Shown here piece by piece: positions 1 to 64,000 of a stretch of DNA of 64,000 nucleotides (position 1 is its first letter; each line of letters starts with the position of its first letter). The position numbers and the translations under genes were made by a program. Source of the DNA: Saccostrea echinata (Eukaryota); the NCBI RefSeq assembly GCF_033153115.1, contig NW_026889750.1, forward strand, positions 7,812,001 to 7,876,000, given 5' to 3'. The notes under the pieces were generated by a model. The model was not told where the DNA came from, did not search any database, and saw only the letters and a list, made by a program, of their open reading frames with translations.

Positions 1-11000: not shown

Positions 11001-14000
11001 TTAAAGTTTGGTAAAATTTTGCAAAACTGGGTGAAACTCTAAGGTCAAAAGGTCAAATATGGTGGTACCCAAAGAAAGGTTTTTTCACAAGGAATACACA
11101 TGTGAAATATGAAACTCATATCTCTAACTAATCAAAAGTTATGGTCAATGTTAAAGACAAACAGACACAGACAGACAGACAGACAGACAGAGCAAAAACT
11201 ATATACCCTCGAATCTTCGATATAATCTTCGGGGCATAAAAATAGTTTGACTCCATATTTACGTCTTTATATTATATAATTTCTTTAGAGCCCCCCCCCC
11301 CAATTTTTTTCATTGGTGTTTAGAGGTTCCTTAAACTAATTAATCACGTTATTTTTGTGTTGTAGTGCTTTTTAAGGATAGTTTTTGATTCGGAATGGTA
11401 GGGTTAGTATAATAATGCAGTCTCTTGTAATCAATCTATCAAAAACAGCTGGGCTATATGCGTTCTATTAAATGCTATAATAAGCAATTCCGACATCTTT
11501 CATGAAGAGAATTTTGCTTGAAAATGAAACTGTGTTAAATTTGTATAATATAATTAGTTAATTTCCTAATGTCATAAATATTGCATCCACGTAGCACAGT
11601 TAAGGCTGCAATAAGAATCGCCCATCCTTGTAAAGAATGTATTTTCTATCTAAAAAATTCGCCGATATTTCCATTTGGCACCTTAACTGTACTGCGCATG
11701 CTTGCTCCGTCAAATTAAATATTAATGTTTTGAAAAACGAATTTCGGCGAAAATATTGGACCCGTGGGGCTGGGATGTGGAATATCTGATTCAGTGTTTG
11801 TATGTAAGTCTCGTTCACTGCATGTTGAGAAGAANNNNNNNNNNNNNNNNNNNNNNNNNNNNNNNNNNNNNNNNNNNNNNNNNNNNNNNNNNNNNNNNNN
11901 NNNNNNNNNNNNNNNNNNNNNNNNNNNNNNNNNNNNNNNNNNNNNNNNNNNNNNNNNNNNNNNNNNNNNNNNNNNNNNNNNNNNNNNNNNNNNNNNNTGT
12001 GTCTATAATTCTTGGAAGATATCTGTTATGTCTTGTATTCTATATGCGACACTTTCCAATAATTTAATTTAGTATTCTTAAGCTGCTGTGAGAAACTTTT
12101 TATACACTTACAGCAAAATTGATATTACATAGCAAGATTCTCTCCTTGTATTCCAAGACTACGATAAGCTATAGCGTTTGCACAGAATATCTTAAAATAA
12201 ATCTCATTGAAAGCATTTTTTAAAAAAATTGTACAAATATTGTTTATATACAGTAAGTGTCTGAGGTATGTTAAAATCTCGCATTAAGCGATTGAGGGGC
12301 AGTATGAAAACCATCTATCCTTCTGTATTCAATAATTCAGAAGTAAAAAAAGAATTAGATTAGACGATCAGTACGTAGTGGTCCCTGCTGACAAAGCAGG
12401 TAACTACATTGTCTTTGTTTGTAAGGCTCATAAATTGTATTTTAGAGGAACTGGGATTTAAATCCAACTTATACACATAGCTCCCTTTCTAAGGAGGAAA
12501 TTCTTCAAAATCATATGTCAGTTTTGAATATTTTTAATATTCCCAACAACAAAAATGAATCTGAATTACCATATCTAAATTGGATTCCGAAACTTCATAA
12601 AAATCCTTACAAACAACGATACATAGCGGGTTCTACTAAATGTTCTACCAAGCCTCTTTCTTTACTCCTCACTAAGATATTAACAATAGTGAAGGAAAAA
12701 CTTCAAGAATACTGTACAACAATATATTCGAGAAGTAGTGTAAATCAGATGTGGATACTGAAAAATTCCAAGGAACTTTTGGAACATTTGAAATCACAAA
12801 ATTTTATCAAAATCATGATCAACACCATAAAAACTTACGACTTTTCAACTTTATATACAATTATTCCCTACGATAAATTAAAGTCCAGACTTTCTGACAT
12901 CGTTGACAGCTGCTTTTATCAATAAAAATGGAACTCGTAAATTTGTCATTGGTCATTTGCAAAGTTTCTTTGTTAAAAAACAATCTGATTGTACACACAA
13001 GTACTCTGAAGTTGACATTAAAAAGATGCTCGAGTTTCCGATTGACAATATCTATGTGGTTTTTGGAGACCAGGTCTTCCAACAATCTATTGGAATTTCC
13101 ATGGGTGCCAATTGCGCCCCGTTATTAGCAGACCTATTTTTGTATTCATATGAAGCAGAATTTATTCAAAATCTTTTACGTGAAAAGAAGAAAACACTTG
13201 CTGTGGCCTTCAACTCGACATTTAGATATATCGACGACGTATTGTCAATTAACAATGGTTATTTCCATTCTTATGTCAATACGTTATATCCCGGTGAGCC
13301 TGAGATAAAAGACACCACAGAGTCGGACACATCTGTTTCATATTTGGACATTTTATTAGAAAAAGACGTTAATGGTAATCTAACAACAAAGCTTTATGAT
13401 AAACGTGATGACTTTAACTTTTCAATCGTCAACTTCCCTTACCTATGCAGCAATATACCCTTGTCACCTGCATACAGGGTTTATATATCTCAGTTGATTC
13501 GATACGCCAGAGCATGCTCTACGTAGGAAACAATTTCTAAAATGAGGTAAGTTATTGACAAACAAGTTGATGAAACAAGAACATCAACAGTCTCATTTAA
13601 AGTCATCATTTCGTAAGTTCTATGGTCGATACAATGACCTTGTCAGCAAATACAATCTATTATTAAGTCAAATGCTGACTGACGTTTTTCATACAAATTG
13701 TTGGGCCATTATTTATACACTGAATTGTCGACGAATTTTTCCGTTATTTCCCGATCATGACAAGGAGCACACGGCGGGTATGACCGGTCAGCAGGGGATG
13801 ATCACTCCTCCATGGCACCTGATCCCACCTCTGCTGTCTTAGAGGTCCGTGTTTGCTCTGCTCCTATTTTGTAATGTTTAATGGACTTTTGAGTTTGAAT
13901 ACTGTTCGTTATCTCCAAATATTTCATCTAATATGTTAGAGTTCTTTCAGGTGTACCAAGCATTGAAATACATTCCCCTGGATTGGAGCATGATGAAGAA

Positions 14001-15404
14001 GGCGAGAAACTTATCTTTACATGTACAGTTAGATCTATTCCGGAAGCAACAATAGTGGAATGGGGAATTCAGCAAAGTCCAGAAGATGTTTTTAGAAAAA
14101 TAGATGTGCATGACCCTATGTATATTGGATCAACAGTTTCGATGCCATATCCAGTTTTAATGGTTCATAAATATTACCAAACATCATCTCAAATATATCT
14201 CATAAAAGTCACCAATTACATTGGAGAAACAACTGAAGTTATTCAGGGTATTTTTTATATTCTTATCGTCTCATATTTCTTTGATAAAATTATTAGTATT
14301 CTTAAATCAAGGATGACATTTAATTAGATGATAAAAAATACTCCACTGATAGGAATGAAAAAACACCTTTTGTACATTACGGTCCTATGCTTTTATTGCT
14401 GTAATTTACTTTGAAATAACAAGGTTAATGACCAACTTTTCAAGCTAGTACCCTCTCCCTATTCCTAGGAAAAATACTTTTTTACACTATGACTAATATT
14501 TTCCTTATTTAAAAAATATAACCAGTATCAAATCTTTAGGATAATAAAATATGTTGAACATGGGATAGTGTTGCTGTATAAAAATAAACAAAAAGAGTTT
14601 GAGCAATAGACTTGTTAGTAATTCTTCTGGATTTCCTTCGTCGATTTTCGAAATTCTACCAAAGTTTAAATATAATTACAAATTTTACTAAAAACTGAAT
14701 GATTGGAACTGTAAACTGTTTATGGCCTCATTTTTTTTATATTGCCCTTATTCTGTTGGTGTTAAAATTATATGGGATCAATGATCATATTCTTGAGATA
14801 TGATGCCTGGAATAGCTTTTGTTCATGTTTAAGATTTTTTTTCATTGCATGTCATTGAATGATATGAAAAAATACATGAGCCTTAACAAACACAAAATTT
14901 GCAAAATTGTAATAAAAACACATCGAAACATAGGTTTCAAAATATTTTCGTAAAATAAATAAATAATGAATAGATAAACAAAATGAAAAATAAAATTTAT
15001 TCCGAATTTCCTCTACATTACCATAAATCTATCTTTGTTCTTGCATTTTTATTTCAAATTGTAAACTTTAAATTTTGATATTGGTAAGGATTTATTTTTT
15101 CAATTGTGAACATTTTTTTTTATTGAAGGTATTGTACTTTTAAGCAACCTTGAGTAAACGTTAACCTTGATGAAACTAATGAATTCCATTAAATAATGTA
15201 ATTAACAAAAACATTTTGTTCTCTGTATAGATTCATGATTAAAATATTCGATGGTTATAATTAGAGCAGTGAACATTTTGTAAATACATGTAGATGTGTT
15301 AAAGTAAAAATACTTTGATTAAATAATTTACAGACCAAACACACAGACGGATGGACCCCTGCCTGAATTCTAAAGAAGATGGTAAGCAAAAATATTTTTA
15401 GAGA

Positions 15405-15495
<91 letters not shown>

Positions 15496-17637
15496 CAATA
15501 AGCACTATAAAACCCCCCGAAACACTGCATATTTACATTCTACTTGTATTTTGCTTATAAAGTGTGTGGTAAGCTACAGCATTCAAAACACTACTTACAT
15601 TTGCCAATGTCTTTCCTTATATGACAATACTAATTAAATTGACATTCAATTTTCAATGACATGTAGTTGGTCACATGATCAGACTATCTTGTGTAAGGAA
15701 AGCAAACTGCACGAGCTGTTTGGAAAGTTCGATTGTGACGTAAATTGACGTCGTAGGTACATTATGTTGCATTTCCATAACAAAGGCTTAATAGTGCCTA
15801 TTTTTCCTTGTAACACGAATAAAAGTAAACTATAAATATTAGAAATAAAATACCATTTTTTAGAGTTTCATTGGGATATGACATGAAGTCGGTACGTGAT
15901 CAAATCTACTATAACGCCCTTCAGGTGACCGACTTCATGTCATATCCCAATGAAACTCTAAAAATGATATCTTATTTCTTAAGGACGTTCGATCCTGAGC
16001 TTTTGAGCAGATTTTGGTCTGGAGCTTTATTTCTAAAATTCTGCATTATTTTTAAGTTCTAACATTAAATCTGGATTCTACAATGCAAATTATACTATAT
16101 CCAATGAAAAAACGCGATTAAATTCCATTCAAATAGGATTAAGCCAGGAACTATATTTTGTGGCGGAAGATTTTTTTAGAAGAAAATGATCATTTTTTCC
16201 CTTTTGAAATATATACAGTACTGTTAAGTTTAGATTCCTATTTTTCCATGCTGGTTGCACACAGAGCTATTTTGTGCATTGATATGTTTAATGCTGGTTC
16301 TAAATTATTAATTAAATCAGTTTTGGTGAATTTTATCATCATATTGTGACAAATATAGAAAATATATTCTGAAACTCCAGGAAAAAATTGAGCCAATTTT
16401 ATCACAAAATTAACAGTTTTTTAGTAATATCTAAAAAATAACATCATAGACCTCCACTTTTGATTTTCTTTTCTGAATATATAAGATAACTCTGATCAAT
16501 CTACTTAAATTCAGCAAAAGTTTAAGACTTTAAAATATTTTTCTTGCTTGTTAAATTTTTAATGCCCGAAAAATGACATTTTGTGAGTGCAGAAAGGTCA
16601 AATAATTGATTATGCGAAGCAATTTGAAAATTTTTCTTTGTCATAATTTTAATGTGCCTTTTTTAAAAGAGAATAATAACATACTTTGTCCCATGATTTA
16701 TTTGGGAAAAAAATATTGGAGGGAAAACGTCGAAGATGTTATTTTTGATTAAGACACAAATTCAGTGCAAAAAGGTCATTTTAAATGTACTGTAGCGCCA
16801 AAAGAAGCATATTGACCCCCATTTTTTGTTTTGATTTTTAATTAAGCTATGTGTGTACAAGCTAAAAATATACTTGACCAAAAAAGTTTAAGACTTTAAA
16901 TATCAGGATCCAACGTCGTTAAATAACACGAACGGGAGGTCAAAAGGTTAAGGTATGACATTTTGACGTCACAAACGTTGAACGCCGTGCAACGTCATAA
17001 GCGAAAATCACAATTCATGCTCATATTGAAAAGTAGCTCTTGCTATGGCTCTTCCATTAATTGTAATTTATTCGAAGGATAATACAAGGATTTTATAATT
17101 TTTGAAATCTCTCAAAAAATAATGATTTATTGCTTAAATATCCTATGTGTCGAATCCACTAAATAGATAGAATTGGTCACGGATGGAAATTTACATAGAG
17201 CACTGACAATGACCATTGACACGAACAAAAAATGTACTATTGCCAGTGCGAATTCCTTTGAATAAACATACTCATTTATGGAACTTCTCATTCCCTAACA
17301 TTTTTATTTATCAGTCACGAACCCAATCACGATTATTATTAGCAATTCAAGAAACCGCATTCACTCTCCATTTGAATAAACCAAACAAACACCTAGGTAT
17401 GTTGCAGGTGAAAGGGTGGAGGCGGCTAAGAATTTGAAGTTATCCAATGCACGTGTACTTTTCACGGCTTCCTAAAAGAAACTAAAAAGAGACGCTATAA
17501 AACAGACCGAGAACAGATTTTTCTCAGATTGTTCTCGTTTCCAAAAAAAAAAATCACTTGCACTTGTCTCTCCTAATTTGCTTCATAGGATAATGCAAAC
17601 GCGATAACTCTTTCTATATATACTCATTGCATTCCAA

Positions 17638-17685
<48 letters not shown>

Positions 17686-20600
17686 ATAAGTAAAACTTAG
17701 AATTCATTTATGTACAGTTCCCAATGAGAATTCCTTTGAATAAATTTACTCATTTATGGAATTTCTCATCCCTAAAATTTCTTTTTATTAATCACAAAAC
17801 CCAATCACGGTTATTGTAATATCGTAGCATTTCAAGAAACCGCCTTCACTCTCCATTTTAATAAACCACAAAACACTTAGGTATGTTGCACTTTGCCACT
17901 AATGTGACTTAAATTATTGCAAATAATTGTAATTGATTATGTAGTACTTGCATTTGCCTCTCCTAGTTGGCAAGGCCAAAACCTCCAAGAATAATGTAAG
18001 CGTGATAATTTTTTCTATATTCACTCAGGGCATTCCCATGTCCAGAAAAACTTTGAAGTGAAATATATATCGTAAATCTGGAAATTTTTGCTGTAGATAA
18101 ATTTTTAGCAAATTTGCGCATGCATTGCATTCGCAAAAATATTTTTCTTAAAAATAAATCAACAACAAAAAATGTTTTTATCTAAAGATTACTTAAAGAT
18201 TACATCGTTATATATATTTTATGTACATGTGTGATTTATGAAATTGTTATGAAAACTTTCAACACTTTGGATGATTTATCTTTTCTAACATTTTTATCTG
18301 ATTATTGAACGTTGGCGTAGTGTAATAGTGTATGTTTTATTCGTAATTTATTGTATGTACATGCATAACTTACAAACGTTTAAGAAAATTTTAAGAGCTT
18401 TTTATATATTAGTTCAAATGACGATTCGCAAAAATTTTAAATGTAAAAATTAATCAACAGACTTTTGACCCAGATTCGCANNNNNNNNNNNNNNNNNNNN
18501 NNNNNNNNNNNNNNNNNNNNNNNNNNNNNNNNNNNNNNNNNNNNNNNNNNNNNNNNNNNNNNNNNNNNNNNNNNNNNNNNNNNNNNNNNNNNNNNNNNNN
18601 NNNNNNNNNNNNNNNTATCGAAATGGGGCCTTGATGGTTATGTTTGCCAATCTGTTGGACGATCTAGCAGAACTTTTTCCAGAATACAAACTCAAAAGGC
18701 TTAAATTTTTACTTCGTGGTGAGTGACATGTATTAAATATATTGAGTCATAAGTTTATTTAACGAATAAACATTTAAAGTTGAACAATAGTATTATTTCC
18801 ATGATTTCGAGTATATAAAGTGTTGTTCCAAACAAGCCGAAATTATGTATTTGACTCTGAAACAAAAGACAAAGAAAATTGACTGAATTGGTTGTGTGAC
18901 TTTTAAATTATACTTTAGTACACATAACTATGTTTAGAATTGATGGGAAAAGACACAGAGACCATGATGGAAGCAGAATCCATGAGAGAAATTTTACAAG
19001 TTTTGAGACAGAAAAATATATTCTCTCCAAAAGACGTCTTAACAATGCAATACTTACTAAGAAAAACAGAATGTGCTGAACTGTGCAACAAATGCACCGA
19101 TTATGCAAAGAAATGCAAAGCTCTGTGTTTCTTTGAAAATCAACCAGGTAATAGATATTCTTCATTACATGTCATTTCGTTCAAGTTTATTTTCCTATCT
19201 AACACTTCTACTACTTTTTGTAGAAAATGGATATAAACAGGCCAGGTTTCATGTAAATGGAAATGTCGAAGATTATTCAAAAGAAGATCTTCTTCGTATA
19301 CGAGATACGATCGCTGCTATGTTAGACTGTTCCACAGATTCTGTATCTATTGAAGGACTTCGACCATCTGAAAGCTTTGTAGTCGTTGTAGCTATAAAAC
19401 AGGAATACATAAATAGACTTTTAGAGCGCGCTCAAAACATTTTAGTTCATCTGTGTGATTTAAACGTCGATTACTTTGAATGTGATGGAGTCAAAATCTA
19501 TAGGCAAGGTAAGACATGTATACGTTTCCATGAACTTAAAACGTAGATGATAGATTGCACATTTGAAACTTCTGATTTTCCGTATTACCGAGCAGTCTAA
19601 GACTATTTGTTTTCGTCAAGTTTTTTGTCGGCCTAGATGAAGGTATTGTGAGCTTAATTAGGTAGTATTAATGCACACTATTTTCAAAATTTTGCTTAAT
19701 TTATACTCCAAGTAACGCACATAAAATCCATCTTAAAACTAATATTTCTCTCTATCATTTAAGATCTGTATTGAAAGAGAATCATTTTGTCTCATTAATG
19801 CTATCAAAAGTCTTAAGAATTTTTGCATAAAGTATTTTCATTACCGACACCTATATCTTCATTAAAGGTCAGAAAAATTTGGGGAAGGGAGGGTGTTAGC
19901 GTTGCAGTCCATCTAGTATGACCTTTCTACACAGTATTTGGAACACAAAAAATTACTTTTTTGAAACTTTAATGTATTCACCTGCGTGAATTATGACACA
20001 ACCAATTACACATTCTATGTAATATATCTAAAATAATGAAAAAAAATGTTCTAAATTACTTTCCATTATCAACAGATTTTTCTTCACCCATAAAATGCCA
20101 TTTTCTGGTATCTATCTTGATTCGATATATTCAACTGAACTCAAAATAAAAACACCACAGTCTGCACATCCGTTTCACATTTGGATGTTTTACAGAGACA
20201 AAAACATTTATGGCAAAATAACATCTTAACTCTTTTAAAAACGTGAGGACTCTGACTTTTCTATCGTCAGCTTCCCTCATGTATTTGTAGAAGGTAAGAG
20301 AGTGGTATTATGGTAATATGAAAAGGTGTCGGTAATATGTTTAGGTATTTGATTTCCACTTTTCTATTGAAGAGTGGGAAGAAGCAAAGAACACGGGAGA
20401 AAGCACTGAAAATAGTCAACATCATCCGTCTGGTAAAGATTCAATCATTGATTTCAATTATATCTCACTAATGTAATGCATTATTGCATGATGGATATCC
20501 TTCGGGGAAACCAAGGTTTTTAAGTCAAAAAGTAAATTTATGTAGTATAAAAAAGCGCATTTTTTATATTTGTTTATATATGTTTAATTCAAGTAGGCAT

Positions 20601-23600
20601 TCAAGAACAGAAAGAGAGATACACTATACCAGTTCAGTGCGTCTCTGACATAGACGAATATAATCTAGCATCACCACTTGAGTTTAGCTCGTTGTTGCCT
20701 CCTGGACCTTCAATAGCAATTGAAGAAATACCTTTCGATGATGAAAAACATGTACAAGAAAAACAAGATATGGAAGAAACAAAGGAAAAATTATTTGAAA
20801 GTTGTAAAATAACGACTGACAATGATGAGAATGAGACAGCTTTAAAAATTGTTTGCCAAAATAAAACAGAAATAGACAGCACGATAGGTAAGGGTTTTTG
20901 CAGTAAGTTTGAGCAGGCGTAAAGGTAATCAAAATAAAAGTTTAAAACACTTACCTTTGCTAATTCCTTTGCAGAGTCTGCTTCCTTAGAGGATAAAGAA
21001 GTTACTCTGGAGACCTATGAAGATCGGATGTATCAGAATGAATTAGCAGAACCTGCACAGAGAGGAAAAAACTGCATTATCATAGCCCCAACCGGGAGTG
21101 GGAAAACTATTGTTGCAATTAAAATTATTGAGGTATACACAATTAAGATACTTCATCATAATATTTTAAAGGGATTTCAATATATTAAAAAATAGATCAG
21201 CAATAGATAACTTAAGATATTGTTTTCAAGAGATAATTTTAAAGTGTTTTTCATTTACACTTCATTTCTTTTTATTCAAACAAATCGAATTTCAAAAAAA
21301 TATTGGCTATTTTCATACTTTAAAAAATCAGATATTTTCTTCATTATGCAATTAAGCATCATCTTAAAGCTAACCTGGGACATAAAGTCAAGAAGATTGC
21401 CTTTGTTGTGGACAAAAACAACTTGGCAAAGCAGCAGGCAGATGCAATTAAACGCTATATCGCGTGCAAACTAAAGGTTATATCAGGGGATACAATGCGT
21501 GAAGAAGAATTTACACAACTGTCTTCCCTTCTTCCACGGTGAGCTATTCATTAATGATTTTGTAACTGATATATGGTGGAATAAAATATGAATATAATTA
21601 TTTCTTTTTTTTTAATGCTTTTTGGGGTTTCTTGTAGGGTGACACAAGGTATAACACTTTAGCAGTATTTCATTGAAGTCTCTTCATCTTTTATCACACA
21701 TTTGATTAAATCCTAAGCAAGCGCGGAGAATTTACTATATTTTTACTTCTAGTGTCAGAACAATTGCAAGACAAGTAGTTTCTACTGACAATTACAGTTA
21801 ATGACAGTTTTAAGCAAGAACAAAAATCTTAAAAATTATCTTTCATTCAAAATCTTGTAGTTATGGTGGCAGCATTAGTAGTCAATTTTTCATTCCAAAA
21901 TTTTGCGTTTCACACATTATATATATAGGCCCAATATTTTTTTTTTTAATCCTATAAATATTGCATTCAGAAATGTCTAAATGCTTTTAAAGCAGAATTA
22001 TAACATCATTAGTGAATTGTGAAAACTCAGAATCCAAATATATGCATGTAGTCGGAAAACAGCTCTTCAGGGTTAATGTTTCTTGTTGTCTAACCCGACC
22101 TTAAATAAATATTGTCTTATCTAAGTAGTTTACCACAAAAAGGATAAACAAGAGGCCCATGGGCCACAACGCTCACCTGAGTAACTTTGGCCTTGCTGTT
22201 TTTCACCTGATCCCCTCTTGTAGTGTTTATTGTGGCCCCGCCCTACCCCCAGGGGTGATGATTTAAACAATTAGAATCTACACTACCACAGGATGCTTCC
22301 ACATAAGTTTCAGCTTTTCTGGCCCAGTGGTTCTCGAGAAGAAGATTTTTAAAGATTTTTACTACATATTTCAATGTAAAACTTGGATTCTCTATTGTGG
22401 CCCCGCCCTACATCCGGGGGTCATGATTTGAACAATTTAGAATCTACACTACCCCAGGATGCTTCCACATAGGTTTCAGCTTTTCAGGCCCATTGGTTCT
22501 TGAGAAGAAGATTTTAAAAGATTTTTACTACATATTTCAATATAAAACTTGGATTCCTTGTTGCGGCCCCGCCCTACCCCCCGGGTTCATGATTTGAACA
22601 ATTTAGAATCTTCACTACCCCAGGATGCTTCCACATAGGTTTCAGCTTTTCTGGCTAAGTGGTTCTTGAGAAGAAGATTTTTAAGATTTTTACTACATAT
22701 TTCAATGTAGAACTTGGATTCCCTATTGTGGCCCCGCCCTACCCCCGAGGGTCACGATTTGAACAATGTAGAATCTACACTACCCCAGGATGCTTCCACA
22801 TAGGTTTCAGTTTTTCTGGCTAAGTGGTTCTTGAGAAGATTTTTAATGACCCCACCCAATTTTTGTCTTTTCTTGATTATCTCCCCTTTGAAGGAGACTT
22901 CACTTGAGTTTTCAGCTCAGATGAGCTAAAAAGGCAGAAATAAGTATATTTTTTAAGAAAAATTTTCTTGCTACAAATAATTATGTTAATGGAAAATAAT
23001 AAATTATTGTATTTTTGTATATTTTATATTTATTTCAATGTGCCAGAAGTCCTTTTACTCATAACAATAAAAGCACTTAATAAAATCATGTTTTTGAGAA
23101 CAAAGCTGCAGGAAACTGTTATTTACTTTCTTGGTTAATGTTCTTACAATAACAGCAACTTATATTTACAGTTATGTAAAAAGAAAAAAAGGCTTGAGAC
23201 AGATAGCTTTGAGACCTTTTCATTTCACTTAAGCTCCCAGCATGGGGTATCATAGTTCAATGCAAATTTCACATCTAAAATCTACCAGCTTCAATTGGCT
23301 ATAAGTTATTGTTGACACATTTAAAGAGGTATGACGCACATAGTATACGACATGGCTTACTTCCCTTTTTGTATAATTAAGTAGTTTTTCTGATATACAT
23401 TCCAATGGACAGAATGATGTATCTACTTTTCATATAAACGTACTTGTTTTATTTAAGCAGGATTTTGAATAATGTTTTTTTTTAATGCAGAAAGGAGTTA
23501 CTTTTCTTCTATATCTGAAATCTGGGAAGAAACAACAATTATAGGTGGCGCTTCATCTAGCTGTAATATCGAATTTTGAAAAAAAAAAAAGTATATTTGG

Positions 23601-44235: not shown

Positions 44236-46508
44236 ATGAAGAAAAATAAAGAAAAATTCGGAATGTGTTGGAAAATGTGGTTGCTGAGTATTTTAACTCC
44301 CTCCCTGTGTTATAAGTTTAACAGTCGTTCAACAGATACTTGTGAACCCATAGAGATACCCATGTGTCAACACATGCCGTACAATATGACTCGTATGCCC
44401 AATCTTTTACATCACAGTTCTCAAGAAAACGCTAAACTCGCCATAGAACAGTTTCAGCAGTTAATAGACCAAAATTGTAGTGATGTCATATTGTTTTTTC
44501 TATGTGCCATGTATGCGCCAATTTGTACTGTTAACTTTCAACATGCACCTATTCCCCCGTGCAGGAGCGTGTGTGAGCGCGCACGTGCAGGGTGTGAGCG
44601 AATTGTAAATTATCACAATATTTCGTGGCCGGAGTATTTAGACTGTTCACGTCTTCCGCGATATGATCGGGGAGTTTGTGTTTCACCAGCAGCTATTGTT
44701 CAATCTACCAAAATCACAAGTAACGGGACCGGAAGTGAGTATATTTAAATTTAATAAACAATTAAATACATTGTTTTATTTCTTTCAGTCATTCTATATC
44801 ATGCAAATATGCAGTTTGGGTAAATACGGATGTATGATTTTCATAACTTGCCTACATACAATGCGGTTTTGCTGTATTCTTCCGTCTAATATTAAAGATT
44901 ATATATATGTATAAATATTTTACTTCGTTGAACAATCTTTAGTATTTATATTTCAATCCCCCCATCCTAAACATTCAATTACCTTTATCTAACTTAAATT
45001 TTTAACATCATTTCTTTCCAAATATTTACTTAATGACTTCATATATTTGTCCGACAAATAGAATGTCAAAGCCTGCAAAAGAATACGACTAAAAGTTAAA
45101 ACCATGCCCTGGTGTTTGTGTGAGAAGTGTTTTAATCGGGCCTTTGATCGCAGTTATTAAATATTCCATAAAACTGATAATCCCTTGATTGAAGCCTACA
45201 TTATCGATAGAGTCACTCCAAATAAAACACTAGCACGGACATCAATCTCTCTTGACGACCTCAAACACTGCGCCTGTCTAAATATTGACCGTTCCTCTGA
45301 AGTTTTAGAACCAACAGTCCTCGTGCGCCATCCGATCAACAATTTAGTCCCCATCGGGTTCGTTACTGCGCCTTCCCATTGTTGCGGGGGAATAAATTCG
45401 GGGTATCTTTGAAGTTCAAATTTTCACTCCTATCAATTTCATTCGTTCACACTTTAAAGAATTCTCTCTGAGGTTTTTAAGACCTATGGGGTTTATTTTC
45501 TTCGCTGGGTCTGTCATTGAGTTTTAACGATCGAATGTTTTTTTTCATGCTGAACCCCGATGATTATCTCGATACCCCGTTATTAAGAGCACCAAAGTGA
45601 CTAATTATGCCACTTGACAAGTTTAATGTTATTCTTATATTCTATGCATATTTCAGCTAAGAAAATTTGTCAACATGAAATTCTGAGATGTGACTTTTTA
45701 CTTCATATCTTGCGATCTTTGTTAGAAACCAAATAATCTTCGAACTCCATGTAATCTTTTGCCCACAGATACTGTTTCATCTTTTCTAAAACTGTTGCGA
45801 CACTTGTTCTCCAGAACTCATTATTATTAATCTTACACCCAAGTTCATGCTGCTTTGAGCATCAATTTTTGCATTCATATCACTTTATATCTTCGGGGGC
45901 CTTTGAAATATATCTGTCGTAATTTGGAATCCAACTGAGCAAAAATTTCAACAAAATTGTGGAAAAGAGAAATTTAGATTTTTTTTCCCCTTTTCATCAT
46001 TATCCTTTTCCTTTGATAAAGATATATGCGGCATCTTTTTAAATTACGAACTTCAAAACTTAAGCTTTAGCCGAGGTATATTCAATACCTGTAAAACAAA
46101 TAGTTTTCACCGACCCCTTTAATATTTTGAAAGTTCAATGGAATTCATTACAAATAATCATTCTCTACGAACACATCATAGCGCTTTGTTTCTTTGAAGA
46201 CACTGATAGCCAAAAATGTATTTTAATTTTGTTTAACAGCGGAATCTGCTTTTATCCCTTTTCTTCTTTTGAGTGGCTTACTTTCATGTTTCATTGATTC
46301 TGCGTTGAAAGTGAGAGCAGATAAGACTGTAAATTAATTAATATTCCTCTTTCATGCAGACAAAGCAAATCCTGAAATACAGAATCCGCGTCCGCCTATA
46401 GGAGGTGGTCCAAAAGGTAGGATTTATAAACGTCATATATGTACAGAAAAAGTTTGGATCCGACATTGTCAAAACCAGAATAAACCCCCCAAAAAACCAT
46501 TACATTAC

Positions 46509-46575
<67 letters not shown>

Positions 46576-48531
46576 CAAATTAGCGAATTAAATTAATTTA
46601 CTTGATACTGGTATGTTGGTATATCAATGTATTCATAAATATTTAGTTCCAGATTGTAATGTTCTATACTTTCAAATAAGAATTATTTTATTGTTTTTGT
46701 TCTTGTATAAATTGAGACTTTTCTTCATTTTTTGGAATATCTTGAAACAAAAAATAAACAGTCCTACTGACACTCCTGAGATTACGTGTACTTTCACCTT
46801 CCTACATATTGGTTTAAAAACTTGAACTTTTAAAAAATTATTAAAATGTAAAGATACCTTTAACCTCCACTATTTCATTATTAGTTTCTTTGAAATTAAA
46901 CGTCTTCATTGTAATTTTAGTTTGTAGATGTAACCGTAAATCATCCAAACCAAAAAGAAAGAAATTCAAACAAGGGCGCTTTCATTTTGGTAAGTTCAGC
47001 GTATTCATGTTAATTTTGTTATGACACACGTAAGTAAAATTGAATTACTTAAAATTTTAGGAGAATCTTCGCACAATTCATTTATATTGAAATCAATTAA
47101 GGAAACATGACAGAAATTTACTGTTTCACATTTCACACATCTAGTGGAAGAACTATTTGTAAGAAAAAAATCCTAATCTGTATACGGCCACTTAATATAA
47201 CACAAACGTAAAGGCGATCGTATGTATTTTAATAAACATGCCCCACATGACAAAGTAAGATGCATATCAAAGGCAATTCTCAAATACCTGCCGGATTTAA
47301 AAAGGTAATGTTTTTAATTCTCATAATGAAAAATGTCAAAATAAGGTTTGTGTTCACAATGCTTCTTTCTCTAATTCACATTTTTGATGTAGTGGGGTTT
47401 ATCCGAGTCACACAAATATTTAACATCAACATTGTCCTTAAACCGCTTTCCCTTTTCTTAAAAGACATTATGAACCAATGATCAATAATGATTAAAGATA
47501 CGCAATGTTTTTTTCCGACACGATAAAATCAGAGGGAATTTAGTAGATTCCCAATGCTCGTGTGAACACGACCCCTGGAGAGACCTCGGTAATGATTATC
47601 AATGTGACTTTGACACTAAGGATTTGATTTCAAGAGTTTCAACGAAAAATTGACAAATACGCTTTACAGTCTAGTCGCCAACTCTCAATTGTTTTAAAAT
47701 CATCAAGATTATGCAACAGAAGTGATCTTATTTTTCTTCTGGTATTACTGCTATAGTACCCCACTGTGCACAAAATGATCATTCTTCAATATCACCATCA
47801 TAATTCTTTTAACAGCCACAAAATGTACATATACTTTTTGTGTCTTTTACAATTTTCAGACATTTTTCAGTATTTTTTTTTCTTTTTGTTTTGTTTTCGT
47901 TCAGCTATTCAAGGAAAAATCAAACAACAAGGTGTCATCAACAATGCTAATACTGTTACTAGAATCGAAGTCCTGAAAGTATTGAAGGAAAGCAAAGTCC
48001 ACATCAAGGTGAATACCACTGTTGATCTATGGACCAATTCCACGTGTGTCTGCCCGAGGCTCGATAGTGATCGCACATATCTGCTCATTGGATATGAGGA
48101 CACAGTTACACAAAGACTTTTGTTTTTGGATAACTGTCTTGCAGCAAAATGGCAAAAGCGATGGGTGAAAAGAATTAAGGTTTGTGTTGTTCTTTAACTT
48201 ACATGTATTTTTTGGTCCAGGAATGATGCATGATTCAATGGAAATTCAAACTCGTCATTCAATGAAATGATTTAATTATGAGGTGAAAAACATTGTATTC
48301 TCTTTTTCCAGAAATGGAACAGGAGAAAAGGAAGAAAGTGTAGAAAATCAAGGAGTAAAAGATGTCGAAAAGGTCGAAAAAGGAAAAATAAAAACAGGAA
48401 AAGGTATAAATATTTTAATTCTTAATAAATGTTGTACAAGACTGAGCAGTAAAGCTAACAAATACATCTGTCTGTCAAAGATGATATCTAATTCTGACTT
48501 TCTTCTCTTCTACAGAAAACAGAAAAGCTGA
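44236..48531 (+). CDS. FRZB: Secreted frizzled-related protein 3/4 (FRZB-like). Exons 44236-44734, 46360-46416, 46921-46989, 47905-48179, 48312-48403, 48516-48531
   Basis: Hydrophobic leader; Frizzled [12 protein letters not shown]...[25 protein letters not shown]...[12 protein letters not shown]...[14 protein letters not shown]...YDRGVCVSP, diagnostic of sFRP3/4; NTR domain CRC...[12 protein letters not shown]...YLLIGYED...RLL...KW; canonical splice sites in phases 1,1,1,0,2. The true start may be a downstream Met (44263 or 44275). Confidence 0.93.
46512..46573. repeat. (TA)n microsatellite
   Basis: Direct reading. Confidence 0.95.
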
Positions 48532-49126
48532 AACAAAGCGATAGTACGCAATAGCAGTATTGAGACATAAACAGTTTAAATGTATTAAAGGCGCCATTGT
48601 GGACATTGACAAAGTATCAGTCTAGACAAATCCAACATGGAGGAACTTAAAGTTTTGAACTGGTATCCATGATGGCGTTAATATGATGCAAACATGTCAA
48701 GAAAATATGGATATTCTTCTCAAACTTAACCAATATTTTCTTTTTAGTTATAGTCATACTGGTTTGTCCTTTTGAAACATATTTTATGAAATATGTTTGT
48801 GACTGATATATACGGAATTTCACTCCAAGAGTAAGCGATATGTCAACAATTTTTTTCTTCGGTATTACATGTTGCATTATCATTTTTAATTTAATTATCC
48901 TATCTGAGTTATGTTTTGAAAATGTAGATTGTATATATCAGACCATTTTTAAACTAAATTGTATTTTTGTTAAACTAATAATCATCTTTTTGCAATCAAT
49001 ATTGTATGATATCATTTCATTTGTTTCATATATACTTTCTCAATCATTAGACATATAATGTTACTAAGTAACAATTAGTAGTGAATTCTGAAATACAAAC
49101 ACTCTCCAAAAAATTGTTCAGGCAAT

Positions 49127-49495
49127 TAAGGAATGAATTTAATAGCTACCCAAGTTATACTGGTATAACCTGGGTCGGGGCAGTTTACGCTTTATAAACC
49201 GCGAAGCGGTTATAAAAAAGCGTAAACTGTTCCAACCAAGGTTATACCAGTATAACTTGGATAGCTATTAAATTCATTCCTTATTATTTAATTTTCATTC
49301 ATTAAATGTAAAAAATAAGACAATTTCTCCTTCATAAATGCCTTCAAATTGTACATATTTTAAATGTAACGTCAAACGGATTGATACGTTTTTGACGTAA
49401 GTCATTGTGACGTAGGCAACCCAGGTTATACAATATACTCTAATTTTTTTTTCCAATCAAATGACGCGTTACAACCAAAATTAAATTATAAGTAC
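49127..49495. mobile_element. Foldback-type non-autonomous element with a ~157-bp hairpin (49127-49283)
   Basis: taaggaatgaatttaatagcta.ccaagttatactggtataacc...ccgc-gaa-gcgg...ggttataccagtataacttgg.tagctattaaattcattcctta. Confidence 0.7.
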
Positions 49496-52400
49496 ATAAA
49501 GAAGTAAAACAGTCATTTCTTTTACATGGCATTTTTTTTTCAAAGCTTCCTCTGGCATACTGGACAATGGCTGAGGAACTTTGGTAAAGTAGCAGTGTTT
49601 TAAAAGACCAGATACAACAAGCTTTATTTTTAAATAAATATCTTTTATTGTGTATTCGACTTTGGAATGTATTAATACAAACTCTGACATTTATTTATCT
49701 TTTTTAATTGTTATGAATATGTCGAATAAATGAACTTCTGAATGTACATTGTACTTGTATCTTTTAACTCTCAGTGTGACAATATCAAGAAAAAACCAAG
49801 TGTTACATATTTTTGATAAGGAGTGCAATATTTTTAAACATCAAATGTACGCCGCTAATTTGCATACATGTTTGTAAATTCCCTGTAAAAACATGTAATA
49901 CATATATGTTTTTTTATGACAATTTTATCAATGATTTGATAAACTTCCATTCGTACGTGTATATCCATTGTTTGTTTACATTTCTTAATTATGTAAAATG
50001 TAGATTTTTTTCTCTGAGAGGAAATTCACAATCATCATGAGTTTGTACTATTATACTTGAAATAAATATCATTAAGTGTACTTTTATTATGAAATCGATG
50101 AGCAGAAATGTACTCTCCTATTTCTTTATATGTGGATTAGGTATCACTTTTTCAGTCAATGTTAATGTTTCAAATTTGCTATCTATATTAAAGGGAAATT
50201 TCATTTGAAATTTTAAGATAGGAAATTATGCAATTTATTAAAATGCTATTATATTAAGTTTCGAAACTATCTCTTATCATGCAACACATTCTCTACCGAA
50301 TTCTTCAATGCTGGAAAATTAAGTGAAAAGTATCGTATGGCTCCAAATATTGTACTTTGAAATGGATATGCTTGTTTGATAAATGAAAAATAAACTGTTG
50401 GAAAAATGAAACATCTATTATCCTCATTTCAAAGGAAACAAATTACTTTCATCAAGGTCCTTACTCTGATATTCAATATGGAACTCTGGGTGCTTTGAGG
50501 TAAGAAGACGGCGCGCCCCGCTTGAAAGGGTAACCCTTGCTTTATATGGATGGCAAAAGTCCCCAACGCCTTGATATCTGAAGGGTGTTGTCCAAACAAA
50601 GTAATTATTAGGAATGTTTAAAATCAGTATAAAAATCTTATGCTTTAGGTATTTTTCCAGCCTTTAATGATTGTCTTCGACAGTAATTTGGATGCAAAGG
50701 ACAAAGGTTATTAATCCAGAATATAATTGTGTATTTAACCTAAAGAAAGGACTATGGAGTTTTATTTGGTGAACAATTCGATTTATATAATTGCTTTACA
50801 TGTTCCACATGTACCATATGACATCAGGAAAAAAGGTTATCTAAAATAATCATGTTACAGAGGAAAATAATTCCTTTATAGAAAAGCCTTTTATCACTTG
50901 TTGTCAAAATAGGGTAGTTGCTAGGTGTCATTTTTTTCTATTTAATTCAGCAATTGAATTAATTTCGCGACAATGCTGGGCGATGAAAACGGCTTAAATT
51001 CATAACGAAAATCAACTTAATTATATTTTAATGAGTGTAGATTTTGATTAGCAAAATGCATTAAAATACATACATACCCACATTATGTATTTACACCGAT
51101 AACGGATTGTGTAAGGTCTTTACGGCTATGTTCTACTAAGAAACGTTGTTGTTGTTGTTGTTCTTGTACTCGCATGCTAATATTATAGAACTATTTGGAA
51201 ATAAGTACTTAACACTGTCCCGGATAAATCTGCTACCTTCAAAGTGGCAAATCAGCGCCCCCAAACTTTTATTTTATATAAGTACTCTAGTAACTTAACC
51301 TTTGATCTATTGATACAAACCTTTTATCACTGAAAAAAACGGAGTGATTTGAAGGTTTTGGAGTAAAAATAACTTGTCAAAACATAACTTTAGATGTCAC
51401 TATCACAAAACAAAGAAATGACAAAAAACCAACAGGTCGGTGGTAGTCTTTTTAAACGAAGTTTCAGTTGTTGCATTGGATTCTTATCAAATACGAGGGA
51501 TGCGCCTGGTAACCCTACCATTGCCTCATTGGAAACCAGAGAAAAGAAAAATTAAAATATTTCTGATTTTTTTTCTTTTATTTATTGCTAATGTTTGTTA
51601 AACTTATATACCAATTTTCATCAAAAGAATTTCATTAGAAAGGAGTATAAACACAATGCCTCAATAATTTCCGAACAGCCCGCGTAAATGTACATCTATT
51701 TAAACCACTATATAGTGACGGGTTTTGATAACCATGGCTACTGCATTGCAACTATTCAGGAAATGCGTGTGTTGAATGTTGCGACAACCACCTCAGGTGT
51801 GAGCTTAATCTCCACCATGCATTAAATGTTACTGTCTTGAAATTTTCTTCGAATTTCAATTTTAGGACAATTAAGGACATTTGTGTAAAAAGCATTACTC
51901 TTTTATGGCCAGGCAGAGGAATGGACAGATGCAAAACACCAACGAATAGCAACCGAATACAGTAGTTACTCATTTCGTTCTACAGGATCTTAAATGAATT
52001 GATCATGCTCTCTCTCTCTCTCTAACAAAAAAAAAAAACACTTTTTTTTAAATATTGAAATCTTTAAATTTCAAATCCCTGACATACGATTAAGCTTCCT
52101 CATTTCTTGTTCAGCAGGATTGCAAGTCGGATATATAATATTAAGACGTTTTAACCTTTTTGAGCAAAAGTTATGTTTGTATTTAATTTTTTTTCTTCCA
52201 AAATAATATACTTTTGACTATAATTGACTTTTCTACAGATGTACTCTTTCATTGGCTCGTGAATTTTTTTTTTTTTTTTTTTTCGTTTAAAAAAGTGCAC
52301 TTTTCATTTTCTGTCGTAGTTATTAATATGCATTTGACCGTGATTACAAGAGGAAGGTTTCTAAATAAAAAAGATTAATGAAGGAAACAGATATTATCTC

Positions 52401-53440
52401 AAAGAAAGAAATTAGAAAAGGAAGTGTTAGCAATTTACATTCTGGAGATGCACATCAAAACATCAACTAGGCTTAATTCTGAAAGTTCTAGGCATGATAA
52501 ACACATATAATCAAAGAAGAAACCGGCGACACACTTTAAAAAAATCCATTTGAAAGTGGACCATTAAATAACGCAGATTTAATCAATCAACACTGGTCTA
52601 AATTCTGCAAAATGTGAGGGAGGAAAATAATTCCGGGGATTGTGTAGGTTTTCTATATCCGAAAGTGATTAGGGTCGTCAATCACAGGGTACAGAAATAC
52701 TAGTAACTAAATTTTTCAACATCAAAACATCAAAAATGCATGAATTAAAACTTTGGCCAGATATTCCTGATCTTGACATGGTCTACAATCCTCTTTCAGG
52801 AATTTAAAATCTTCAACATTTGTGACCCTTTGCATTTTCGTTAAAATTATGTCGAGTAAAGCAGCAAAGAGTGCTTAGTAATTTAATACCATGCTTGTAT
52901 TTGCTTAGAAATTTGCGAAAGTTAAGTTCACAATATTGAAGCTTCAAGCATGAAGACAACGGTGAGAAAATCTTTTTAAAAGGAGATGGGTGAACATGGC
53001 GAGCGATAAGCCTATAGTATGACAAACATGAAGATGAAAAATTAAATTTCAGTTATATCAAATTTTTTCTTGATATTTCGTCTAACATTAAAATATACTT
53101 TATGTAAAATCTCTTCATTTTGCAAAAATTCCTCAAAGATTGAAATTATTTGCCTGTGAAATATTAGACTCGCACTAAAGCGGGCAAAAAGAGTCATTTT
53201 CTAATACTATAACACTATTTTTCGATATGAGTGGGTCTTTGCTCCACCTTTTTGAAAGTTAATCCTCAAAGGTTGCATAAAAATATACATTTTTGGGTTA
53301 CGAAAAATATGGAGCAATGACCCACTATACCTTAAAAATATACTTTTATGACATAAAATTCGCATCTTTTCGAGAAATACTTGAAGTCCATTAAGTCAAG
53401 GGTCATATCACAAGCATGATTTAAATGCCACACTTCATCA

Positions 53441-53532
53441 GGACTTGTGTAGTCTAGTGGTTAGCGTGCTAGTCTCGAAAGAAAATGATACTCAGGATTT
53501 TTATTGCTAGGGTTCGAACCCCACGAATACCA
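53441..53532 (+). other. tRNA-like sequence (SINE head or tRNA pseudogene)
   Basis: A-box TAGTCTAGTGG and B-box GGTTCGAACCC, ends ACCA; the anticodon arm does not fold cleanly and the spacer is too long for a normal tRNA. Confidence 0.5.
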
Positions 53533-54174
53533 CATTAATTTTTTTAATAAAAGAATAAATTTTGCCGAGAAAATTTTCCTCAAAAAAGTTTTGTTTATCA
53601 TAATTTCATAAATTTCAATAATGAGAACTTTACTCTAAATACTAAATTCACAAACTGAACATGATTTTTATATATCTGAAGCTATAGGCTTTCTGCACGC
53701 TATGTTCGCCCATCTCCTTCAAATGCTTGACATGTATAAAAATCAAAGGTGTCCACTGCCATAAATAGCTGAAGGTATGATACCAGTAAATTGTTATGTG
53801 TCTGAAAGTTTTAATATTGCATTACTATGCAGAAAAATCAGGGGTTTTATTCTTTCACCATCGACTTTATTTATAAACACAATATTAATTATAATACAGA
53901 GCTTTCGTGGCTAAACTTGATTCATTTTTTTTAAAAGTGGNNNNNNNNNNNNNNNNNNNNNNNNNNNNNNNNNNNNNNNNNNNNNNNNNNNNNNNNNNNN
54001 NNNNNNNNNNNNNNNNNNNNNNNNNNNNNNNNNNNNNNNNNNNNNNNNNNNNNNNNNNNNNNNNNNNNNNNNNNNNNNNNNNNNNNNNNNNNNNNNNNNN
54101 NNNNNNNNNNNNNNAGGCCTATGAGCTCTGAAGTTCACCTGAGTATCGTGAGTCTCTCAGGCCTAAACAAATAT

Positions 54175-55310
54175 GACCTGAATCCTGCACTGGGAGAATA
54201 TAAAATTTCGCAATCTCGATAAAGCTCAATGTTCAAACAGTTTTCTCGAGAATTTCACTCATATGGAGACACCACCACTTGTCGGTGGATGGCTGCAAAT
54301 TTAGACCTTTACTCGGCACTCAGGACCATTGAGCAGTGAGGGATCTTTTTCGTGCCAGCACCTACTGCGACACGGGACCTCGGTTTATACGGTCTCATCC
54401 GAAGGGCCAGTCTCCACGTCCCGCAGTGGGATTCAAACCCGCGACGTATAAGGATCAACTTCTTACTCCGCAACTCTAAAGCAAACGCTCTAACCACTGC
54501 GCCACGCGGGCGACTCATTAAAGCAGATTTGTATAGAAATAACACTATTTGACTACTTGTTCAATAAGCCCCTTTTTTAATCCAAGAGGCATAAATTTCA
54601 AAATCTGTAGGATCCTGTTGAAGAGAAATATCATTGTAAGAAAAGAATCTTGTAAAACTAAAAGTACATGTATATCTTGTTAGGGGAAGAGTTGCAATGA
54701 TGGTACTTCTTTCATAACGAGGTAAATTTGAATCAAACAATCTAATACACAATAGTGTAGACGATTTTTAAAGCAAATACATTTTCTAGCGATCAAAATT
54801 AACTATTTCTTGCATCACTCCAACATGTTATAGAATTTGCAGTGATAAAGGTAACTTCTTAGGGTGATGGTTAGACTTAGGGTCAGAGTGTTAGGGTCAG
54901 TTAGGGTTTGGCCTGGGGTGAAGGGTTAGAAAGAGAAAAACAAAAGCGCCCGCCACCGGCGGACCGGTGGCAGAGGCACTTGGCAATAAAAGTTTTCTCA
55001 CGTCTTAATGGCAGGTTTCTTATTTAGACGCCAATGTGGAAGCTTCATTAAATAGATTTAAAAGGGAAAATTTATCAGTATTAAACTTGTGCACAGACAG
55101 ACAGAGAGACGAACAGTCTCTGTGTTCAAATGAAGCAAATCATGAAATCTTTGCACAATAATAGACATGAGAATCTTTTAAGAATTCGTTTTTTTCTTCA
55201 TATTTATATAAAACTCGTGTTCAAATTCTTCCATTTAGAAGTAGAGTGTGACATAAAACTGTACATGAGGAAAGAGTGGGAAAACTTAGGCTGTCTTTTC
55301 TATTTTCCCC
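54175..55310 (+). repeat. Dispersed repeat of about 0.9 kb, copy 1 (interrupted by a SINE); copy 2 at 63113-64000
   Basis: Collinear similarity from tgaatcctgcactgg to gagtgggaaaacttaggct; includes degenerate TTAGGG-like units, a gccaccgg..ccggtggc hairpin and (ACAG)n. Confidence 0.85.
54243..54513 (-). mobile_element. tRNA-derived V-domain SINE lacking its tail
   Basis: Minus strand: A-box tggcgcagtgg, B-box ggtttgaatcc, core cttcggatgagaccgtataaaccgaggtccc; near-identical to 35309-35600. Confidence 0.85.
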
Positions 55311-55697
55311 ATAATTGGAACATATTTTAGACATTAGTCTTCCCATTACCTTGGAATTCCATTTTTTTTTAAATATGAAATCTCTAAATGCCAAAGAGTA
55401 AAGAAGGTTTTCTATGGTATAATGTATTTTCAATATTATAATATTGATCCGTCCCATCAGGAACACTGGAGCCGAGGATTATGATCTTTCAATTTGCATA
55501 GAGGGCTAAGTTATAAGTTGGTACACCGGTATATTCATGCAAACGATTTTCCTTTTAAATGTCCATAGAAGAAGATTGCATGATTTTGGACAGTTCTGGT
55601 CCCCTGAGTGACCAGGACCATGAAATTCAAATATTTCCTTTTGTCTTTAGATATTTCAAAAAATTGGTTGACTATTCCAGAGAAGATAAGAAATAAA

Positions 55698-56832
55698 AAC
55701 AAGATGTGTTTGTGAAACACTGATGCCCCCGTATGGCAGCTTATGGCGAAGGTTAAAGTTTCTCAAATGCAAGTCAAAATCCAGGCCAAAAGGTAAAAAA
55801 AATGTTGGTACCCAAAGAAAGGTCTTGTCTCTAGGAATATACCTGTGAAATTTCAAAGACCTAGCTGCAACTGTTCAAACGTTAGGGCGAAGGTTAAAGT
55901 TTTCTAAAGGTAAGTAAAACGTCAAGGTCAAAGTGGTTGGTATCCAAAGGAAGGTCTTGTCACAAGGATTACATATGTGAAGTATTAAAGCCCTAGCACC
56001 AACCATTCAAAAGTTATGGCCAAGGTTAAAGTTTTTCAAAAGTAGGTCAAACTCCTATGTCAAGGTCAAAGTGGTTGGTATCCAAAGGAAGGTTATGTCA
56101 CAAGGATTACATATGTGAAGTAACAAAGCCCTAGCATCAGCCATTCAAAAGTTATGGCGAAGGTTAAAGTTTTTCAAAAGTAGGTCAAACTCCTAGGTCA
56201 AAATCAAAAGGTTATAGTGGTTGGTGTCCAAAGGAAGGACTTGTCTCAAGGATTACATATGTGAAGTATGAAAGCCCTAGCTCCAACCATTCAAAAGTTA
56301 TGGCCAAGGTTAAAGTTTTTCAAAAGTAGGTCAAACTCCTAAGTCAAGGTCAAAGGATCATAGTGGTTGGTGTCCAAAGGAAGATCTTGTCACAAGGATT
56401 ACATATGTGAAGTATGAAAGCCCTAGCTCCAACCATTCAAAAGTTATGGCCAAGGTTAAAGTTTTTCAAAAGTAGGTCAAACTCCAAGGCCAAGGTCAAA
56501 AGGTCAAAGTTGTTTGTATACAAAGAAAGGCCTAGTCACGAAGAATATACATGTGAAAACCCCAAGCTCCAACTGTTCAGAAGTTATGGCCAAGGTTAAA
56601 GTCTCATAAAATTTTGCAAAAGTGGGTCAAACTCCAAGGTCAAGGTCAAAAGGTCAAATATGATGGTACCCAAAGAAAGGTCTTGTCACAAGGAATACAC
56701 ATGTGAAATATGAAAGTCATAGCTCCAATCCATCAAAAGTTATGGGCAAGGTTAAAGTTGACAACAGACAGTCAAACAGACAGACAGGACAAAAACAATA
56801 TACCCCCGGGATCTTTCGATCCGGGGGCATAA
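55698..56832 (+). mobile_element. Complete Helentron/HINE element (10125 family) with 138-146-bp internal units
   Basis: aacaagatgtgtttgtgaaacactgatgccccc...units at 55933, 56071, 56217 and 56363...(ACAG)n...cccccgggatctttcgatccgggggcataa. Confidence 0.9.
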
Positions 56833-56874
56833 TGATATGAAGTTTACGGATGAACAGCAGACGAGAATATAATA

Positions 56875-57022
56875 AAAGAATCATTGCTGGGTTTTTTTTG
56901 TCAATACGATGATTTAGCCACCTTCGAAGTACAATAGTCACTTCGGCGTTCGGGCTCGGTGAATATTAACCTCCTCAGGTGGCAAAATCATCGTATTGAC
57001 CTCAAAAACAGCAATAATTGTA
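56875..57022. repeat. Imperfect inverted repeat (foldback element remnant)
   Basis: attgctg...tttt.gtcaatacgatgattt.gccacct pairs with aggtggcaaaatcatcgtattgac...aaaaacagcaat. Confidence 0.7.
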
Positions 57023-60000
57023 TAGAATAGCAATACAGTAGGTCATGTGACTGAAGGGACCTCAACAGGCTCATCGAGACATGATTGTGTAGAAAATGCA
57101 TTAAAACTTTTACACCCTTCCAGAAAATTATGAATCCTTACCCCCCCCCCCCCAAAAAAAAAGAATAAGAAAAGTAGATTTAGCAATAAGGAATTCTCGT
57201 TTCTGTCTTGTTCCTAAGAAAGCCACTTTAAAGTAAAGAAAGGCATTAAATTCCTTCATACAAGTAAGTCATTTACGATTATAAAATTTGAAAGAGTACG
57301 ATAACCTCAACTTTCCCGGGTTTCTTTACGTGACGGGTAGCACTATATCTATATTTTTTTACTCCTTGAGACACTGCAAGTATCAATTAGATATATATCT
57401 TTTAAAGTGTGTTACTCTTCGTAAGTCTGCTTGTCACCAAGCCTATTATAACAGTGTAATACTTTGTATGGGGTGGCTTTGTGTGTTTAACCTACTGCAT
57501 GGCCTGTTTTGTTGACTTCTAACAAGTCATCCTTCAAAATTGAGTAATAAAATGTTGTAAAGAAATTCGATATAGCGGTGGGCAGATGATCGAGCTCCAA
57601 TATTAATCACGTAATCATTCTGTATGTCCGATTCTCTTTGATATACCGCCACCAATTTGATTCCGGAATTGTCAACTTTTGAAAGAGAATTCCTTTTGTA
57701 GTAGACACAAAGTAATGATAAGCAATGGATATTTGTTTTGTGTTTATGTTTTAATCAAAGCGGATTAACATATTAAAATTGAGATGAAAATATTTTTGAA
57801 CAATGGGCCTTTATTGACAAAAAGTTTTTGCAATATTGTAATTAAATTTTTCCATCAATTTGTTAACAGGCGACTTATATTTTCTTGGCGGGAGTTCTTC
57901 CGAAGGAAAATACCCCCGTTGACAATATCTTTCATGAAAAACGCCGTCATCAAATTTCTTAATTTCGGTAGAGAGTATATTACCGTACCCCTAAGATCAA
58001 AGTGTAGGATGGAAGAGTAATGCCGAGAGATAAAGAGAAATGAGCCGAAGGAATCATTAAAATATGACCCACACGAGCTGAAAATTGACGACAAAAGTCA
58101 TTTATAACGGACAACTTCGGCGACAGGTACGCGTTTAATGGTTTTGGTAAAGATGAATGTTCAAACCGTCCGTTTTCACAAAAAAAAATCTACATCGTGA
58201 CTTGACAAATAGTGAACAAAATTAGGGACTGCTTGTGGTCTTATTTAGAAATCTGATTTTTGTATTCATTTATTGTATGGTCACAAGAATTGTACTTGAT
58301 TGCATGAAGCGAAAAAAATTCCATACGTGAAATTGAATGGAGATATTTTTTCATAGTTTATTAAGTATTGTGAATGGAATGCAAAACCACAGCCTTCAAT
58401 TAATTAATTTACTTGTAGGCCAAATATTTTAGCACTCCCTGCAAATAAAGCTGACAAGAAAAATGAATGAATGTATACATTTCTTACTTGTTTTCTTTAA
58501 TTGATTCATTCCGCATATTTAAAGTTTAATGAGGATAAAGATTTCGGTTTTATTTTTTTTAGAATAGAAAAAAGCTCTAATATTTTTCGCCTTTTTTCAC
58601 CGCAATGTCGTTGGGCTTAATCAATTAAATCTGACTAAAAGATATTAATCTCTCTGCATCAAAGGCAAATAAAAACTAACTTTCATATCTCAAAATCGGT
58701 TGTCAATCCATTTTCAAATTACATATTTAGATAATCTGATAAACACGACTGGAAATAGAACCAGTTGTTTTGTTTGCATAAACTGTAAAAGATTTATGAT
58801 CCATTCAATATAAGCGAGGGCTTCCCTTACACTGGGGACAAAAATATATCATTGTAAAAATATAATCGACAAAATTGCTCATATCAAGTATATAATGTCA
58901 ACGTTTTACTGCAACCTTTATTCAATAAATATGTGTTATTTCTTTCTTGAAACTTGGATGAAATGTACTTCTTCCCATTTATTAATAATGAAAAAATGGA
59001 AAATGCAATTCAAAAGTCATTATTACTTTTTGCGTGCAAGTCGATAAACAATTTCCTTTTCAATTTTTCTAAAGTTGGGTTTTAGAACTTTGTGAATGAG
59101 CTGTGTTTGTTATAATCAGTTTTGAGATGTTTGTCAAATTTTATCAAATAAATTAGTGTAAATAACAGGAAGAATAAACGATAATGAAATGACTGTACGG
59201 AATTTACGTAACTGATATTTTGTACTGTAGGTTTGTAATATATGTACGATATTTTTGTACTCTTCAAAGGCTGTTGGAACAGGGAGTGCGTCGGGTGCGA
59301 TGCGTCCCCTTTTAAAACACTCGCAAATATCATTTTTGAAACAAAATAAATTCATTTTCCATTTGTTGAAAGTAATCTCTAGATTTTGTTTATCTAATAT
59401 ATTAAAGAATGGCATTAAGAATGCATCAGAGCCAGCAAAATGGTACCCATTTTAAAAAAAAAAAAAAAAAAATCCTGATTCATCCCTCCCAGATCCTCCT
59501 AATTTGTAATAACCTAGCGACGGTCCTGCTTTTCTTTACAGAAGTCATTCATGTTTAAGTCGATGTAGGATCTTTTTGTTGGTAAAATATCATCTAAAAT
59601 TATACAATTTTATACTTTATTAATTCAATATCATATTCATGCACAGTCACTACTGTTATATAAAACTATATAAAATAATAGGAGATTTGATCACAAGAAA
59701 TCGTTATTAGTATAGATCAATATACACTAGTTTATGATACTTTTCTTATTCAAAGGAATGTGTTACAAAGCCTGTAGGTTTAAAGATATTACTGAAGCAG
59801 TCGACGATGAACTGAGTTTTCTTAAGAAAATAAAATTCCAAGTATTACATTGAAATTCTAATTTGGCCACAGCAAAAGAAAAAAGTATTTCAAAACTTTT
59901 TTTCATAATACATGTTTCAATTGACCAAGGAATACTGATTAAAAGAGCATTCCTCATTTTTTTTGTTACTTTTTTTTTTAATTTAGCAAAGAACACTATT

Positions 60001-63000
60001 AAGGGGATTTACACATGTATTTAGATTAGTACTTAGTACATCATCTTCCTTTTAAATGAGCAATTTTTAAACAGACAAGCAATTTGGTTATATCGAGATG
60101 GTTTACGTGTACTGTCATTTCTGATTTGGGTATGTTTAGTTTGTTCATATGTTTTCCTNNNNNNNNNNNNNNNNNNNNNNNNNNNNNNNNNNNNNNNNNN
60201 NNNNNNNNNNNNNNNNNNNNNNNNNNNNNNNNNNNNNNNNNNNNNNNNNNNNNNNNNNNNNNNNNNNNNNNNNNNNNNNNNNNNNNNGTTTTGTTTTTAA
60301 ATCCATTTTGACATTCTTTTAGACTACATTCTGTTGGTTATCTGGTGGAATATACAATTCTACCTATATTCCTTATGTTGCTTTAACTATATATTCAAAA
60401 CAGGGAAAGCCTATTTATAAAACATTATCGAGTGGAAAAAAATTCTCTTGAAGCTGAGGAATATGTAGAGCACCGCAGTCATGGAGTATTCAACTAAGTT
60501 AATATTTTTTGTATTTCTATCGACATTTTAATTCATATTGGTGAACCTCAGGTGATTAGTATCAGTAAATTATTGCCAAATTACGGTAATTTACAAATTA
60601 CTTGTAGACCATGACCTTAAACTGTTCCCCAATGATAAATGATAAAAATGATAATTCAAAGTGATGCCCGTCAAGAATGAAATTTCTCGGTGTGTGGCGC
60701 AGTAACCGTATTCTCAGTTTTTAAAAAAGGTCTTTCCAAAGCAGGATATACTTACGGAACTTTTGATTGAAAAACAAAGGCTACGTGACAGCGACGAGCT
60801 CGGATTTTTGAGGGATGTTCGTTTCTGTAGTTTCAGGTTGAAAAAGTGGGCGGAAGTTTACCAGATATGTTATCCAAAACAATGACTTTTAAGTGCAGTA
60901 CAGTACAATTTATCCAAACACGATCGAGTCAGACAGTTGACTAGGATAATAGTCGATATACGAGCTAGGCATGACTAATTATGAATGGAAGGGATACTTT
61001 GCCAAAACAGGACTTGTATCTATTTTTTGTTTGAAGTTCCAACCCTCATTGTCAATTATGAATAGGTCAATGATATTTTAAATTATTACATAGTTGATAA
61101 GTTAGTATTTATAGACGATATTCCCCTTTATATGTTATTTAAATCAGCCTCAATGCACGCCGTGACGTTTTAAATTAAAGATTAGATTTTTGAAGAATTA
61201 TTTTTGGAACCCGTCGGATTCAAAATATGCGTGTTTGGGTCCTTTTTTCAGGAGGTTAAATCTTATGTTCTTTGTGTTTCGTCCTCTCTCACAAAAATTG
61301 TAATTGATGATAAAAAAAAAACCATCTACTATTATATCATGTCAAGCAGCACGCTTACGGGTATGCGACTAATCAAATGAAATTATGTTTGGTCCTCTTT
61401 AACATTCAAGTCAAATTCTTTTGCGGTTTCTTATTGAAAATTTGAAATGTTGAAGTCCGTCTATTGAGATTATCTATAAGATAGAACCCTGATATCATTG
61501 TATGACTTAGGTGGTCCCTTAATGTAATATTTGCCTTCACGCAATGAAGAATTAACGTCAATCTAGGCGTTTAATAAAGCCATTTCAAAATTTTTAGTGA
61601 AAAGCGAAACTGGTTTTATTTATTGTTATTTGCTCTGTAAATTGTACTTTTAACTTAATTTCTAAATGTTACGAAATTTTTTTTTTTCGTCTCATTGGCA
61701 TTCTTTTCTCTCTAGAATTATGTAGAATAGTTCTGTGTAATTTCTTGAACTTGAAACGAAAAAGAGTTAAACAAACCTTATCTCATACTTCATGCAAATG
61801 CTGGTTAATTCACTCTAAAATGATATCATATGCTAATTATTTTTATATCGGTCAAGTGACCTACAATGCATGAATAACACTGTGTACCTAAAAGTTCTTT
61901 ACCACAAACGATGAAAAATTTCTCATCTATCTTCTGTCTCATTCCGGAAGTCCTGGTACCCGTCGGTCAAAACTATCCTAATTTGTCATTCTTCAAACAA
62001 AGGTAAACTGGCCTGCATGCACAATTTCTGTCAAAAAAAAAAAATTAAGTGTCCATATGTAAAAATCCACAGTTCAAAACATTCTTTTCAATAAAATTTT
62101 AATATGTGTCTGTCATTGGTTGGATTTAAAATTTGTTAAATTATCAACATGTTACATTATAACTTTTTTAAAAAAAATAATATGAAAACTGACACAAAAT
62201 CATACTAATATTACATGAGAACTGACACAAAATCATACTAAGATACATTGGAACATTCTATATAGAAGGCAGCTTATAAGTTATAACTCTTGTTTTGTTC
62301 ATCATAAACTGTCAAAGGACAAAAAAACAAATAGGACGATCAAAGAAAGTTATGTCAGCAAACTCTAAACGTGCGAAATTTTGCACGATCAAGTGATCTT
62401 AGCGATGTAGGACAAGAAACTTACAAGTGTACAAGGTCAAAGGACCATGACCTTTGGTCACATTCCGATTCCTAGGAAGATGAAGATGTCAAGCATTTCC
62501 GTGGCTTTGCCAAAGACTGTGCTAAAGACTCCTTGGGTCTTCCATTTCTGTGATCTTTGCCCACATCAAAGTAAAAGTAAGATAATCCAGCATTTTGGTG
62601 ACGAATATTCATACTGCTCGATGTCCGCTGCAAAACACAATTAACGTTGATTAATTTCCGAGAAACCCAGTTGGAAATATGTGGACGTCAAAAAGTGAGA
62701 ACATTAAATCATCGGAATACTATGTCGATTTTAACATACTTCATATAAAGTTTCCATTCATGAGAAGAGAACTCTGAATACATTGAACATGTATCTCGAA
62801 TCTTGATAGAGGACTTAACTGCATGTAATCATCTTGCAAATATAGTTTGGCTCTCATATGTGCATGGATGACGCTATTATAGATATTATAATGCATTTTC
62901 AATATAATCTGTTTTGTCTCTGAGACCATATAAACTGAGAACAGAATGGAATTAAAATGCTGATTCTGAATATCTATGATTTTTTTTCACCTATCTGTTT

Positions 63001-63112
63001 AAAAAGTAGTAAGTCTGTATAATACATGATAAAAAAATGTTTAACAGAATTGTTTCAAAAGTTATATTGAAATTTTGACTTAAGTTTGTTCTCATTTTTT
63101 GGTCTTTAGGGT

Positions 63113-64000
63113 TGAATCCTGCACTGGTAGAATATAAAATCTAACAATCTCAGTAAGTTAAGCTCAGTGTTCAAACAGTTTTCGTGCTAGAATTGCAGGA
63201 GTTATAAACGAAGATTTGTATAGAAATAACGCTGTTTGACTTCTTGTTCAATAAGCCCCTTTCTGAATCCAAGGGGCATAAATTTCAAAATTTGTAAGAT
63301 CCTGTTGAGGAGAGATATCATTTTAAGAAAAGAATCTCGTTAAATTAAAAGTACATCTTGTTAGGGAAGAATTGCCATGATGGTAATTCCTGCATAAAAA
63401 GGTAAATTTGTAAGTATCAAACTAACTAATACACAATTCAGAAAACTGCATTTTAGTAATCCCGTGACGATTTTTAGAGCAAATGTATTCTCCAGCGACC
63501 AAAGTTGACTATTTCTGGCATTATTCTTAGTATCTGATGATATAGAATTTGCAGTGGTAAACTTAACTTATTAGAGTGAGGGTTAAACTTAGAGTCAGAG
63601 TGTTAGATTAGGGTTCGGGCTAGGATGAAGGGTTAGAAAGAAAAAACAAAAGCCCCGACACCGGGGGATCGGTGGCAATGCACTTGGCAAGACAAGTTTT
63701 CTCACGTTTTAATGGCAGGTTTCTTATTTAGACGCCATTGTAGAAGCTTCATTATATGGAGTTAAATGGGATAATTTATCAGTATTAAACTTATGCACAG
63801 ACAGACAGAGAGACGAACAGTCTCCGTGTTCAAGAAGAAGCAAATCTTTGCACATTTAAGGTTAAGAATCTCTTTTTAAGAATTCGGGTTTTTTTGTATT
63901 GATATCAAACATGTTCAAATTCTTCCATGTAGAAGTAGAGAGTGTGACACAAACTTATACATGTAAAAGAGTGGGAAAACTTAGGCTTTCTTTCCAATTT
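63113..64000 (+). repeat. Dispersed repeat, copy 2 (no SINE)
   Basis: Collinear with 54175-55310. Confidence 0.85.

Follow-up and report, generated by a model that had tools for sequence, protein, structure and literature searches.

DED-type ('L2') RLRs are known from lophotrochozoans, with Lingula LanRLR8 as an example (Yao et al. 2022, PMC8998645). Like the gene described below, receptors of this type combine an RLR helicase and C-terminal domain (CTD) with a DED at the N-terminus that was gained by exon grafting. The same source reports the oyster receptor CgiRLR6, an RLR with four Ig domains; its main text mentions neither HEPN nor TRADD, and the term 'DED' is absent from the text of its supplement. 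A second group of hybrids joins TRADD-N domains of the DEDD2 clade to RLRs, in Lingula together with HEPN and a coiled coil, in Branchiostoma with TIR, in cnidarians with CARD, and also in sea urchin (PMC8195603). These proteins resemble the present gene in placing a TRADD-N-like domain at the seam before the helicase and, in Lingula, in being led by HEPN. The 11 'RIG' fusion entries examined in the source data of that paper all belong to the DEDD2 clade, and none of them is molluscan or includes a DED or Ig domain. An N-terminus of the present kind is described from Crassostrea gigas, in which a constant HEPN-Ig-DED-TRADD-N (NCOA6 clade) region is followed by variable tails (Kaur et al. 2021, PMC8195603). 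The constant N-terminal cassette is shared with the locus studied here, whereas the C-terminal parts reported in Crassostrea are WD40 or Mab-21/cGAS-like and that of the Saccostrea chimera is an RLR; of 20 HEPN+Ig entries examined in the source data of that work, 15 end in nothing or in a beta-propeller. DED-RLRs and TRADD-N-RLR fusions are thus known in other lophotrochozoans, and the present combination was not found in the literature searched. Publications on this locus or domain combination were likewise not found, although a like fusion could be contained in the source data of PMC8195603, and a literature search pairing Saccostrea echinata with RIG-I returned zero papers.

The window (64,000 nucleotides of Saccostrea echinata contig NW_026889750.1, positions 7,812,001 to 7,876,000) contains an RLR gene whose features are collected in Table 1. 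A sequence-only reading of this DNA had described a DED split over two exons that splice in frame, with the first half missing from the ORF track, and both observations hold. The visible part of the first exon reads YRNG...KFLLR at 18616-18717 and continues into G/gtgagt with the donor at 18719; it escaped the ORF track because it provides only 34 codons, bounded by a run of N and an intron. The second exon follows an acceptor tttag/A at 18938 in continued phase 1 and closes with CCAG/gtaata after 19147. Together, the two exons equal residues 4-107, letter for letter, of the public protein XP_061172835.1 (P0001; 1038 aa, annotated as RIG-I-like [Saccostrea echinata]). This protein matches the locus at 99% and maps to 16 exons, and its precomputed Pfam list already includes DED.

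Table 1. Features of the chimeric RLR locus (positions in the window).
Feature	Position	Strand	Details
HEPN_DZIP3 exon with start codon	7484..8096	+	Pfam PF18738 E=1.9e-22; phase-1 GT donor
Ig exons 8195-8503, 8604-8873, 9052-9363, 9510-9794, 13951-14247	8195..14247	+	GT-AG, phase 1
DED exon a, visible part	18616..18718	+	helices 1-2, FL motif; public-protein map
DED exon b	18938..19147	+	CAEL at RxDL position; Pfam DED E=7.4e-5 alone
TRADD-N-like (NCOA6 clade) exon	19224..19508	+	predicted ferredoxin-like fold, conserved Ser158
Graft junction in intron	20279..20298	+	8-base microhomology 20279-20286, CARD2 exon 3' fossil, donor gt at 20294
RLR body (linker, SF2 helicase, RIG-I_C and C-terminal domain) in 13 exons	20373..36532	+	exon map, Pfam

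Profile and fold comparisons agree in assigning the head exons to the DED family, which had been proposed against CARD and Death. The Pfam DED profile matches the whole of P0001 at E=4e-7 (30.6 bits) and its residues 1-203 at E=5.7e-8 (33.3 bits), scores that stay below the curated cut-off of 35.9, and DED is the only death-fold family in the Pfam result: neither CARD nor Death occurs among the 14 families listed at E<=10. Among the aligned relatives, 56 of 98 match Pfam DED at E<=0.1, and a profile of the DED sequence family run against the PDB placed DED proteins in the best 32 of 60 matches listed. An AlphaFold2 model of the DED with the domain that follows it (98 sequences, pLDDT 93.5) was compared with 48,161 chains by VIA, and the best 11 of the 50 matches listed are all DED proteins (Z 13.9-10.2). 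PEA-15 ranks first (Z 13.9, rmsd 1.8, 89 aligned), with FADD at 12.9 and caspase-8 at 12.2, while the best scores outside the family are 10.0 for pyrin, 8.1 for Death and 7.7 for CARD. Neither the DED-containing model nor the model of the second domain had a Foldseek match at E<=0.001. The modelled fold of the head exons supports a DED and resembles DEDs more than it does CARD, Death or pyrin domains; the Pfam families listed and the VIA ranking rule out a CARD or Death identity. Compared with the DEDs of FADD, caspase-8, cFLIP and PEA-15, the oyster domain folds alike (rmsd 1.7-1.9 A over 84-89 residues) with the FL motif in register, but identity is 15-20%, the E/D-RxDL triad is lost, and a TRADD-N-like neighbor is fixed at the C-terminal side.

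The two motifs by which this DED had been characterized have different histories. F34-L35 in helix 2 does align in register with the FL motif of the FADD-like and caspase-8-like DEDs of the same genome, and CAEL does occupy the RxDL position, as the sequence-only reading had stated in calling FL kept and RxDL degenerated. Both charged halves of the E/D-RxDL charge triad are gone: the E/D column holds Lys (K28), and Arg is replaced by Cys. The implied decay within this RLR is ruled out, since the Cys is a trait of a subclade (tree support 96/93): it is common to all 8 members, which make up 8 of the 46 family rows. As judged from this distribution, the change from RxDL to CxxL is inherited from the donor subfamily. 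The Phe of FL occurs in 12 of 46 family rows, the nearest relative P0002 having HL and the tandem duplicate YL. With CxxL derived from the donor subfamily and FL unconserved there, neither motif points to FADD or caspase-8.

The claim that a single DED replaces the tandem CARDs stands as to the CARDs but not as to the DED being alone. The exon directly downstream encodes a second domain, and the cassette is probably longer still; both this exon and the HEPN-Ig exons upstream had been overlooked. Modelled alone, the 19224-19508 exon gives a ferredoxin-like (ACT/RRM-like) fold at pLDDT 95.4. TRADD-N (1f3v) aligns to this model with Z 7.3 and rmsd 3.0, covering 92 of 95 residues, the most among the 50 matches listed, but other ferredoxin-like domains score higher, with SEA, MAD and Nup54 at Z 8.2-8.7; in the wide VIA search with the two-domain model, TRADD-N is not among the best 50 matches. 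The TRADD-N profile is weak on the exon itself (Pfam E=0.15), while at E<=0.1 NCOA6_TRADD-N matches 19 of 98 relatives (best 2.4e-5) and TRADD-like_N 9 of 98 (best 1.7e-7). The first Atlas match for the exon scores 0.91, with PF13820 in 32% of members. Overall, the sequence points weakly to TRADD-N. Ser158, present in 45 of the 46 family rows, would correspond to the conserved Ser described in PMC8195603, and the placement of the domain after the DED and between domains also fits the NCOA6 clade. The DED/second-domain module has 203 representatives at E<=0.001; of the 150 listed, 46 cover the DED and the second domain together.

Upstream of the DED, the HEPN and five Ig exons join into 695 aa free of stops, with GT-AG introns in phase 1 and a last donor in phase 1; with the DED and TRADD-N-like exons, they stand in cassette order and in frame. 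The HEPN exon, likely the first coding exon of the chimeric gene, is 52% identical to residues 1-208 of P0002, and the Ig exons are 39-52% identical to the matching exons of P0002 and P0003. At 7850-7870, the HEPN exon encodes a putative RNase motif R-N-E-M-F-G-H (Rx5H), which fits the Rx4-6H signature of catalytic HEPN domains, in which R is followed by a polar residue (PMC3710099). P0002 is encoded on another contig of the same genome (C54) as a HEPN-Ig5-DED-TRADD-N-STAND-ankyrin protein and is exon-for-exon colinear with the window cassette. In a domain scan that took in 44 of the 150 listed DED/TRADD-N-like relatives, the best were the HEPN-Ig-DED-X-nSTAND3-ankyrin proteins P0002 (49%), P0003 and P0013, together with HEPN-Ig-Roc P0010 and the Mab-21 protein P0005. 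A HEPN exon lies 6-20 kb upstream on the same strand for 6 of the 7 DED matches outside this cluster. These comparisons place the DED in an expanded oyster family of DED-TRADD-N modules that normally reside inside HEPN-Ig-...-STAND, Roc or Mab-21 proteins. Across P0005, P0008, P0010 and P0018, the partners of the DED-TRADD-N-like dyad are Mab-21, CARD, Roc-COR and PARP14-type RRMs. Among 528 candidates of 570-1817 aa from a word index, no protein other than P0001 itself shared its residues 1-205, a weak result in that the index also missed P0003 and P0004.

The C-terminal part of the gene is an RLR of recent CARD-bearing ancestry. SF2 helicase motifs, RIG-I_C and the zinc-binding CTD motifs are all present, as in vertebrate RIG-I/MDA5 and the canonical oyster RLRs, and dsRNA sensing is expected; unlike these receptors, the Saccostrea chimera has no CARDs. 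Pfam finds no tandem N-terminal CARDs in P0001, and the only remnant of CARD2 is a 16-base exon-end fossil. The five closest helicases (57-76%) all carry CARDs. In a tree of 23 rows, P0001 is sister to the CARD-bearing S. cucullata protein P0151 (support 100/99), the closest CARD-bearing relative found, and lies within a CARD-bearing clade; an analysis of 13 rows rejects a clade of the five CARD-bearers that excludes P0001 (p-AU 0.0014). The DED and second-domain profiles matched none of 119 other RLRs. Orthology to an old DED-RLR lineage is ruled out, as the helicase nests among CARD-bearing oyster RLRs. The chimera differs from the L2 RLRs in its independent, recent origin in a CARD-bearing oyster clade, with donor family and breakpoint both identifiable.

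The breakpoint can be followed to the base. Likeness to the duplicate of the cassette ends at 20286, and likeness to P0151 begins at exon 20373, the exon after CARD2. Between these points, 15 of the 16 bases at 20283-20298 match the ends and donor of the intact CARD2 exons of two paralogs, and only three such CARD2-end sites (the fossil and the two paralogs) occur in 274 kb on both strands. The fossil donor lies 79 bases from the next exon, compared with about 85-90 in three paralogous introns. The 8-base microhomology overlaps the join, with 7 of its 8 bases matched on the CARD side. The simplest reading of this arrangement would be that a deletion brought a resident cassette and the RLR together. 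Very probably, a copy of the cassette landed in the RLR cluster and was joined to the receptor by a microhomology-mediated deletion after the split from P0151. Replacement of the tandem CARDs, proposed by the sequence-only reading, is supported by the CARD-bearing kin, the CARD2 fossil at the junction and the p-AU test. As an alternative origin, a single tandem duplication of RLR body plus cassette was rejected, the upstream flanks of the two copies sharing little similarity.

The surrounding cluster (C1:7626k-7849k) holds 8 of the genome's 13 matches to the RLR C-terminal domain, two of which are duplicated 3' ends behind complete bodies. A second cassette copy (G000:C1:7781538-7790775), 86-98% identical per exon, lies 6.3 kb ahead of an RLR body at 7797063-7803387. 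That body is CARD-less, lacks the first four exons and is interrupted by stops in its first exon. The cassette carries frameshifts; its phases are compatible with the body behind it. Elsewhere in the cluster, at G000:C1:7696943-7714004, a HEPN exon (Pfam E=7.8e-27) is found about 1.9 kb ahead of a CARD exon set; two more CARD2-like exons occur there, and C1:7690-7750k gave no helicase match.

The exon series from HEPN to CTD is probably one gene of about 22 coding exons and about 1,740 aa, transcribed as one mRNA and ordered HEPN-Ig5-DED-TRADD-N-linker-helicase-CTD. Against a single mRNA, the public protein P0001 starts at the DED exon, opening MKFYRNG, without HEPN-Ig. It is possible, if rather unlikely, that there are two genes, with an RLR that starts at the DED exon (1038 aa, DED-TRADD-N-RLR) and HEPN-Ig exons that form a separate short or dying transcript; this alternative concerns gene structure only and overlaps with the readings of mechanism given below. 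It gains from an in-frame Met near the start of the DED exon in both the duplicate and the C54 gene, and from a stop met within about 25 codons when the last Ig donor is read through. It loses from the structure of the P0002 gene, where the DED exon is internal and a phase-1 acceptor stands three codons before the Met, a spacing and phase repeated in the tandem duplicate 41 kb upstream of the window DED. The corresponding acceptor in the window, where the run of N adjoins the exon, is not visible. Two further points weigh against two genes: the HEPN-Ig exons lack a terminal exon, and they are constrained. Compared with the duplicate, the Ig exons show 0 indels in 1473 nt, where 13.6 would be predicted from the intron rate (P about 1e-6, or 1e-3 at half that rate). 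The rate is 33 gaps in 3580 nt with one intron excluded, as its alignment ran past the junction, and 43 in 4383 with that intron; the HEPN exon, with 5 indels to the duplicate, was left out of the 1473 nt. The pN/pS ratio to the duplicate is a moderate 0.58. Polarised changes are split 23 to 9, mostly on the duplicate (p=0.02, 19 ambiguous), which favors the window copy as ancestral. Constraint measured against a duplicate shows past, not present, coding.

Overall, we lean by a small measure towards a chimeric RLR that would act without MAVS, in which a DED and a predicted TRADD-N switch domain from an oyster immune gene family stand in for the two CARD exons, likely with HEPN-Ig and its predicted RNase in the same mRNA. 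In such a protein, the helicase and CTD would take the role of the donor family's STAND-ankyrin sensor by loading on dsRNA. Clustering could then reconfigure the TRADD-N hinge, following the model of PMC8195603, and the DEDs may self-associate or bind kindred DEDs. In a last step, paired HEPN domains would cut RNA as a predicted RNase. HEPN domains act in pairs. No demonstration of RNA cleavage by an animal DZIP3-type HEPN was found in the literature examined. Independence from MAVS would follow because the CARDs are missing and no CARD-CARD contact can form. The complete sequence of dsRNA loading, TRADD-N switching, DED association and HEPN cutting is put forward tentatively, at less than even chances.

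A more far-reaching version, which we regard as unlikely but worth stating, is that the protein is a one-chain dsRNA-triggered ribonuclease whose RLR body switches on HEPN through the DED-TRADD-N hinge, in a recurring HEPN-led RLR design. The OAS-RNase L system offers a functional analogy; here, sensor and predicted RNase would lie on a single chain and use no second messenger. Other RLRs led by HEPN are found in Mercenaria (P0207) and on contig C54 of the oyster genome. The latter (G000:C54:67811487-67830589, +, L066-L068) is unrelated to the window gene and consists of a HEPN exon (Pfam E=1.7e-24, RNEIYGH), one unassigned exon and helicase and CTD exons in a layout resembling P0207; it gave no match to CARD, DED or the second domain. 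If the one-chain ribonuclease were real, HEPN-led RLRs would represent a recurring invertebrate antiviral design (window gene, C54, Mercenaria and Lingula), and this locus would be a recent graft for which the donor family, the sister that still bears CARDs and the exact breakpoint are all known.

The coupling proposed earlier, in which the exposed DED directly nucleates FADD/caspase-8 DED filaments and dsRNA triggers apoptosis independently of MAVS, is less favored than the chimeric DED-TRADD-N receptor, and we consider it improbable. The ingredients are available: the closest solved folds include the DEDs of both proteins, LKFLLR is identical in DED1 of a caspase-8-like protein of the same genome, and that genome contains a FADD-like gene (G000:C53:2658k) as well as two caspase-8-like proteins with tandem DEDs and QACQG (C56:14677k and C25:11792k). 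The binding surface is reported to be the hydrophobic patch rather more than RxDL (PMC4558505), and direct nucleation would fit either gene model. Against it, this DED family normally sits inside large proteins beside TRADD-N, FL is unconserved in the nearest relatives, and Lys and Cys have removed both charged halves of E/D-RxDL. In one caspase-8-like gene, an exon between the DEDs and the caspase domain (L061:2023-2391) appears Death domain-like by eye.

An equally improbable account is that the product does not signal, being either an LGP2-like regulator or a young, decaying chimera with a functionless head. The sister chimera is broken, its cassette frameshifted and the RLR behind it interrupted by stops, which shows that such chimeras can be dead ends; the end branch of P0001 is longer than that of P0151 (0.21 vs 0.12), and the pN/pS noted above is only moderate. 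However, all 22 coding exons of the window gene are open as far as visible, its helicase and zinc motifs are intact, and the changes fall mostly on the duplicate. An assembly misjoin as the source of the fusion, suggested by the duplication-rich cluster and by the fusion being found in this species only, is very improbable given microhomology at a biologically telling join site, a difference of 2-14% per exon between the two cassettes, which means they are not one sequence placed twice, and the lack of any tblastn match to CARD exons in the 115 kb from C1:7755k to the window end.

As a chimeric DED-TRADD-N receptor, the locus shows how invertebrate immune receptors are rewired, with phase-1 introns linking a ready-made effector cassette to a new sensor. 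The lost CARD exon has left a scar that can still be read, and the CARD-bearing sister in a congeneric oyster serves as a natural control. Should the long mRNA exist, it would offer a direct test of a DZIP3-type HEPN as RNase and of TRADD-N as switch, with dsRNA as trigger, and the gene may bear on antiviral resistance in farmed oysters.

Other features of the window include two broken intronic element copies at 12446-13523 and 24873-25903 (+), 91.5% alike over 965 nt, which we take to be reverse-transcriptase-like from their YIDD motif. A 57-base tandem repeat at 3604-4203 has long open frames on both strands. Downstream of the RLR, Fz (E=5e-34) and NTR (E=6e-12) exons at 44200-48194 (+) mark a secreted frizzled-related gene by architecture.
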